From the NCBI GenBank assembly GCA_034431475.1, contig DAOUDE010000074.1, positions 31,348-95,347 of the forward strand: a stretch of DNA of 64,000 bases, written 5' to 3'. Under the pieces are notes generated by a model. The model was not told where the DNA came from. It worked only from the letters and a program-made list of their open reading frames with translations, and did not search any database. This document shows, in pieces, positions 1 through 64,000 of the stretch (within the stretch, counting starts at the first letter, position 1; each line of letters begins with the position of its first letter). Origin of the DNA: Thermomicrobiales bacterium (GTDB lineage Bacteria; Chloroflexota; Chloroflexia; Thermomicrobiales; UBA6265). The translations under genes and the position numbers were made by a program.

Positions 1-242
1 GGTACGAAATGGCGGTAGCTACCGGCGCCCAGGTAGACATCCTCGCCGCGTGCGACCCGGTTGGCCGCTGCGAGGCTTGAGAGCTTGTCCAGGGCCTCGA
101 CTTCCGTCAGGATCGGCGGCAAGTGCATCTCGGGGAAGCGCACGGCCTCGGGGATCGGCGCAAAGAAATCGCTGACGCTCGCGGCGCCGGCAACTTCCAG
201 CATGGCGAGGCGATCCTCAGCCGTGTGTGGATTGAATGTCAT
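1..242 (-). CDS. gcvPA: glycine dehydrogenase (aminomethyl-transferring) subunit 1, N-terminal part; gene runs off the window start
   Basis: Not in ORF track (no stop in window). Own minus-strand translation from ATG at 240-242: MTFNPHTAEDRLAMLEVAGAASVSDFFAPIPEAVRFPEMHLPPILTEVEALDKL...GAGSYRHFV, a typical GcvPA N-terminus; directly follows gcvT-gcvH. Confidence 0.8.
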   Translation of the reverse strand, partial: MTFNPHTAEDRLAMLEVAGAASVSDFFAPIPEAVRFPEMHLPPILTEVEALDKLSSLAAANRVARGEDVYLGAGSYRHFV

Positions 243-304
243 GCGTGTGGGTCCACCATCTCTTTGTGAAAGGAATTCCTGAACGATCCTGGGCTGTGGT
301 TGAG

Positions 305-694
305 CTAGTGCGCCGCAGACTCAGCGAACGCGTCGTACGCCGCCGCGTCCATCAGGGCCTCGAACTTGGCCAGATCGCTGATGCGCACCTTCACCAGCCA
401 TGCGTCACCGTACGGGGACGAGTTCACCGTCTCTGGCGCATCCACGGCCGCGTCGTTGCGCTCCACGACCTCGCCATCGACCGGCGAAAAGATGTCGTTC
501 GCCGCCTTCACCGATTCAACTACGCCGAGCGCGGCGTTCTCGGCGATCGCGGTGCCGACCTCCGGGAGGTCCAGATAGGTGATGTCACCCAACTCGGACT
601 GCGCAAAGTCTGTAACACCGATGGTGGCGACGTCGCCGTCCAGCGAAACCCATTCGTGCGTTTTGGTGTACCGGCGATCTGCTGGAGATGACAT
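305..694 (-). CDS. gcvH: glycine cleavage system H protein
   Basis: 129 aa; YTKTHEWV N-terminus and lipoyl-lysine motif GVVESVKAANDIFSPV. Confidence 0.95.
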   Translation of the reverse strand: MSSPADRRYTKTHEWVSLDGDVATIGVTDFAQSELGDITYLDLPEVGTAIAENAALGVVESVKAANDIFSPVDGEVVERNDAAVDAPETVNSSPYGDAWLVKVRISDLAKFEALMDAAAYDAFAESAAH

Positions 695-728
695 GATTGC
701 CTGCGTGCTCCTTGCCTACCTGTCGGGC

Positions 729-1868
729 CTAGCTCTTGCTGCGGCGGTAAAAGGGAAGCTTGACTTGCTCGGCGCGAACCGGGCGCCCACGAATGATGAT
801 GTCCAGCGGCTTCCCGACGCCTGCGACATCAGCGTCCACCAGGGCCAGCCCGATTTCTTCTCCCAGGGAGGGCGAGCGGCCACCGCTGGTGACAACACCC
901 ACCGCGCGACCGTCGACCTGGACCTCGTAGCCATGTCGGGCCGAGCCAGCTCGTTCGACCAGGCGGAACCCGACCGTTTTTCGCGGGACGCCGTCCTCTT
1001 TCAGCCTGGCGATCGCGTCACGGCCAATAAAATCGCCCTTGTCCAGCTTGACTGCCCAGCCGACGCCTGCCTCGAGCGGGCTGATATCGTCGGCCAGCTC
1101 GTTGCCATAGAGCGGCATACGCGCTTCAAGGCGGAGGGTGTCGCGGGCCCCCAGGCCAATCGGCGCAAGGCCAAGCGACTCGCCAGCGGCCATGAGCGCG
1201 TCCCAGAGGGCGGCGGTCGATTCCTGGGGCACGTAGAACTCGAAGCCGTCTTCGCCCGTATACCCCGTCCGGGCCGCCAGAACCGGGATTCCGGCGACAG
1301 TCGCGCTCATGCAGCTAAACGGCTTGAGTTCAGCGAGCGGTGTCTCGGTGATGCCAGCCACGATCTCCAGGGCGTTGGGGCCCTGGATGGCGATCATGCC
1401 CAGCTCGTCGGAGACGTCATTGACCTCGACATCGAGTCGTTGCAGGGCGGCGCGTTGCTTCTTCAGCCAGGCCACATCCTTGTCGTGGTTCGCCGCGTTG
1501 ATGACCACGAAATACCCTGGCTCATCCTGCAACCGGTAGACGATGATGTCGTCGATCACGCCGCCCGTTGGGTTCGGGAGCATGGAGTACTGCGCTTCTC
1601 CGGGCTGCAGGACAGACACGTCGTTGGTGGTGATTTGCTGCAGGTAGTCCAACGCATCAGGGCCAGTCACACGGACCTGCCCCATATGTCCCAGATCGAA
1701 CAAGCCAGCCGCGGTGCGAACGGTGCGGTGCTCGTTCAGGATGCCGCTGTACTGCACCGGCATGTACCAGCCGGCAAACGGCACCATCCGGGCGCCGAGG
1801 GCCTCGTGCCGGCTGGTTAGCGCCGTGTGTTGCAGCGCGTTACCGCCTCCGGTTTCCTCGCCAGACAC
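729..1868 (-). CDS. gcvT: glycine cleavage system aminomethyltransferase T
   Basis: 379 aa; MVPFAGWYMPVQYSGILNEHRTVRTAAGLFDLGHMGQVRVTG is the conserved GcvT N-terminal core; GTG start at 1866-1868. Confidence 0.95.
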   Translation of the reverse strand: MSGEETGGGNALQHTALTSRHEALGARMVPFAGWYMPVQYSGILNEHRTVRTAAGLFDLGHMGQVRVTGPDALDYLQQITTNDVSVLQPGEAQYSMLPNPTGGVIDDIIVYRLQDEPGYFVVINAANHDKDVAWLKKQRAALQRLDVEVNDVSDELGMIAIQGPNALEIVAGITETPLAELKPFSCMSATVAGIPVLAARTGYTGEDGFEFYVPQESTAALWDALMAAGESLGLAPIGLGARDTLRLEARMPLYGNELADDISPLEAGVGWAVKLDKGDFIGRDAIARLKEDGVPRKTVGFRLVERAGSARHGYEVQVDGRAVGVVTSGGRSPSLGEEIGLALVDADVAGVGKPLDIIIRGRPVRAEQVKLPFYRRSKS

Positions 1869-1934
1869 CTTCGCTCTTCCTTCTCATTTCCCGTCCACAC
1901 GCAGGGAGTGGCAGACTCGCCCTATTCCGGCGCG

Positions 1935-1963
1935 ATTCTAGGCGGCCCCTGGCAACCGGTCAA
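1935..1963 (-). promoter_or_regulatory. sigma-70 type promoter for the gcvT-gcvH-gcvPA operon
   Basis: Minus strand reads TTGACC (1963-1958), 17-nt spacer, TAGAAT (1940-1935); about 65-nt leader to the GTG. Confidence 0.5.
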
Positions 1964-2020
1964 TTTGTGTGACGGATTGTGGATCGGCGCCGTTATGGAT
2001 GGCTCATAGGGATATGTCGC

Positions 2021-3331
2021 TTATGGTGCCGTCACCGTCGGCAGCAGGCCAAGTCGTCTGAATACCTCGTCCACCTCGGTCAACTGCCGGCGCGGGTCAA
2101 AGAGACCCCGCAGCGTGTCGCCACTGACCAGCTCGCTCACCTCAGGGTCAGCCTCCAGCGCCTCGAGCAGCGCCGGCCCGCCGTTCAGGGCCGCATGCGC
2201 GTGGCGCTGCACCACCTTGTACGCGGCGTGGCGGTCCATGCCCGCATCGACCAGGGCCAGCAGTGCCGGTTGGGAAAAGACGAGGCCGCGCATGGAATCG
2301 AGATTGTGCTGCATCCGCTCCGGATAGACGGCCAGTCGGTCAAGGATGTCGATCATTTCGTGCAGCATGAAGTCGAGCACGATCGTCGCGTCCGGCAAAA
2401 TCACGCGCTCTGTGGAACTGTGACTGATATCACGCTCGTGCCACAGCGCGTTGTTCTCGGCGGCCGTGACCGCGTAGCCCCGCAGGAGCCGCGCCAGCCC
2501 CGTGACCCGCTCTGACGCATGCGGGTTGCGCTTGTGGGGCATAGCCGATGATCCCTGGTTCCCCGGATCGAAGGGCTCTTCTGCTTCCGCAACCTCCGTT
2601 CGCTGCAGGTGGCGAATCTCGGTCGCGAACTTTTCCAAGGTTCCGCCAATGCCAGCGAGCACCGACAGGAAGAAGGCATGCCGGTCACGCTGGAGCACCT
2701 GAGTAGAAGCCAGTGCAGCTTGCAGTCCGAGGGCTGCGCACACCTCTTCTTCCAGACTCGGCGGCACGTGTGCGTGCGTACCGACTGCCCCCGAGATCTT
2801 GCCGACGGCAATGTCCTCGCTCGCCAGTGCCAGCCGGCGCTGCTGGCGACGCAGTTCGTCGTACCAGACCGCCAGCTTCAGCCCGAACGTCGTTGGCTCA
2901 GCGTGCATCCCGTGAGTACGCCCAATCATGAGCGTATCCTTGTACGTGACAGCCTGGCGACCAACGATGTCCGTGAGCTCTCGCAGACGCGTCGCCAGGA
3001 GTTTGGCGGCGGCAACGAGTTGCGTCGCCTGAGCCGTATCCACCACGTCGGTGCTCGTCAGGCCCATGTGGATAAATCGCGCTTCCGGCCCAACCGTTTC
3101 ACCCGTGGCCCGCAAGAACGCGATCAGGTCATGATCAACTTCGCGCTCGATTTCGGCCATACGCTCCAGGTCACAGGTCGCTGCGCGGATCGCCGGCATC
3201 GCTGAGTCCGGGATGCGCCCGCGTGCGTGCCACCCTTCACAGGCCGCCTTCTCCACGGCAAGCCAGGCATCGATGCGCGCCCGCTCATTCCAGATTGCGC
3301 CCATTTCGGGAAGGGTGTACCGCTCGATCAC
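2021..3331 (-). CDS. purB: adenylosuccinate lyase
   Basis: ORF 2021..3718 is over-extended. Homology begins at VIERYTLPEMGAIWNERARIDAWLAVE (GTG at 3329-3331), the canonical PurB N-terminus. The SSAMPHKRNP catalytic loop is present. Confidence 0.92.
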   Translation of the reverse strand: MIERYTLPEMGAIWNERARIDAWLAVEKAACEGWHARGRIPDSAMPAIRAATCDLERMAEIEREVDHDLIAFLRATGETVGPEARFIHMGLTSTDVVDTAQATQLVAAAKLLATRLRELTDIVGRQAVTYKDTLMIGRTHGMHAEPTTFGLKLAVWYDELRRQQRRLALASEDIAVGKISGAVGTHAHVPPSLEEEVCAALGLQAALASTQVLQRDRHAFFLSVLAGIGGTLEKFATEIRHLQRTEVAEAEEPFDPGNQGSSAMPHKRNPHASERVTGLARLLRGYAVTAAENNALWHERDISHSSTERVILPDATIVLDFMLHEMIDILDRLAVYPERMQHNLDSMRGLVFSQPALLALVDAGMDRHAAYKVVQRHAHAALNGGPALLEALEADPEVSELVSGDTLRGLFDPRRQLTEVDEVFRRLGLLPTVTAP

Positions 3332-3463
3332 GCGCCTCGCTCCTGTTGCCCACGTCTCGGTCCGCCAGGTTGAGTATAGGAATTGATTGTCTGCGCCCTG
3401 CCGCTCCGGTACACTCGGCTGCGAGGGAATGAGAGCCACGCAAACCTTTGACACGCTCGGTCT

Positions 3464-3630
3464 ATAGCGCCAGGACTCGCCACGAGGAGACGAGTCGACG
3501 AGGCGGGAGTCAATCGAAACACTCGGCGGATGGCTCCCCGGCAAGCACAGTCGAAACGGGCGGAACAAACCGGCAAGGCAACAAGCCGACAAAACCCTCC
3601 CGGAGTGCATCCTCTCACTTCCCATCACAA
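3464..3630 (+). ncRNA. glmS ribozyme: glmS ribozyme (GlcN6P-dependent self-cleaving riboswitch) in the glmS 5' leader
   Basis: AUAGCGCCAGGACU...GUCGACGAGG...AAUCGAAACACUCGGCGGAUGGCUCCCCGGC...CCGGCAAGG is colinear with the conserved glmS ribozyme core (A|GCGCC cleavage site at 3466/3467). It ends about 85 nt before the glmS ATG. The 3' boundary is approximate. Confidence 0.85.
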
Positions 3631-3716
3631 CTTGGCGATGGTGTACGCCTGGACGGTGGTTCAGTGCGGTCACCATGTTTCGCATTTGCCGGACGCAACA
3701 AGCCGGAGGACCAGGC

Positions 3717-5483
3717 ATGTGTGGAGTATTTGGGTACGTTGGCGCAGAGACCGACGTTGGAGCAACGGTGCTCTCCGCGCTGAAGACGCTTGAGTATCGC
3801 GGTTACGATTCCTGGGGAGTGGCGGTCGCCGCCGCGGACGGCATGATGGTCGACAAAGAGCCGGGCCGCATCAACGGCGTACACAAGCCCTTTCCGCGCT
3901 CGCGCAGCGGCCTCGGCCACACGCGCTGGGCAACCCACGGCGGAGTAACTGCCGAGAACGCGCACCCCCACGTGGATGAGGCCGGGCGCATTGCCGTCGT
4001 CCACAACGGGATCATCGAAAACCACGCTGTGCTGAAAACTGAACTGCTGGCGCGCGGTCACACGTTTCGCTCGGAAACCGACAGTGAGGTGGTCGTTCAC
4101 CTGGTCGAAGAAGCCCTGAATCAGGGTGAATCCCTCCCCCAGGCGGTGTCATCGGTTTTCGAAAGGCTCGAGGGGTACAACGCGGTCGTGGTCCTGGACC
4201 GAGCAAGCGAGCAGTTTGCCGCAGCCAAGCGCGTTTCTCCGTTGGTCATTGGCCGGGGCGCAAACGCCTCCACCATCGCTTCGGACGCAGTGGCAATGCA
4301 CGGTCACGCGGACGAGTTGATTTACCTCGATGACGAACAACTTGCGATCTTGACGGCGACGGGCATTGACGTGCTTGACCGTGTAACGCTTGAGCCATCG
4401 ACACCATATGTCGTCCCGATTCACGCAGCCGACAACGACATCGACCTTGGCGCACACCCGCACTTCATGGCCAAGGAGATGTCCGAGCAGCCGCGATCTC
4501 TGCGCCGCCTCGTACAGGAGGGCAGAGAAGAGATCACGGCGCTGGCAGCCGCCGTGCGAGAGTCTGATCGGGTCCTGCTGGTGGGATGCGGCACCGCCGC
4601 AAACGCCGCGCTGGCCGGGACTTACATCTTCAGCGACCTTTGCGGACGCGAAGCCAACCTTGTGGCGGCGTCCGAGTTCCGCTACCGCAGCGCCTTTCTG
4701 GATGAGCGCGCCCTTGTCATCGCCATCTCACAGAGCGGTGAAACCATTGACGTGCTGGAGGCCGTTCACGAAGCGCAAAGGCGCGGCGCGCGCGTAGCGG
4801 CCATCGTGAATACACCTAACTCGTCGCTCGACAGGCTTGTCAAGACCAGCGTGCATCTGCGCTCCGGCGTCGAGCAGTGCGTGCTGGCGACGAAGTCATA
4901 CACAGCGATGCTGGCGACGTTGATCCTGACTGCCTGTGAATTGAGCGGTGACTGGGACGCCGGAGCCCATGCTGTCGCCCGTGCAGCCGACACTATCGAA
5001 GCCATGCTGGGTAGTGGTACGCCCGACCAACTCCGTGAGCTCGGGGGATATGTTGCTTCACGCGAGCATATGTTCCCGATTGGCCGCGGCGTTCACTACG
5101 CTTCGGCGCTCGAGGCCGCCCTCAAGATCAAGGAAGTCAGCTATGTTCACGCCGAAGGATTTGCCGCTGGCGAGCTGAAGCACGGCGTGATCGCACTCAT
5201 CGAGCCTGGCACGCCGTGCCTGGTCTTCGCGGCATCCGATCTGACGCACACGGATGTACTCTCCGGAGCGGCTGAGCTGCGCAGCCGGGGCGGCTACATG
5301 ATTGGGGTCGGGAGTGAGCCAGACCCAACCTTCGATGCGTTCGTCACGGTGCCGGAAAGCGGCATCGCGAACGTCATCGTTGAAGCGCTCCCCGGACAAC
5401 TGCTTGGCTACTACGCTGCGCTGGCTCGCGGAAACGACCCGGATCGTCCCCGCAACCTGGCCAAGAGCGTTACGGTCAAATGA
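3717..5483 (+). CDS. glmS: glutamine--fructose-6-phosphate aminotransferase (isomerizing)
   Basis: Starts MCGVFGYVG (catalytic Cys2) after GGAGGA at 3705-3710. Two SIS domains; ends ...LAKSVTVK. Confidence 0.97.
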   Translation: MCGVFGYVGAETDVGATVLSALKTLEYRGYDSWGVAVAAADGMMVDKEPGRINGVHKPFPRSRSGLGHTRWATHGGVTAENAHPHVDEAGRIAVVHNGIIENHAVLKTELLARGHTFRSETDSEVVVHLVEEALNQGESLPQAVSSVFERLEGYNAVVVLDRASEQFAAAKRVSPLVIGRGANASTIASDAVAMHGHADELIYLDDEQLAILTATGIDVLDRVTLEPSTPYVVPIHAADNDIDLGAHPHFMAKEMSEQPRSLRRLVQEGREEITALAAAVRESDRVLLVGCGTAANAALAGTYIFSDLCGREANLVAASEFRYRSAFLDERALVIAISQSGETIDVLEAVHEAQRRGARVAAIVNTPNSSLDRLVKTSVHLRSGVEQCVLATKSYTAMLATLILTACELSGDWDAGAHAVARAADTIEAMLGSGTPDQLRELGGYVASREHMFPIGRGVHYASALEAALKIKEVSYVHAEGFAAGELKHGVIALIEPGTPCLVFAASDLTHTDVLSGAAELRSRGGYMIGVGSEPDPTFDAFVTVPESGIANVIVEALPGQLLGYYAALARGNDPDRPRNLAKSVTVK

Positions 5484-6271
5484 GCGATGCCCTGCCGCCA
5501 ATTTTCGACACCCATGCTCACCTCGACGATTCCGCTTTTGACGTTGATCGGCGAGAGGTTGTAGAACGTGGGCGCGCAGCCGGAGTGCAGCACTTCCTCA
5601 ATATCGCCTATCGGCCAGATATCTGGGAGCAGTCTGTCGCCCTCCGTGCCGCCCACCCAGGTGTCGAGTTGGCGGCGGGTCTTCACCCCCAGGACGCAGG
5701 GAGCTTCCGCGCCGCGCAGGCCAACGCGCTCGCCGAGCAGCTTCTCGCGCTGCGGCCGCTGGCCATTGGTGAGGCCGGGTTCGACTTTGCCCGGCCCGGC
5801 CCCACCTTCGGTGAGCAACAACGCGCCTTCCAATGGCAAATTGAAATCGCCATCGCCGCCAATCTCCCACTGGTCATTCATCAACGCGATGCTCAAGAAC
5901 ACCTCACCAGGGAGCTTGATGCCTGGCCCCAGTTGCGGGCGATCATTCTCCACTCCTTTGACGGTGACGCGCGGCTTGCCGCCTGGGCGGTGGAACGGGG
6001 CTGCTTCGTTGGGATCGGGGGCCTTGCCTGTCGCAAGAGTTCCCGTGTTCTCCGCGCCGCCTTGCAGCATATTCCAGTGGAGTCCCTTCTCCTGGAAACT
6101 GACGCTCCCTATCTGGCGCCCCCCAATGCGTCGTCGCGGCGCAATGAGCCAGCAAATCTGCCACTGATCGCAGCAGCACTCGCGCCGCTCTGGAACCTGT
6201 CGCCGGAACAACTCTGCTCCCAAACGACGGCCAACGCCCTGGGCGTTTTGTGCCTGGAATCGAGATCCTGA
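5480..6271 (+). CDS. tatD: TatD family metal-dependent hydrolase
   Basis: 263 aa; IFDTHAHLDDSAF N-terminal motif, LETDAPYLAP motif; ATGA start/stop overlap with glmS. Confidence 0.9.
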   Translation: MSDALPPIFDTHAHLDDSAFDVDRREVVERGRAAGVQHFLNIAYRPDIWEQSVALRAAHPGVELAAGLHPQDAGSFRAAQANALAEQLLALRPLAIGEAGFDFARPGPTFGEQQRAFQWQIEIAIAANLPLVIHQRDAQEHLTRELDAWPQLRAIILHSFDGDARLAAWAVERGCFVGIGGLACRKSSRVLRAALQHIPVESLLLETDAPYLAPPNASSRRNEPANLPLIAAALAPLWNLSPEQLCSQTTANALGVLCLESRS

Positions 6272-6545
6272 CCCGAGCCTGCGGCCGCGCGCGCCCGATT
6301 CATGGCCAGGATTTCTTCCAGGTTTGAATTTCGAGGTCCGCACGTTGGTAGTTCCGCTGCGGCACTTTTGTGCCAGCAGAACACCCTCGGCCAGTACTAT
6401 GCTTGGTACCCTTCGAGTGGCGCCGCCCGCTCACCTGGCGCCATTCATCAGTGAGTCTTCTCAACGGAGAGAAGCACGTTATGACCGATGCTGTTCATTT
6501 GCTGGCGTTCTCGACATCAGCACGGAACGGTTCCGGAACTGAGCG

Positions 6546-7817
6546 ATGATCGCACCAACATCACTTCTGAACCCCAACCTTACGCCACTACGACAGGGAA
6601 GCTTTAACGGATGGCGAGGCCATCTGGACCGGGAACAGGTACCTCCTGTTGTGGCCATCGCTGGCTCCCGCGGCAAGACCAGCGTGCTGCGCGCGGCAGA
6701 GGCCATTTTCACCAACGCCAACCTGCGTACGGCCACCCGGTCCAGCGGTGGCGTCGAGATCGAAGGCGAAAGCCAGCGCGGCGAGATTTCGCCGTGGGCG
6801 CGCGCACTCACCAGGTTGCGTTCAGGAGGGCTCGATGTCGCCTTCCAGGAGGTCGACTGGGTAACGGTGCTGGCAACGGCGTCGGGGGATCTCACGTATC
6901 CCGTGCTTGCCGTCACCAATCTCTGTGCAAACAACGATGCATGTCTCGCCACTCCCGACACAATGTTGGCCCGCAAGGCGCTCGCCCGCATCCGGGCGAG
7001 TCTGCCCGGCACGGCTCAACTTGTCCTCAACGCCCACGATTTCGCCCTCGCTGACGACGACGGCGAGGTTTCCGCTCAGCACTACCTCGTCGGGATGACA
7101 CCGGACGCCCCCATGTTGCGCCGGCATCTGGCGAAAGGCGGCAATGCCTGCTACATCCACAACCACAGCGTCGTGCTGGCCGAGAAAGGCAAGCCGTGTG
7201 CGGTGGCAGAGACCGCCGAGATTCCCTGGTTTCGCGCTGAGTCAGTCCCGTTTTCTGTCCAGAATGGGCTGATGGCGACCGCAATTGCTCACGCCTGTGG
7301 CCTCAGTGTTTCCCAGATTCGTGCCGGTCTGACCGCCTACGAGCCGCGCGCAGCGACCATGCCCGGCTCATTCAACGTCTTTGAGGCCGGCCCGGCAACC
7401 GTCGTGGTGGACCGTCCGACACACCCCTGGTTCCTTCGCACCTCGATACGCGGTGCAGCCGGTCTGGGAGCCCGCCGCCAGATTCGGGTCGTTGGCCCAA
7501 TGCTTTCGGTACCGGCAGAAGATATGAACGAGGTTGGAAGACTTCTTGGCCGGCAGTCTGGCGCGATCATCATGCATGGCGACTGGCCGCATGACCGCCT
7601 CGGACTGTTCAAACTCGGCGTCGCAATGAATGATGTGCCACCGGTGATTCTTCACGCCGCCGACGAACGGCGGGCGATACTGCAAGGGCTGGAAATGCTT
7701 CGCCCAGATGACGTTCTCCTGGTTCTCGCCGAGAACCCTGCCGCGGTGGTCCGGTTGGTCGCGAGCCAGGTTCGGCGCATCGAAGAAGCGCTCCCGCAGC
7801 CCGCCGGAGCCGCATGA
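6546..7817 (+). CDS. Mur ligase family protein resembling the cyanophycin-synthetase M domain, with degenerate catalytic motifs
   Basis: 423 aa; P-loop VVAIAGSRGKTSV; LAVTNLCANNDAC where Mur ligases have TN(I/L)xxDH(L/M); MPGSFNVFE...VVVDRPTHP where CphA/Mur ligases have PGRxN...DYAHNP. ATGA overlap with polX. Confidence 0.7.
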   Translation: MIAPTSLLNPNLTPLRQGSFNGWRGHLDREQVPPVVAIAGSRGKTSVLRAAEAIFTNANLRTATRSSGGVEIEGESQRGEISPWARALTRLRSGGLDVAFQEVDWVTVLATASGDLTYPVLAVTNLCANNDACLATPDTMLARKALARIRASLPGTAQLVLNAHDFALADDDGEVSAQHYLVGMTPDAPMLRRHLAKGGNACYIHNHSVVLAEKGKPCAVAETAEIPWFRAESVPFSVQNGLMATAIAHACGLSVSQIRAGLTAYEPRAATMPGSFNVFEAGPATVVVDRPTHPWFLRTSIRGAAGLGARRQIRVVGPMLSVPAEDMNEVGRLLGRQSGAIIMHGDWPHDRLGLFKLGVAMNDVPPVILHAADERRAILQGLEMLRPDDVLLVLAENPAAVVRLVASQVRRIEEALPQPAGAA

Positions 7818-9490
7818 GCGCAGGACTCTCCAACAGCCGCCTTGCGGAACGGCTCGATCGACACGCCAGGCTGCTGGAGATCGCAGGCGAAAGCGCATTC
7901 CGCGCCCGCTCTTACCTGCGCGCGGCCGAGACGGTGCGCGAACTCGACGTTCCGGTCAACGAAATCGCCCGGGATGGCTTGTTGCGGACACTGCCCGGTG
8001 TCGGCGAAGCCATGGCTGGCGCCATCACCAGCTTGCTGGAGACTGGCTCGTTTGCCGGTCACGATGAGCTCACTCAACAGTTTCCCGAGTCGTTGCTTGA
8101 CCTCGCTTCGGTGCCAGGCATCGGACCCAAGAGCGTCAACAAGCTGTTCACCAAGCTCAAGGTCGCCACACTCGACGAGCTTGCGGCAGCAGCAGCGAGC
8201 GGGATTATTGCCGCCACCCCGGGGCTTGGTAATCGCGTTCAGAAAGCTGCCGTCGAAGGGCTGGCGCAGCTCGCCGCACGCACTGGAAAGATTCCGCTCG
8301 GCAGCGCTCGGGCGGCGGCCGCTCTATTCGCAGCTGCCTACAGCGTCACGCGTCCACAGGACGCGATTTCCGCCACTGGCGGCGTGCGTCGGTGGGACGT
8401 TCTGGTGGACGAGTTGCGCTTTGTCATCGCGACTGCCGACCCGGATGATGCACGCAACGCCATCAGCCGCCTTCCTGGGGTGGAGTCGGTCACGGCAGAG
8501 TCCGCGCATGAACTTGCCATCCGTTTCGATGACGACAAGTCGGGGCGCGTCTATCTGACATCGCCCGAGTCGTACGGGTCACTCCTCGCACGGACAACCG
8601 GAACCCCCGCTCATCTCGCACGGCTCGGCGAAATCTCCGACGGCCTCGCTGCCGAGGAAATGGTCTATGCCGCAGTGGGTCTGCCCTGGATACCGCCGGA
8701 ACTCCGGTCTGGCGACGAGGTCTTCACGAGGCTGGGCGAGATCCCAGATCTAATCACGACCGCAGATCTCAACGGCGAACTCCACGCACATACCACCTGG
8801 AGCGACGGGCAGGCGACGGTCGAAGAGATGGCCAGGTCGGCGAGGAAACGCGGGTATACCTTTCTCGGTATCACCGACCACAGCCAGAGCCTGGCGGTGG
8901 CCAACGGACTCAATCACGGAAGGCTGCTTGCGCAGCGTGCAGAACTGCATGCTGCGTCCTCCAACGTCGGGATCCCGCTCCTCGCGGGCGCAGAGGTCGA
9001 GGTACTTTCCGACGGGTCCATGGATTATCCGGACACGGTGTTGGCAGAACTGGATGTGGTTGTTGGCTCCCTGCACGGTGGGCTGCGGCAGCCTCGTGCC
9101 AAACTGGTCGATCGCCAGGTGCGAACGCTCCGCAACCCGCATGTCGATATCCTCGCCCATCCATCCGGCCGGCTCCTCGAACGCCGGGAAGGCGGCGATT
9201 TCGACTGGGATGTCACGTTTGCCACGGCGGCAGAAACCGGCACGGCGCTTGAAATCAATGCAGATCCCGCACGCCTTGACCTCGACCCGAAACTGGCCCG
9301 CATCGCCGCTGAGGCAGGGTGCCTGATCACTATCAACAGCGATGCTCACTGGGTTGATGGCTTCGACACGGTTGAATTCGGCGTCATGATGGCCAGGAAA
9401 GCCTGGCTGAAACCAGTCCAGGTGCTGAACGCCTGGGAGCCGGAGCGAGTGCTGCTCTGGCTCAGGGATCGTGCTGCGGCGCGTCGCTAG
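7814..9490 (+). CDS. polX: family X DNA polymerase / PHP-domain 3'-5' exonuclease (PolX)
   Basis: 558 aa; N-terminal 8-kDa and HhH motifs (LPGVGEAMAGAI, VPGIGPKSVNKL, TPGLGNRVQKAA). C-terminal PHP domain (GELHAHTTWSDG, GITDHS, SDAH). Confidence 0.9.
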   Translation: MSAGLSNSRLAERLDRHARLLEIAGESAFRARSYLRAAETVRELDVPVNEIARDGLLRTLPGVGEAMAGAITSLLETGSFAGHDELTQQFPESLLDLASVPGIGPKSVNKLFTKLKVATLDELAAAAASGIIAATPGLGNRVQKAAVEGLAQLAARTGKIPLGSARAAAALFAAAYSVTRPQDAISATGGVRRWDVLVDELRFVIATADPDDARNAISRLPGVESVTAESAHELAIRFDDDKSGRVYLTSPESYGSLLARTTGTPAHLARLGEISDGLAAEEMVYAAVGLPWIPPELRSGDEVFTRLGEIPDLITTADLNGELHAHTTWSDGQATVEEMARSARKRGYTFLGITDHSQSLAVANGLNHGRLLAQRAELHAASSNVGIPLLAGAEVEVLSDGSMDYPDTVLAELDVVVGSLHGGLRQPRAKLVDRQVRTLRNPHVDILAHPSGRLLERREGGDFDWDVTFATAAETGTALEINADPARLDLDPKLARIAAEAGCLITINSDAHWVDGFDTVEFGVMMARKAWLKPVQVLNAWEPERVLLWLRDRAAARR

Positions 9491-12400
9491 GAAGCAACCA
9501 GCACCTGCTCTGCCGGTTGCTTCACCCGGGCCGTCCCGGCCGCGAGTCTCACCGCCGCAATCCCTCCGACGGAAAGCAACTGATCTTGCAGTTCCTTGCT
9601 CCACTCAACGGAGCGCGACCGGCTGCGCAGGACGCGAAGCCGGCCACTGCGCATGGGAACCACGAACACGACCGGATTGTCACCTTCATACTGGCGCAAT
9701 ACGCGGTCAAGCTCTTGCAGCAATCGCACATCGGTCCATCTGTCCGACGCCGGCCCCAGCTGCACGACCACGCTTTCGGCTGGTGTCTGTGGCGCCGCAA
9801 GTGCTGGCAGGTCAGTGGTCATGGACTCACAAACGAGCTGGAGGGCTTCCCCGCGCTTCTCCAGCTTGCCTCGGATGTCGACGATGGTCCCTTCGCTCAG
9901 TACCCCGCTAAACTGCTCGTAGGTCGAGGGAAAAAGCACGACCTCCACCTGCGCTGACAGATCCTCAGCGTTAACGACGGCCATAGATTTGTTCGTTTTC
10001 GTCGTGATTCGCCGCACGCTCTCTATAATCGCCAGCACGCGCACTGAGCTATTGACCTCCAGGTGCTCGAGCTGCGAAATGTCGCAAATCGACCGGCCCT
10101 CCGGAGACGACGCAACTCTCTCCATGACCTCTGTCAGTGGGTGGTCACTCATGTACGTGCCAAGGAGTTCCTTCTCCCACTCGAGAACCTGCCGTGAGTC
10201 AAGCGTGACTTCTGGCAAGATGTCGACGGGCACTTCGTGAACGGAGGCCTCCCCAAAGAGATCCATCTGCCCTCGCGCCGACGCACGCTGTCGCTTCTGG
10301 GCGGCGCCGATTGCCGCATCCAGCCCCTCCAGGATCCCGCCTCGGTTGCCTAGCACATCCAGCGCGCCCGCCTTGGCGAGAGATTCCAGCACCCGCCGGT
10401 TCACAGTTCCCCACTCGATGGCGTCGCACAGGGCAGAAAGGCTGCCAAATGCGTGGTTTGGCGTGGCGCTGCGCTGGGCGACAATCGACGTGACGGCCCC
10501 TGTCCCGACATTCTTGACCGCCGCAAGCCCAAACCGTACCGCCTTGCCCGTTTCATGCGGCTCGACACTGAATTCGACACCGCTATGATTGATGCTTGGG
10601 GGAAGCACCACAATGCCGGATCGCCGGCATTCCGCGAGTAACGCGACGATGCGTTCGGTGTTGCCAAGTTCCGACGTGAGCAGTGCCGCCATGAACTCCA
10701 CCGGATGATTGGCCTTGAGGTACGCCGTTTGCGCGGCGATGACGGCGTAGGCGGCGGAGTGTGCTTTCGGGAATCCATAGCCCGCAAACTTCTCGATCAA
10801 GTCAAAGACTTCAGTCGCCAGCTTCTTTGCGATCGAGTTCTCGCCACACCCGGAAATGAACCGATCCCGGTACTTGGCCATCTGCTCCGGAAGCTTCTTG
10901 CCCATCGCCTTGCGTAGGCCGTCGCCTTCCGCCATGGAGAAGCCTGCCAGCACGTTCGCGATGCGAATCACCTGCTCCTGGTACAGCGCCACCCCGTAGG
11001 TTTCCGCCAGGATCGGTTCCATGTCCGGGTGCAGGTACGACGTCTCAGCCTTGCCATGCTTCCGGGATATGTAGTCAGGGGCCATCGCCATCGGCCCCGG
11101 CCGGATCAGCGCCATCAGCGCCACCAGGTCGTCAAAGCAGTTGGGGGCAACGTCGACGGTCATCCGGGCGGTCGTCCCGCTCTCCAGTTGGAAGACCCCG
11201 GCCGTTTCTCCTCGCTGGAGCAGCGCGAACGCATGATCGTCTTCGAGCGGGATGGTCTCCAGGGATATGTCGTGACCACCGGCCTGCAACAACGTGACGG
11301 CTTTCCCGAGCACGGTCAATGTGCGCAAGCCGAGGAAGTCCATCTTGAGCAGACCCAATTCCTCAAGCTGCGTCATCGGAAACTGAGTCGTGATATCCCC
11401 TTCGCTCTTGCCGCCAGCGCGCTGGAGAGGGACATGCTCCACGAGTGGGTCGCGCGAGATGACCACACCCGCCGCGTGGGTGGACGAGTGCCGGGCGATG
11501 CCCTCCACCTTGCGGGCGGTGTCAATCAACTCACGAACCGAATCCTCGGCATCGTAAAGCGCCTGCAGTTCTGGAACCTTCTCCATCGCGTTGGAGATGG
11601 TGATGCCAGGCCCGGTGGGAATCAGCTTGGCAACCCGGTCGACTTCGCCGAAGGATCTCCCCATCGCGCGGCCACTGTCACGAACCGCCGCCTTGGCGCC
11701 AAGTGTCCCGAACGTCACGATCTGTGCGACCCGGTCAGCACCATACTTCCTGACCACGTAGTCAATTACTTCGCCTCGTCGATCATCAGCGAAGTCAATA
11801 TCGATGTCCGGCATCGAGATGCGTGACGGATTGAGGAAGCGCTCGAAAATCAGGTTGTATTTCAGTGGATCGAGTCCGGTAATGTCGAGCGAATAGGTAA
11901 CGATGCTTCCAGCCGAGGACCCACGACCCGGACCAACCAGGATGCCGTTCTCTTTCGCGTACCTAATAAAGTCCCAGACCACCAGGAAGTAGTTTGAAAA
12001 CCCCATTCCGCTGATAACGCTCAGCTCGTACGTGAGCCGCTCCTCGACGGCGCCCGAAACGTGCCCATACCGCTTCTCGGCGCCAATCCGGCACAGGTGC
12101 TCCAGGTAGGCATCCGCCGTTTCGAACTCCGCCGGCCGCGGGAACTCCGGCAAGTGGTAGCCCTTGAAACTGAGATCGAGGTTGCACATCTCCGCGATGC
12201 GCATGGTGTTGCCGATGGCCTCTGGCACCCCGTCAAAAAGGCGCGCCATCTGCTCGCCGCTCTTGAGAAAGAGCTGGTCAGACTCGGTTTTCATGCGCTT
12301 GGCATCGTTCAAGGTTGCATTCGTCTGAATGCACACCAGAAGATCTTGCGCCGAAGCGTCCTCCTGATTGCAGTAGTGGACATCGTTGGTCGCCACCAGC

Positions 12401-12987
12401 GGCAGCTCGAGCTCTCGAGCGAGCGCAATCAGATCACCGTTGACCTGGAGCTGCTCCTTGATGCCATGATCCTGTATTTCAATGTAGAAGCGCTCCGGCC
12501 CGAAGATCTCCTTGAGCTTGACGGCGTAGTCTCGTGCCAGCTCGGGTCGGCCGTGCAGAATGTTGTTGGCCACCGGTCCGCCCAGGCAGGCCGACGTGGC
12601 GATGATCCCCTGGCCGAGCTCGCCCAGCATTTCAAGATCGATACGAGGCCGGTAGTAGTACCCCTCAAGCTGCGCCCGGGTGGAGAGCTTCAGCAGGTTG
12701 CGGTAGCCGGTTTCGTTTTCGGCAAGGAGCAGCAAGTGATAGGACTTGCGTTCCCGCGCCCGCGCGCTGCCCTCGGCCAGGTAGGCCTCTACCCCAACAA
12801 TTGGGTGAATGCCGGCTGCACTTGCCGTCTTGTACCACTCCATCGCTCCGTACATGACCCCGTGGTCTGTGACAGCAATGTGCTTGATACCCAGATCTTG
12901 CGCACGCGCGGCGTACTCCTTCGACCGGCCCATGCCGTCCAGCAACGAGTACTCGGTGTGGAGATGGAGGTGCGCAAACTCCGCCAA
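9487..12987 (-). CDS. dnaE: DNA polymerase III alpha subunit
   Basis: 1166 aa; PHP N-terminus FAHLHLHTEYSLLDG, palm/fingers and OB-fold regions; TTG start at 12985-12987 preceded by AGGAACAGGAG. Confidence 0.97.
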   Translation of the reverse strand: MAEFAHLHLHTEYSLLDGMGRSKEYAARAQDLGIKHIAVTDHGVMYGAMEWYKTASAAGIHPIVGVEAYLAEGSARARERKSYHLLLLAENETGYRNLLKLSTRAQLEGYYYRPRIDLEMLGELGQGIIATSACLGGPVANNILHGRPELARDYAVKLKEIFGPERFYIEIQDHGIKEQLQVNGDLIALARELELPLVATNDVHYCNQEDASAQDLLVCIQTNATLNDAKRMKTESDQLFLKSGEQMARLFDGVPEAIGNTMRIAEMCNLDLSFKGYHLPEFPRPAEFETADAYLEHLCRIGAEKRYGHVSGAVEERLTYELSVISGMGFSNYFLVVWDFIRYAKENGILVGPGRGSSAGSIVTYSLDITGLDPLKYNLIFERFLNPSRISMPDIDIDFADDRRGEVIDYVVRKYGADRVAQIVTFGTLGAKAAVRDSGRAMGRSFGEVDRVAKLIPTGPGITISNAMEKVPELQALYDAEDSVRELIDTARKVEGIARHSSTHAAGVVISRDPLVEHVPLQRAGGKSEGDITTQFPMTQLEELGLLKMDFLGLRTLTVLGKAVTLLQAGGHDISLETIPLEDDHAFALLQRGETAGVFQLESGTTARMTVDVAPNCFDDLVALMALIRPGPMAMAPDYISRKHGKAETSYLHPDMEPILAETYGVALYQEQVIRIANVLAGFSMAEGDGLRKAMGKKLPEQMAKYRDRFISGCGENSIAKKLATEVFDLIEKFAGYGFPKAHSAAYAVIAAQTAYLKANHPVEFMAALLTSELGNTERIVALLAECRRSGIVVLPPSINHSGVEFSVEPHETGKAVRFGLAAVKNVGTGAVTSIVAQRSATPNHAFGSLSALCDAIEWGTVNRRVLESLAKAGALDVLGNRGGILEGLDAAIGAAQKRQRASARGQMDLFGEASVHEVPVDILPEVTLDSRQVLEWEKELLGTYMSDHPLTEVMERVASSPEGRSICDISQLEHLEVNSSVRVLAIIESVRRITTKTNKSMAVVNAEDLSAQVEVVLFPSTYEQFSGVLSEGTIVDIRGKLEKRGEALQLVCESMTTDLPALAAPQTPAESVVVQLGPASDRWTDVRLLQELDRVLRQYEGDNPVVFVVPMRSGRLRVLRSRSRSVEWSKELQDQLLSVGGIAAVRLAAGTARVKQPAEQVLVAS

Positions 12988-13090
12988 CGTCGGCTCCTGT
13001 TCCTCTGATTGGTGCGGCCGAAACCGTCTGTGCGGGGAGAGATCATGATACTGCTTCTCGCCCCTCCTCTATAGAGGAATCGGCTACTGC

Positions 13091-13129
13091 GGAAGCAAAG
13101 AGCGCCACGGCAATCGTTGCCGGGCGCTC
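13091..13129 (-). terminator. hairpin terminator downstream of the XRE regulator gene
   Basis: GAGCGCC-AC-GGCAA-TCG-TTGCC-G-GGCGCTC (13100-13129), followed on the minus strand by TTTGCTT. Confidence 0.6.
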
Positions 13130-13158
13130 ACATGAACCTGCTCTGCTGAAAAACTCGA

Positions 13159-13596
13159 TCAGGCGGCAACGCCGGCCAAACCGGGGCCTTCTTCGCGCCG
13201 CATGGCGAACTGTGCCTGTTCCGTCAAGAGTCGCAGAACCTGGCGGATGTTCTCCCGGTACTCCATTGGGACCGCGTCGTTCTGCAGGAGATCCAGCACC
13301 TCTCCCAACACCGGCTCATCCGAAAGCAGGCTGGAAACATCGCGAGGAAGGAACCCGGCCGCCGCCAGGAGGCCATCTTCCTCGGTCTGGGAAAGCGAGA
13401 GCGCCGTTGCAAGACGCTCAACCGCGTCCCGAGTTGGCATACGAGCGCCACTCTCCAGCCGGCTCACATAGCTGTGATCGAAGTCCGCACGCTCCGCCAG
13501 CTTGCTCTGGGAAACCCTTCGTCCCTCGCGCATTGACTTGAGAAGTCCGCCGAAATCCGCGCCTGCCTGTCCCATTGCTCTCACAACCTCTGCCAC
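13159..13596 (-). CDS. XRE family helix-turn-helix transcriptional regulator
   Basis: 145 aa; LLKSMREGRRVSQSKLAERADFDHSYVSRLESGARMPTRDAVERLATAL is a Cro/C1-type HTH. GTG at 13596, or ATG at 13575 as an alternative start. Confidence 0.8.
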   Translation of the reverse strand: MAEVVRAMGQAGADFGGLLKSMREGRRVSQSKLAERADFDHSYVSRLESGARMPTRDAVERLATALSLSQTEEDGLLAAAGFLPRDVSSLLSDEPVLGEVLDLLQNDAVPMEYRENIRQVLRLLTEQAQFAMRREEGPGLAGVAA

Positions 13597-13633
13597 TGTC
13601 GGTCGGGGTGACCGCCTGGCTTTGTTGCCTACG

Positions 13634-13691
13634 AGTCAACGTGCGGGCGACCCGTTGACTGAATAGTATCAGAGCATTTCCCGCCAGTCAA
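13634..13691 (-). promoter_or_regulatory. promoter of the XRE gene with an inverted-repeat operator just downstream of the -10
   Basis: Minus strand: TTGACT (13691-13686), 17 nt, TACTAT (13668-13663), then AGTCAACG-N11-CGTTGACT (13634-13660). Confidence 0.55.
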
Positions 13692-13703
13692 TAGGTTCGG
13701 CCA

Positions 13704-13917
13704 ATTTCGACAGCGGCGAGATTTCCCATCCCCAAAACGACAGTGGTGGTCCCACTCGCATCCTAGCGACAGTCGCACTGTACGTTGAATGGACGCTACT
13801 GTCGAAATATGGAAAGCATTGAGGCCCTTCTCCGGCCTGTCTGCCGCCTGCAAGCTGGGATATGCTTCCTCGTGATGATTCGGGCGTTCGACTTTCGACA
13901 GTTGTGCCCGACGACAG
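13704..13917. repeat. cluster of (T)TTCGACAG / CGACAG motif copies in the XRE-folD intergenic region
   Basis: ATTTCGACAG 13704-13713; AACGACAG 13736-13743; palindrome GCGACAGTCGC around 13766-13776; inverted CTGTCGAAAT 13799-13808; CTTTCGACAG 13892-13901; CGACAG 13912-13917. Confidence 0.5.
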
Positions 13918-14002
13918 GTCCACCCTGGGTCGCGAGACGAGACCAAGGGTGTCAAGGGAAAACGCCAGAATCTGTGGGCTGGCCTGGCACAGCCGGCGAC
14001 TG

Positions 14003-14905
14003 ATGGGCATGACGGGGAGAAGCGATCTGTCAACAGCACGCTTGTTGCGCGGTGCGCCAGTCGCGCGGCGCATACGCCAGGACGTCCAGGTCGCTGCCGA
14101 GAATCTGCGTTCAGAGTTCGGGGTGCAGCCGGCGGTCGCGACGCTGCTGGTTGGCAACGCAGGTCCGTCAGCGGCCTATCACGAAGCGATCGGGAAGGCC
14201 ATGGGTCGTTGCCACATCAGCCACCTCGATGTCACGTTGCCAGTCTCGGCATCGACCCATCGCGTCATTGACGAGCTGCTGCGGCTGAACGCGGACCCGG
14301 CGATCCACGGGATCCTGGTGCTCTTGCCGCTGCCCCACCATATCGACGCTCAGGCGGTAATTTCTTCGGTGGCCCCGGACAAGGATGTCGACGGGATCGC
14401 GCCGCAGAGCGTTGGCCGTCTCCACCTGGGTCTCCCGGCGTTGCATCCAAGCACGCCGCAAGCTGGTCTGGAAATTCTTGACCACTACCAGATTCCTATC
14501 GCCGGGAAGCGGGCTACGGTCATTGGCCGCGGCAATGTCGTCGGTAAACCAATGGCAGCGCTCCTCACAGCGCGCGATGCCACGGTGACGCTCTGCCACA
14601 GCCGCAGCGTCCCGCTGGCCGAAGCCACACGCGAGGCCGACATCGTGGTCCTGGCGGCCGGCTTTCCCGATCTGCTGACTGGCGACATGATCCGGCCGGG
14701 CGCGACTGTCATCGACTTCGGCGTCAACGTCGCAGCCGGCAAGGTGTTCGGAGACGCCGACGCCGCATCCGTGATTCAGGTTGCAGGCGCATATACGCCG
14801 GTCCCCGGTGGCACAACCCCTGTGACCACCATGGTGCTCGCCCGCAATACGGTCACGGCCGCCTACGCCCTGGAGACCGCAGAGCCCACCTTTTCCCAGG
14901 GGTGA
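14003..14905 (+). CDS. folD: bifunctional methylenetetrahydrofolate dehydrogenase / methenyltetrahydrofolate cyclohydrolase
   Basis: ORF 13862..14905 trimmed to ATG 14003 (or 14009). ATLLVGNAGPSAAYH, ILVLLPLPHHID, GRGNVVGKPMAALL and PVPGGTTPVTTMVL motifs. Confidence 0.92.
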   Translation: MGMTGRSDLSTARLLRGAPVARRIRQDVQVAAENLRSEFGVQPAVATLLVGNAGPSAAYHEAIGKAMGRCHISHLDVTLPVSASTHRVIDELLRLNADPAIHGILVLLPLPHHIDAQAVISSVAPDKDVDGIAPQSVGRLHLGLPALHPSTPQAGLEILDHYQIPIAGKRATVIGRGNVVGKPMAALLTARDATVTLCHSRSVPLAEATREADIVVLAAGFPDLLTGDMIRPGATVIDFGVNVAAGKVFGDADAASVIQVAGAYTPVPGGTTPVTTMVLARNTVTAAYALETAEPTFSQG

Positions 14906-14957
14906 GCACGGCCGATTGAAGCGTCCTGACGCGGCATGGTAAAGTTCGCAGGTTCGT

Positions 14958-15031
<74 letters not shown>

Positions 15032-15080
15032 CGCAAAGCATGAGGGCCCAGAGTTTGCCTCTGGGCCCTCATGCTTTGCG
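15032..15080. terminator. 22-bp perfect hairpin, bidirectional terminator between tRNA-Gln and the convergent PD40 gene
   Basis: CGCAAAGCATGAGGGCCCAGAG-TTTGC-CTCTGGGCCCTCATGCTTTGCG begins immediately after the tRNA CCA. Confidence 0.75.
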
Positions 15081-15101
15081 TCAGATTCCGTGAAACCCGG
15101 T

Positions 15102-16163
15102 CTACGGATACCCCATGATAGGACGCGGCAGCGCCAGGTACGCGAGGTACGTGCCGTCAGCACTGAGCGCTGGCGACGTGCACGCCAACCCTGTCAACGT
15201 GTGCATGGTGGCTTCCGCGGTGCCTCCCCGCAGAACCGCAATCTGGCTCCCACTGTCTACCGCCAGCGTTCCGGTGGCATCGATCGCGGGATCGCGAGCG
15301 CCGTCAGCCAGAGCCGAGGTGACCGCCGACGGTTTTCCGCCCGTGGCTGGCAGCCGGTAAACGTCGCTCCGCCCCTCGACACTGGCCGAGTAGAGCAGGT
15401 CGTCAGTTGTCCTCTCCCAGATGATCGGAGCATTGGCCGTCATGCTTGTCAGGCGTCTTCCTGATCGCTCGGCAAGTTCCACGCGGAAGATCCCCGATGT
15501 CGCGCCCTTCTGCTCTGCCTGCACTGCCACAGCAATCGCCTCGCCGTCAGGCGACCAGGCCATGCTCGTCACGCTACTCCGTGCCACGTCGCTGTTTCCG
15601 CCACTCGCGCCACCCAGCGATGTCACCTGCTGCCGCATGTCCCCAATAACGTCGAAGACGCAAAGCTCATCGCCCTGTCCGTCCCAGCAGATGAACGCGA
15701 TCCGCGTCCCGTCTGGCGACCACGCAGGACCCCCACGCGTTACGATCGGGGGTCGGATGGCGCCATCTGGTCCGTCGTAGAGAGTTATGGGGGGAATCGT
15801 GGCCTCTGAATGGACGTTGACGATTCGCAGGAGCCGCGATTGCGGATCAAGGAACGCGATTTCGGAGTTATCTGGCGACCATGCCGGCCTGCCCACAATG
15901 TGCATCGCGGTCAGCAGGGAAACCTGGCTCGATGAGACGTTCCACACCTTCAGGCCGTGTTCGTCGCCCCAGGCCAGCATCTCACCATTCGGGGACCACG
16001 CAGGAGCGCCAAAAGTGTCGTCGATCCACCTGGGTGCACCCTCTGCTCCCGTGATGTAGAGCCCGGCGCGAGGCGAATCGGCCCTGCAGCCACAGAGAAT
16101 CAATGAGGCGCATGCTGCGCCAGACAATTGGAGCACCTGCCGGCGGGCAAGCCGCACGTTCAC
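15102..16163 (-). CDS. PD40 (TolB-like) beta-propeller repeat protein with Tat/lipoprotein-like signal
   Basis: 353 aa; N-terminus MNVRLARRQVLQLSGAACASLILCGC. Repeated AWSP(D/N)G blades (PAWSPNGEMLAW, PAWSPDNSEIAF, PAWSPDGTRIAF, MAWSPDGEAIAV). GTGA overlap with the recF stop. Confidence 0.8.
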   Translation of the reverse strand: MNVRLARRQVLQLSGAACASLILCGCRADSPRAGLYITGAEGAPRWIDDTFGAPAWSPNGEMLAWGDEHGLKVWNVSSSQVSLLTAMHIVGRPAWSPDNSEIAFLDPQSRLLRIVNVHSEATIPPITLYDGPDGAIRPPIVTRGGPAWSPDGTRIAFICWDGQGDELCVFDVIGDMRQQVTSLGGASGGNSDVARSSVTSMAWSPDGEAIAVAVQAEQKGATSGIFRVELAERSGRRLTSMTANAPIIWERTTDDLLYSASVEGRSDVYRLPATGGKPSAVTSALADGARDPAIDATGTLAVDSGSQIAVLRGGTAEATMHTLTGLACTSPALSADGTYLAYLALPRPIMGYP

Positions 16164-17383
16164 GCGGCGCTCTCGGCTGGGATCACCTGCCCAGCGGAAA
16201 CCTGGATGACCGGGAGGTGCGCAAGCTCGGGCGCATCCAGATCACTCAAATCCGTAGCGGTCACGCAAACCTGCGCGGGGCGCATCGCGATCGCTTCGAC
16301 GACCAGGCGGCGGTGACGCTGATCCAGCTCCGAGAGAACATCATCCAGGAGCAGCACTGGCGGCTCACCAGCACCACCTTGCAGCAGATCCACCTCGGCC
16401 AGCTTGGTGGCGACCAGTGCCAGCCGCTGCTGCCCGCGAGAACCAAATCTACCCAGGTCAACACCGTCGACTCGAAAGACGAGATCGTCACGGTGCGGAC
16501 CCACCGAAGTCACCCCACGTCGCAGTTCCTCCGCTCGCGCATTGCTCAGAGCACGCGCGAACTGAGCGGCTATCGTTTGCTGAACTCTGGTCATCTGCGG
16601 TTCATCGTGAGGCCCGCCAGTTGGCAAGCGGTCGATTGCCGTCAGGCGATGAGGTTGGTAAGCAATCTCGAGCGTCTCGATCCCTGTCAGGCGCGCGAAA
16701 TGCTCGCGTGCGAGGGCGTCCAGGCCGGCGACGTAAATGGCCCGTTCGGAGAGCACGATTGTCGCGGCCGAGATGAGTTCACTGTCCCAGAACGGGAGCT
16801 CCTGGGCGGCTCGTCGCACCGCCGCGCTGCCTGCCTCACGTGCCAGCGAGCGCAAGAGACCGTTTCGCTGCTCGAGAACGCGCGTGAACCGGGAGAGTCC
16901 TCGCAGATACGTGCGACGTGCCTGGCTGATGGCAAGATCGAGGAAGCGCCGTCTGCCGCCGGGGGGGCCGGAGAGAAGCTCAACGTCGTCTGGTGAAAAG
17001 AGGACGGTCTTGAACTGCCCGACGACATCGATGGCCCTGGCGGGCTGATCATCGAGCTGGACGCTCTTCTTGATGCCGCTTCGTCCGTGCTCGTCGATCG
17101 CCAGGCCGATAGCCACTGAGTGGACCCCGTCGGTTCTGGTGAACTCTCCGCGCAACCTGGCGTAGGGAGACAGACCAAACGCAACGCCACTCTCCCAATT
17201 TGCAAGTTCTCGCTCCGAGGAGGTTCGGGGCGAACGAGTCGTCGCCAGCATGGCGATCGCTTCCATCAAGGTGGACTTGCCGCTCGCATTGCTACCAACC
17301 GCGCGGAACCCGGCCGGGGCTACCTCCAGACGCAGCGACCGAAACGAGCGGAACTCATCGAGCTCAAGTAGACGGAGATGCAC
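16160..17383 (-). CDS. recF: DNA replication and repair protein RecF
   Basis: 407 aa; FRSFRSL...GSNASGKSTLMEAI Walker A, signature GSRGQQRLALVA, Walker B VLLLDDVLSELD. Confidence 0.95.
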   Translation of the reverse strand: MHLRLLELDEFRSFRSLRLEVAPAGFRAVGSNASGKSTLMEAIAMLATTRSPRTSSERELANWESGVAFGLSPYARLRGEFTRTDGVHSVAIGLAIDEHGRSGIKKSVQLDDQPARAIDVVGQFKTVLFSPDDVELLSGPPGGRRRFLDLAISQARRTYLRGLSRFTRVLEQRNGLLRSLAREAGSAAVRRAAQELPFWDSELISAATIVLSERAIYVAGLDALAREHFARLTGIETLEIAYQPHRLTAIDRLPTGGPHDEPQMTRVQQTIAAQFARALSNARAEELRRGVTSVGPHRDDLVFRVDGVDLGRFGSRGQQRLALVATKLAEVDLLQGGAGEPPVLLLDDVLSELDQRHRRLVVEAIAMRPAQVCVTATDLSDLDAPELAHLPVIQVSAGQVIPAESAA

Positions 17384-17398
17384 AAGAGAAGTCAGGCG

Positions 17399-18541
17399 CT
17401 AGTTCGCGCCGATGACCATCGGCATGATCACGTAGGTGTAATCCGTCGATTCCAGCGGGCGCAGCACGCCGGCCTGGTTCGACCCATTCATACCGAGCAC
17501 TACGCGGCCGGTCCGCAGCACACTCAGGACATCAAGGAGATAGCGTGAGTTGAATGCGATCTGTCCTTCTGGCCCATTCACTGCCGCAGACATTTCGCTC
17601 TGGCTGCTTCCCCGTTCCGCTGCTGTCGCCGAGACCTGCACCTGACCCGGCGCAAGCTCATCCGCGCTCACCTTGGCGCCAATTCGCACCACATCATTAT
17701 TGTCGCGTGCAAAGAACCCGGCGCGGCGGACGGCCGTGAGAAATTCCTCACGGCTAAGCTCGATTTCTGTCGCAAACTCCCGAGGAATGATCTGCCGGAA
17801 ATCCGGGAACGTGCCATCGATGAGCCGGGATGAAAAGGTCGTATCCCCGGTGGAGACAACGAGTTGTCCCCTGTTTGGGGTGACGGTCAGTTCGACCGGT
17901 TCTGTGCGGTCCCCCAGGATACGGGAAAGCTCACGCATGGCTCTGGCTGGCACAATGATGTCCAGGCGCTCCGTCACCGGGGCCGCAAGCTGACCTTCAC
18001 GCACGGCCAACCGGAAGCCATCAGCCGAAGCCATCGTCAGGCGGTCATCATCGAACCGAATCAGGACTCCAGCCAGAACTGGCCGACTGTCATCGGAAGC
18101 TGCGGCGAACTCGACCAGTCCAATCATCTCTCGCAGAATCTGAGGATCAACCGTCGCAGTGTATCCCCCAGCTTCTGGTTGCGGCATGAGCGGAAATTCG
18201 TCCGCATCGATGCCGTTGATTTCTGCGTCGGCGCCCAGGCCCTGCACCTTGAGCACCAGGCGGCCCTGGTCATTGGAGAGGCGCACTGGCTCGGCCGGAA
18301 GCGTGTTCACGAACTCGGACAGCAACCGGGCATCCACCGTCATCCGGCCCTGCTCGGTCACCTGTGCGGGAATGGAGGTGGAAATCCCGATCTCCTGGTT
18401 CGTGGCAGCGAGCTTGAGTGAGTCTCCTTCCGCTTCAATGAGGACATTGCTGAGCACCGGGTAGGTTGTTTTGGTGGCAACAGCGCGACTGACCTGGCTC
18501 AACGAGCGCTGCAACAGGTCTTGAGGAGCTGAAACATCCAC
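17399..18541 (-). CDS. dnaN: DNA polymerase III beta sliding clamp
   Basis: 380 aa; three-domain clamp pattern, ends ...YTYVIMPMVIGAN. GTG start with GGGAG 10 nt upstream. Confidence 0.96.
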   Translation of the reverse strand: MDVSAPQDLLQRSLSQVSRAVATKTTYPVLSNVLIEAEGDSLKLAATNQEIGISTSIPAQVTEQGRMTVDARLLSEFVNTLPAEPVRLSNDQGRLVLKVQGLGADAEINGIDADEFPLMPQPEAGGYTATVDPQILREMIGLVEFAAASDDSRPVLAGVLIRFDDDRLTMASADGFRLAVREGQLAAPVTERLDIIVPARAMRELSRILGDRTEPVELTVTPNRGQLVVSTGDTTFSSRLIDGTFPDFRQIIPREFATEIELSREEFLTAVRRAGFFARDNNDVVRIGAKVSADELAPGQVQVSATAAERGSSQSEMSAAVNGPEGQIAFNSRYLLDVLSVLRTGRVVLGMNGSNQAGVLRPLESTDYTYVIMPMVIGAN

Positions 18542-18587
18542 CCTGAACCACTCCCGCTACGATGCTGTACGGACACTCCGGGCGGCG

Positions 18588-18596
18588 AGTATAGCA
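18588..18596 (-). promoter_or_regulatory. extended -10 element (TGcTATACT) upstream of dnaN
   Basis: Minus strand TGCTATACT; would give a leader of about 40 nt. No good -35. Confidence 0.35.
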
Positions 18597-18676
18597 TTGC
18601 CTTTCCCTAGTCTCCGGACGCCAATCTTTGGCGGCTGGTTGGTCGAGCACTTTCCTGCTTCCCGATCCGTGACACC

Positions 18677-18723
18677 TTGACATGCAGAACACGTGTTCTA
18701 TACTTCGTTCAGAACAAAAGTTC
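18677..18723 (+). promoter_or_regulatory. consensus promoter overlapped by two LexA (Cheo-type) SOS boxes
   Basis: TTGACA 18677-18682, 16-nt spacer, TATACT 18699-18704. Box 1 is GAACACGTGTTC at 18687-18698. Box 2 is GAACAAAAGTTC at 18712-18723. Both carry identical CAGAAC/GTTCTA flanks. Confidence 0.75.
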
Positions 18724-18743
18724 TAAACGCTCGGAGGTTGGGC

Positions 18744-19364
18744 ATGAGCGCAGTTGAAACATTCGAGCCGGCAAAGTTCCTGACACGGGTGAACGGCTCT
18801 GAGTATCTCGAAGTGAAGTGGCGTCTCGTTTGGCTGCGGGATCGTCATCCGGAAGCTCAGGTGGAAACCGAGCTTGTGAGCCACCATGGCGATACCGCGG
18901 TCTTTCGCGCCCGTGTGGCCATTCCGGACGGCGGGTCCGCGACCGGCTGGGGCAGCGAGTCTGCCGGCGATTTTCGTGACTATCTGGAGAAGGCCGAAAC
19001 CAAGGCCATTGGCCGTGCCCTTGCCGCGCTGGGCTTCGGCACGCAGTTCTGTCCCGATCATGAGTTCGGCGCGATGGCCGGGCGCGTCGTCGATGCGCCG
19101 GTGAAGGTGAGCCGCTTCTCTCGCGGGCAGCAAAATGATGAGCGGCCGGCCGCAGTGGCTCCTGCGCCGGAGCAAGCGGCTACGCAGCGCCAGTTGCGCT
19201 ACATGCAGGCCGTGGCGCGCGAGGCCGGGTTCGATGCCCAGGCACTCGATGAGCTGGCTACCAGGGAATTTGGCGGTCCGGCGATGTCCTTGAGCCGCCG
19301 CGATGCCTCGGCGTTGATTGACCTGATCCAGAACCAGCAGGCTGAGGTTCCCCTGGCGTCCTAG
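18744..19364 (+). CDS. SOS-box-controlled protein with Rad52/Sak/DdrA-like single-strand-annealing signature (function inferred)
   Basis: ATG 18744 six nt after GGAGG (18733-18737); the track ORF starts upstream at GTG 18693 inside the promoter. YLEVKWRLVWLRDRHP...YLEKAETKAIGRALAALGFG resembles the Rad52-family KxAx(S/T)xAxxRAxxxxG(F/I)G motif. High GC3. Confidence 0.6.
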   Translation: MSAVETFEPAKFLTRVNGSEYLEVKWRLVWLRDRHPEAQVETELVSHHGDTAVFRARVAIPDGGSATGWGSESAGDFRDYLEKAETKAIGRALAALGFGTQFCPDHEFGAMAGRVVDAPVKVSRFSRGQQNDERPAAVAPAPEQAATQRQLRYMQAVAREAGFDAQALDELATREFGGPAMSLSRRDASALIDLIQNQQAEVPLAS

Positions 19365-19378
19365 GCGCCACCAGGAAA

Positions 19379-19606
19379 ATGGAGGTCGCTGTGGCTCGAA
19401 CAACGAAGAAGAAGGCAGCCCCTGTGGCGGAGGTCAGCGTGCTGCAGGAGCGCCGAGCGGCGCTGCGAGGCCGACTTGATGACGGGTACAGGCGTATCGA
19501 GGAGGCCGAGTTGGCCGGCGCCGATGTCGCTGAGTGGGAAGCCTTCTGGTTCAAGTTGCTCCACGAGTATGAGGATGTCTGCCGCGAGCTCGATCAGGCC
19601 GCCTGA
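19379..19606 (+). CDS. small charged helical hypothetical protein, second gene of the SOS-box operon
   Basis: 75 aa (71 aa if GTG 19391, which has GGAGG 5 nt upstream). High GC3. Followed by a hairpin terminator. Confidence 0.55.
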   Translation: MEVAVARTTKKKAAPVAEVSVLQERRAALRGRLDDGYRRIEEAELAGADVAEWEAFWFKLLHEYEDVCRELDQAA

Positions 19607-19624
19607 CAGGTACGGCGTTACAAG

Positions 19625-19665
19625 GCAGGAGGGGCCATGCCGGTTTCCAGCATGGCCCCTCCTGC
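19625..19665 (+). terminator. hairpin terminator
   Basis: GCAGGAGGGGCCATGC-CGGTTTCCA-GCATGGCCCCTCCTGC, a 16-bp stem between convergent genes. Confidence 0.65.
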
Positions 19666-19681
19666 TTGGCGTACGTTTCCG

Positions 19682-20389
19682 CTAAGAGGCCGAGATCGTG
19701 ACCTTCTCGACGGTGATCGGCTCGTTCGGCGTAGAGTTTTCGCCTGACCGGCCGACCGAGGTCGGCGTGTTGGCAATGGCGTCCACCACATCCAGGCCCT
19801 CGGTCACTTTGCCAAAGATGGTGTAGTTCTTCGGGAGCTTGCCGCGTAGGTCATCCAGCACCACAAAGAACTGGCTGCCGTTCGTGTTCGGGCCCGCATT
19901 GGCCATTGCGAGAGTGCCACGCTCATAGTCGCGGGCAACTGGCTCGTCGTTGAACTTGTAGCCGGGGCCGCCCATGCCTGTGCCGGTCGGGTCACCACCC
20001 TGGATAACGAATCCCTTTACGATGCGGTGGAACGGCGTTCCATCGTAGTAGCCGTCGTCGGCCAGGCACACGAAGTTATTGACGGTGTTCGGTGCATCCG
20101 CCGGGAACAGCTCGGCGGTTATCGTGCCCTTGTTCGTTTCAATTGTTGCGGTGTAGGTCTTCGCCGGGTCGATCTTCATCGCCGGCGCTTGCGCGTACTG
20201 CTTGCCCAATGTTGGATCCTCCATGACCTGGTCAGCCGCCCAACAGTTCAATGCCGTGGGCGACGCTTCGGGGGTTGACTGCGCCGAGACATTGGCGCTC
20301 AGTCCAGCACCGAGCAAGATCACTGCCACAGCGCCGGTGAGCCCGCCAAACCGTGCGCCCCGGGTTCGTGCGAAATTCACTCCTGCCAT
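19682..20389 (-). CDS. ppiB: secreted cyclophilin-type peptidyl-prolyl cis-trans isomerase
   Basis: 235 aa; signal-like N-terminus; FHRIVKGFVIQGGDPTGTGMGGPGYKFNDE and GTLAMANAGPNTNGSQFF. Confidence 0.93.
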   Translation of the reverse strand: MAGVNFARTRGARFGGLTGAVAVILLGAGLSANVSAQSTPEASPTALNCWAADQVMEDPTLGKQYAQAPAMKIDPAKTYTATIETNKGTITAELFPADAPNTVNNFVCLADDGYYDGTPFHRIVKGFVIQGGDPTGTGMGGPGYKFNDEPVARDYERGTLAMANAGPNTNGSQFFVVLDDLRGKLPKNYTIFGKVTEGLDVVDAIANTPTSVGRSGENSTPNEPITVEKVTISAS

Positions 20390-20399
20390 CCTCTGCCTT

Positions 20400-21470
20400 T
20401 CACCGGATAAGCATCGCGTCTCCGAACGAGAAGAACCGGTACCGTCGCCTCACAGCCTCAGCGTATGCACGCAAGATAGCCTCTCGCCCGGCCAGAGCGC
20501 TGACCAGCATGAGCAGCGTTGACCGAGGCAGATGGAAATTGGTCAGCAGCGCGTCCACGATCTTCCAGTCGTGACCCGGCACGATGAACTCGCCAGTCAT
20601 GCCGGAAAAGCCCTGTGGCTCGTCGTCATTCCACGTTCTGCCCAGGGTCTCGAGCGTCCGCGCGGCCGTGGTGCCGACAGCGACCACGCGGTTGCCACGC
20701 CGGCGGCACGCGGCGATCTCTACGGCCGTCGCTTGTGAGACCTCACACCACTCCTGATGGATATGATGCTCGGCCACATCTTCGACCGCGACTGGTCGAA
20801 ACGTATCCAGGCCAACGTGCAAGGTCACCTCGGTCCACCCAATACCGCACGCATGCAACTGCGATACCAGATCCTCCGTGAAATGAAGCCCAGCGGTGGG
20901 AGCCGCTGCCGAACCTGCTCGCGTGGCGTAGACCGTCTGGTAGCGCTCTTCGTCCTCAAGTCGCTCCATGATGTAGGGAGGCAACGGCGCCACGCCGTAG
21001 TCGGAGAGACGGGTATCGGCATCATCCTCGAACCGAACCGTAATCTCCCCTTCACCGCGTTGCGAAAGCACCTCCGCTATTGCCGGGTCGACGCCAGGCG
21101 CGCGCGAAGGAATCACGAGACGCTCTCCAGGCCGGAGCTTGCGAGCTGGCCGAGCCAGCGCACTCCACCCGCTGCTTTCCTGGCGCAGGAGCAGCAGCTC
21201 GACGCCGCCGCCGGTTGCTTCACGATGGCCGTACAGCCGCGCGGGTATCACCCGGCTGTTGTTGGCAACCAGGAGATCCCCCGTGGTCAGAAAATCGGGC
21301 AAACTGGAAAACGCGGCGTGCGTGACTTCCCCGCTCGTTCTGGACAGGACAAGGAGTCGGGAGGCGTCGCGCCGGTCGAGGGGAGTTTGCGCGATGAGCT
21401 CATGCGGCAGGTCGTAGTCGAAATCTGAGGTGCGCAATCGGCCCAGAGCAGATGGCTGACGTTCCGTCAC
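20400..21470 (-). CDS. queA: tRNA preQ1(34) S-adenosylmethionine ribosyltransferase-isomerase
   Basis: [19 protein letters not shown]-terminus, PLPPYI motif. Start set at GTG 21468-21470, which forms a GTGA overlap with the ruvB stop. Confidence 0.92.
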
Positions 21471-22552
21471 TCCTGATCCACGCCGAAGAGCGCCCACTGC
21501 TGCGCGGCGGGCATCGGTGGCTCGAGCCCCAGGTGCGCGTACGCCCCTTCCGTCGCCATGCGGCCGCGCGGCGTACGTTGCAGGAACCCGAGTTTGATCA
21601 GGTATGGCTCGTAGACATCCATCACCGTGTCGGTCTCTTCGCTGATTGCTGCCGCCAGCGTGTCGATACCAACCGGCCCGCCACCGAACTTCTCGACAAT
21701 CGCAACAAGGATGCGCCGGTCGATATCGTCCAGCCCGAGTTCGTCGATGTCCAGCATGGCAAGCGCTTCGGACGCAATGTCATCCGTAATTGCGCCCTCG
21801 CCTCGGACCTCCGCGAAATCCCGAGCGCGTCGCAGCAACCGGTTCGCAACCCGGGGCGTTCCTCGGGCACGTACGGCCAATGCGCGCGCGCCCTCCTGGG
21901 AAATTGGCACGCCCAGCACGTCGGCGGAACGGGTCACAATCTCTTCCATAGCGGCATCGCTGTAGAAATCGAGGCGCAGCACCGAACCAAACCGGTCTCG
22001 CAACGGACCGGTCAGCAGCGCGAGCCGGGTGGTCGCCCCCACCAGGGTAAAGTGCGGCAGGTTGATTCGCATTGTGCGCGCTGCCGGACCCTTGCCCAGC
22101 ACGATATCGACCGCGTAATCCTCCATCGCCGAGTACAGAATCTCTTCCACCGCCCGGTTGAGCCGGTGGATCTCATCGATGAAGAGCACATCACCTGGTT
22201 TGAGGTTGGTCAGGATCGAAACGAGATCTCCCTGCCGCTCGACTGCCGGGCCTGACGTGATGCGCAAGCTCACGCCCATTTCGGCGGCGATGATCGTGGC
22301 GAGGGTGGTCTTCCCAAGCCCAGGCGGCCCATAGAAGAGGACGTGGTCGAGCGTTTCACCGCGTCGCTGTGCCGCCTCGATGTACACCTGCAGCGTGTCC
22401 TTCACCCGCTCCTGGCCGATATATTCAGCCAGCCGGCGTGGGCGCAAACTCCGCTCGATCGGCGCGTCCTCCGGCGTTACGCGCGGCGAAACGTCCCGCT
22501 CGACGGGTGATGACTGACGGCTGCTGCGAATGGCGGATGAGGGCTGCGACAT
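21467..22552 (-). CDS. ruvB: Holliday junction branch migration helicase RuvB
   Basis: [19 protein letters not shown], Walker [12 protein letters not shown], Walker [10 protein letters not shown]. Start at ATG 22550-22552 (MSQPSSAI...). Confidence 0.96.
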
Positions 22553-22558
22553 GCCGCG

Positions 22559-22587
22559 AGTATAGCAGAAGTTCAGCACACATGTTC
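22559..22587 (-). promoter_or_regulatory. extended -10 (TGcTATACT) six nt from the ruvB ATG, plus a one-mismatch LexA-like box
   Basis: Minus strand GAACATGTGTGC (22587-22576), then TGCTATACT (-10 at 22564-22559), then CGCGGC, then ATG. Confidence 0.4.
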
Positions 22588-22603
22588 TGAAATAATGCGT
22601 GGA

Positions 22604-23503
22604 TCAGGAAGTCGATCGTGGCGGCTGATCGCGGCTGGGCACCGCATCTGGGCGAATCTTGAAATTGAACTTCGAGCGGAACGCTTCATAGAAGTTCATG
22701 GAATCGAAGGTCACCAGCCGGAAGGCCACGTTGCTCTTGGATACGCGCACCACATCCCACTGCCGCAGGTGACGCAGTTCCCGGCCATCGAGGGTGAGCA
22801 CCGCATCATGATCGTTCGTGACGATCATCTCGATCGTCGCTTCCTCGGAAACCACGAATGGTGTTCTGATCGGGCTGTGACAGGAGATGGGCACAATTGC
22901 GAACCCCTTCACCCCCGCCGTCAGGATCGGACCGCCAGCAGCCATGCCGTACGCCGTGCTGCCGTGAGGCGTCGCCACGATCATCCCGTCTCCGGGGTAG
23001 GTGTTCACGTAGTGGCCATCGATGTAAATCTCGATATCCACCATCCGTCCGCCAGACCGCACCACCACGTCGTTGATGGCAATGCCCTCGGGAAATTGCT
23101 GCTGCCCTCGCACGAGCATGGCCTGCAGCGTCGCGCCTTCCTGGAGACGGTAGTCACCGGTCATCAGCGCGTGAATGGCGTGCTCCCAGTCCCGGCGCTC
23201 AACAAGCGCCAGGAAGCCCACATTGCCAAAATTGATACCCAGCAGGGGGATGCCTGGGTAGGCATTTGCCGCCCGCATCATCAACCCGTCGCCACCGAGC
23301 ACCACGATGGCATCGGCTGCCGGTTCGCCGTTCCCGCCCAGCTCGGATTCCGGCACCACAGTCGCCCCGGCCTCCTGGAGCGCAGCGGCGACGGCTGGCG
23401 CAAGCTCCTGAGCCTGGTCCTTGCTGCGCGCGGCCACCAGCCCGACCCGGGCCGGTACGACGTGACGGTGGTCTGGGGCCACCTCGGGAAGCACGCTCGT
23501 CAT
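22604..23503 (-). CDS. nadK: NAD kinase
   Basis: ORF 22604..23863 trimmed to MTSVLPEV (ATG 23501-23503). VVLGGDGLMMRAAN and NFGNVGFLA motifs. ATGA overlap with the upstream gene. Confidence 0.93.
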   Translation of the reverse strand: MTSVLPEVAPDHRHVVPARVGLVAARSKDQAQELAPAVAAALQEAGATVVPESELGGNGEPAADAIVVLGGDGLMMRAANAYPGIPLLGINFGNVGFLALVERRDWEHAIHALMTGDYRLQEGATLQAMLVRGQQQFPEGIAINDVVVRSGGRMVDIEIYIDGHYVNTYPGDGMIVATPHGSTAYGMAAGGPILTAGVKGFAIVPISCHSPIRTPFVVSEEATIEMIVTNDHDAVLTLDGRELRHLRQWDVVRVSKSNVAFRLVTFDSMNFYEAFRSKFNFKIRPDAVPSRDQPPRSTS

Positions 23504-24204
23504 GGTCTGGCTGATTCTCCATCTGGTGCAGGCGCCCATACGGGCGTCAGGTACGTATCCGCATCGTGCACAGCGCGGAACCGGTAAAGTCGCGCGGGCC
23601 GATGACTCCCCTCGCGCCGCGTCTCTCTTGTGGCGTCCAGGATTTCTGCCGTCTGAATGCGCCGCCGAAAGTTGCGCTTGTCCAGCTCGCGCCCCAACAC
23701 AATCTCGTAAACCTGCTGCAACTCGCTCAGGGAGAACGTCGTGGGCAAGAGGTGGAACGCAATCGTGGTATAGCCGAGCTTCGCTCGCAGTCGCACGAGG
23801 GCGTAGTCCACGATTCTGGCATCTATCTGGGAAATCTCTGGCATTGCCTGGGCCTGCTGCCACGCGGCTCCTGGCAAACTGGCAGTCAATGCACCTGCGT
23901 CCGCGATACCGAGGTATGAAATGAGGACCGAAGGAACCGCGGCGTCCTCGATGGCAAGCGAATACAACTGCTCGATGTAGCGATGCTCAATACCCAGTTG
24001 CTCTCGCAGGGCACGTAACGCCGCGGCGTCCAGCGACTCCCCCTGATGCAGATTGACGCTAGGCAGCCCCCAACGCTCCTGCACCTGCGCGACCGCGACC
24101 CAGAGCTCTCCCTGGTGGATGGCGAACAGCACGAGCCGCACGTCGATGGCCGAGTGCTGCACAATTGCTCTGTTTCCCGGCTGCGAAGCTGATTCCAGCG
24201 CCAT
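23500..24204 (-). CDS. nrtR: NrtR-like regulator (degenerate Nudix domain plus C-terminal winged-helix domain)
   Basis: 234 aa; Nudix box reduced to GESLDAAALRALREQLGIE. C-terminal FSLSELQQVYEIVLGRELDKRNFRRRI...RPARLYRF is typical of NrtR-family DNA-binding domains. Confidence 0.7.
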   Translation of the reverse strand: MALESASQPGNRAIVQHSAIDVRLVLFAIHQGELWVAVAQVQERWGLPSVNLHQGESLDAAALRALREQLGIEHRYIEQLYSLAIEDAAVPSVLISYLGIADAGALTASLPGAAWQQAQAMPEISQIDARIVDYALVRLRAKLGYTTIAFHLLPTTFSLSELQQVYEIVLGRELDKRNFRRRIQTAEILDATRETRREGSHRPARLYRFRAVHDADTYLTPVWAPAPDGESARP

Positions 24205-24259
24205 TCTTCACCCGGATGACTGCCGCTGCATCCGTTCAATGTCCACAGGGCTTGCGAGG

Positions 24260-24279
24260 CACTGGCAGTGTAAGCACTG
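24260..24279 (-). promoter_or_regulatory. overlapping CACTG/CAGTG palindromes upstream of nrtR (candidate operator)
   Basis: Plus strand CACTG-g-CAGTG-taag-CACTG, located 56-75 nt upstream of the nrtR ATG. Confidence 0.3.
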
Positions 24280-24302
24280 GCGTGGAGCGCAACAAACCTG
24301 GC

Positions 24303-25601
24303 CTACCTGGGGGCCAGCCGGGCGCCTCTGGCGCCAAGGCCGAGAATGACGCCAACGGTAAAACCCGAGACCAGCATTGACGTCCCGCCGTACGACACGA
24401 ACGGTACGGTCAATCCGGTGAGCGGCATCAACCGAAACACGCCACCGAGGATAAGAAGGATCTGGAGTCCCAGCAGCACCACAAGCGCAACGGCAATGAA
24501 CTGCTCCAGTTCAGTTGGCGCCATGAGCGCGTTCCGGGCAGATCGCACAACAGCGACTGCCAGAAGGGCCAGCACCGCGCTCGAGACAAGCACGCCGAAT
24601 TGCGCGCCGATCGCCGACACGATGAAATCGGTCTGTACCTCCGGCACGTTGCGCACGTCCGGCGCGATCCGCCCCCCGCCCAGGCCTCCCCAGGCCAGAG
24701 CGTACTCTCCCTGGATGAACTGATATCCCGCTCCCATTGGCGCGCGCCACGGGTCCAGCCAGTTGTCGACTCGCACCTGCACACGTGGCGAGCGGCCAGC
24801 GGCCAGCCAGACGACGGCGCCGACGGCGCACCCCATTGCCAGCACACTCCACCGCGAGCGAAGGCTGCCGGCGATGATGGCAAACGCTGCCAGCGCCGTG
24901 AGTGCAGCCATGCCGAGGTCATTCTGCACAGCGAGGGCGGCGAGGGCGAGGGCAAGCGCGCCGCCGACCGGGATCAGGTACGGGACAGGCGGCAACTCCC
25001 AGCGCCCCACTCGCCAGGAAGAGGACAACACGTGCCGCCGGTCATAGAGGTATGCGGCCATGAACGCGGCCAGGAGCACCCGAGCCACCTCGGCCGGCTG
25101 AGCCCGCAGCGGGCCAATGACCACCCAAAGCCTGGCGCCATTCACTTCTGTCCCGATCAGCATCGTGGACCCGATCAGCGCCAGGGCGGCGGCGGCGGTG
25201 AGATACGGGTAGCGGCGAACCAGTGGCGCAGCTCTGGACATGAATACGCCCAGGACCAGCGCACCGAACGCCGCCACCGCAAAAGCCGCGTGTCGCACCA
25301 GGATATCCCGGAAAAACAATTGCGTTCCCCCGGACAGTCGAGCGATCTCCAGCAACGAGACGACGCTGATGCTCGTCAACATGCCGCAGGTGGACAGGAG
25401 CAGCAGGTCTAGTCCTGGAACAGTAGCCCGCAACAGCAGGCCACAGATGAGCGGTGCGAACGCGGCTGCCAGCATCAACCCGGTGACCGTTTCACCAGGA
25501 GGCTGACCGCCCCGCAGCACGCTCGCCGCTCCCGACAGCAACACCAATGCCGGCAGCAGCAGCAACAGACAGTCCTGTACAAGCGTGCCAATCCGCGTCA
25601 T
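24303..25601 (-). CDS. ftsW: FtsW/RodA/SpoVE (SEDS) family peptidoglycan glycosyltransferase
   Basis: 432 aa polytopic membrane protein; PEVQTDFIVSAIG and LTVPFVSYGGTSMLV motifs. Confidence 0.9.
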   Translation of the reverse strand: MTRIGTLVQDCLLLLLPALVLLSGAASVLRGGQPPGETVTGLMLAAAFAPLICGLLLRATVPGLDLLLLSTCGMLTSISVVSLLEIARLSGGTQLFFRDILVRHAAFAVAAFGALVLGVFMSRAAPLVRRYPYLTAAAALALIGSTMLIGTEVNGARLWVVIGPLRAQPAEVARVLLAAFMAAYLYDRRHVLSSSWRVGRWELPPVPYLIPVGGALALALAALAVQNDLGMAALTALAAFAIIAGSLRSRWSVLAMGCAVGAVVWLAAGRSPRVQVRVDNWLDPWRAPMGAGYQFIQGEYALAWGGLGGGRIAPDVRNVPEVQTDFIVSAIGAQFGVLVSSAVLALLAVAVVRSARNALMAPTELEQFIAVALVVLLGLQILLILGGVFRLMPLTGLTVPFVSYGGTSMLVSGFTVGVILGLGARGARLAPR

Positions 25602-26458
25602 GTCGGCCAGCGGTCACCGACCAGCAGGTCCAGTCGCGTGCGGGCGTCAATCGGGATGGCGTCGGCGGAGGTCATGATGGCGCCCTGCAGGGCGTGCCCG
25701 CAGTTGCAGGTACGCGCCGGCAGGCCGTCCCGGCAAAGCTGTTGCAAGATCGCGCGCGCAGCCTGCCCATTCGCCTGCATGTTTGACACGACTTCTTCAA
25801 CCGTGACATCTGCTGCACTCTGGTGCCAGACGTCGTAGTCGGTCACCATCGCGACCGCCGCATAGCAAAGCTCCGCCTCTCTGGCGAGACGGGCCTCCGG
25901 CATCGCCGTCATGCCAATCACCGAGGCGCCCCAGGAGCGGTACCACTCCGACTCCGCTCGGGTAGAAAACTGCGGGCCTTCGATACAGACATACGCACCG
26001 CCGCACTCAATCAACGTCGCAGCTTCCGTTGCTGCGGACGACAACGATGCCTGCAAGACCGAGCAGTACGGATCGGCCAGGCCGACATGTGCGACAACAC
26101 CACCTTCGAAGAATGTCCTGTCCCGCACCACCGTTCTGTCGATGACTTGATCTGGCAGGACCAGCGTCCTTGGTGGGAGTTCTTCCTTCAGACTTCCGAC
26201 GGCGCTGAAGCTCACAAGATGGGTCACGCCCAGTTGCTTGAGTGCATACACGTTTGCGCGGTAGGGTATTTCGCTCGGAGACAGACGGTGGCCCTCGCCA
26301 TGCCTGGGGAGAAAGAGAACCTCCGTCTGCCCGAGTGTTCCCTCCAGAATTGGACCACTCGGTTCTCCAAACGGTGTGACTCGGCGATGTCTCGCAGCGG
26401 ATGTCAAACCATCAATGGCGTAGATGCCACTGCCACCAATGATGCCCAGCTTGCCCAT
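25598..26458 (-). CDS. mtnP: S-methyl-5'-thioadenosine phosphorylase
   Basis: ORF 25598..27187 trimmed to MGKLGIIGGSG (ATG 26456-26458). LPRHGEGHRLSPSEIPYRANVYALK and GMTAMPEARLAREAELCYA motifs. Confidence 0.92.
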   Translation of the reverse strand: MGKLGIIGGSGIYAIDGLTSAARHRRVTPFGEPSGPILEGTLGQTEVLFLPRHGEGHRLSPSEIPYRANVYALKQLGVTHLVSFSAVGSLKEELPPRTLVLPDQVIDRTVVRDRTFFEGGVVAHVGLADPYCSVLQASLSSAATEAATLIECGGAYVCIEGPQFSTRAESEWYRSWGASVIGMTAMPEARLAREAELCYAAVAMVTDYDVWHQSAADVTVEEVVSNMQANGQAARAILQQLCRDGLPARTCNCGHALQGAIMTSADAIPIDARTRLDLLVGDRWPT

Positions 26459-26549
26459 GGTGCTCCTGCTCACTAAGCGGCCGCCATTCGCCGGTCTCGG
26501 GGCGACGTCACTGGTGCTCGTCCCTCCCGCTGAACCCGTGGCCAGAGAA

Positions 26550-26558
26550 TGGTATACT
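26550..26558 (+). promoter_or_regulatory. extended -10 (TGgTATACT) upstream of rpsO
   Basis: TGGTATACT at 26550-26558; would give a leader of about 70 nt containing the hairpin GTGCTCC-GAG-GAGCAC. Confidence 0.4.
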
Positions 26559-26635
26559 CGCTCGGTTGCGTGCTCCGAGGAGCACTGCTTTCGTGTGTCC
26601 GTAGAGTTGTTTCGTTGGGAGAGGATTCCGCCACT

Positions 26636-26905
26636 ATGGCGTTGCAGCGTGAACAGAAAGACGCAATTATCTCGCAGTTTCGCATGCACCCCGAGGATAC
26701 CGGTTCGCCTGAGGTACAGATCGCGCTCCTGACCGAGCGGATCAATGGCCTGACCGACCACCTGCGCAGCCACCGCCATGACTTCCATTCTCGCCGTGGG
26801 TTGCTCAAGCTCGTCGGTCAACGGCGCCGCATGCTTGCCTACCTCGCAGATAAGGATGTCGAGCGCTACCGCGCTACCATCACCCGACTTGGTCTCCGCA
26901 AGTAG
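26636..26905 (+). CDS. rpsO: 30S ribosomal protein S15
   Basis: 89 aa, [82 protein letters not shown]. Confidence 0.97.
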
Positions 26906-26970
26906 CAGCCTGTCTCGTCTCCCAACGTCTCGCCAGCTCCGCGCAGCCGGAGACGGCTTGCGTGACTGCG

Positions 26971-27001
26971 GCCCAGGGCATTGCTGCCCTGGGCTCTTTT
27001 G
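26971..27001 (+). terminator. rho-independent terminator/attenuator after rpsO
   Basis: GCCCAGGGCA-TTGC-TGCCCTGGGC followed by TCTTTTG. Confidence 0.8.
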
Positions 27002-27204
27002 TCGTGTGCGGCGGAGACTGCGCGCCTCGAGGAAGGGGGTGACTGGCATCGATTCTGCCTGACATGCACCAGCCGGCCGTGGGGAATTGGAGCGTGGGCG
27101 ACACCAGGCGCTCACGCTCCAGTCCCTCACGAGAATGCCGAGTTCATGCAGGCTCGCGTCTCCCGCAAGAAATGCGGGAAGCAGCATCTCAGGAGGAGTT
27201 CGTT

Positions 27205-29532
27205 TTGGCTACAGGCAACCTGCCAACCGTCACCACTGTCGAGGCCGAAATTGCCGGCCGCACACTCTCGCTTGAAAGCGGGTTGATCGCTCAACTCGCC
27301 GATGGCGCGGTGGTCGTGCAATACGGCGACACCACGATCCTGGCCACCGCCGGCGGCGAGCGTGAGGCGAAGGATGTCGTCGACTTCTTTCCGCTCACTG
27401 TCGACTACGAAGAGCGCATGTATGCCGCAGGCAAGATCCCTGGCGGCTTCATCAAGCGCGAAGGCCGGCCCACCGAGGCCGCCATTCTCGCTGCACGTTT
27501 GACTGACCGCCCGCTACGTCCCCTGTTCCCGAAGGGATACCGGGCCGAAGTCCAGATCATCTCCACGGTTCTGTCAGCAGACCAGGAAAACGATCCCGAT
27601 ATCCTTTCCATCATTGGTGCGTCCGCCGCGCTGACCATTTCTCCTATTCCCTTCGATGGACCGGTCGGCGCCGTCCGCATCGGCTATATCGATGGCCAGA
27701 TCGTCGTGAACCCTACCTCCAGCGCGCTGGCGGACAGTCAGTTGGATATGGTGATCGCCGGCACTGCTGACGCGATCATGATGGTCGAGGGTGAAGCGGA
27801 CCAGGTCAGCGAAGAGGTCCTCGTTTCAGCAATCGAACGCGCGCATGAAGAAATCCGCCGCATTGTCCAGCTTCAGCTCGACCTGCAGGCGAAGGTCGGC
27901 AAGGAGAAGTGGCCCTTCACGCCGCCGCAGCCGGACGCCGCGCTCGAAGCGCAAGTTCGGTCGACCCTCGGGGATCGCCTTGCCGCGACGTTGAACAACG
28001 CCGACAAGGTCGTACGACTTGAAGGTACGAGCGCGCTCAAGGATGAAATCGTCCAGAGCCTCGAAGGTTCTGACATTTCAGCCAAGGCAGCCGCGGAAAC
28101 ATTCGAGCGTTTACTCAAGCAGGAAGTGCGCAGCGCCATCCTCAACGATGGGACGCGCCCGGATGGACGCCGCCCGGAGGAAATTCGCCCAATCTGGATC
28201 GATATGGGCTACCTGCCGCGCGCACACGGTTCTGCCATTTTTACTCGAGGTCAAACCCAGGTCCTCTCAGTCGTCACGCTCGGTTCGACTGCTGAAGAGC
28301 AGCGGCTGGATTCGATCAGCCCGGTCACGACCAAACGCTACATCCACCATTACAATTTCCCGCCCTTCAGCGTTGGCGAAGTCCGCCGTATGCGCGGCCC
28401 GGGCCGCCGCGACATCGGCCACGGCGCGCTAGCCGAGCGTGCCCTCCTCGCGGTCATTCCGGACGCCGAGGCTTTCCCGTACACCATGCGCGTCGTCTCC
28501 GAGGTCGTGAGTTCCAACGGCTCGACCTCGATGGCAAGTGTTTGTGGCAGTACTCTCGCGCTCATGGACGCCGGGGTTCCTATTTCGGCACCGGTGGCCG
28601 GCATCGCGATGGGCCTGGTCACCGGCGATGATGGCCGCTACCGCATCCTGACCGATATCCAGGGGATGGAAGACGCCCTTGGCGACATGGACTTCAAGGT
28701 CGCGGGCACCACCGAGGGCGTCACGGCGATCCAGATGGACATCAAGGTCAAAGGCATCACGCCGCAGATCATGCGCGAGGCGCTTGCTCAGGCTCGCGAC
28801 GGCCGGCTGTTTATCCTTGGCGTCATGCAGGAGGCGATCGCCGCCCCGCGTGAGGAACTTTCACGGTTCGCGCCGCGTGTCCTGCGGGTGAAGATCAATC
28901 CCGAAAAAATCGGAGCGGTCATCGGCCCCGGCGGCAAGATGATTCGCTCCATCCAGGAAGAGACCAACACCAAGATCGACATCTCTGACGACGGTTCGGT
29001 CTCGGTGGCCTCGACAGACTCCAGCGGCGCCGAGGCCGCGGTGCAGCGCATCCTGGGCCTCACACAGGAGCTCAGGATCGAGCGGGGCGAAATCTACAAC
29101 GGCAAGGTCGTCAGCATCATGCCATACGGGGCATTCGTGGAAATCCTGCCCGGCAAGGACGGCCTGGTCCACATCTCTGAGCTCTCCGAGGATCCATCGA
29201 TTCGCGTCGCTCGTGTGGAGGATGTCATCAACCTCGGTGATGAAATCACCGTGATGGTCACTGAGGTTGCGCCCAACGGAAAGGTGAGCCTTTCGCGGCG
29301 CGCGGCGCTGACTGGCGAATTGCCCGAAGCCAAGCCCGAGCGCACGGATCGGCCACCGCGACGGGACAACGACCGGGATCGCGGCCCGCGCCGTGACGAT
29401 CGCGGCCCTGCCCCGCGTGGCGACCGTGACGGCGGCCCGCAACGGACCTTCGAAGGGCGACCCCGCGGGGATTTCCAGGGACGCCCCGGCGACAGCGTGC
29501 GTCGAGATCGCCCGCCGCGCGATACCGAATAG
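27205..29532 (+). CDS. pnp: polyribonucleotide nucleotidyltransferase (PNPase) with an Arg/Asp/Gly-rich C-terminal tail
   Basis: TTG 27205 lies 7 nt after AGGAGG (ATG 27172 is the alternative). Two RNase PH domains, KH (INPEKIGAVIGPGGKMIRSI) and S1 (GKVVSIMPYGAFVEILPGKDGLVHISEL). Confidence 0.95.
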   Translation: MATGNLPTVTTVEAEIAGRTLSLESGLIAQLADGAVVVQYGDTTILATAGGEREAKDVVDFFPLTVDYEERMYAAGKIPGGFIKREGRPTEAAILAARLTDRPLRPLFPKGYRAEVQIISTVLSADQENDPDILSIIGASAALTISPIPFDGPVGAVRIGYIDGQIVVNPTSSALADSQLDMVIAGTADAIMMVEGEADQVSEEVLVSAIERAHEEIRRIVQLQLDLQAKVGKEKWPFTPPQPDAALEAQVRSTLGDRLAATLNNADKVVRLEGTSALKDEIVQSLEGSDISAKAAAETFERLLKQEVRSAILNDGTRPDGRRPEEIRPIWIDMGYLPRAHGSAIFTRGQTQVLSVVTLGSTAEEQRLDSISPVTTKRYIHHYNFPPFSVGEVRRMRGPGRRDIGHGALAERALLAVIPDAEAFPYTMRVVSEVVSSNGSTSMASVCGSTLALMDAGVPISAPVAGIAMGLVTGDDGRYRILTDIQGMEDALGDMDFKVAGTTEGVTAIQMDIKVKGITPQIMREALAQARDGRLFILGVMQEAIAAPREELSRFAPRVLRVKINPEKIGAVIGPGGKMIRSIQEETNTKIDISDDGSVSVASTDSSGAEAAVQRILGLTQELRIERGEIYNGKVVSIMPYGAFVEILPGKDGLVHISELSEDPSIRVARVEDVINLGDEITVMVTEVAPNGKVSLSRRAALTGELPEAKPERTDRPPRRDNDRDRGPRRDDRGPAPRGDRDGGPQRTFEGRPRGDFQGRPGDSVRRDRPPRDTE

Positions 29533-29548
29533 ACTAAATCGATTTCCA

Positions 29549-29583
29549 GAAGACCGGGCTCCTCGCCCGGTCTTCCGTTTCTC
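29549..29583 (+). terminator. rho-independent terminator after pnp
   Basis: GAAGACCGGGC-TCCTC-GCCCGGTCTTC followed by CGTTTCTCC. Confidence 0.75.
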
Positions 29584-29671
29584 CGGTTTGCGGGACATCG
29601 TTGAACGTTGGTAGGATCGCCTGCAGAGCGCCCTGCCGGGACGCCACTGACATACCACGGAGAACCTGTAC

Positions 29672-30523
29672 ATGGTCGAAGCTACGGCCGCACGCAAGGA
29701 ACAGGAGCTACGCGACCTGCTTGCGTCGCTGGGGTCGGTTGTCGTCTCATTTTCCGGCGGCGTTGACAGCAGCTATCTTCTCAAGATCGCGCATGATGTC
29801 CTGGGCAACAACGCGATTGCCGCGACGGGTTTGTCACAAACCTATGCGGCCGAAGAAATGGCGGAAGCCGATGTTGTAGCGCGCGACATCGGTGCTGAGT
29901 ACATTCTCGTTGACACCGCTGAACTGACTGACCCTCGCTACGCAGACAACACGCATCAACGATGCTTCTTTTGCAAGTCCGAGCTTTACGGGAAGCTCGT
30001 CGAACTGGCTCGCCAGCGAGGAATACCGTGGGTTCTCGATGGCTCCAATGCCGACGACCTGGATGACTTTCGCCCTGGAATGCGCGCTGCCCGGGACCTC
30101 GGCGTGCGCAGCCCGCTGCAGGAAGTCGGGATGACGAAGGCTGAGATCCGCGCTCAATCCGCGATTCATGGCCTCCGTACCTGGGACAAACCGGCTGTGG
30201 CGTGTCTCTCCTCCCGGTTCGCCTATGGCGATCCCATCACGGTGGAGAAACTCCGCCAGGTGGCCACGGCCGAAAGCGCCATCCGCAAGCTTGGTTTGCG
30301 CGGATTCCGCGTTCGCCACGAAGGCAAGACCGCCCGGCTCGAGATCCCGAAGGAACAATTTGCCCTGGCGATCGAGCACGCGGACGAGATTGTGGACGCC
30401 GTGCGCGAGGCCGGGTACGGTGTCGTGGTTCTCGACCTTGCGGGCTACCGCAGCGGAAGCATGAATGAGGTGCTGAATGCGCGTCTCAAGTCGCGCCGAC
30501 TACGGGGTCCGAGCGCTGTTTGA
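29672..30523 (+). CDS. larE: PP-loop ATP-utilizing enzyme, LarE-like (TIGR00268-type)
   Basis: 283 aa; PP-loop VVSFSGGVDSSYL, conserved CFFCK and PAVACLSSRF motifs. Confidence 0.8.
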   Translation: MVEATAARKEQELRDLLASLGSVVVSFSGGVDSSYLLKIAHDVLGNNAIAATGLSQTYAAEEMAEADVVARDIGAEYILVDTAELTDPRYADNTHQRCFFCKSELYGKLVELARQRGIPWVLDGSNADDLDDFRPGMRAARDLGVRSPLQEVGMTKAEIRAQSAIHGLRTWDKPAVACLSSRFAYGDPITVEKLRQVATAESAIRKLGLRGFRVRHEGKTARLEIPKEQFALAIEHADEIVDAVREAGYGVVVLDLAGYRSGSMNEVLNARLKSRRLRGPSAV

Positions 30524-30902
30524 GCTTGCACGTCGCGCTGGCCAGGGCCCGGTTCAAAGCAAGGAAATCGCTGCCCGGCAGGAGATTCCTGAAGCGTATC
30601 TGCATCAGGTGCTCGGTGCGCTCAATCGGGCAGGGCTGATCAAGAGCACGCGCGGGCCGCTAGGCGGCCACGAACTCCTGCAAGCGCCCTCAGAAGTGAC
30701 CGTCTATTCCATCCTGGTCGCCCTGGACGGCATTGATCAGCGTACTCATCCGCACCCCGACGGGGCCGGGGCTGGAGACGTCGTCCACAATCTCTGGCAC
30801 GATCTGCAGGCGCAGTCTGAGACGTTTCTGCGCTCCGTGTCATTGCAGACACTCCTCGACCGGGATCTGGAGCGGCTCGAGAACGCGACCTACGTCATCT
30901 GA
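30477..30902 (+). CDS. Rrf2 family transcriptional regulator
   Basis: 141 aa; MRVSSRADYGVRALFELA...SKEIAARQEIPEAYLHQVLGALNRAGLIKSTRGPLGGHEL. Overlaps the larE-like 3' end by 47 nt. Confidence 0.85.
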   Translation: MRVSSRADYGVRALFELARRAGQGPVQSKEIAARQEIPEAYLHQVLGALNRAGLIKSTRGPLGGHELLQAPSEVTVYSILVALDGIDQRTHPHPDGAGAGDVVHNLWHDLQAQSETFLRSVSLQTLLDRDLERLENATYVI

Positions 30903-30932
30903 TGGTTAGCAGAAAGAGGATGGCAAGAACTT

Positions 30933-30958
30933 GGGCCCTCAGCAAGCGCTGAGGGCCC
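30933..30958. terminator. hairpin between the Rrf2 gene and the convergent tRNA-Asn
   Basis: GGGCCCTCAGC-AAGC-GCTGAGGGCCC. Confidence 0.6.
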
Positions 30959-30961
30959 TTC

Positions 30962-31036
30962 TGGCTCCCCGACTAGGACTCGAACCTAGAACCTACCGGT
31001 TAACAGCCGGGCGCTCTACCATTGAGCTATCGGGGA
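30962..31036 (-). tRNA. tRNA-Asn (anticodon GTT), CCA encoded
   Basis: Minus strand TCCCCGA-TA-GCTC-AATGGTA-GAGC-G-CCCGG-CTGTTAA-CCGGT-AGGTT-CTAGG-TTCGAGT-CCTAG-TCGGGGA-G-CCA. Confidence 0.92.
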
Positions 31037-31095
31037 TCGTTTCACCGCGCAGCATCATACCATGCCTGCCATCGCGCGGCGACCTTCAAGCACCG

Positions 31096-31926
31096 CTAAT
31101 TCGAGGTATCCCTGCTCTTCGGTGTGTCAGACGCTGGCAGCGGCTCGGCCCAGAATCGGCTTTCGGCGCGTGGAGCCGTGACGGCTTCGGATAGCTCCGC
31201 TGAATCGGCATCGGGCGGCACAATGTAGGTACGCCGATGCCCGGCGCCAACGGCGGCCCGGCCATTGCCGCGGCTGAGCGCGTCCGTGAATGCATCCAGT
31301 TCTTCCGGGGTGGCGCCGACTCGCTCTGCCGCTGCGGCGATGGCACGTTCGCGTTTGCCTTGCCTGGCAGGTTCAACGGCCGTGGCAGCAACTGCCGGCA
31401 GCGTCACGCCGTCATCGGCGGAGACCGGTGTCGTGCAGTACGGACAGACCGCCCAGCGGCGATCAATCAGGCGTGAGCACGACGTGCAAGCATGGCGCAG
31501 GCTTGTCTGGCAATGCGGGCAAATGACAAAGTCCGTGTCGACACTCCGCTGGCAGCCGGGACACAGCGGAAGTTCATCCAGATCCTGGAGCAGATACTCC
31601 TCTTCGAGTGCACGCTGGAAGACCTGATCGAGCGTCTCTTTGGGCCGCAAGATCAGGTACAGCAGCAAGCCTGGCACAAAAAAGAGCACAACCAGCAACG
31701 TGGAGAACACCTGCGTGAAAACGCTGCGGCTCCGGGATTCGATATCGCGGAATGTCCAGGCAACGAGCGCAAACCACAGCGCGATGAGATAGGCGATGCC
31801 GATCGCCAGGAAAAACTGTGCGCCGCGCGCCGCAGTCTCAATCAACTTGGTCTGTCCCTTCAGAACCGTGCCGCGCATGCCCGCGGCCCCTAAAGGTACC
31901 CCACTCGTTTCGGCACTGTGCATCAT
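31096..31926 (-). CDS. membrane protein with C-terminal double zinc-ribbon
   Basis: 276 aa (start may be an internal Met); two TM helices, then LCPGCQRSVDTDFVICPHCQTSL...CTSCSRLIDRRWAVCPYC. Confidence 0.65.
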   Translation of the reverse strand: MMHSAETSGVPLGAAGMRGTVLKGQTKLIETAARGAQFFLAIGIAYLIALWFALVAWTFRDIESRSRSVFTQVFSTLLVVLFFVPGLLLYLILRPKETLDQVFQRALEEEYLLQDLDELPLCPGCQRSVDTDFVICPHCQTSLRHACTSCSRLIDRRWAVCPYCTTPVSADDGVTLPAVAATAVEPARQGKRERAIAAAAERVGATPEELDAFTDALSRGNGRAAVGAGHRRTYIVPPDADSAELSEAVTAPRAESRFWAEPLPASDTPKSRDTSN

Positions 31927-31963
31927 CAGCGCACGGACAGGCCACCTGGTTTCGGATCACTTG

Positions 31964-32650
31964 CTACGACCCATCGGTGGAGCGCCGCTCCAGGAAGGCC
32001 GTCAGCCAATCGTAGATTCTGCGATATGTCGTCTCAACCACGTCGTGCTCCGAGACCCCTGCGTCGATCACCATCCACTCGTCAGGGTTGTGGCACGCCA
32101 GGCCAAGGTACGTGTCCCGTACGGCCTGGTGAAATTTGACCTGCTCGGCATCGAACCGGTTGACCGATTCGGTGTCTGCGTGGCGGCGCGCCAATGCGAC
32201 GGACACCGGCAGGTCGAGCAACACCCGCAGGTCCGGTGCAACCCCACTCGTTGCAAGCGCTTGCGCCGCCTCGATGGTCTCGCGCGGCACGCCGCGGCCG
32301 CCCCATTGATACGCCAACGTCGAATCCGTGAAGCGGTCACACATGACGATTGAGCCGCGCTGGAGCTGCGGCTCAATCACCTTGGAGACATGCTGTGCGC
32401 GCGCCGCACTGAAAAGCAGGAGTTCGGCGACCGGTGTGATGTCGGCGCTTGCCGCCGACAGGACCAGCGCTCGCACCCCTTCCCCTAATGGCGTTCCGCC
32501 CGGTTCACGCGTCAGGATCACGTCGCGATCAAGGTGACGCTGAAGCCGGTGCACGATCGAACTGGCGACGGTCGACTTCCCCGAGCCGTCAATCCCTTCC
32601 AGGACGATAAAGACGCCGGGCCAGGGACTCGTACGGCTATCGCGAGCCAT
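31964..32650 (-). CDS. tmk: dTMP (thymidylate) kinase
   Basis: ORF trimmed to [27 protein letters not shown] (ATG 32648-32650). [11 protein letters not shown] and [11 protein letters not shown] motifs. Confidence 0.92.
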
Positions 32651-34436
32651 AACGCGAGATTTCAACCCTACGGTTTGGTTCGCGGCCTCGGCTGCGTGAA
32701 GACACGGCATACCGCTCGGCCAACTGGTGCTGAATCTGGCGGATGCGGTTGCTCTGTGGAGCGAGTTGCACCGGCGAGCCACCGCCCATGACGGCCGCAA
32801 TCGCATCTTCCGCTTCCGAGATGGCCGAAAGGACAGGGTCGCCACCCTCGTCATCAAGGTCATCATCCGGCGCGTTGTGCGGCTCTACGGGAAGTTCGGA
32901 GCGGTCACCTCGCCCCGGAAACAGGCTGATGAGCAATTGCTCCATCTGGATGCCCGTGTTTGAACGAAGCACGTAGACAGGCGTACCTCGCGCCTCGGCA
33001 TCACGCACCGGCTGCGCCTTCTGGCGATAGTAGTTCTTGAGTGTCAGAACGATGTCCGCCTCGCGCGGATCCCGCACCACGCCGGCCGGAACACGCAGCG
33101 ACTGGATGGCTTGCTCCAGCCGGTTCCGGCTGACCCCGAATGCGTAAATCCGCAACGGCCGGTTCTCCGTGCCTCGGTTTCTCACGGCGAGTGGCAAGTT
33201 CTCCGGCTCATGTTCCCGGTGGCTGGGAACTGCCGGAACCAGATTCACCGGATCAGGCGCGAAATCGCTCGCGCCGTTGGCACTCCGGGGCACGTCGCCC
33301 CGGCTCCCATTCTTCCCGCGGTCCCGATCGCGCTGCATCGGCAGGTCTTGCCGCGGCGCCACGGACACCGTGACGCTGCCATCTTCCTCACGTTTGCGAA
33401 GCTCCGGCCGGGGCGCGGAACCGCGCAGCACGATGTCCACGGTGGCGGCGACGTCCGAATGGACCGCGACCTGATCGCGGTCGATGATCTCGATGATGGT
33501 GTCGAAGGTCGGTGGCGCCTTGCGCTCCAGAATCGACTTCTGCGTGCCGCGCCGCCTCGCTTCCTCGTCCGAGAGCGTTACCGACTGAATGCCGCCGATG
33601 AGATCCGCCAGGGTCGGATTCATCATCAGGTTCTCGAGGGTATTGCCGTGGGCGGTGCCAATGAGCTGCACGCCACGCTCCGCGATCGTGCGTGCTGCCA
33701 TGGCCTCCAGCTCGGTGCCGATCTCATCGATCACGACCACTTGCGGCATGTGATTTTCGACCGCCTCGATCATCACTCCGTGTTGATCGGTCGGCGTTGG
33801 CACCTGCATACGCCGGGCGCGGCCAATCGCCGGGTGCGGAATGTCGCCATCGCCCGCGATTTCGTTCGAGGTATCGACTACGATCACCCGCTTGTGCAGT
33901 TCGTCCGCCAGCACCCGCGCGGTTTCACGCAGCAGGGTCGTCTTGCCGACACCTGGCCGCCCCAGCAGCAAGACGCTCTGCCCGGATTCGATCAGGTCGC
34001 GCATGATGGCGATGGTGCCGAACACGGCACGCCCCACTCGGCAGGTGAGCCCGACGATCTCGCCGGTGCGATTGCGAATCGCCGAAATGCGGTGCAGGGT
34101 GCGCTCGATACCCGCGCGATTGTCGCCACCGAATTCGCCGATTCGTGCCGCCACGAACGCGAGGTCGTCGCGGGTGATTTCGCGATCCAGAAGCGGCCGT
34201 TCGCCAGACTGGAAGCGCGCCTCAGGCAAGCGGCCGAGATCCATGACAATCTCGACGAGATCATCATAGGTCTGGTCCTCGCTTACCTCGGCTACCGCCG
34301 CTGCGATATCAGGCGGCAGGACTGCCAGCAGCCCGTCCAGGTTGTCTGTGCTTGCGAGTTCGTACATTGGTCTGCCTGGTTCGCGAGAGCCTTCCTCGGG
34401 ATTCATGATGCGGTCATTCGAGTTTCTGGTCATCAA
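32637..34436 (-). CDS. AAA ATPase with C-terminal R3H nucleic-acid-binding domain (SpoIIIAA/Ycf45-like)
   Basis: 599 aa; Walker [17 protein letters not shown], Walker [21 protein letters not shown]. Long low-complexity linker, then an R3H-like C-terminus ([27 protein letters not shown]). Confidence 0.8.
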
Positions 34437-34440
34437 GCTT

Positions 34441-35553
34441 CTACCCTTGACTACCCTCGAGGAACGTTGGCGCCCTTCTGGGAAGAGCAGGCCGCAGCTC
34501 TACCGGAAAATGCACGGGGTCAGATGCGGGGACACGCACACTGGCCGTGGTGTATCGAATCAGCGTCTCCTGCTCGCCAATTTCGACAAACCCACGACGC
34601 GTCAACTCCTCGCCTGCATCGAGCATGTACGATCGCAACGCGCAGTACACCGGCGCTCCACGGTTGCGCTGGGCCACAATGCCATCCAGCACTGCGCCAA
34701 ACTGCGCGCGATCCTCCGGGGCAAAGACCGCCTCGACCATCTGGGCCCGGGGCCCACGGCTAAATCGGGCGAACGCGCGAATCAGACCCTCCTCCTCGAT
34801 CAACCAGCCAGATTGCCGAATGCTGCGCCGGTTCTTCCGGCGCTCGTCGTGATGCCACACGTGACTCGTTAGAGCATCGATCTCCTGAATTTGCCGCGGC
34901 ACCGCCGCCGTATACAACTGGTGAATGCCCCACGCGTCGGCCGGTTCCTGCTGCCGCAATTCCCGGCCCGGTCGCCCCAGCGCATTCATCCGCTCTGCGC
35001 GAAAGATCGTCTCTCGCGAGTAGGCCTGCCAGCCAGTCCGTTTCATGGCGTCCAACAAGCCGTGGCCCACAGGCACCCTCGCGTAGAGCCGGCGCACCCC
35101 ACGCAATCCCGCTGAACGCACACCGTGTTCCAGGAGGCCCTCCCAGACTGGTTCCGGGGAATACACACCGGTAGACGCCGCAATCGAGGTCGCGACCCAC
35201 CGGCCGTCTGGCCCCTTCGGCGAAAACCGCACAAAGCCCACAGGCTGCCCGGCGGCAAGCGCCACGTACGTCGGCCGATCCCGGCGCAACACCGGCAACG
35301 CTGCCTGGAGATCAACAAACTCCGCCTGGCTCGTCAGGAGCGAATCCGGAACGTCCAGGCGCAGTCTGCCCGGCATGCGGACCAGCGACGGTATGTCAGA
35401 CAGTCCGAATGACCGCACGCGCAACGACGCCGGCTCCGAAACGGAACTGCTCAGGCTGACTTGTGCTTGAGTTGACAAGCTAAATGAGGCAAGAGGCAAC
35501 TGCGCGGAGTCGGGATCGTCGACATGAAGGACAGCGGTATGCAGCGTCTTCAT
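34441..35553 (-). CDS. hypothetical protein, possibly a tandem GNAT-like fold
   Basis: 370 aa, high GC3. Weak acetyltransferase-like segments ([15 protein letters not shown]..., [24 protein letters not shown]). No firm motif. Confidence 0.45.
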
Positions 35554-35615
35554 TCGTCCCTGAGTATAGCACCCAGCATGGCTTGCCCCACCATCTCGAT
35601 CCTCGCCGCCGTCAG

Positions 35616-36227
35616 TTACAGCACGCGCCGGCCCAATAACGCGCGGCCCAAAGTGACCTCATCCGCATACTCCAGGTCACCTCCGGCCGGCAGCCCGCTG
35701 GCGGGCCGCGTCACCGTCACGCCCAGCGGCGTGAGCAGGCGGTGCAGATAGGTCGCAGTAGCTTCGCCCGGTAAGTCGAGATTGGTTGCCACAATCACTT
35801 CGTCCGGTTTCTGCCGCTCCACTCGCTCGATAAGCTCCCGGATTTTCAGCTTGTCGGGGCCAATCCCCTCTACAGGAGACACCGCACCGTGCAAAACGTG
35901 ATATCGGCCGCGAAACTGGCCCGTTCGCTCCAGGGCGACCACGTCCAGGGGCTCTTCCACGACGCAAATAGCGTCGTCACGCGCCGCATCGCTACAGATC
36001 GCGCATGGGTCGGATTCCGTGGTGTTGAAACACACTGAGCAGAGCCGGACCCGCTCCTTGACGTCGAGGATCGCCTCGGCGAGCGCGACGGCCTCTTCGT
36101 TTGACGTGCGCAGCAGGTGATACGCCAGGCGCGACGCTGACTTCGGACCGATCCCCGGCAATCGCGCGAGTTCGTTGATGAGCCTTGCCACCGGCTGCGC
36201 CGTGGCCGCACCGTGCGAAATCGACAT
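35616..36227 (-). CDS. recR: recombination protein RecR
   Basis: 203 aa; [20 protein letters not shown] HhH, C4 zinc finger [16 protein letters not shown], Toprim [14 protein letters not shown]. Confidence 0.96.
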
Positions 36228-36306
36228 ACCTTCCGAGCCTCAGTCCGCGAACCCAGCTCGCTCTGCCGGTTCTGGCTGCAAGTCTAGCACGGATGATCGC
36301 AAAATG

Positions 36307-38703
36307 TTATGTCCCGTAGTCCTCGGCCAGGAGCACGGGACGTCCCCGTATGCCGTCGGCCGCACCAATGATCCCCTCATCTTCCATGCGCTCGATCAGC
36401 CGTGCGGCACGGTTGTATCCCACCCGCAGCCGTCGTTGCAGCATCGATGCCGACGCCGTCCCCTGCTGCCGCACAATCGCGAGCGCCTGATCGAAGAGCG
36501 GATCATCATCAGCGTCGAGGGCGTCGTCTCCACCACTACTACTGCCACCAGCAGCCGGCAGATCAAGCCATTCCTCGGCGAAGCGCGGCACGGGCGCATG
36601 CTTGTGCCAGTGTTCCACGATGGCTTGCACGTCCTTGTCCTCGATGAACGCGCCCTGGATGCGCTGTGGCTTGGCGGCGTCTGGCGGCAGGAAGAGCATG
36701 TCGCCCCGGCCCAGCAGCCGCTCCGCCCCTGGCATGTCGAGAATGACGCGGCTGTCGGTCAGCGATGAAACCGCGAAGGCAATGCGCGAGGGCACGTTCG
36801 CCTTGATCAGGCCGGTCAGTACATCGACAGACGGGCGCTGTGTGGCAATGATGAGGTGAATCCCAGTCGCGCGCGCCATCTGCGCCAGGCGCACGAGCAG
36901 CGTCTCGACATCGTCCGGCGCCGTCATCATCAGGTCGGCCAGCTCATCGATGATCACCACCAGGTACGGAAGGTTCTCCGCGCCGGGTTCCTCAGCCACC
37001 TTCAGCCGGTATCCGTCGAGGTTACGTACACCCAGTTTCGAGAAAAGCGTGTAGCGACGCTCCATCTCGCGCAGGGTCAGCCGCAGCGCGCCCACGACCT
37101 TGTCCATTTCGGTCACGACGGGCGTCTGCAGGTGCGGCACACCGTTGTAGCCGGTAAGTTCGACCATCTTCGGGTCGATCATCAGCAGCTTCAACTCATC
37201 CGGGGACCGCGTGGCGATGAACGTCGAGATGATGCCATTCAGGCAGACGCTCTTCCCCGCTCCGGTGGCGCCGGCGATGAGCAGGTGCGGCATCCTGGTC
37301 AGGTCGCCGACCACATAGCGCCCGTTGACATCCCGCCCAAGCGGAATCGGCAGCTTGTGCTTGCCCTTGCCAAAGGTCGACGACTCCAGTGTTTCGCGCA
37401 GGCCAACGGTCGCAATCTGCGCGTTCGGCGTCTCCAGTCCGACGCGAGCGTAACCGGGAATCGGCGCTTCGATCCGGATGCTGGGAGCTGCCAGGGCCAG
37501 CGCCAGGTCACTCTGGAGTGCGGTGATCCGGCTGACCTTCACGCCGTTCCCCGGCTCCAGTGCAAACTGCGTCACTGCTGGTCCAGGGTTGATTTCCCGC
37601 ACCCACGCTTCAACCTTGAAGCTGGCCAACGTCTCCTCGATGAGCCGCGCCTTGAGCTGCAGATCGGCCGTGTCAGGCGTGACGTCGTCGTAATACGAGA
37701 GCATCGAAATATCGGGCAAAGGCAGCGGTGTGGCCCGCACGGTGCCTTTGCCCGGATCAGCAACCGGTTGCTGTAGCTTGCGGGGCGGCACATTGATGAC
37801 CAGCGGTTGAACCGGCTTTGGCTTGACTTCAGGCGCCTTCGCAGGCGGCACTGGTGCTCGTGCAGGTAGTTCGGCGTTAACCTCTACCTTGCCGGGTCCT
37901 TCGGCCAGCACAGCCCGTTCGGAACCGCTCACGCGCAGGGTGTTGCGCGCAACAACAGCTGCAGGAGGGGGCTGTGACGCTTGCCCTCCCTTGCCTGACA
38001 CGGCAGACGACCGCGATGCGTTCTGCTCGTACCTCCGCACCGCAGCGGCGAAGTTCCGCATCACTGAGGCGACGGCGGCGGTCACCATCACCATTCCGGT
38101 CCAGAGAACGACGAAGAGGTCGCGCACGTCGTTGCTGAAGGTCTGAAGATCACTCCCGGCAAGCAGGAAGATGCCCATGACGCCTATGGCGAAGAGGACG
38201 AGTCCCGCGCCGAACGGGCCCAGAATGCGGTGGGAGAGCGTTGCGACGGACATCCCGAGTGCGCCACCCGGCGCTGCGGCAAGCGTGCGGTCCCCCAGGT
38301 GCAGCAGCCCCGCCACCGCCACCGCGAAGGCAAAGCCGCCCAGGTAGTGCCGCGCCTCCAGGATGCGCCCGCTTTGACCACCGAACGCCCGCAATGATGC
38401 CAGTGCCAACAGCAGCGGCACCATCAGCGCGCTCTTGCCGAATGACCGCTGCAGGTTGTCGCCCCACCAGGCGACAAACCGGCCCTCGTCACCGCCCCGG
38501 CCAATGACGTACGCGCTGAGCATGGCCAACAGCACCAGCACCACGCCCACCATCTCCCGGCGGAAGCGTGGCGTCCCGATAAGGTCTGGGGGAGATGCGC
38601 GGAAGCCACGCCAGATCGCCAGCAGGCGCTGGGTCACGCCGCCAGGAAACCTTGTCCCGCGTTGAACGGCAGATGGGCCGCGTCTGCGTGCGGTCGTTGC
38701 CAT
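36307..38703 (-). CDS. ftsK: DNA translocase FtsK/SpoIIIE
   Basis: 798 aa; N-terminal TM helices, Pro-rich linker, motor domain (HLLIAGATGAGKSV, VVIIDELADLMM), C-terminal gamma wHTH (ASASMLQRRLRVGYNRAARLIE). Confidence 0.96.
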   Translation of the reverse strand: MATTARRRGPSAVQRGTRFPGGVTQRLLAIWRGFRASPPDLIGTPRFRREMVGVVLVLLAMLSAYVIGRGGDEGRFVAWWGDNLQRSFGKSALMVPLLLALASLRAFGGQSGRILEARHYLGGFAFAVAVAGLLHLGDRTLAAAPGGALGMSVATLSHRILGPFGAGLVLFAIGVMGIFLLAGSDLQTFSNDVRDLFVVLWTGMVMVTAAVASVMRNFAAAVRRYEQNASRSSAVSGKGGQASQPPPAAVVARNTLRVSGSERAVLAEGPGKVEVNAELPARAPVPPAKAPEVKPKPVQPLVINVPPRKLQQPVADPGKGTVRATPLPLPDISMLSYYDDVTPDTADLQLKARLIEETLASFKVEAWVREINPGPAVTQFALEPGNGVKVSRITALQSDLALALAAPSIRIEAPIPGYARVGLETPNAQIATVGLRETLESSTFGKGKHKLPIPLGRDVNGRYVVGDLTRMPHLLIAGATGAGKSVCLNGIISTFIATRSPDELKLLMIDPKMVELTGYNGVPHLQTPVVTEMDKVVGALRLTLREMERRYTLFSKLGVRNLDGYRLKVAEEPGAENLPYLVVIIDELADLMMTAPDDVETLLVRLAQMARATGIHLIIATQRPSVDVLTGLIKANVPSRIAFAVSSLTDSRVILDMPGAERLLGRGDMLFLPPDAAKPQRIQGAFIEDKDVQAIVEHWHKHAPVPRFAEEWLDLPAAGGSSSGGDDALDADDDPLFDQALAIVRQQGTASASMLQRRLRVGYNRAARLIERMEDEGIIGAADGIRGRPVLLAEDYGT

Positions 38704-38838
38704 AGACCAGGCATGCCTCTCGGGACCTAACCGGATCGAGCCTGCGCGGGATCAGCACGGACCGGAATGTACGTTCACTGTGTACGAGTATACACCGGGC
38801 GGTCGAGAGGTGCGTGATATGACAAATGACAACGTGAA

Positions 38839-38866
38839 GCGGGGCAGGCGCCGACGCCTGCCCCGC
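38839..38866 (-). terminator. hairpin downstream of the secreted-protein gene
   Basis: GCGGGGCAGGCG-CCGA-CGCCTGCCCCGC, 27 nt after the stop; weak T tract. Confidence 0.55.
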
Positions 38867-38892
38867 CTGGAAGAATGAAACTACCGCAAGGT

Positions 38893-39900
38893 TTACGAGG
38901 TGGGCCCGAAGACAAACCTGGTGCTGGCGTTGCCGGAGCCGAAGGTCACGGAACCAACGTTACCGGTGAATCCATCCGGGTACGGCTCACCCACCCGAAT
39001 CCCGAGAAACGCATCGGTGACACGAATCCGCACTTGCGGATACTGCGCAAGGATGGCGTCCCAGGTCTTCTCTGTGTCGCTAGGCAGGTTGTCGTCCGGC
39101 CACAGTCCTCCAGAGAGGACCCACAGTGCGTCGCCGTTGCCGATCGCGTCCCATTCCTGCCACTTGTCCTCCTTCACCGAACCGTTGCTCTGGGGAACGA
39201 AGACCAGGCGCCGCTGCCAGGTATCGGTCCCGTTGAAGTCCACGTTGAAATGAAGGTAACCCGATGCATTCGGTCCCTGGTTGTTCGTCGCGGAGGCGTT
39301 GTACGTCGTGAACTTCAGTTGGCTGATGTCGGCCAACTTGACCCCGGCGAACTGGTAGGTGGCGATGTTCCTGCGCTGCTGTCCGGTAACCGTCATCTCG
39401 ACGCTTCCGCTGCCATACGGCGGATTGCCAGGACCCGTCACGAACTCGAGGAGAGAGTCATCCTTTTCGTCGGTCTCATCGTTGTATCCGAACCAATCAT
39501 TCATGCTGCCTGGACCAACCTGGACATCACAGGTCTTTCCGTCGGGGCAACTGCAAGTTCCATTGGTGCAGGTCTGGCCACCGCCACATGCGGTGCCGTC
39601 GGCAACGTTCGAGGTCACGCATGTGTTGCTCTCGCAAGAGACTGCCAGGCAAGGGTTCGTCGGCGTCGCGCAGACCTTGCCGTTGTCGTTGCACTCCTGG
39701 TTCTTTTCCTTCTTCTTCTGCTTGCGCTTCTGCTTTTGCTTACGCTTCTTCTTCTTGCTCTTGTCGGCCTCGGCGTCGAGGCCCAGCCCGATGCCGACCC
39801 CGGCAGCCCCAAGCACTGCCGCCAGTCCTTGAACCAGCGACCGGCGCGTCGGTGCGTTGGCGCGCTCGCGCACGAACTGATCGAATTCCCGGTCTTCCAT
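38893..39900 (-). CDS. Tat-signal secreted protein: poly-Lys tract, Cys-rich module, unknown C-terminal domain
   Basis: 335 aa; strong RBS GGAGG 6 nt before the ATG. PTRRSLVQGLAAVLGAAGVG twin-arginine signal, DKSKKKKRKQKQKRKQKKKEKNQE, then 12 Cys in about 60 aa (DGTACGGGQTCTNGTCSC). Confidence 0.7.
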   Translation of the reverse strand: MEDREFDQFVRERANAPTRRSLVQGLAAVLGAAGVGIGLGLDAEADKSKKKKRKQKQKRKQKKKEKNQECNDNGKVCATPTNPCLAVSCESNTCVTSNVADGTACGGGQTCTNGTCSCPDGKTCDVQVGPGSMNDWFGYNDETDEKDDSLLEFVTGPGNPPYGSGSVEMTVTGQQRRNIATYQFAGVKLADISQLKFTTYNASATNNQGPNASGYLHFNVDFNGTDTWQRRLVFVPQSNGSVKEDKWQEWDAIGNGDALWVLSGGLWPDDNLPSDTEKTWDAILAQYPQVRIRVTDAFLGIRVGEPYPDGFTGNVGSVTFGSGNASTRFVFGPTS

Positions 39901-40334
39901 TGAGTGCCTCCGTTGATTTGCTTGATTAACTCGATCGCGGACGAATGATTTCTGCGATCGGGGTGGTGGGTTCGGCTCCTCCTGCCACGCCGATGTCTCT
40001 GGTTCCGGTCTTCCAGCGCCCTGGCGGAACGGGCCTGTCTCCGAGTTCCTGTCGAGACTTCACGGCGCAGCACAACGTTCTGAAAACGTGGGTGCGTGCC
40101 GCTCCCGGGCGACGGTCAGCGGCCCATCGTCAGGAGCGGTCTCTCAATCCGGTTATCCAGTGCTGGCATTGCTCCTCGCCAACCACGTCGTTGGCTAGAA
40201 AACCGCGCCTGGTCTTCAGTGCGGCACGAACTCATTACGTTCTCGCAGGACCGACACCTGGGGGACGCGCCGTGCGGAGAGTCCGCCACCTCACCGCAGC
40301 GGGCGTGCCTGGGTCGTTACCCGGAACTAAGAGG

Positions 40335-40363
40335 AATCTACTGATGGGGTACATATCTGTCAA
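40335..40363 (-). promoter_or_regulatory. sigma-70 type promoter pointing at the secreted-protein gene across a leader of about 430 nt
   Basis: Minus strand TTGACA (40363-40358), 17 nt, TAGATT (40340-35). Confidence 0.45.
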
Positions 40364-40799
40364 ATTGAATGGATAATGAACATGCGTGCTAGTTGTTTAG
40401 GATTTGGTCATTTTGTATCGCACCGGGATATGTCCACGAGGCTTCTGCATCAGGATTTGCAGGAATTTTCGGCAAATCTTTCAGGAGGTTCGACGACAGA
40501 TTCGCAAATGCATGGGAAAACGTGAAGAATTGATAAATATTGACCGGGAACAGTGAGCGACCAATTTTTCAAGAAGACCCTTGGTGAAAGAAATCAGCAC
40601 ATTACACGCGCGGTCTCTGACGCCCGACCCAGGGCACCGGTTCAACGTTCAGGGAGTACCCGCCTGCCCAAGTCGCATGCTCTGCGCCGCGACGGCCTCA
40701 GCCGGATCGCTCGGCAGGCGCTGAAAACACGAGCATCACTGCGGGCACGGACTCCCAGTTGTGCGCAACGGCTGTGTTGAACGGTGGCGAAGGCATCGC

Positions 40800-42104
40800 C
40801 TACGACATCGCGACCGCACCCTTTAGTGCGTCGTCCAGCAATCTCCCCTTCGGCTGGGCCGTGAGGAGCCGGGCGATCTTCTTGAGCTTGTCTTTCTTCG
40901 GTGTGCCGTCCACGCGCAGATACTCTTCCGCCATGCTGGAGAGCATGTGCGGGTAGTCGCGCAGGAGATGTGGCCGGGCGTGAGCGAACTCGGTCACATT
41001 GCGGATTTTGTGCAAATCCTTCATCACCACGCTGTCATCCAGCAGTTCGCGGTAGCGGCTCAGTTGCATGGCCGAGAAATCGCCGACCGATCTGGCCTCC
41101 ACAATGGCCTGTCCTGCCAACTGCCCAGACAGCATCGCCAGGTTCGCGCCCTCCCGGTTCAGCGGGTTGACGAGCTGGGCTGCGTCCCCCACCACGACGG
41201 CGCCGTCCGTGAAGAGTCGCGGCAGGCGGTGGTATCCACCCTCGGGGATGAGGTGCGCCGAGTACTCCAGTGTCTCGCCGCCGGCAATCAGCGGCGCGAT
41301 CGCCGGGTGCTGCTTGAAGCGGTCAAGCATGTCATTGACGTTGAGCCCGGTGGCAATCAGGTCCTCGAGCAGTGCACCGGTCCCGATCGAGAGGCTTTCC
41401 TTGTTTGTGTAGATGAAGCCATAGCCCAGCAGGCTGGCCGTCGATTCGCCAAAGATTTCCAGTGCTGTTCCCATGCCTTCGGGCAACCCGAACCGGGCCT
41501 CGATGACATCGGCGGGCAGCGCGATCAACTCCTTGGCGACCAGTGCCTGTTCGATCGGCTCCCACTCCTGGTGCATCCCCAGGCGTTGCGCCAGCAGCGA
41601 GTTTGCGCCGTCAGCGATGACCACACAGTGCGCCAGCAACTCACCCTCTTCGTCGCCGGTCGTTACCCCCACCACGGCGCCGTCTTCCCAGAGCAGGTCC
41701 ACGACCGTGAACTCCGGGTAGACCTCCGCACCGGCAAGCTCAGCGGTGCTGGCAAACCACTGGTCGAACGGCGAACGCAGTACCGAGTACGCATTGAATG
41801 GCGGCGTGGCCAACTTCTGGGAGCGATACGTTGCACCCATCATCGCGTCAGTCGTCAGGAACATATACCGCTGCTCGATGATGGGGCGCTCCAGCGGCGC
41901 TTCATCCTCGAATCCCGGAGACATAGCCTCCGTTGGCTCCCGGTACAGAATCCCGCCCCAGACATTTTTGGCGCCGGGAAATGCGCCTCGCTCCAGCACC
42001 ACCACGCTCAGACCGGCCGCCGCCATGGTCTTCGCGGCGGCTATCCCGGCCGGCCCAGCGCCGACCACGATGGCGTCAAACCGTTCATCATCCATCTCGC
42101 GCAC
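40800..42104 (-). CDS. fixC: FAD-dependent oxidoreductase, FixC / ETF-quinone oxidoreductase-like
   Basis: 434 aa; FDAIVVGAGPAGIAAAKTMAAAGLSVVVLERG dinucleotide fold; FixC-like length and C-terminus. Confidence 0.85.
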   Translation of the reverse strand: MREMDDERFDAIVVGAGPAGIAAAKTMAAAGLSVVVLERGAFPGAKNVWGGILYREPTEAMSPGFEDEAPLERPIIEQRYMFLTTDAMMGATYRSQKLATPPFNAYSVLRSPFDQWFASTAELAGAEVYPEFTVVDLLWEDGAVVGVTTGDEEGELLAHCVVIADGANSLLAQRLGMHQEWEPIEQALVAKELIALPADVIEARFGLPEGMGTALEIFGESTASLLGYGFIYTNKESLSIGTGALLEDLIATGLNVNDMLDRFKQHPAIAPLIAGGETLEYSAHLIPEGGYHRLPRLFTDGAVVVGDAAQLVNPLNREGANLAMLSGQLAGQAIVEARSVGDFSAMQLSRYRELLDDSVVMKDLHKIRNVTEFAHARPHLLRDYPHMLSSMAEEYLRVDGTPKKDKLKKIARLLTAQPKGRLLDDALKGAVAMS

Positions 42105-42240
42105 CTCCCGCGCCGCCCGTGAGCGCGAGCCCGTTCCGGCCGAAATCCCGCACCGGGGTTCCCGCTATACTCCGCTCTGCTTTATTGAGGATACGGCACA
42201 TCCGTTGATTGCCGTGGCAGGCAAAGGGGCCACCCCGTCT

Positions 42241-43464
42241 ATGGATTTTTCGCTGACGCCGGAGCAGGTGCACCTGCGCGACACCGTCCGTGAATTCGCC
42301 GCGCGCGAAGTCGCCCCGTACATTCGGGAGTGGGATGCCAACGGCGCGTTTCACCCGGAGATTCTCTACCGGATGGGCGAACTTGGCCTGCTGGGCCTGC
42401 CTATCCCGGAGGAGTACGGCGGGGCTGGCATGGACTACGTGGCGTTCGCGCTCGCGTGCGAAGAGCTGGAGTACGTCGATACGTTCATGCGGGTCGCCAT
42501 GAGTGTCCACGTCGGCCTGAACAGCCTCGCGCTCCTGCAGTGGGGCAGTGAGGACCAGAAGCAGCGCTTCCTCGTGCCACAGGCGCAAGGCGACAAGCTG
42601 GGCACCTTTGGGTTGACCGAACCGAACGCCGGCTCCGATGCCGGCTCCATCGAATCCACTTACGTGCAGGATAGAGACAGCTACGTCCTGAACGGCAGCA
42701 AGATGTGGATTTCCCTGGCGGATATCGCCGATCACTTCCTCGTCTTCGCCTCGTACGACCGCAGCCTCAAGCACAATGGCCTCACGGCGTTCATCGTCGA
42801 GCGCGGGATGGAAGGCTTCACGACCGGCACGATCAAGGGCAAACTGGGCGTGCGTGCCGGGAACACCGGCGAGCTCGCCTTCAACAACGTCCGGATACCA
42901 CTTGAAAACCGCGTCGGCGAAGAGGGCGAAGGCTTCAAGATCGCCATGAGCTGCATCGACCAGGGCCGCTTCACGGTGGGCGCTGGCGCCGTCGGCCTGA
43001 TCCGCGCCTGCCTCGATGCCAGCGTCAAGTACGCCAACGAGCGCTACGCGTTCGGCGGGGAAATCGGCCGCTTCGAGCTCGTCAAGCAGATGATCGCGAA
43101 GATGGTCGCCAACGAAGCGGCGTCGCGGTTGTTGACCATGCAGGCGGCCGAATTGAAGAACCGTGGCATCCGCAACACGCGCGAGACCTCGCTCATGAAG
43201 TGGTACAGCTGCGATGCTGCGCTGGAGGCCGCCAACGACGCTATCCAGATCCACGGATCCTACGGCTACTCGAATGAGTACCCGGTCGAGCGCTTCTGGC
43301 GAAACTCGCGCGGCGCGGTGATCTACGAAGGTACGCGCGAGATTCACACGATCCTGCAGGCCGACTATGCGCTCGGCTACCGCCAGGACAAGCCGCTGCG
43401 CTGCCCTCAGCCACCGGCCGCAGGCTTCGAGGCAGAGGAACGCCTGGCGACCGCCTCCCGGTAG
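42241..43464 (+). CDS. acyl-CoA dehydrogenase
   Basis: ORF trimmed to MDFSLTPEQVHLRDTVREFA (ATG 42241). GLTEPNAGSD, and a catalytic-base region YEGTREIH near the C-terminus. Confidence 0.95.
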   Translation: MDFSLTPEQVHLRDTVREFAAREVAPYIREWDANGAFHPEILYRMGELGLLGLPIPEEYGGAGMDYVAFALACEELEYVDTFMRVAMSVHVGLNSLALLQWGSEDQKQRFLVPQAQGDKLGTFGLTEPNAGSDAGSIESTYVQDRDSYVLNGSKMWISLADIADHFLVFASYDRSLKHNGLTAFIVERGMEGFTTGTIKGKLGVRAGNTGELAFNNVRIPLENRVGEEGEGFKIAMSCIDQGRFTVGAGAVGLIRACLDASVKYANERYAFGGEIGRFELVKQMIAKMVANEAASRLLTMQAAELKNRGIRNTRETSLMKWYSCDAALEAANDAIQIHGSYGYSNEYPVERFWRNSRGAVIYEGTREIHTILQADYALGYRQDKPLRCPQPPAAGFEAEERLATASR

Positions 43465-43491
43465 GTGGCGACGTCTCCCGCATCCAATTCG

Positions 43492-43522
43492 GACCTGGCG
43501 GCGCGTCGTGCGCCGCCAGGTC
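43492..43522 (+). terminator. 13-bp perfect intercistronic hairpin (attenuator or RNA-stability element; no T tract)
   Basis: GACCTGGCGGCGC-GTCGT-GCGCCGCCAGGTC, 28 nt after the acyl-CoA dehydrogenase stop. Confidence 0.4.
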
Positions 43523-43678
43523 TGTAGGCCACATTCTCCCCGCCAACCACACAATCACCATCGACAGCGGCACTCCGTGGGCCGTTCGCGGTAGCATCGA
43601 CGCGCGCCGCACGGAAGCGACGCCTCGGGCAGCGGATGCGGCGTACACCGTGCGCCGCCAGACAAGGCTTGGTCACAC

Positions 43679-44878
43679 ATGGGAGACACATTCGGCGGCG
43701 CAGTCATTCTTGGCGGAGCCCGTACGCCTTTCGGCAAGCTCGGCGGCGCGCTGGCGGACCTCTCAGCAATCGAACTCGGCGTCATCGCTGCAAAAGCCGC
43801 AATCGAACGCTCCACGATTTCGGCCAGCGACATTGAAGAGACAATCTTCGGCCAGGTACTCCAGGGAGGGGCCGGCCAGAACCCTGCTCGCCAGGTTGCA
43901 CTCGGCGCAGGCGTCGGCGTTGATCGTCCGGCTGAGACCATTAATCGCGTCTGTGGCTCTGGCATGCGCGCGGTCACACTGGCCGATGCCCTGATCCGCA
44001 TCGGGGACTATCGCGTCATCCTCGCCGGCGGCATGGAGAGTATGTCCAACGCGCCGTACATCTTGCGGAAGGCGCGATTTGGAATGCGCATGGGCGATGG
44101 CTCGGTCGAAGACATGATGATCGGCGATGGCCTGCAGTGCGCCGTTGCGGGATGCCACATGGGCATCCACGGCGGCGCCGTCGCGGAGGAAGAGGGTGTC
44201 AGCCGGGAGGAGCAGGACGCTTGGGCCCTGCGGTCGCATCAACACGCGCTTGCCGCGCAGGATGCCGGCCTCCTTGCCCGCGAGATCGTACCGGTCACGA
44301 TTCCCGGCCGCAAGGGCAATACCGTCGTTGAACAGGACGAGGCTCCGCGCCGCGACACGAGCGAAGAGGCGTTGGCGCGACTCAAGCCCGCCTTTGACCC
44401 ACATGGCACCGTGACGGCTGGCAATGCGCCTGGCGTCAACGACGGTGCGGCCGCCATGGTCGTCACCAATGCCGACTGGGCGACGGCGCAGGGACTCTCG
44501 CCACGCGCCCGCATCCTTGCCCACGGCGAGGCAGCCTGGGATGTTCCCTACCTTGCCTACACCCCGGCGATGGCCGCCCAGAAGGCCCTCGAGAAAATTG
44601 GCATGACCCCTGCGGACGTCGATCTCTGGGAGATCAACGAGGCATTTGCCAGTGTTCCCATGATCTCGGCGAATCGACTGGGCATCTCCGTCGACAAGGT
44701 GAACGTCAACGGCGGTGCGATCGCCCTGGGCCACCCAATTGGCGCCAGCGGGGCCCGCATCATCCTGTCGCTCATTGAAGAATTGCGGCGGCGCGGCGGT
44801 GGCCTCGGGGTGGCCGCCATCTGCTCCGGCGGCGGTGGTGGCGATGCCATTGTGCTCGACGTTGCGGGCGCAGCGTGA
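43679..44878 (+). CDS. acetyl-CoA C-acetyltransferase (thiolase)
   Basis: 399 aa; GGARTPFGK, active-site NRVCGSGMRAV, C-terminal NVNGGAIALGHPIGASGARI and AAICSGGGGG. Confidence 0.95.
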   Translation: MGDTFGGAVILGGARTPFGKLGGALADLSAIELGVIAAKAAIERSTISASDIEETIFGQVLQGGAGQNPARQVALGAGVGVDRPAETINRVCGSGMRAVTLADALIRIGDYRVILAGGMESMSNAPYILRKARFGMRMGDGSVEDMMIGDGLQCAVAGCHMGIHGGAVAEEEGVSREEQDAWALRSHQHALAAQDAGLLAREIVPVTIPGRKGNTVVEQDEAPRRDTSEEALARLKPAFDPHGTVTAGNAPGVNDGAAAMVVTNADWATAQGLSPRARILAHGEAAWDVPYLAYTPAMAAQKALEKIGMTPADVDLWEINEAFASVPMISANRLGISVDKVNVNGGAIALGHPIGASGARIILSLIEELRRRGGGLGVAAICSGGGGGDAIVLDVAGAA

Positions 44879-45432
44879 GCGAGCCGCGCATCCTGCCCTT
44901 TCGGGGCGTGTGGCCGCGGATCGCATCTGGCGTTTACCTTGCGCCAGGCTGCGCGGTTATCGGTGATGTCGAGATTGGCCCGCACTCCAGCGTCTGGTTC
45001 AACGCCGTTTTGCGCGGTGATGTCGCGCCCATTCGCATCGGCCAGCGCTCGAACGTGCAGGACAACGCCGTACTCCACTTGGACGCAGGCACACCCTGCA
45101 TCGTCGGTGACGAAGTCACGATCGGCCACAGCGCAATTGTCCACGGCACGTCCGTGGGAGATGGCGTAACCATTGGCATGGGCGCCGTCGTGCTCTCTCG
45201 CTCCACCATCGGCCAGGAGGCTATCGTTGCTGCCGCCGCGCTGGTCCCGGAAGACGCAGTGGTCCCGCCCGGTGCGCTAGTGATGGGTGTACCGGCACGC
45301 GAGAAGCGGCAATTGACAGCCGAAGAACGATCCAACTCCCGCGAGAATGCGGCGCGCTACGTGCGCAACGCCGCGCTGTACATGCAGGTGGCGCTCGACG
45401 TGAGCGACGAAAGGCGTGACCGTGACCGTTGA
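44875..45432 (+). CDS. gamma-carbonic-anhydrase-like / PaaY-like hexapeptide-repeat protein
   Basis: 185 aa; VWFNAVLRGDVAPIRIGQRSNVQDNAVLH and left-handed beta-helix repeats. ATGA-type overlap with the thiolase gene. Confidence 0.9.
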   Translation: MSEPRILPFRGVWPRIASGVYLAPGCAVIGDVEIGPHSSVWFNAVLRGDVAPIRIGQRSNVQDNAVLHLDAGTPCIVGDEVTIGHSAIVHGTSVGDGVTIGMGAVVLSRSTIGQEAIVAAAALVPEDAVVPPGALVMGVPAREKRQLTAEERSNSRENAARYVRNAALYMQVALDVSDERRDRDR

Positions 45433-46222
45433 CTTGCGCATCGACGAGGGGATCGCGACGATTACGTTGAACCGGCCGCAGGCCCTCAACGCGTTCAACT
45501 CGGAGCAACTCGACCTGCTCGTGAACGTCATTCGTGACGTCGCGCGCCACCCCAATGTGCGCGTTGCCATACTCACCGGCGCGGGCGAACGCGCTTTTGC
45601 CGCGGGCGCGGACATCAAGGAGATGGTCGGACTTGATCCTGAAGCGGGCCTCGCCTTCGGCCGGCGTGGCCACGCCGCCGCGAACGCGCTCGAGTCCATG
45701 CCGCAGCCGGTCATTGCCGCCGTCAACGGCTTCGCGTTCGGCGGTGGCTGCGAACTCGCCCTCGCGTGCGATATCCGGCTGGCGTCGGAAAACGCGCGCT
45801 TCGCGCAACCGGAGGTCGGCCTGGGCATCCCGCCCGGCTGGGGCGGCTCCCAGCGCCTACCGCGCCTGGTCGGTCCCGGGATCGCATCCGAGTTGATCCT
45901 GACGGGTCGTCATGTGTTCGCGGACGAAGCGCTCCGCATTGGCCTTGTCAACGCCGTTCACCCGCTGGATCAATTGTTGCCTGCCGCGCAGGACATGGCC
46001 CGCACTATCGCGAAGAACAGCCCTCGCGCCGTCCGGTCCGCGAAAGCGCTCATGAAACTCGCCTTCCAGGGCGCGCCTGGCGCAGGCCTCGATGCCGAAG
46101 CACGCGCCTTTGGCGCGGCGTTCCAAACAGCCGATCAGCGCGAAGGCATGACCGCTTTCGTGGAAAAGCGGCCGGCGCAGTTCCAGGACCAGGTCACGCT
46201 ACGGAAAGACGAGCGACGTTAG
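45416..46222 (+). CDS. enoyl-CoA hydratase/isomerase (crotonase family)
   Basis: 268 aa; ITLNRPQALNAF, GAGERAFAAGADIKEM, AAVNGFAFGGGCELALACDIRLA. Confidence 0.93.
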   Translation: MTVTVDLRIDEGIATITLNRPQALNAFNSEQLDLLVNVIRDVARHPNVRVAILTGAGERAFAAGADIKEMVGLDPEAGLAFGRRGHAAANALESMPQPVIAAVNGFAFGGGCELALACDIRLASENARFAQPEVGLGIPPGWGGSQRLPRLVGPGIASELILTGRHVFADEALRIGLVNAVHPLDQLLPAAQDMARTIAKNSPRAVRSAKALMKLAFQGAPGAGLDAEARAFGAAFQTADQREGMTAFVEKRPAQFQDQVTLRKDERR

Positions 46223-46594
46223 CCGTCCGCGAAGTTCGTGGGTGGCAGGATCGTAGCGACTCGCGTAAATGCCGTTCTGCCTTCCGTCCAGGGGCAGCGA
46301 CACGAGCGAAATCGCTGATGACTCAACGATCTCTCCCCCTTCCAGAACCTCGATCAGCATGTCCGCCGAATCAATCGCGTGCGAACTGTCGTTGCTGACA
46401 ACGTACGGAATGAAATAGGTCCCGGAGTGAAAGCTCGCCCGCCCCGTATCAAAGATCAGGTTCACGTTGGCCGGGTCGGCTTCCCGGCGCTGCCGTTCCT
46501 GCCCAAGTGCGTACGCGACAAGCCCGGCCACTACCAGGATGCTCAGGGCCGTGATGACGGCTTCAGGAAAAGACGAGCGGGTCGTCCCCTGCAT
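46199..46594 (-). CDS. single-pass membrane hypothetical protein (architecture like TIGR02588)
   Basis: ORF 46199..46942 trimmed to MQGTTRSSFPEAVITALSILVVAGLVAYAL (131 aa). Starts 2 nt after the upstream gene's stop. Confidence 0.5.
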   Translation of the reverse strand: MQGTTRSSFPEAVITALSILVVAGLVAYALGQERQRREADPANVNLIFDTGRASFHSGTYFIPYVVSNDSSHAIDSADMLIEVLEGGEIVESSAISLVSLPLDGRQNGIYASRYDPATHELRGRLTSLVFP

Positions 46595-46596
46595 AA

Positions 46597-47493
46597 CTAC
46601 ACCGCCAGCCGGCCGGCCGAAGCCGCCATCGACGCCGGAAATGCCAACAATACCGTCTTGGTGTACATCTCCAACCACGCCATACTCGCGCCGATCCGCC
46701 CGAAGATCCACAGGACGCAGAATGCGACGACGAGCGCAATGCAGTAGGCAACGACTGTCTCGGAAAAGGCGTTGAGGCCCGGCGCGGTCCTCGCATGCCG
46801 CTTCCGTTCGCCGCTGAAACCGGCGGCGAACACGACGGTGTACGAGACGAGGAGCGACAACAGGATTACCAGCGGCAAATGCGTCAACGGTGTGGCCGTG
46901 GCGATGTCGTTGAGGTCTCCCACTGGCACGATCGCGAGGCACAGGAAGAGCGCGCCTGCAAAGGCCGCTGCCAGCTCAAGGAGCTTGCGCTGCGTGCCGG
47001 AGAGGCGTCCGTGCATGCGAACCGAAGATGCATCGCCTGGGTCTGGTGCATAACGGGAGGCGTCCATCGGCAGCAGGTGATTGGCGATGGCGACGCCCAG
47101 CGCGACTGGGGCCACCGCCACGGCTATCCTGCCCAGCGCCACGGTGCCGGGCTGGTCGTCCCCAATCTGTCCCAACGCCGAAAAGATCACGATCAGCGAG
47201 AGAATCGCGATGGCGAGCGCTTGCAAAGCGTCAACTGCGTGGTCGATGCCTCGCCGTTCAGCCTGGTGGAATCCGATCCAGAACACTGCCGCCCAGGTCA
47301 GGAAGAATGCGAAAACCAGCAACCAGAGAGCATCGACCGGGCCCATCTGCTCACCAAGCCACCACGAATCCACCGTGAACACCGTCGGGATCCCGACCAG
47401 GAAGCCGCTGGCCATACCGCGCAAGGCGTCATCGAGGTAGTCCGACCATGTAGTCCGCTTCCGCTGCGAACGAGGTCGTTCTATTCCAGCCAC
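46597..47493 (-). CDS. polytopic integral membrane hypothetical protein (architecture like TIGR02587)
   Basis: 298 aa, about 7 hydrophobic segments, high GC3. Paired with the 131-aa gene. Confidence 0.55.
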   Translation of the reverse strand: MAGIERPRSQRKRTTWSDYLDDALRGMASGFLVGIPTVFTVDSWWLGEQMGPVDALWLLVFAFFLTWAAVFWIGFHQAERRGIDHAVDALQALAIAILSLIVIFSALGQIGDDQPGTVALGRIAVAVAPVALGVAIANHLLPMDASRYAPDPGDASSVRMHGRLSGTQRKLLELAAAFAGALFLCLAIVPVGDLNDIATATPLTHLPLVILLSLLVSYTVVFAAGFSGERKRHARTAPGLNAFSETVVAYCIALVVAFCVLWIFGRIGASMAWLEMYTKTVLLAFPASMAASAGRLAV

Positions 47494-47640
47494 GGCATCC
47501 TCTCTGCAAGCTCCCTCCCAGCATCATAGCGCCCTGCAACCAGAATCGGGCAACGGATGAGGTTCTGGCGAAGAAAGGTGGTCCGGTATAGTTGCCGGGT
47601 TTGGGAAACACCTCACTTCAGCCGGGAAGGGCAAACAGCG

Positions 47641-48378
47641 ATGCGGTTCGAAGGGCAAACGGCGATCGTCACCGGGGCGGCTCGCGGTATCGGCGCGGCC
47701 ATCGCGCAACGCCTGGCCAGCGAAGGGGCCTCCGTCATGATCGCGGATATCGATCAAGGGGCCGCCACGGAGACGGCGGCAGCCATTGGTGATCGCGCGG
47801 TCGGTCAGCAGCTCGATGTCACGGAGCCAGTCTCCTGGGACGCCGCCGTGCGCAGCGCCATTGACCGCTGGGGCCGGGTTGATGCGCTCGTCAACAATGC
47901 CGGCATTGCCGGCCGCTCCGCGCCAATCTGGGAGCTTGCCATCGATGAGTGGCAACAGGTCGTGGATATTGACCTCACTGGCGTCTTCCTGGGTTGCCGG
48001 GCCGTCATCCCCACCATGATCGAAACGGGCTACGGACGCATCGTGAACATCGCCTCCATTGCCGGCAAGGAGGGCAATCCGAACGCTGTACCGTACTCCG
48101 CCTCCAAGGCCGGCGTCATTGGCCTGACCAAGGCCGTCGCCAAGGAAGTGGCAACCAAGGGCATCTTGGTCAACTCGGTGGCTCCGGCCGTCATTGAAAC
48201 CCCGATCCTGCAGCAGGTCTCCGAGGAACACATTGCCTACATGACCAGCCGCATCCCTATGGGCCGCATTGGCAAACCGCATGAGGTCGCGGCGCTGGTT
48301 GCCTTCCTTTGTTCGAACGACCTGTCGTTCTCGACCGGGGCCGTCTACGACATCTCCGGAGGCCGCGCCACGTACTAG
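47641..48378 (+). CDS. SDR family oxidoreductase (3-oxoacyl-ACP reductase / 3-hydroxyacyl dehydrogenase-like)
   Basis: Trimmed to MRFEGQTAIVTGAARGIGAAIA (ATG 47641). NNAG, and YSASKAGVIGLTKA catalytic YxxxK. Confidence 0.93.
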   Translation: MRFEGQTAIVTGAARGIGAAIAQRLASEGASVMIADIDQGAATETAAAIGDRAVGQQLDVTEPVSWDAAVRSAIDRWGRVDALVNNAGIAGRSAPIWELAIDEWQQVVDIDLTGVFLGCRAVIPTMIETGYGRIVNIASIAGKEGNPNAVPYSASKAGVIGLTKAVAKEVATKGILVNSVAPAVIETPILQQVSEEHIAYMTSRIPMGRIGKPHEVAALVAFLCSNDLSFSTGAVYDISGGRATY

Positions 48379-49211
48379 TGGGCCGCAGTTTCTCGCAGCA
48401 TGAGGGCAATCGCGGCGAGAGACTGCTCGGAACCAGGTCCAATGAACACATCGTGCCGGGAGCCGTGGACTATCTGGACGCGAGCTCCCGGCGGCGCCTG
48501 GGCCAATCGTGCCGCGATTTCCGGTGTTATCTCGCCCCGGTGACCGCGCAAGACCAGAATCGGGCAGGCCACCTGCTCGAGCAGCGCCCAGTCCGAGCGC
48601 GGCATGCACGCATCCTCGATGCGCGCGACGAGGTCGAGGTTGTGCCGCCAACGAAGGCTGCCGTCGTCGAGTGATTCGAGATCAACCGGGATATCGTTAC
48701 GGGCGCGGTCGATCGGCAGGCCCATATCCTCCTCATAAAAGCGCTCGGCTTCCCGAAGCGAGGGGAACTCCCGCGGCAGCGCGGCCATTCGCTCGCGTAC
48801 GCGCCGCGCGCGAGCGTCACTGATCTCGGGAGAGGTGTCTCCCAGCACCAGCCCGGCAACAAGATCGGGACGTGCTGCCGCAAGGTGGTAAGCCACGACG
48901 CCACCATGTTTTCGCCCGATGACCACCGCCGGACCAACGCCCAACTCATCCAGCAGCGCTGCGACATCTGCCGCCATGGTGGCCGGGTCGTAGCCATCCG
49001 CTGGCTGGTCGGTACCGCCCCGCCCTCGCAGGTCTGGCACGATGACCTCGCTCTGCGCGGAAATCAACTCAGCCAGGTAGGACATCCCCTCCCCGGCCTG
49101 CAGGACTCCGTGCAGAATAACCACCGGCAGAAATCGCTGCCCGGGTGGCCCGGCCCACCGCCGATACGCCTGGTCGAGTCCACCCGCCCGGATGCGGTCT
49201 GCCTTCACCAT
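48375..49211 (-). CDS. alpha/beta hydrolase
   Basis: Trimmed to MVKADRIRAGG (ATG 49209-49211). HGVLQAG and VVIGRKHGGVVA (nucleophile-elbow position). Confidence 0.8.
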   Translation of the reverse strand: MVKADRIRAGGLDQAYRRWAGPPGQRFLPVVILHGVLQAGEGMSYLAELISAQSEVIVPDLRGRGGTDQPADGYDPATMAADVAALLDELGVGPAVVIGRKHGGVVAYHLAAARPDLVAGLVLGDTSPEISDARARRVRERMAALPREFPSLREAERFYEEDMGLPIDRARNDIPVDLESLDDGSLRWRHNLDLVARIEDACMPRSDWALLEQVACPILVLRGHRGEITPEIAARLAQAPPGARVQIVHGSRHDVFIGPGSEQSLAAIALMLRETAAH

Positions 49212-49219
49212 CTTCACAG

Positions 49220-50122
49220 TCAGGTTCTCCGATAGATGCGCAGTGCGTCGGCAAGTAATTGCGTCGTCCGGTTGCTCTCTGGCATGTACCAGACCAGGAG
49301 GTGGGACACACCCTGTTCCTCGAACCTGACCCACTCCTCTGCCAGGTCCGCCGGGTCCCTGAACGTGAATCGCTCGATCCCACCGGGAAATTCCACACCC
49401 CCCGCCACTTCGGAGAAGGTCACGAGTTGGCCAACGGTCAGGTCGATGGAGGCCGGGTCCCGGCCAGCATCGGCAAGTGCTTCATGGAACTTGCCCACTT
49501 TGTCCGGGAGTTCCGCTGCGCGGCCCAGCCAGCAGGCGTTCCAGGCATCTGCCTCGCGCGCGGCCAGACGGAGCAACCGGGGCCCCTGCGTCCCCATGAG
49601 GACTGGCGGACCACCCGGCCGTGGCCCGCGCGGCTCGTTGATGCAGTTTGGGGCTCGCTCATACGTGCCCGTGAAGTCCACCTGCCCCTCGCGGAGAAGC
49701 GGCAGGATGATCGCCATTGCCTCCTCGAAACGGCTGGCGAGATGATCGAACGGGTACCCGAAGGCGTCAAACTCGGGTTTATGCCACCCGGCGCCCACCC
49801 CGAAGATGAACCGTCCGTCGCTGACCTCGTCGAGGGCCGAGGCCATTTTCGCCAGCAGTGCCGGGTTGCGGAAAGCCGTGCAAATCACGAGCGCGCCAAG
49901 TTCCACGCGCTCTGTCGCTTCGGCGAGCGCGGCCAGGAGGGTCAGGCCTTCCCACACCCCCGACGGTGGATCGTCATTCCATTGGAACAGCAGGTGATCT
50001 GAGACCCAGATCGAATCGAACCCGTCGGTCTCGGCCTGCAGCGCCACCTCGCGGATTGCACGGTATCGCGGCGTCGCCCCGTCGTCAGCGACTGCCTGCG
50101 GGAGCGTGAGACCAATCTTCAT
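49220..50122 (-). CDS. LLM-class (luciferase-like) flavin/F420-dependent oxidoreductase
   Basis: MKIGLTLPQ... with GAGGA 4 nt upstream of ATG 50120-50122. DSIWVSDHLLF and FIFGVGAGW motifs. Confidence 0.87.
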   Translation of the reverse strand: MKIGLTLPQAVADDGATPRYRAIREVALQAETDGFDSIWVSDHLLFQWNDDPPSGVWEGLTLLAALAEATERVELGALVICTAFRNPALLAKMASALDEVSDGRFIFGVGAGWHKPEFDAFGYPFDHLASRFEEAMAIILPLLREGQVDFTGTYERAPNCINEPRGPRPGGPPVLMGTQGPRLLRLAAREADAWNACWLGRAAELPDKVGKFHEALADAGRDPASIDLTVGQLVTFSEVAGGVEFPGGIERFTFRDPADLAEEWVRFEEQGVSHLLVWYMPESNRTTQLLADALRIYRRT

Positions 50123-50257
50123 GCATTCCTCTTTCTGCACGCCGCTCGCTGTCTCTCAGCGAATTGGCGACCAGAACGCTTCCAGTGGCGATCAGGGTAC
50201 AATCCGGACGAGTTCGCGGGCGCTCCGCTCGCGCTTTTCCGGCTTCAACCGTTCGAA

Positions 50258-50686
50258 ATGGTGATCAGGGGAGCTATGGCAGGGCCCTTCGGCAAAGGAC
50301 GCGACGCCCAGGAGACAATGCTTGCGACGGTGACCAGCAGGAGCCCGGTGACCGGCGGCTGGCGATTCTCCCTCAAGGGGTCGCCACGCCAGTACGACGA
50401 CGTGCGCCGCATCATCGAAAGCGATGCGGGGGCGCAGGTCTATTTCGGGGAAGCCCTCACCTACGAACGCGGTGCTGCCGTCGCCCTGTGGCGGGTGCAA
50501 GCGACCAGCTTCTCGTGGCTCCCCGCGTTGTACGACTGGTGGGCTGATGTCGAACGCATCGAACCTGTACGCGTGACCTTCTACCTGTACATTCCCCCGG
50601 AACTGAAGTACCCGGCCATGGACCTGCGGGAGCACACGCCCGCTGAAGTCGAGGCGTTCATCAGGCAGAACGCGCCCAGGGCCTGA
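50258..50686 (+). CDS. hypothetical protein
   Basis: 142 aa (136 aa from ATG 50276). GC3 is clearly higher than in the overlapping antisense ORF. No motif recognised. Confidence 0.55.
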   Translation: MVIRGAMAGPFGKGRDAQETMLATVTSRSPVTGGWRFSLKGSPRQYDDVRRIIESDAGAQVYFGEALTYERGAAVALWRVQATSFSWLPALYDWWADVERIEPVRVTFYLYIPPELKYPAMDLREHTPAEVEAFIRQNAPRA

Positions 50687-50703
50687 ACTCCGCATCAAAT
50701 ACG

Positions 50704-50735
50704 AACCGCCGCTGCGAGTGATCGCAGCGGCGGTT
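50704..50735. terminator. bidirectional hairpin between convergent hypothetical genes
   Basis: AACCGCCGCTGCGA-GTGA-TCGCAGCGGCGGTT (14-bp stem). Confidence 0.7.
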
Positions 50736-50755
50736 TGCATTGACCATGACGGAAG

Positions 50756-51052
50756 CTAGTCCGCGCTGAGAGCGGCCGGCCTTGCCTCTTGCAGGCTCGC
50801 CTCTTCCGCGGTTGCCAGCGCCTCGAGTCGTTCCGGATGCGCTTTCCAGCAGTCTGGTACCGCGTCGGTGGCACGACACAGCGCCACCTCATCTTCACCG
50901 TGGAGGGCCCAACCCAGCGAACACCGGTACACCGGTTCGGCCCGCCCACGCAAGGGTCCGCAATGCGCTCGCACCAGCATCGGACACCCGAAACGCCCCG
51001 GCTCCGCCGTCGCCTCTTCCGCAAGGAAGAGCGAGCGTCGCTCGCGGCTCAT
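50756..51052 (-). CDS. small Cys-containing hypothetical protein
   Basis: ORF 50756..51436 trimmed to MSRERRSLFLAEE... (98 aa; ATG 51050-51052). Five Cys (GCPMLVRAHCGP...YRCSLGW...ALCRATDAVPDCW). Confidence 0.45.
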   Translation of the reverse strand: MSRERRSLFLAEEATAEPGRFGCPMLVRAHCGPLRGRAEPVYRCSLGWALHGEDEVALCRATDAVPDCWKAHPERLEALATAEEASLQEARPAALSAD

Positions 51053-51168
51053 AGAGTGATTTGTCCTTTCCGCAGTTGCAAACAATGCAACTACGCCGTC
51101 CCTGGACCCACAGTCGAGCCCATCCGGAGTATACGCCCCTCCGCACCTCCTCCAGGAATCGAACGCAG

Positions 51169-52317
51169 TCATCGCCGCATTCTGGACGCTCCGACCGCAC
51201 CGGCACAGGCTATCGAAAGCGCCCCAAGTACCCAGAATGGCGCTTCGACTCCTGCAACATCTGCGATCACTCCGGCGGCCGCCGGTCCAACGACCATGCC
51301 GATGTCGCTGGACAATCGCACAGCGCCCACGGCCTTCCCGCCGCCGCCACCTTTTCTGAGGATGAGATCCCCGGCGGAACTGTTGCCTGCGACCTGTCCC
51401 ATCGCGTACAGGGCGACCGGGCCGGCGAAGACCCACGGCGAATCAGCCATCGGTGCAAGCATCAGACCCAGCCCGGCGAGGCCAAACCCCATCGCGAGGG
51501 CGATCGGCGCGCCGGCCAGGCTGATCACCCGGCCAAACGGGACGGCGGCGCCCAGGTGCACCAGGTTGACGAACAACAAGACCAACCCTACATCGGTCGC
51601 GTTCAACCCAAATTTCTCAGCCGAAAGGAGCGGAATCCCCAGCACCCAGATGGCATAGTTGATGAACACCACAAAATTTGCCGCGATCGCGAACCACAAG
51701 GTGCCGCGCGTGGCAGCCGGAGCAGCATCCCGATCTGCTCCACCAACCGCCCGCACCTCCACTTCCTGCGATCTCGCAAGGATCGCCAGCAGCAGCAGAA
51801 TCGCCGAAATACCCGCCGATACCCAGAACACCGCGCGCCAGCCGACCGTGCTGGAGAGAAAACCGCCCAGCAGCAGCGCAGCACCGCCGCCCGCCCCGGT
51901 GGAGAGGTTGAACGTCGTCATGGCCGCCCCGCCGCCGGGCAGCAAGCGCAGGACCGAGAGCAGGCCAGCCGTGGCAAGCAGCGCCACACCTGCTCCCTGG
52001 ACACCGCGCGCCGGGAGCAACGTTGCTTCAGTTTGGGCGACGGCGACCAGAACCGAGCCCGCCAACAGAATGGCCGCGCCAAGGCCGGCAGTCAGGCGAG
52101 GGCCGCTGCGGTCGACAAGCCACGCCGCCGGGAGGTTGGTGAGGAGGCGTCCGCCGAAAAACACGGAGAAAATGAGCCCCGCAGTGGTCGCTGACAGGTT
52201 CAGCGAATCCCTGATCGTTGGAACGGTTGGCGAAACGAAATCGACACACCAATAGGCAAAGAACAGGATGAGCACGGCAAACGGGAGTGGCAGTGCCGGT
52301 GCCGGTCTGGTTGACAT
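51169..52317 (-). CDS. MFS transporter
   Basis: About 12 TM segments; GRLLTNLPAAWLVDRSGPR loop motif. Start placed at ATG 52315-52317, because GTG 52350 would leave only 4 nt to the divergent gene. Confidence 0.85.
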   Translation of the reverse strand: MSTRPAPALPLPFAVLILFFAYWCVDFVSPTVPTIRDSLNLSATTAGLIFSVFFGGRLLTNLPAAWLVDRSGPRLTAGLGAAILLAGSVLVAVAQTEATLLPARGVQGAGVALLATAGLLSVLRLLPGGGAAMTTFNLSTGAGGGAALLLGGFLSSTVGWRAVFWVSAGISAILLLLAILARSQEVEVRAVGGADRDAAPAATRGTLWFAIAANFVVFINYAIWVLGIPLLSAEKFGLNATDVGLVLLFVNLVHLGAAVPFGRVISLAGAPIALAMGFGLAGLGLMLAPMADSPWVFAGPVALYAMGQVAGNSSAGDLILRKGGGGGKAVGAVRLSSDIGMVVGPAAAGVIADVAGVEAPFWVLGALSIACAGAVGASRMRR

Positions 52318-52420
52318 GCTGCGCGCCGCGCCTCCGTAAAACGGTTCCACTCAAATGAGCTCGAACGTGGCGCAGCATACCCTCGGTCTGGTCTCGACTC
52401 TCCGGCGCTATGCTTCGCCC

Positions 52421-53773
52421 ATGAGTGTCTTCGACGCGCACCTCGAGCCAGCAACGCGCTTCCGCATCTCCTCCGTTATCCGCGATGCGCTGTACGACCG
52501 TATTCCCTTGACAGTGCCGGAACTCGCACTCATCAATACGTCCGCGTTCGCCCGCCTGGAACGCATCCAGCAGCTTGGTTTCGTGTCGCGGGTATGGCCG
52601 AGTGCCCGCCATACCCGGTTCGAGCACTCGCTTGGGGTTATGCATCTGACCCGGCTGGCGGTCGCGCACATCCGGGCGACGCCAGAAGGTGCAGCGATCA
52701 CCGACGACGATGCACGCGCGGTCGTCGCCGCAGCGCTGCTGCATGACATCGGGCACTACCCCTTTTCGCATGCCATCGAAGAACTGGGTGGGCCGATCGT
52801 CCCCCATGAGGAGATTGGCCGCCAGATCATAACCGGGCCAGAAATCTCGGGGATTCTTGTTGACACCTGGGGCGTTGCCCCTGGCCGCGTGGCAGACTTC
52901 GTGTTCCCTGGCGACCGCTCCAGGGCGCTGACAGATCGCGTCCTGACGGGCCTGCTCTCTGGCGCACTGGACATGGACAAACTCGATTACCTGCCAAGAG
53001 ACGCCCGGGCCTGCAACGTTCCGTATGGTGGCGTCGACACGGCTCGCCTGATCTCCGCCCTCACCATCGCCCCCGTTGGCGCCACCCCCGCGCTCCTCGA
53101 GCCGCGCGTGGCAATACAGGAAAAAGGCATCAGTCCGCTCCATTCGTTGATCAATGCTCGGCAGGCCATGTTCGACAACGTGTACTGGCATCACACCAAC
53201 CGTGCGTGCAGCGCCATGCTCTTGCGCGCGGTCCAGGACGCGGTGTTGGCTGGAGCAATTGCGCCGGAATCTCTCCCAACGAAAGATGATCGCTCGCTCC
53301 TCGACACGCTCGCGCTGCCCGACATGCCTGAATCCACCCAGCGTCTGGCGGCTGCGCTGCAGTCGCGACAGGTCTTCAAGCGGGCTGTCGAAATTGGCTC
53401 ACGCGCGGTAGAGCTCTACGGGCGACTGGGCAACCTCTACTTCGATCCGCTCGCGCGCAGGGAGGTTGAACTGCGTCTCACCGAATCACTCTCTGCCGCA
53501 ACCCGTCGCCACGTTCCGCACGAAGCCATCCTCATCGACGTCCCGAAACCCGAGAAGTGGAAGACCGACGTGTGGGTGCATTTCAAGAATCCGCCAGTCG
53601 GCTTTACCTCTCTCATGCCGTGGCGAGATGTGGTGGGACTGAGTGACGAGGACTTCAAACGGTATGAGGAGCACCGCCGCCTGATCCGCATCGTAGCCCG
53701 GGCGGACTTCCGTGATGATGTGCGTGACCTGTGGGAGCAGTTGCTGTACCCGCAACTTGGCGCGGCCATCTAG
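52421..53773 (+). CDS. HD-domain phosphohydrolase (dNTP triphosphohydrolase-like)
   Basis: RFEHSLGVMHL...AALLHDIGHYPFSHAIEE...DMDKLDYLPRD. Start at ATG 52421 (track ORF begins at 52355). Confidence 0.85.
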   Translation: MSVFDAHLEPATRFRISSVIRDALYDRIPLTVPELALINTSAFARLERIQQLGFVSRVWPSARHTRFEHSLGVMHLTRLAVAHIRATPEGAAITDDDARAVVAAALLHDIGHYPFSHAIEELGGPIVPHEEIGRQIITGPEISGILVDTWGVAPGRVADFVFPGDRSRALTDRVLTGLLSGALDMDKLDYLPRDARACNVPYGGVDTARLISALTIAPVGATPALLEPRVAIQEKGISPLHSLINARQAMFDNVYWHHTNRACSAMLLRAVQDAVLAGAIAPESLPTKDDRSLLDTLALPDMPESTQRLAAALQSRQVFKRAVEIGSRAVELYGRLGNLYFDPLARREVELRLTESLSAATRRHVPHEAILIDVPKPEKWKTDVWVHFKNPPVGFTSLMPWRDVVGLSDEDFKRYEEHRRLIRIVARADFRDDVRDLWEQLLYPQLGAAI

Positions 53774-53809
53774 TTGCCGCCAACGGTCGGTAGGCCCGAC
53801 AATCGCCCC

Positions 53810-53983
53810 ATGCCTGCACACGATCCGGTCGACTTTGTGTCCGACCTCCCCGACGCCAGAACCATGCGACGCTTCTGGACCGCTTGGTTGGTGGTCCTGC
53901 TCGCGATGCTTACGGTCTTCATCGTGATCATCTTGATCGCGGCGGTGGTGGCCGACCCGGCGCACATTTCACCGGCCGGGTGA
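53810..53983 (+). CDS. small single-pass membrane protein (hypothetical)
   Basis: 57 aa from ATG 53810; RRFWTAWLVVLLAMLTVFIVIILIAAVVA hydrophobic helix. Confidence 0.4.
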   Translation: MPAHDPVDFVSDLPDARTMRRFWTAWLVVLLAMLTVFIVIILIAAVVADPAHISPAG

Positions 53984-54100
53984 TTCTGTTAGGATGCTCG
54001 CCAGCGTCAGGCGGCATTCGGGCCGCCGGACACGTTGCCCTGGTTGCAGACATTGAGCGCGGCGGAACGCCGCCGCGACTTGCCTGGAGGACGCAAGCCC

Positions 54101-54502
54101 ATGACTGAGCGCGATCCCCTTTCCATGCAGACGGACAACACCGAATTCGGCCGCACGTACGGCGACACCGTCGAGGCCGGGCCGATCAGCCAGGTCCAGA
54201 TTGGCGACCGCGTCGTCGATTCGACGGGCAAAGAATTCGGCAAAGTCAAGTTCGTCAAGATGGGCGACCCGACAGCAGCGACAACCAAGGGACAGGAAGG
54301 CTACGAGACGAGCTTCCTGGGCTGGCGGCTGGAAGGCGGTCTGGACAGGCTCCCCGAGCAAGACCAGGAGCGCCTGGTCCGAGTGGGCTACCTGCACATT
54401 GACATCCCGTTGGCCCCAGACAAGTACGCCGGCGCGTTCATGATCGACCGGGTCGAGGACGGCGCGGTCTACCTGGTCGTCACTGAAGAGAACTTGTACT
54501 AG
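54101..54502 (+). CDS. hypothetical protein, PRC-barrel/DUF2171-like segment
   Basis: ATG 54101 after GGAGG. VQIGDRVVDSTGKEFGKVKFVKMGD resembles PRC-barrel-type small proteins. Confidence 0.55.
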   Translation: MTERDPLSMQTDNTEFGRTYGDTVEAGPISQVQIGDRVVDSTGKEFGKVKFVKMGDPTAATTKGQEGYETSFLGWRLEGGLDRLPEQDQERLVRVGYLHIDIPLAPDKYAGAFMIDRVEDGAVYLVVTEENLY

Positions 54503-54512
54503 CGGAAACTCT

Positions 54513-54539
54513 GCGGTCCCGGAGCGTCCCCGGGACCGC
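54513..54539. terminator. bidirectional hairpin between convergent genes
   Basis: GCGGTCCCGG-AGCGTCC-CCGGGACCGC. Confidence 0.65.
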
Positions 54540-54547
54540 CACCCGGT

Positions 54548-55504
54548 TCACGTGCTCTTGAACAGTCCCGAACTCAAGTAGCGCGCGCCGCTGTCACAGG
54601 CAATGGTGGCAACGGCGTGGCCGTCAGGGAGCGTGGCGGCGATCCTCAACGCAGCGGCAACATTGCCTCCGGTTGAATACCCGGCAAGTAGGCCTTCCTT
54701 TGTCGCCAGTTCCCTGGCGAGCGCGATCGCCGACGCGTCGTCAATGGCCACCGTTCCGTCGCACAGCGCAGGGTCCCACAGCGGCGGAATCATCGCGTAA
54801 CCTGCGCCCTGGAGCACATGGCCGGGCGCCGTGGTGGCCAAACCGGCGATGGTTTGGGCGCCCTCTGGTTCGACTGCAAGGCAGCGAATACTGGCATCCC
54901 GGCTCTTCAGCGCGCGAGCAACACCAATGAAGGTGCCGCCCGTACCCACCAGCGTGACGAACGCAGCCAGGTGTCCTTCAGCTTGTTCCCAGATTTCAGG
55001 GCCAGTCCCCAGCTCATGCGCAGCGGAATTGGACGGGTTGCGGAACTGATCAGGCCGCCAGGCTCCAATCTCCGCGACGAGTTCCTGCGTCCGCGTCTCG
55101 ACCAGCGCCAGGTCTGCGCCGCTTACCTTGCCCGGTACGCCGTCCGGCAATTGCGGCACGAGCTCGATGGTTGCTCCGTATGCGGCCAGCAGCGTCCGGC
55201 GCTCCGGGCTATTCCCTTCGCTCATCACCGCGATCATGGGGTAGCCCAGAACAGCGCAGACCATCGCCAGCCCGATGCCCATGTTCCCGCTCGTCAGTTC
55301 CACCACGGGCTGGCCCGGCGCCAACGCACCGGACGCAATCGCGTCGAGCACGCACTGCCGCGCCGGCCGGTCCTTCACACTCCCGCTGGGATTGGCCGAC
55401 TCCAGTTTGAGCAGGACCCGGCCCGGTAACCCGGCAGTCAGGCGATCCAGCCACACCGCCGGGGTATTGCCGATTGCGTTCAGGATCGAGCTGTCTTGTG
55501 TCAC
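54548..55504 (-). CDS. cysK: cysteine synthase (PLP-dependent, CysK/CysM family)
   Basis: 318 aa; IGNTPAVWL...KLESANPSGSVKDRPA (PLP lysine), TSGNMGIGLA, GTGGTFIG. Confidence 0.93.
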   Translation of the reverse strand: MTQDSSILNAIGNTPAVWLDRLTAGLPGRVLLKLESANPSGSVKDRPARQCVLDAIASGALAPGQPVVELTSGNMGIGLAMVCAVLGYPMIAVMSEGNSPERRTLLAAYGATIELVPQLPDGVPGKVSGADLALVETRTQELVAEIGAWRPDQFRNPSNSAAHELGTGPEIWEQAEGHLAAFVTLVGTGGTFIGVARALKSRDASIRCLAVEPEGAQTIAGLATTAPGHVLQGAGYAMIPPLWDPALCDGTVAIDDASAIALARELATKEGLLAGYSTGGNVAAALRIAATLPDGHAVATIACDSGARYLSSGLFKST

Positions 55505-55576
55505 GCTGCTCCCCAGAACCAGACCCGGCGGATCCAGGCCGCGATCACGGTCTCACACCGCTATACTCGCTGGAGT

Positions 55577-56353
55577 ATGTCTGAGATCACCTTTCTTGGC
55601 ACCGGTACCTCCAACGGCATACCGGTGATCGGATGTGAGTGCGCCGTTTGCCGGTCTGATGATCCGCGGGACAAGCGCACCCGCACGTCGGCGGTTGTGC
55701 GAGCCGGCGGGATGACCTTTCTGATCGACACCGCCACGGAGCTCCGCGCACAAGCGCTGGCAACTGGCCTCTCCCACGTCGATGCCGTGCTCATGACCCA
55801 TGCCCATGCCGACCACACTGGTGGGTTCGACGATCTGCGTCGCTTCAACGAACTACAGCAAGAGCACCTTCCTGTGTATGCCGACCCCACAACCGCTGCT
55901 GTCCTGCGAGACCGTTTCGCGTACACCTTCGTTGATGCGTTTTCGTTCTACGGCGGGAAACCCGATCTCCTCCTGCACGAGGTGAAAGGGCCGTTCGAGG
56001 CGCTCGGTCAGGAAATTGTTCCCATCCCCGTCCTCCACGGTCGCCTACCCATTTCGGGATACCGCATAGGGAACCTGGCGTATGTAACCGACGCCAAGAC
56101 GATCCCGAATGAGTCGCTGGAATTGCTCCAGGGGCTTGACGTTCTGGTCCTGAATGGGTTGCGTGAGCGCGAGCATCCGACGCACCTCAGCTTTGGCGAG
56201 GCCATCACCATCATTGAACACGTCGCCCCTCGCCGTGCCTACCTCGTGCATCTCTCCCACGAGACAAGCCACGAGCACGCACAAAGCCTGCTCCCTCCCG
56301 GCATTGAGATCGCCTGGGACGGCCTCACGGTCGAAATCCCCGACGCCTCTTGA
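55577..56353 (+). CDS. MBL-fold metallo-hydrolase (PhnP-like)
   Basis: MSEITFLGTGTSNGIPVIGCECAVC..., HAHADH motif. ATG 55577. Confidence 0.87.
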   Translation: MSEITFLGTGTSNGIPVIGCECAVCRSDDPRDKRTRTSAVVRAGGMTFLIDTATELRAQALATGLSHVDAVLMTHAHADHTGGFDDLRRFNELQQEHLPVYADPTTAAVLRDRFAYTFVDAFSFYGGKPDLLLHEVKGPFEALGQEIVPIPVLHGRLPISGYRIGNLAYVTDAKTIPNESLELLQGLDVLVLNGLREREHPTHLSFGEAITIIEHVAPRRAYLVHLSHETSHEHAQSLLPPGIEIAWDGLTVEIPDAS

Positions 56354-56551
56354 CGAGACGGGCTGGACATCGCACCCGATGATCCCGGCCACCCAGATTG
56401 CGGGGTAATCCGATGTGTGTCTCACGCGCTCTCGGGAGCGTGCTATATCTTTGTGTCACGAAAGACACCTGAACCACTGGTGCGATGCCGATCAGGAGCG
56501 CTGCGCAGGCGATGCTTCCACCACGGCGCGAACGGGAGATGGAGAACACGC

Positions 56552-58228
56552 ATGGCTGAGCCACGAGATCCCGGGCGAGAATTTGACACGCGGATGTCTG
56601 CCTATCTGGCGGAATTGCGCCAGACCTGGACTTCGCGCCGTGGCTTCATGCGATTGGCTGCCGGATCTGCCGGCGCCGCCGCCCTGACGGCCGCGCTTGG
56701 CGGCGCTTCGCAAGCCACGACTCGCCAGCTTGTCCCCGGGCTGCATCTTCTCGCCCAGGACGACACCAGCGTCGTCTTCGCGCTCGAAGGCGATGTGCGT
56801 GGCCTGGAGCCGGCCCTCTCCTACGACTTCACCGCCAACCCGGTGGTCTGCAACATCAGCGAAGGCCTGATGATGTTCACCCCGGAGGGTGGGCTGGAAC
56901 CTCTGCTGGCGGAATCATTCGACCAGCCAGACGAACTCACCTACGTTTACACGCTGCGCGAAGGCATCACGTTCGCTGATGGCTCGCCCGTCACCGCCGA
57001 CGATGTCCTGGCCTCGATCGCCCGGGTTCGCGACCCAGAGGTCGCCGGCCCCCTCGCGTGGATGTACGACGGACCCGAGGCCGTGGTTGAGAAGACCGAC
57101 GAGAAGACGATCACCATCAAGCTGGCGACGGCGAGCGCACTTTTCCGTTACGTCGTGGCCACAACGGCGGGCCACGTCATCCCTGCGGCGGCCATCGAGG
57201 AGTTTGGGCTGGACCTGCTGCGCAACCCACGCGGCACCGGGCCCTACCAATTCGTGAGCTGGGACGCCGGGAGTGAGATCGCCCTCACCAAGAACCCGAA
57301 CTACTGGCAGGAAGGCAAGCCCCACTTCGAGAACCTGACCTTCAAGATCGTCGAGGAAGGCACCACCCGCGTCACCGGCCTCAAGAACGGCGACCTGGAC
57401 ATGTTCACAGCCCTGCCGGCGGATCAGATTTCCACCGTGGCCGGGTTCGAGAACGCGAACATGCAGGACGTTGTCGGCTACACGATCAACTTCATGGCGA
57501 TGCGCACAGACCAGCCGCCCTTCGATGACATCAACATCCGCAAGGCCGTTGCGCACGCCGTCAACGTGCCGGAAATCATGACCGCCATCGTCGGCGACAC
57601 CGGCGTCCAGTCGCGGAACACGTCCGTTCCGCCGAACATGCCGGGCTCGGCAGCCGACGAACTGGAACCCGTGCCCTTTGACCTGGCGAAGGCGAAGGAG
57701 CTGATGGCCGCCTCCAGCATGCCGGACGGCTTCGCCACGAAGATCAACGTCATCGCCCCGAACGATATCTGGGTACCGCAATCAATTGCGATCCAGGAAG
57801 CCCTCAAGGAACTCAACATCGAGGTTGAGATCGTCCAGATGCCCTACGCAGACATGATTACGTTGCAACAGGCGGGCGACTACGAAGGAATCATGAACTT
57901 CCAGTGGGGTTCGGACTTCCCTGACGCCGCCGGCAACCTGATTCCGCTCTTCCTGTCCACCAACACCCCGCCGCAGAACAACCACTTCTATTACAACAAC
58001 CCGGAAGTGGATAAGCTGCTCAACGACTCAGAGGCGGAACTGGACGCGGACAAGCGCACGCAAATGCTCAAGGATGCCCAGAAGCTGATCTCCGAGGACC
58101 AGCCGGCCATCTTCCTGGAGCACTTCAAGTGGTTCCTGCCCATGTCCAGCCGTCTGTCAGGGTACACCCTGTCGCCGCTCTGGTACTGGGATGCCATCGG
58201 GCGCGACCTGGTTCCGGCAGACGCCTGA
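56552..58228 (+). CDS. ABC transporter substrate-binding protein, family 5 (peptide/nickel), Tat signal
   Basis: ATG 56552 after GGAGA (ATG 56594 is the alternative). SRRGFMRLAAGSAGAAALTAALGG; family-5 SBP body. Confidence 0.9.
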   Translation: MAEPRDPGREFDTRMSAYLAELRQTWTSRRGFMRLAAGSAGAAALTAALGGASQATTRQLVPGLHLLAQDDTSVVFALEGDVRGLEPALSYDFTANPVVCNISEGLMMFTPEGGLEPLLAESFDQPDELTYVYTLREGITFADGSPVTADDVLASIARVRDPEVAGPLAWMYDGPEAVVEKTDEKTITIKLATASALFRYVVATTAGHVIPAAAIEEFGLDLLRNPRGTGPYQFVSWDAGSEIALTKNPNYWQEGKPHFENLTFKIVEEGTTRVTGLKNGDLDMFTALPADQISTVAGFENANMQDVVGYTINFMAMRTDQPPFDDINIRKAVAHAVNVPEIMTAIVGDTGVQSRNTSVPPNMPGSAADELEPVPFDLAKAKELMAASSMPDGFATKINVIAPNDIWVPQSIAIQEALKELNIEVEIVQMPYADMITLQQAGDYEGIMNFQWGSDFPDAAGNLIPLFLSTNTPPQNNHFYYNNPEVDKLLNDSEAELDADKRTQMLKDAQKLISEDQPAIFLEHFKWFLPMSSRLSGYTLSPLWYWDAIGRDLVPADA

Positions 58229-58240
58229 GCATCACTCCCT

Positions 58241-58266
58241 GCGGGACCGGGCTTTCCCGGTCCCGC
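58241..58266 (+). terminator. intra-operon hairpin between the SBP and permease genes
   Basis: GCGGGACCGGG-CTTT-CCCGGTCCCGC, 13 nt after the SBP stop; no T tract. Confidence 0.45.
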
Positions 58267-58303
58267 AACCCTGGTCTGAACCGATCACGCTGGTACAAAG
58301 CTG

Positions 58304-59251
58304 ATGTTCAAACTCGTAGTTACACGATTGCTGACGCTGCTCCCGCTGATGTTTCTGATTACGTCGATCGTCTTCTTCATGGTCCGCTTCGTGCCAGGTG
58401 ACCCGGCCCGGATCATGGTGGGCGGCCAGCGCATCAGCGAGAAGAATCTCGCCAACATTCGCACTGCCTACAACCTGGACAAGCCGTTGCTGACCCAGTA
58501 CCGGCTGTGGGTGACGGATCTCGCCAGCGGCAACCTGGGGCGTTCATACCGGCAGCGCACCGCGGTCACAACCCTGATCCTGGAGCGCCTTCCACTCACT
58601 GCGAAGCTCTCTGGCTTCTCGTTTCTTCTTTCACTGCTGATTGCGGTTCCGCTAGGTGTCCTGGCAGCGGTCCACCGCAACACCTGGATAGATGTCGCGG
58701 CTACCATCTTCGCCGTGCTCGTGGCATCGTCACCGGTCTTCTTTACCGGCATCCTGCTGTTGCTGCTCTTCTCATTCAAGCTGGGTTGGCTACCGGCCCT
58801 CGGGGCCGGCGAAGGCGGCTGGGACGAGGTCAAGCACTTGCTGCTCCCATCGCTCACGCTCGGCCTCTCGCTCGCAGCCATTACGACCCGCATTACACGC
58901 TCGTCGATGGTCGAAGCCTTGACCCAGGACTACATCGAGACCGCGCGTGCAAAAGGCTTGCCGACACGCGTCGTCATCCTCAAGCACGCGCTCCGCAACG
59001 CGCTGGTGCCAATTGTGACAGTGTCGGGTCTGCTCTTCGGGTTCCTGATCGTCGGCACCGTGCTGGTTGAGCACACCTTCGGTCTCGGCGGGCTGGGCTC
59101 GCTCCTCATCGACGCCGTACAGGTGCGCGACTACCCGGTCGTCCAGGGTGCAACGGTGTTCATTGCCGCCATCTTCATCGTATTGAACCTGGTCGTGGAT
59201 GTGCTCTACGGCGTGATCGATCCCCGCGTCCGCTACGGCGGCAGGGCCTGA
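58304..59251 (+). CDS. ABC transporter permease (DppB/OppB-like)
   Basis: 315 aa; FFMVRFVPGDP N-terminal motif, EAA-like loop YIETARAKGLP. Confidence 0.93.
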   Translation: MFKLVVTRLLTLLPLMFLITSIVFFMVRFVPGDPARIMVGGQRISEKNLANIRTAYNLDKPLLTQYRLWVTDLASGNLGRSYRQRTAVTTLILERLPLTAKLSGFSFLLSLLIAVPLGVLAAVHRNTWIDVAATIFAVLVASSPVFFTGILLLLLFSFKLGWLPALGAGEGGWDEVKHLLLPSLTLGLSLAAITTRITRSSMVEALTQDYIETARAKGLPTRVVILKHALRNALVPIVTVSGLLFGFLIVGTVLVEHTFGLGGLGSLLIDAVQVRDYPVVQGATVFIAAIFIVLNLVVDVLYGVIDPRVRYGGRA

Positions 59252-59253
59252 GC

Positions 59254-60144
59254 ATGGTCGCCACGTCACTTCATGTCACTGAACATGCCGAGGCAGCATC
59301 GTCAGGCTGGTCCATGTTCTGGTGGCGCTTCCGCCACAACCAGAAGGCGATGATCGGCGGCATCATCGTTCTTCTCCTGATTGCCTGTGCCATCTTTGCG
59401 CCTCTCATCGCCCCCATGGACCCGAACGACGGCGAGTTGAGCGCCAGCCTCGCCGCTGTGGGAGAGAAGGGATATGCACTTGGCACTGACAAGAATGGCC
59501 GGGATGTCCTGAGCCGCCTCATTTACGGCAGCCGCACGGCACTTGGCGGCGCGCTCATGGTCGTGGTCATCTCCGAAATCATTGGGGTACCCGTCGGGAT
59601 CTGGGCAGCCTACCGGGGCGGCTGGGTGGACGAGACAATCACTCGCGTCTGGGATATGTTGCTCGCATTCCCGCCGCTTCTGCTCGCCTTCGCGGTCGTC
59701 GCCGCCTTCGGCCCTGGCTTGCCCAAGGCGGCATTTGCTCTCGGCATCCTGTATGTGCCCTTTATCGCCCGTGTAGTCCGCAGCGTCACCCTCGTGCAGA
59801 AGGAAATGGCGTACACCGAAGCTGCGCGAGCCCTCGGCTATCCCCAGAGTCGGATCATCTTCCGCCACATCCTCCCCAACTGCGTGTCGCCCGTCATCGT
59901 CGTGACGACTATTGACGTGGCCTACGCCATGCTCGACCTGGCCGCCCTGTCATTCCTCGGCCTCGGTGTGCAACCACCTACCGCCGACTGGGGCACCATG
60001 CTCTCCGAGGGCCAACTCGTGCTGCTCACCGCCCCTCACCTTGCCGTTGCGGCCGGCTCGGCGATCGTCCTCGCGGTTCTCGGCTTCAACTTGCTCGGCG
60101 ACGGCCTCAGGGACGTCCTGGACCCCCGCCAGGCACAACGATGA
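59254..60144 (+). CDS. ABC transporter permease (DppC/OppC-like)
   Basis: 296 aa; GTDKNGRDVLSRLIYG, EAARALGYP loop. Confidence 0.93.
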   Translation: MVATSLHVTEHAEAASSGWSMFWWRFRHNQKAMIGGIIVLLLIACAIFAPLIAPMDPNDGELSASLAAVGEKGYALGTDKNGRDVLSRLIYGSRTALGGALMVVVISEIIGVPVGIWAAYRGGWVDETITRVWDMLLAFPPLLLAFAVVAAFGPGLPKAAFALGILYVPFIARVVRSVTLVQKEMAYTEAARALGYPQSRIIFRHILPNCVSPVIVVTTIDVAYAMLDLAALSFLGLGVQPPTADWGTMLSEGQLVLLTAPHLAVAAGSAIVLAVLGFNLLGDGLRDVLDPRQAQR

Positions 60145-61154
60145 CCGAACCCCTGCTGCACATCGAGGACTTGCGCGTCTGGTTCGGCACCCGCGCCGGT
60201 GACGTTCGCGCAGTCGACGGCGTAGACCTGACGATTGGACCCGGGGAGATCGTCGGCCTCGTGGGAGAATCAGGTTCCGGCAAGAGCGTCACCGCCCGCT
60301 CGATCATGCGGCTCGTTCCCATGCCGCCGGGTCGCGTGGTGACGGGCCGCATCTTGTTCGAAGGCCAGGATCTGCTCGAACTCTCGGAGCGCGAAATGGA
60401 AGCCCTGCGTGGCGGGCGCATCTCCATGGTCTTCCAGGATCCGATGACCTTTCTCAACCCGCTCTTTACGGCTGGAGATCAGGTCGCGGAAGCCATCAGG
60501 CAGCACCAGCGCCTTAGCAAGTCCGCCGCGGAGGCCGAGACGCTGAGGCTCTTCCGGCAAGTCGGCATCCCATCACCCGAAGCACGCCTCAAGGCCTATC
60601 CGCACCAGCTTTCCGGTGGGTTGCGACAGCGCGTCATGATCGCCATGGCACTCTCGTCCCGTCCCGATCTGCTGATCGCGGACGAACCTACGACGGCGCT
60701 CGATGTCACCATCCAGGCGCAGATTCTTGCCTTGCTGCGTGACTTGCAACGTGACTCTGGCATGAGCATCCTGCTGATTACTCATGACCTCGGGGTTGTC
60801 GCGGAGATGTGCGACCGTGTCGCCGTCATGTATGCCGGGCGCGTGGTAGAAGACACGGATATTGAAACGTTGTTTGAGAATCCGCAGCACCCCTACACCC
60901 TGGGCCTCATGGGCGCGGCGCCGAGACCGGACCTGCCCGACCAGGCGCCGGTGCCGATCCCGGGCGCTCCGCCGGACATGACGCACCCGCCTTCCGGCTG
61001 CGCCTTCCATCCACGCTGCAGGTTTGCCGAGGAAATCTGCAGGGTCGACAGGCCGTTGTTGCGTGAGACCTCACCCGGCCACCGCGCCGCCTGCCATTTC
61101 GCCGGCTCGCCACACATTGCGCAGGAATCGATCGTGCTGGTGAACGCGGAATGA
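60141..61154 (+). CDS. ABC transporter ATP-binding protein (DppD/OppD-like)
   Basis: 337 aa; [30 protein letters not shown]-terminal oligopeptide-type Cys cluster. Confidence 0.95.
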
Positions 61155-62164
61155 CCAGTCCCTCTCAACCCGCCCTTCTCGAGGTCCGCAACCTCGTCAA
61201 ACACTATCCCGTTGGGCGGTCGATTGGCGATGTCCTGCGCGGCAGGCCAGGTGCGGCGGTCCGTGCTGTCGATGGAGTTTCATTCCAGGTGCAACGAGGG
61301 GAAACGCTGGCTCTCGTTGGGGAGAGTGGTTGCGGCAAGACCACCACCGGCCGCTGCGTGCTCTTCCTGCAACAACCTACGTCCGGAGACGTGCTCTTTG
61401 ATGGGGCAACGATCGATCCCCGGAACACCGCAATGCTGCAAGAGCGGCGCAAGCAGTTGCAGATCGTTTTTCAGGATCCGAATTCGTCCTTGAATCCGCG
61501 CATGACCATCGGCCAGACGCTTGGGGAGGCGCTGGTCTTCCACGATATGGTGCCGCAGAGAGCCAGGGGAGGCGCCGTCGCGGAACTCCTTGAGACCGTT
61601 GGCCTTGCCGCGCGCCACGCGGGCCGCTACCCAAATGAGCTTTCGGGTGGCCAACGCCAGCGCGTCGGCATTGCCCGGGCACTGGCGGTCAATCCGCAGT
61701 TGATCGTCGCCGATGAGCCAGTGAGCGCCCTCGATGTTTCGGTACAGGCGCAAATCCTGCAACTGTTGCAACGCCTGCGTGATGAGCGAGGTCTCTCGTA
61801 CCTCTTCATCAGCCATGACCTCGGTGTCGTTCGCCACATCTCGGACAACGTGGCGGTGATGTACCTTGGCGTCATTGTGGAGCAGGCCAGTACCCCTGCC
61901 CTGTTCGCCAACCCGCGCCATCCCTACACCCAGGCGCTGCTCGCCGCCGCTCCGGTTGCCAATCCAAAGCTGCGCCGCCCCCGCGCCCCCCTGCAGGGTG
62001 ACCCGCCCAGCCCCATCTCACCGCCTTCCGGATGTCGATTCCGAACGCGATGCCCCTACGCAACGGAACGTTGTGCCGCCGAAACTCCCCCACTGCGCGA
62101 ACTCGAGCCGGGGCATCTCGTTGCTTGCCACTACGCGGAGGACCTGAGCCTGGCCCAGTCCTGA
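61151..62164 (+). CDS. ABC transporter ATP-binding protein (DppF/OppF-like)
   Basis: 337 aa; [30 protein letters not shown]. Confidence 0.95.
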
Positions 62165-62270
62165 GCCTGCCTTTGCTATGATCGGCTGGGAAGGGCGTGC
62201 TCGACGCGGCCTCAGCACCCTGTGCCTCGGTGATGTTGGTGAAGAGCATGGGAACATCGGACGCGTCACG

Positions 62271-63419
62271 GTGAAGATCGGACTTATCTCACCGTACGAC
62301 CCCGGTCACCCCGGTGGCGTCTACGAACACATCAATCACCTGCGCGCCGAGTTCGTACGCGGCGGGCATGAGGTGACCGTGCTCGCGCCTCGTGGCCGCA
62401 AGGGGGGGCTCGAGGCGCGAGATGGCTTCTACGGCGTCGGGCGCACCGTTCCGATTCCCGCCAACGGCAGCATGGTTCGTGTCACCTTCGATGTCACGTT
62501 GTACAACGCTGTCAAGACCCTGCTGCGCCGCGAGCAATTCGATGTCATTCATCTGCACGAGCCGCTCATTCCGGTGCTGCCGTACCTCGTTCTACTGAAT
62601 TCGCAGACCGTCAACGTCGGAACGTTTCACGCCTTCCGCTCCTCCAGTCCCTGGTACACCGCCTTCAAACCGTACATGTCATTCATGATGTCCCGGCTGG
62701 ATGCGCGAATCGCTGTCTCGCCTCCAGCGCGGGATTTCGTGAGCCAGTATTTCCAGGGGCCGTACGACATCATCCCAAACGGCATCGACGTCGCGCGTTT
62801 TCAGAACGTCGAACCCTTCGCATGGGCCAGCGATGGCACACCCCGCATCCTGTTCGTCGGCCGCTTCAACGAGCCACGCAAGGGACTCAAATATCTCTTG
62901 CGCGCGATGCCGCTGGTTCAGCAGCAGTTTCCGGGCGCCCGGCTGGTCGTGGTAGGGCGCGGCGATTCCGAAAAGTTCGCCGGGCTCATGGAGCGCTACG
63001 ATGTTCGTGGTGTCGATTTCGTCGGGCAGGCCACCGCGGAGGAGCTTCCACGTTATTACGCGAGCTGCGATGTCTTCTGTGCGCCGTCTACCTCGGGCGA
63101 AAGCTTCGGGATCGTGCTCCTTGAAGCGATGGCGGCGGGGGTCCCGGTAGTTGCCGGCGATATCCCTGGCTATCGCAGCGTCATTCGACCCGGTATCGAC
63201 GGAATCCTTGCCCCTCCAAAGAACCCCCAGGCGCTCGCGCTGGCGCTGGTGCGCATGATGGCCGACACGGGGCTGCGCAAGGCACTCGTCGCGGCCGGCC
63301 GCCAGACGGCGCAACAGTACGACTGGACGGAGATTGCACGCCGGGTGCTGCAGGTGTATGAACGCGCGCAGGGTACTGCGCAATCGCAGGGCTTGAGTAT
63401 GGCCGGGGTGGGAGCGTAG
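62271..63419 (+). CDS. GT4 glycosyltransferase, PimA-like
   Basis: GTG 62271 gives MKIGLISPYDPGHPGGVYEHI (track ORF starts at 62178). C-terminal E-x7-E region SGESFGIVLLEAMAAG. Confidence 0.85.
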   Translation: MKIGLISPYDPGHPGGVYEHINHLRAEFVRGGHEVTVLAPRGRKGGLEARDGFYGVGRTVPIPANGSMVRVTFDVTLYNAVKTLLRREQFDVIHLHEPLIPVLPYLVLLNSQTVNVGTFHAFRSSSPWYTAFKPYMSFMMSRLDARIAVSPPARDFVSQYFQGPYDIIPNGIDVARFQNVEPFAWASDGTPRILFVGRFNEPRKGLKYLLRAMPLVQQQFPGARLVVVGRGDSEKFAGLMERYDVRGVDFVGQATAEELPRYYASCDVFCAPSTSGESFGIVLLEAMAAGVPVVAGDIPGYRSVIRPGIDGILAPPKNPQALALALVRMMADTGLRKALVAAGRQTAQQYDWTEIARRVLQVYERAQGTAQSQGLSMAGVGA

Positions 63420-63423
63420 ACAG

Positions 63424-64000
63424 GTGATCTCGGAAGCACTGGGCACGCGCGTTCGCACCTTGACGCTTGGCATCGGCGAGGCTCTCGCACGCGCCGGCCT
63501 GACGCCGAATATGGTGACCACCATCGGAGTTCTCCTCAGTATGGTGGTCGCCGTGGTCATAGCTGGCGGATACCTCATCGTGGGCGGGTTGCTTTTTCTC
63601 GTCGCGAGCGGCTTCGACATGCTCGATGGCGCCGTGGCTCGCGCTGCGGGAACCGTCACGAAGTTCGGCGGCTTCCTCGATTCCACCCTCGACCGCTATT
63701 CCGAAACGATCGTGCTCTTCGGGGTGCTTTACTACCTGCTCCAGACCCCCGATGCCACGATGGGCGCGCTGCTGGTGTTCGCGGCCACGACCGGTTCACT
63801 CCTCATCAGCTACGCGCGTGCGCGGGCAGAAGCCGCCGGTTTTCACGCCTCGGTCGGCCTCCTGGCAAGGCCTGAACGCGTGGTCATTCTGGCAATCGGT
63901 TTGTTTTTCGGCCAGTTGCTGCCCGCGCTCTGGATTCTGGCCATCGGCACCCACCTCACCGTATTCATGCGCATCTTCCATGTCTGGCGCATCACGCGAA
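63424..64000 (+). CDS. CDP-alcohol phosphatidyltransferase (PI/PIP-synthase-like), runs off the window end
   Basis: Not in ORF track. Own translation from GTG 63424 (GGGAG 8 nt upstream): ...GFDMLDGAVARAAGTVTKFGGFLDSTLDRYSE matches D-x2-D-G-x2-A-R...G-x3-D-x3-D. Confidence 0.85.
   Translation, partial: MISEALGTRVRTLTLGIGEALARAGLTPNMVTTIGVLLSMVVAVVIAGGYLIVGGLLFLVASGFDMLDGAVARAAGTVTKFGGFLDSTLDRYSETIVLFGVLYYLLQTPDATMGALLVFAATTGSLLISYARARAEAAGFHASVGLLARPERVVILAIGLFFGQLLPALWILAIGTHLTVFMRIFHVWRITR

Follow-up and report, generated by a model that had tools for sequence, protein, structure and literature searches.

An origin-like AT-rich island in a Thermomicrobiales genome probably serves as promoter and upstream control region for a secreted-protein gene

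Promoters of the sigma-70 type are directional and tied to the gene downstream of them, and the locus described here shares with them a TTGACA hexamer, a 17-nt spacer, and a TAGATT hexamer that are conserved in orthologues. UP elements add AT-rich DNA of ~20 nt just upstream of the -35 hexamer. The operators of dimeric helix-turn-helix regulators such as CRP (TGTGA-N6-TCACA) are 16-bp inverted repeats with 5-nt arms and a 6-nt spacer, positioned at a fixed distance from the promoter—a geometry that is also found here. With riboswitch-type leaders, the locus has in common a long, conserved, GC-rich, and noncoding leader that carries a structure signal and an internal Shine-Dalgarno-like element; with the bacterial origin of replication (oriC), it has in common AT-rich DNA within a long noncoding gap.

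From each of these systems, the locus also departs. Its AT-rich region extends over ~250 nt instead of the ~20 nt of an UP element and has the most extreme composition in the 64-kb stretch of DNA that was analyzed (hereafter the window). The half-site of its palindrome, TGCAA/TTGCA, is not a half-site of CRP or FNR, and the palindrome is centered near -125, which is much further upstream than classical class I/II activator sites. For a sigma-70 promoter, the leader of the transcript would, at ~430 nt, be unusually long. In contrast to riboswitches, this leader matches no Rfam family, and it was detected only in one clade, where it precedes a single gene and its orthologues. Unlike oriC, the island has no DnaA-box cluster, no skew switch, no adjacent dnaA/dnaN, and no counterpart in the closest relative. 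By sequence criteria, the island is ordinary in kind—a sigma-70-type promoter with an upstream operator. What is unusual are the depth and the length of the AT trough, the distal and distance-locked putative operator, and the long, probably structured leader. We consider it probable that the island acts as promoter and upstream control region for the gene of a secreted protein at 38893-39900; this promoter/operator reading rests on sequence and about nine independent loci.

A first-pass annotation of the window had pointed to a low-GC island within a gap free of credible ORFs (39901-40799), and both observations hold. The 280-nt segment at 40325-40604 has a GC content of 41.4%, compared with a mean of 63.2% (sd 3.1%) for 280-nt segments across the 64 kb. 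The runner-up reaches 51%, and the island is therefore the minimum of the whole 64 kb and by far its most AT-rich stretch. At a resolution of 100 nt, the GC content is 38-48% at ~40318-40605 and 60-70% on both sides, and no other intergenic region of the 64-kb window falls below 51%. The gap itself holds short ORFs only. Also, the coordinates of all motifs listed in the annotation proved exact on direct reading of the sequence (Table 1), and the consensus promoter it had seen at the left edge of the island is indeed a near-consensus sigma-70-type promoter, located on the minus strand.

On the right, the gap is bounded by the stop codon of the gene of a FixC/ETF-QO-like FAD-dependent oxidoreductase (FAD or FixC gene). 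Its neighborhood is syntenic in 61 loci from genome bins, by which the organism was judged to be a member of the Thermomicrobiales (Chloroflexota). As both flanking genes are read from the minus strand, the secreted-protein gene has the island on its upstream side. The island is hence not located at the point where the coding strand flips, as had been proposed: the actual strand switch is found 1.5 kb away, at the junction (~42.1-42.2 kb) between the FAD gene and a divergent acyl-CoA dehydrogenase gene, whose true start was set by alignment to its homologues. The underlying tally of coding strands was roughly right: a crude selection of genes by GC3, in which the FAD gene and a few others are missing, gives the minus strand ~66% between 9.5 and 42.1 kb and the plus strand ~85% between 42.1 and 64 kb. 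Between the FAD stop codon and the island lies a GC-rich and poorly conserved trailer. In one orthologous locus, L003, this trailer is missing, and the AT-rich stretch begins directly behind the stop codon of the FAD gene. The hairpin at 40587-40611, on the upstream margin of the island, represents a possible terminator of the FAD transcript. It is weak on its own because the scan yielded one terminator-like site against 1.3 expected by chance.

Table 1. Features of the locus in window coordinates. Identities are column identities from a conservation profile over six orthologues.
Feature	Position	Strand	Remarks
Secreted protein, 335 aa	38893-39900	-	Twin-arginine signal, Lys-rich linker, Cys-rich module, C-terminal beta-sandwich domain
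Genuine Shine-Dalgarno sequence GGAGG	39907-39911	-	6 nt upstream of ATG at 39900; kept in all orthologues
5' leader, ~430 nt, GC-rich, noncoding	39901-40328	-	Conserved length (455-468 nt from -35 to start codon) and conserved blocks; 54% identity over 39913-40328
Most conserved leader core, ends in GCAGGAGG	39976-40078	-	68% identity
Best-supported leader hairpin UUCUAGCCAAC...GUUGGCGAGGA	40173-40200	-	Compensatory changes in orthologues
AT-rich island, 41% GC	40325-40604	-	Composition kept in orthologues; 34-39% identity outside the two conserved elements
-10 hexamer TAGATT	40335-40340	-	TASATT at same spacing in orthologues
Most conserved block of the gap, TTATCCATTCAATTTGACAGATAT	40353-40376	-	-35 hexamer TTGACA and conserved 12-nt upstream extension; 91% identity over 40375-40355
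Operator-like palindrome TGCAAATCCTGATGCA	40446-40461	-	Family consensus YGCAA-N6-TGCR; contains GGATTTGC; 62% identity
Weak intrinsic-terminator-like hairpin GCGCGTGTAATGTGC, then TGATTTCTTT	40587-40611	-	Upstream edge of island
FAD gene 3' trailer, GC-rich	40621-40799	-	Poorly conserved; 37% identity
FixC/ETF-QO-like FAD-dependent oxidoreductase	40800-42104	-	Pfam and NCBIfam matches; synteny in 61 Thermomicrobiales loci
First-pass motif GGATTTGG	40400-40407		Coordinates confirmed
First-pass motif GGATTTGC	40453-40460		Coordinates confirmed
First-pass motif GCAAATC	40472-40478		Coordinates confirmed
First-pass motif GCAAATGC	40504-40511		Coordinates confirmed
First-pass 'DnaA-box-like' 9-mer TTATCCAGT	40153-40161		Coordinates confirmed
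First-pass 'DnaA-box-like' 9-mer AATGGATAA	40368-40376		Coordinates confirmed
First-pass 'DnaA-box-like' 9-mer TATGTCCAC	40429-40437		Coordinates confirmed
dnaN	17399-18541		
dnaN-recF	16160-18541		

The promoter carries TTGACA at 40363-40358, a 17-nt spacer, and TAGATT at 40340-40335, with 10 of 12 positions matching. Together with its upstream extension, it forms a block of the form TRTMCATTYAAT-TTGACAGAT-(17-nt spacer)-TASATT, which sits 455-468 nt upstream of the start codon in eight loci: the window, L003, L066/L067, L069, L072, L073, and L076. These count as seven independent loci, since L066 and L067 are the same sequence; two further loci, L068 and L070, show variants of the block at the same place. 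The 12-nt extension upstream of the -35 hexamer could be UP-element-like or could represent a second protein-binding site. The predicted transcription start lies at about 40326-40329 on the minus strand. A plus-strand promoter was not found in the island. The window holds TTGACAGAT once more, at 14025-14033, but in other surroundings and without the upstream block. When metagenomes were scanned for the promoter pattern CATTYAADTTGACAGAT, the 120 matches were chance occurrences on unrelated, mostly AT-rich contigs, none of which carries the leader or the gene.

The assignment of the island to the downstream gene is based on a comparison of related loci. A blastn search of the gap against 64 FAD-gene loci gave no match at E <= 1e-3, and the comparison was hence made via the secreted-protein gene, which in the window is followed by ftsK. 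The order FixC, ~1 kb gap, secreted protein, and FtsK recurs in L003, L066, and L069. L070 bears the same gap and FtsK behind a different upstream gene, and in L068 and L072, the secreted-protein gene is likewise followed by FtsK. Wherever both ends are present on the contig, the gap measures 650-1040 nt. In each locus, a GC trough of 24-46% is located at and upstream of the promoter, followed by 65-75% GC up to the start codon. The AT-rich trough is also present at paralogues in other genomic contexts: three distant family members (L198, L074, and L075) show an AT-rich promoter island and a leader of 250-430 nt, with an additional GGAGG that is followed by no start codon of its own and lies 65-85 nt ahead of that of the gene.

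The closest relative with both flanks, L002, has FixC, FtsK, and RecR proteins that are 91%, 86%, and 97% identical to those of the window. Here, ftsK directly follows FixC across a 415-nt spacer of 55-73% GC, and neither the island nor the secreted-protein gene is present. As a control, the region downstream of the FixC gene was inspected in 50 loci for a deep AT trough, which appeared in three of them. In L003, it accompanies the secreted-protein gene; in L058, it is the short promoter region of a different signal-peptide gene; and in L011, it is an artefact of masked Ns. A deep trough after the FAD gene is thus confined to loci in which the next gene has its promoter there, and the island therefore belongs to the promoter of the downstream gene and not to FixC or to the chromosome position.

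Besides the promoter, one further element of the island is conserved, and both are tied to the downstream gene. This second element is a palindrome, whose extended arms CTGCA/TGCAG span 40445-40462 (CTGCA-N8-TGCAG) and which most likely is the site of a dimeric helix-turn-helix regulator. Its center would be located ~125 nt upstream of the predicted transcription start. Six of nine loci have the start of the palindrome at precisely 98 nt ahead of the first T of the -35 hexamer; for a site anywhere in a 50-nt band, the chance is ~0.2% per locus. The exceptions are L003, where it is degenerate, L068, where it is absent, and L070, where it is located at 70 nt. No regulator gene adjoining the palindrome was seen among the neighboring genes, and a literature search for the motif found no match.

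The first-pass annotation had approached the same region from a different repeat and had offered, as one reading, a multi-operator regulatory region for the secreted-protein gene. The regulatory region is backed by the comparison; of the four GATTTGC-type motifs, only one falls into a conserved element. The 7-mer GATTTGC occurs 10 times in the window, with 9.1 expected, and so shows no enrichment. The shorter GCAAAT/ATTTGC occurs three times in the island against 0.34 expected (post-hoc P ~0.004) and only zero to one time per orthologous island. Several operators of this sequence were hence dropped from consideration, because the repeat is enriched in this genome only. Similarly, the suggested pairing ATTTGC-N11-GCAAAT is not conserved, and the palindrome described above is the relevant one.

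The replication origin proposed in the same annotation—with the island as DNA-unwinding element and the weak 9-mers as DnaA boxes—draws on AT-rich DNA within a large gene-free gap, on the presence of dnaE, dnaN, recF, ruvB, recR, and ftsK in the window, and on the coding-strand switch ~1.5 kb off. However, the GC skew is negative on both sides of the island and changes sign nowhere in the 64 kb, with the cumulative skew falling almost monotonically from 1 to 64 kb. Allowing for up to one mismatch to TTATCCACA, the gap contains no DnaA box, and the window contains two against 3.9 expected. Each of the three 9-mers has at least two mismatches to this sequence, and AATGGATAA corresponds, as its reverse complement, to the conserved block that directly precedes the -35 hexamer. 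The island is flanked by two minus-strand genes, the FixC-like one and that of the secreted protein; dnaN lies at a distance of 22 kb; and dnaA was not found among the 29 window ORFs (a subset) that were scanned with Pfam. Repeated 13-mer-type units, as in unwinding elements, were not found in the island, L002 retains FixC and FtsK yet has no island, and conservation is confined to a directional promoter and a single palindrome that go with the downstream gene. Of five oriC features, four are thus absent, and the fifth, AT-richness, is uninformative here because it is explained by the promoter region. The island is not a replication origin, a reading to which we assign next to no probability. 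A dif/terminus reading, prompted by the neighboring ftsK, was dropped as well, as there is no skew change and no dif-like 28-mer was seen by eye in the island. The main value of the comparison is therefore corrective: an island that looks origin-like, close to replication genes and a strand switch, turns out as a promoter region by comparison, and composition together with weak 9-mers is insufficient to call an oriC.

Closer to the preferred reading is a plain promoter, in which only the -35 and -10 hexamers are functional, the palindrome reflects shared ancestry, and the AT-richness reflects the relaxed composition of an untranscribed spacer. The three deviating palindromes among the nine loci and the genome-specific GCAAAT/ATTTGC repeat agree with this, and so does the missing A-tract phasing: helical phasing of AA/TT in the islands of nine loci is not significant (p = 0.09-0.78), so that intrinsic curvature of the island is unsupported. 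We nevertheless regard a plain promoter as unlikely, for the 98-nt distance is exact in six loci despite the divergence of the DNA between palindrome and -35 hexamer to 39% identity, the island stands apart in composition from every other intergenic region of the window, and paralogues in unrelated contexts likewise have the trough on their upstream side. Alternatively, a nucleoid-associated protein might cover the AT tract and repress the promoter, with the palindrome-binding factor acting as a counter-silencer. Targets of the Lsr2/H-NS type in other GC-rich bacteria show this AT-rich pattern, and the extreme AT-richness, conserved in composition while not in sequence, would fit. The gene itself, however, has a native composition (GC3 0.77) and a conserved syntenic position and so does not look foreign, and a silencer of the Lsr2/H-NS type is not known from Thermomicrobiales; silencing is in our view a doubtful explanation. 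An unannotated small RNA—already offered as an alternative in the first-pass annotation—or a small protein encoded by the island itself could be read from short ORFs of 28-54 aa on both strands and from a local hairpin around 40454-40478. Against this, neither strand of the island folds better than shuffles (z +0.41 and +0.99), Rfam gives no match beyond chance at E <= 10, and no promoter was found on the plus strand. Outside the promoter and the palindrome, moreover, orthologous islands share only 34-39% identity, so that no conserved peptide or RNA is present there, which leaves this reading very improbable.

As promoter and upstream control region, the island would serve a gene whose product is itself poorly described. 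No Pfam or NCBIfam family covers the secreted protein, a sequence search of the PDB gave nothing, and a metagenome scan with the protein found no relative. Full-length homologues are found in Thermomicrobiales only; the C-terminal domain of ~200 aa is widespread in Chloroflexota and bacteria of the candidate phyla radiation. The AlphaFold model is confident (mean pLDDT 83), and in Foldseek it resembles beta-sandwich carbohydrate-binding modules and lectins only weakly (E ~1e-3, TM ~0.5). These model-based matches hint at a glycan-binding role.

Between promoter and start codon, the leader is itself conserved. The leader of the window shares 69% identity over 375 nt with that of L069, with the proteins being ~60% identical. 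In tblastx between orthologous leaders, the similarity is spread evenly over all six frames, and the leader is thus not coding. Its conserved core ends with a second Shine-Dalgarno-like GGAGG at 39978-39982, which has no start codon after it. A search of Rfam 15 over the gap gave nothing at the gathering score and, at E <= 10, two chance-level hits only. With a profile HMM of the leader core, no paralogous copies were found elsewhere in the loci searched; the core was detected only upstream of the orthologues of one gene, in one clade, and in this context.

The evidence for structure comes from the alignment. RNAalifold on six leaders proposes 16 helices, in which 27 of 75 pairs are changed on both sides, compared with 12.7 +/- 2.4 in shuffles and 5-14 in slid controls—a count that is circular, since these six sequences had also served to choose the structure. 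When the structure was re-predicted on column-shuffled alignments, the leader gave z = -4.06, its reverse complement -3.88, and a coding control from the same genomes +0.24. For the island alignment, the same procedure gives z = -4.58, but the energy behind it is a trivial -3.9 kcal/mol and comes essentially from the small palindrome. As a single sequence, the leader folds unremarkably (z = -1.19). Judged from six to nine sequences, the leader appears to be under selection and is probably structured. We tentatively propose, as a possibility that we hold to be less than even, that it represents a new structured cis-regulatory RNA, clade-specific in Thermomicrobiales, which together with a distal phase-locked operator in an AT-rich platform controls a secreted glycan-binding-like protein. 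Such an RNA might either sense a ligand or a protein or act as a switch that masks the ribosome-binding site via the internal GGAGG.

Taken as a working model—in which transcription start, protein binding, direction of regulation, and role of the leader are predicted—these elements could cooperate as follows. RNA polymerase with the housekeeping sigma factor would recognize the extended promoter at the left edge of the island and transcribe from ~40328 leftward through the ~430-nt leader into the gene at 38893-39900. A dimeric helix-turn-helix regulator bound to the palindrome might act on the promoter from ~-125, by phase-dependent contact or looping, with the surrounding AT-rich DNA as a flexible or protein-coated spacer. 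The right edge of the island probably terminates transcription of the upstream FixC-like gene. The leader might add a layer of control after initiation, possibly by competition among UUCC at the 5' end (40323-40326), the internal GGAGG (39978-39982), and the true Shine-Dalgarno sequence (39907-39911).

Beyond this single gene, the locus shows at the sequence level what is rarely seen in uncultured Thermomicrobiales, a promoter architecture with an extended -35 block and a putative distal operator at a fixed distance. The leader—long, conserved, probably structured, and not contained in Rfam—is located upstream of a widespread secreted protein family and might be of interest to specialists. A structured 5' leader of a known type, the glmS ribozyme, lies at 3455-3612 in the same 64-kb window.

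The cassette of island (the AT-rich control region), leader and secreted-protein gene, ~2.1 kb in length, is wholly absent from L002, the closest relative with flanking DNA (L002 11303-11717 versus window 38704-40799), but is found at the same position in L003, L066, L069, L070 and other Thermomicrobiales loci, a presence/absence polymorphism that suggests its loss in the L002 lineage. The three genomes compared (window, L002 and L003) share a strongly conserved stretch of ~90 nt 5' of ftsK, the gene beyond the secreted-protein gene. This block reads TGTATACTCGnACACAGTGAACGTACAT... and harbors TGnTATACT, which resembles an extended -10 element. On these sequence grounds, ftsK probably bears its own promoter and a short leader, with or without the cassette next to it.

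The secreted protein itself belongs to a family for which there is no Pfam or NCBIfam model. Its C-terminal β-sandwich domain of ~200 aa is widespread, occurring in Chloroflexota, Microgenomates and Roizmanbacteria, and in other proteins the same domain is joined to pentapeptide repeats, RTX repeats or β-helix domains. A second Shine-Dalgarno-like GGAGG recurs in all leaders of the family, ~65-85 nt 5' of the start codon and with no start codon after it. Paralogues whose surroundings are unrelated have it too, and the loci concerned include L197, L198, L074 and L075. This element could act as a decoy, as a standby site or as an anti-anti-SD element.

The window holds two exact matches to TTGACAGAT, with 0.29 expected. 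The second copy lacks the conserved upstream block, that is, the 12-nt extension next to the -35 of the island promoter, and ~430 nt downstream of it lies an apparent small helix-turn-helix gene, as judged by eye from the translation. As a paralogue in L074 also has TTGACAGAT ahead of it, this sequence may be a favored strong -35 form in this clade. The GC-rich trailer that runs from the stop codon of the FixC-like oxidoreductase gene to the island contains an imperfect inverted repeat with 16-nt arms (75% complementary, 73 nt apart), which is not conserved among orthologues.

No dnaA was found upstream of dnaN and recF (window 16160-19681). The sole content of the 1.1 kb upstream of dnaN is one ORF without a Pfam match, readable on either strand, and a GC trough of 51.5%, the third lowest of the window; no DnaA box with up to one mismatch is present in this 1.1 kb.

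An Rfam scan returned a full-length match to a known family, the glmS ribozyme/riboswitch (71 bits, E = 2.4e-14), showing that leader RNAs of this genome are picked up by such a scan. Immediately downstream follows a 602-aa ORF, presumably glmS.

Coordinates of the features discussed (window positions unless a locus is named)
Feature	Position	Strand	Remark
glmS ribozyme/riboswitch	3455-3612	+	
602-aa ORF	3675-5483	+	
Helix-turn-helix gene	~13159-13596	-	apparent
Second TTGACAGAT copy	14025-14033	-	
recF	16160-17383	-	
dnaN	17399-18541	-	
GC trough	18588-18787		upstream of dnaN
ORF without Pfam match	18693-19364 or 18723-19403	+ or -	
Conserved ftsK-upstream block	38704-38794	-	L002 ~11600-11717; L003 ~5620-5720
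Secreted-protein gene	38893-39900	-	
Second GGAGG	39978-39982	-	in leader of secreted-protein gene
Inverted repeat	40652-40756		imperfect
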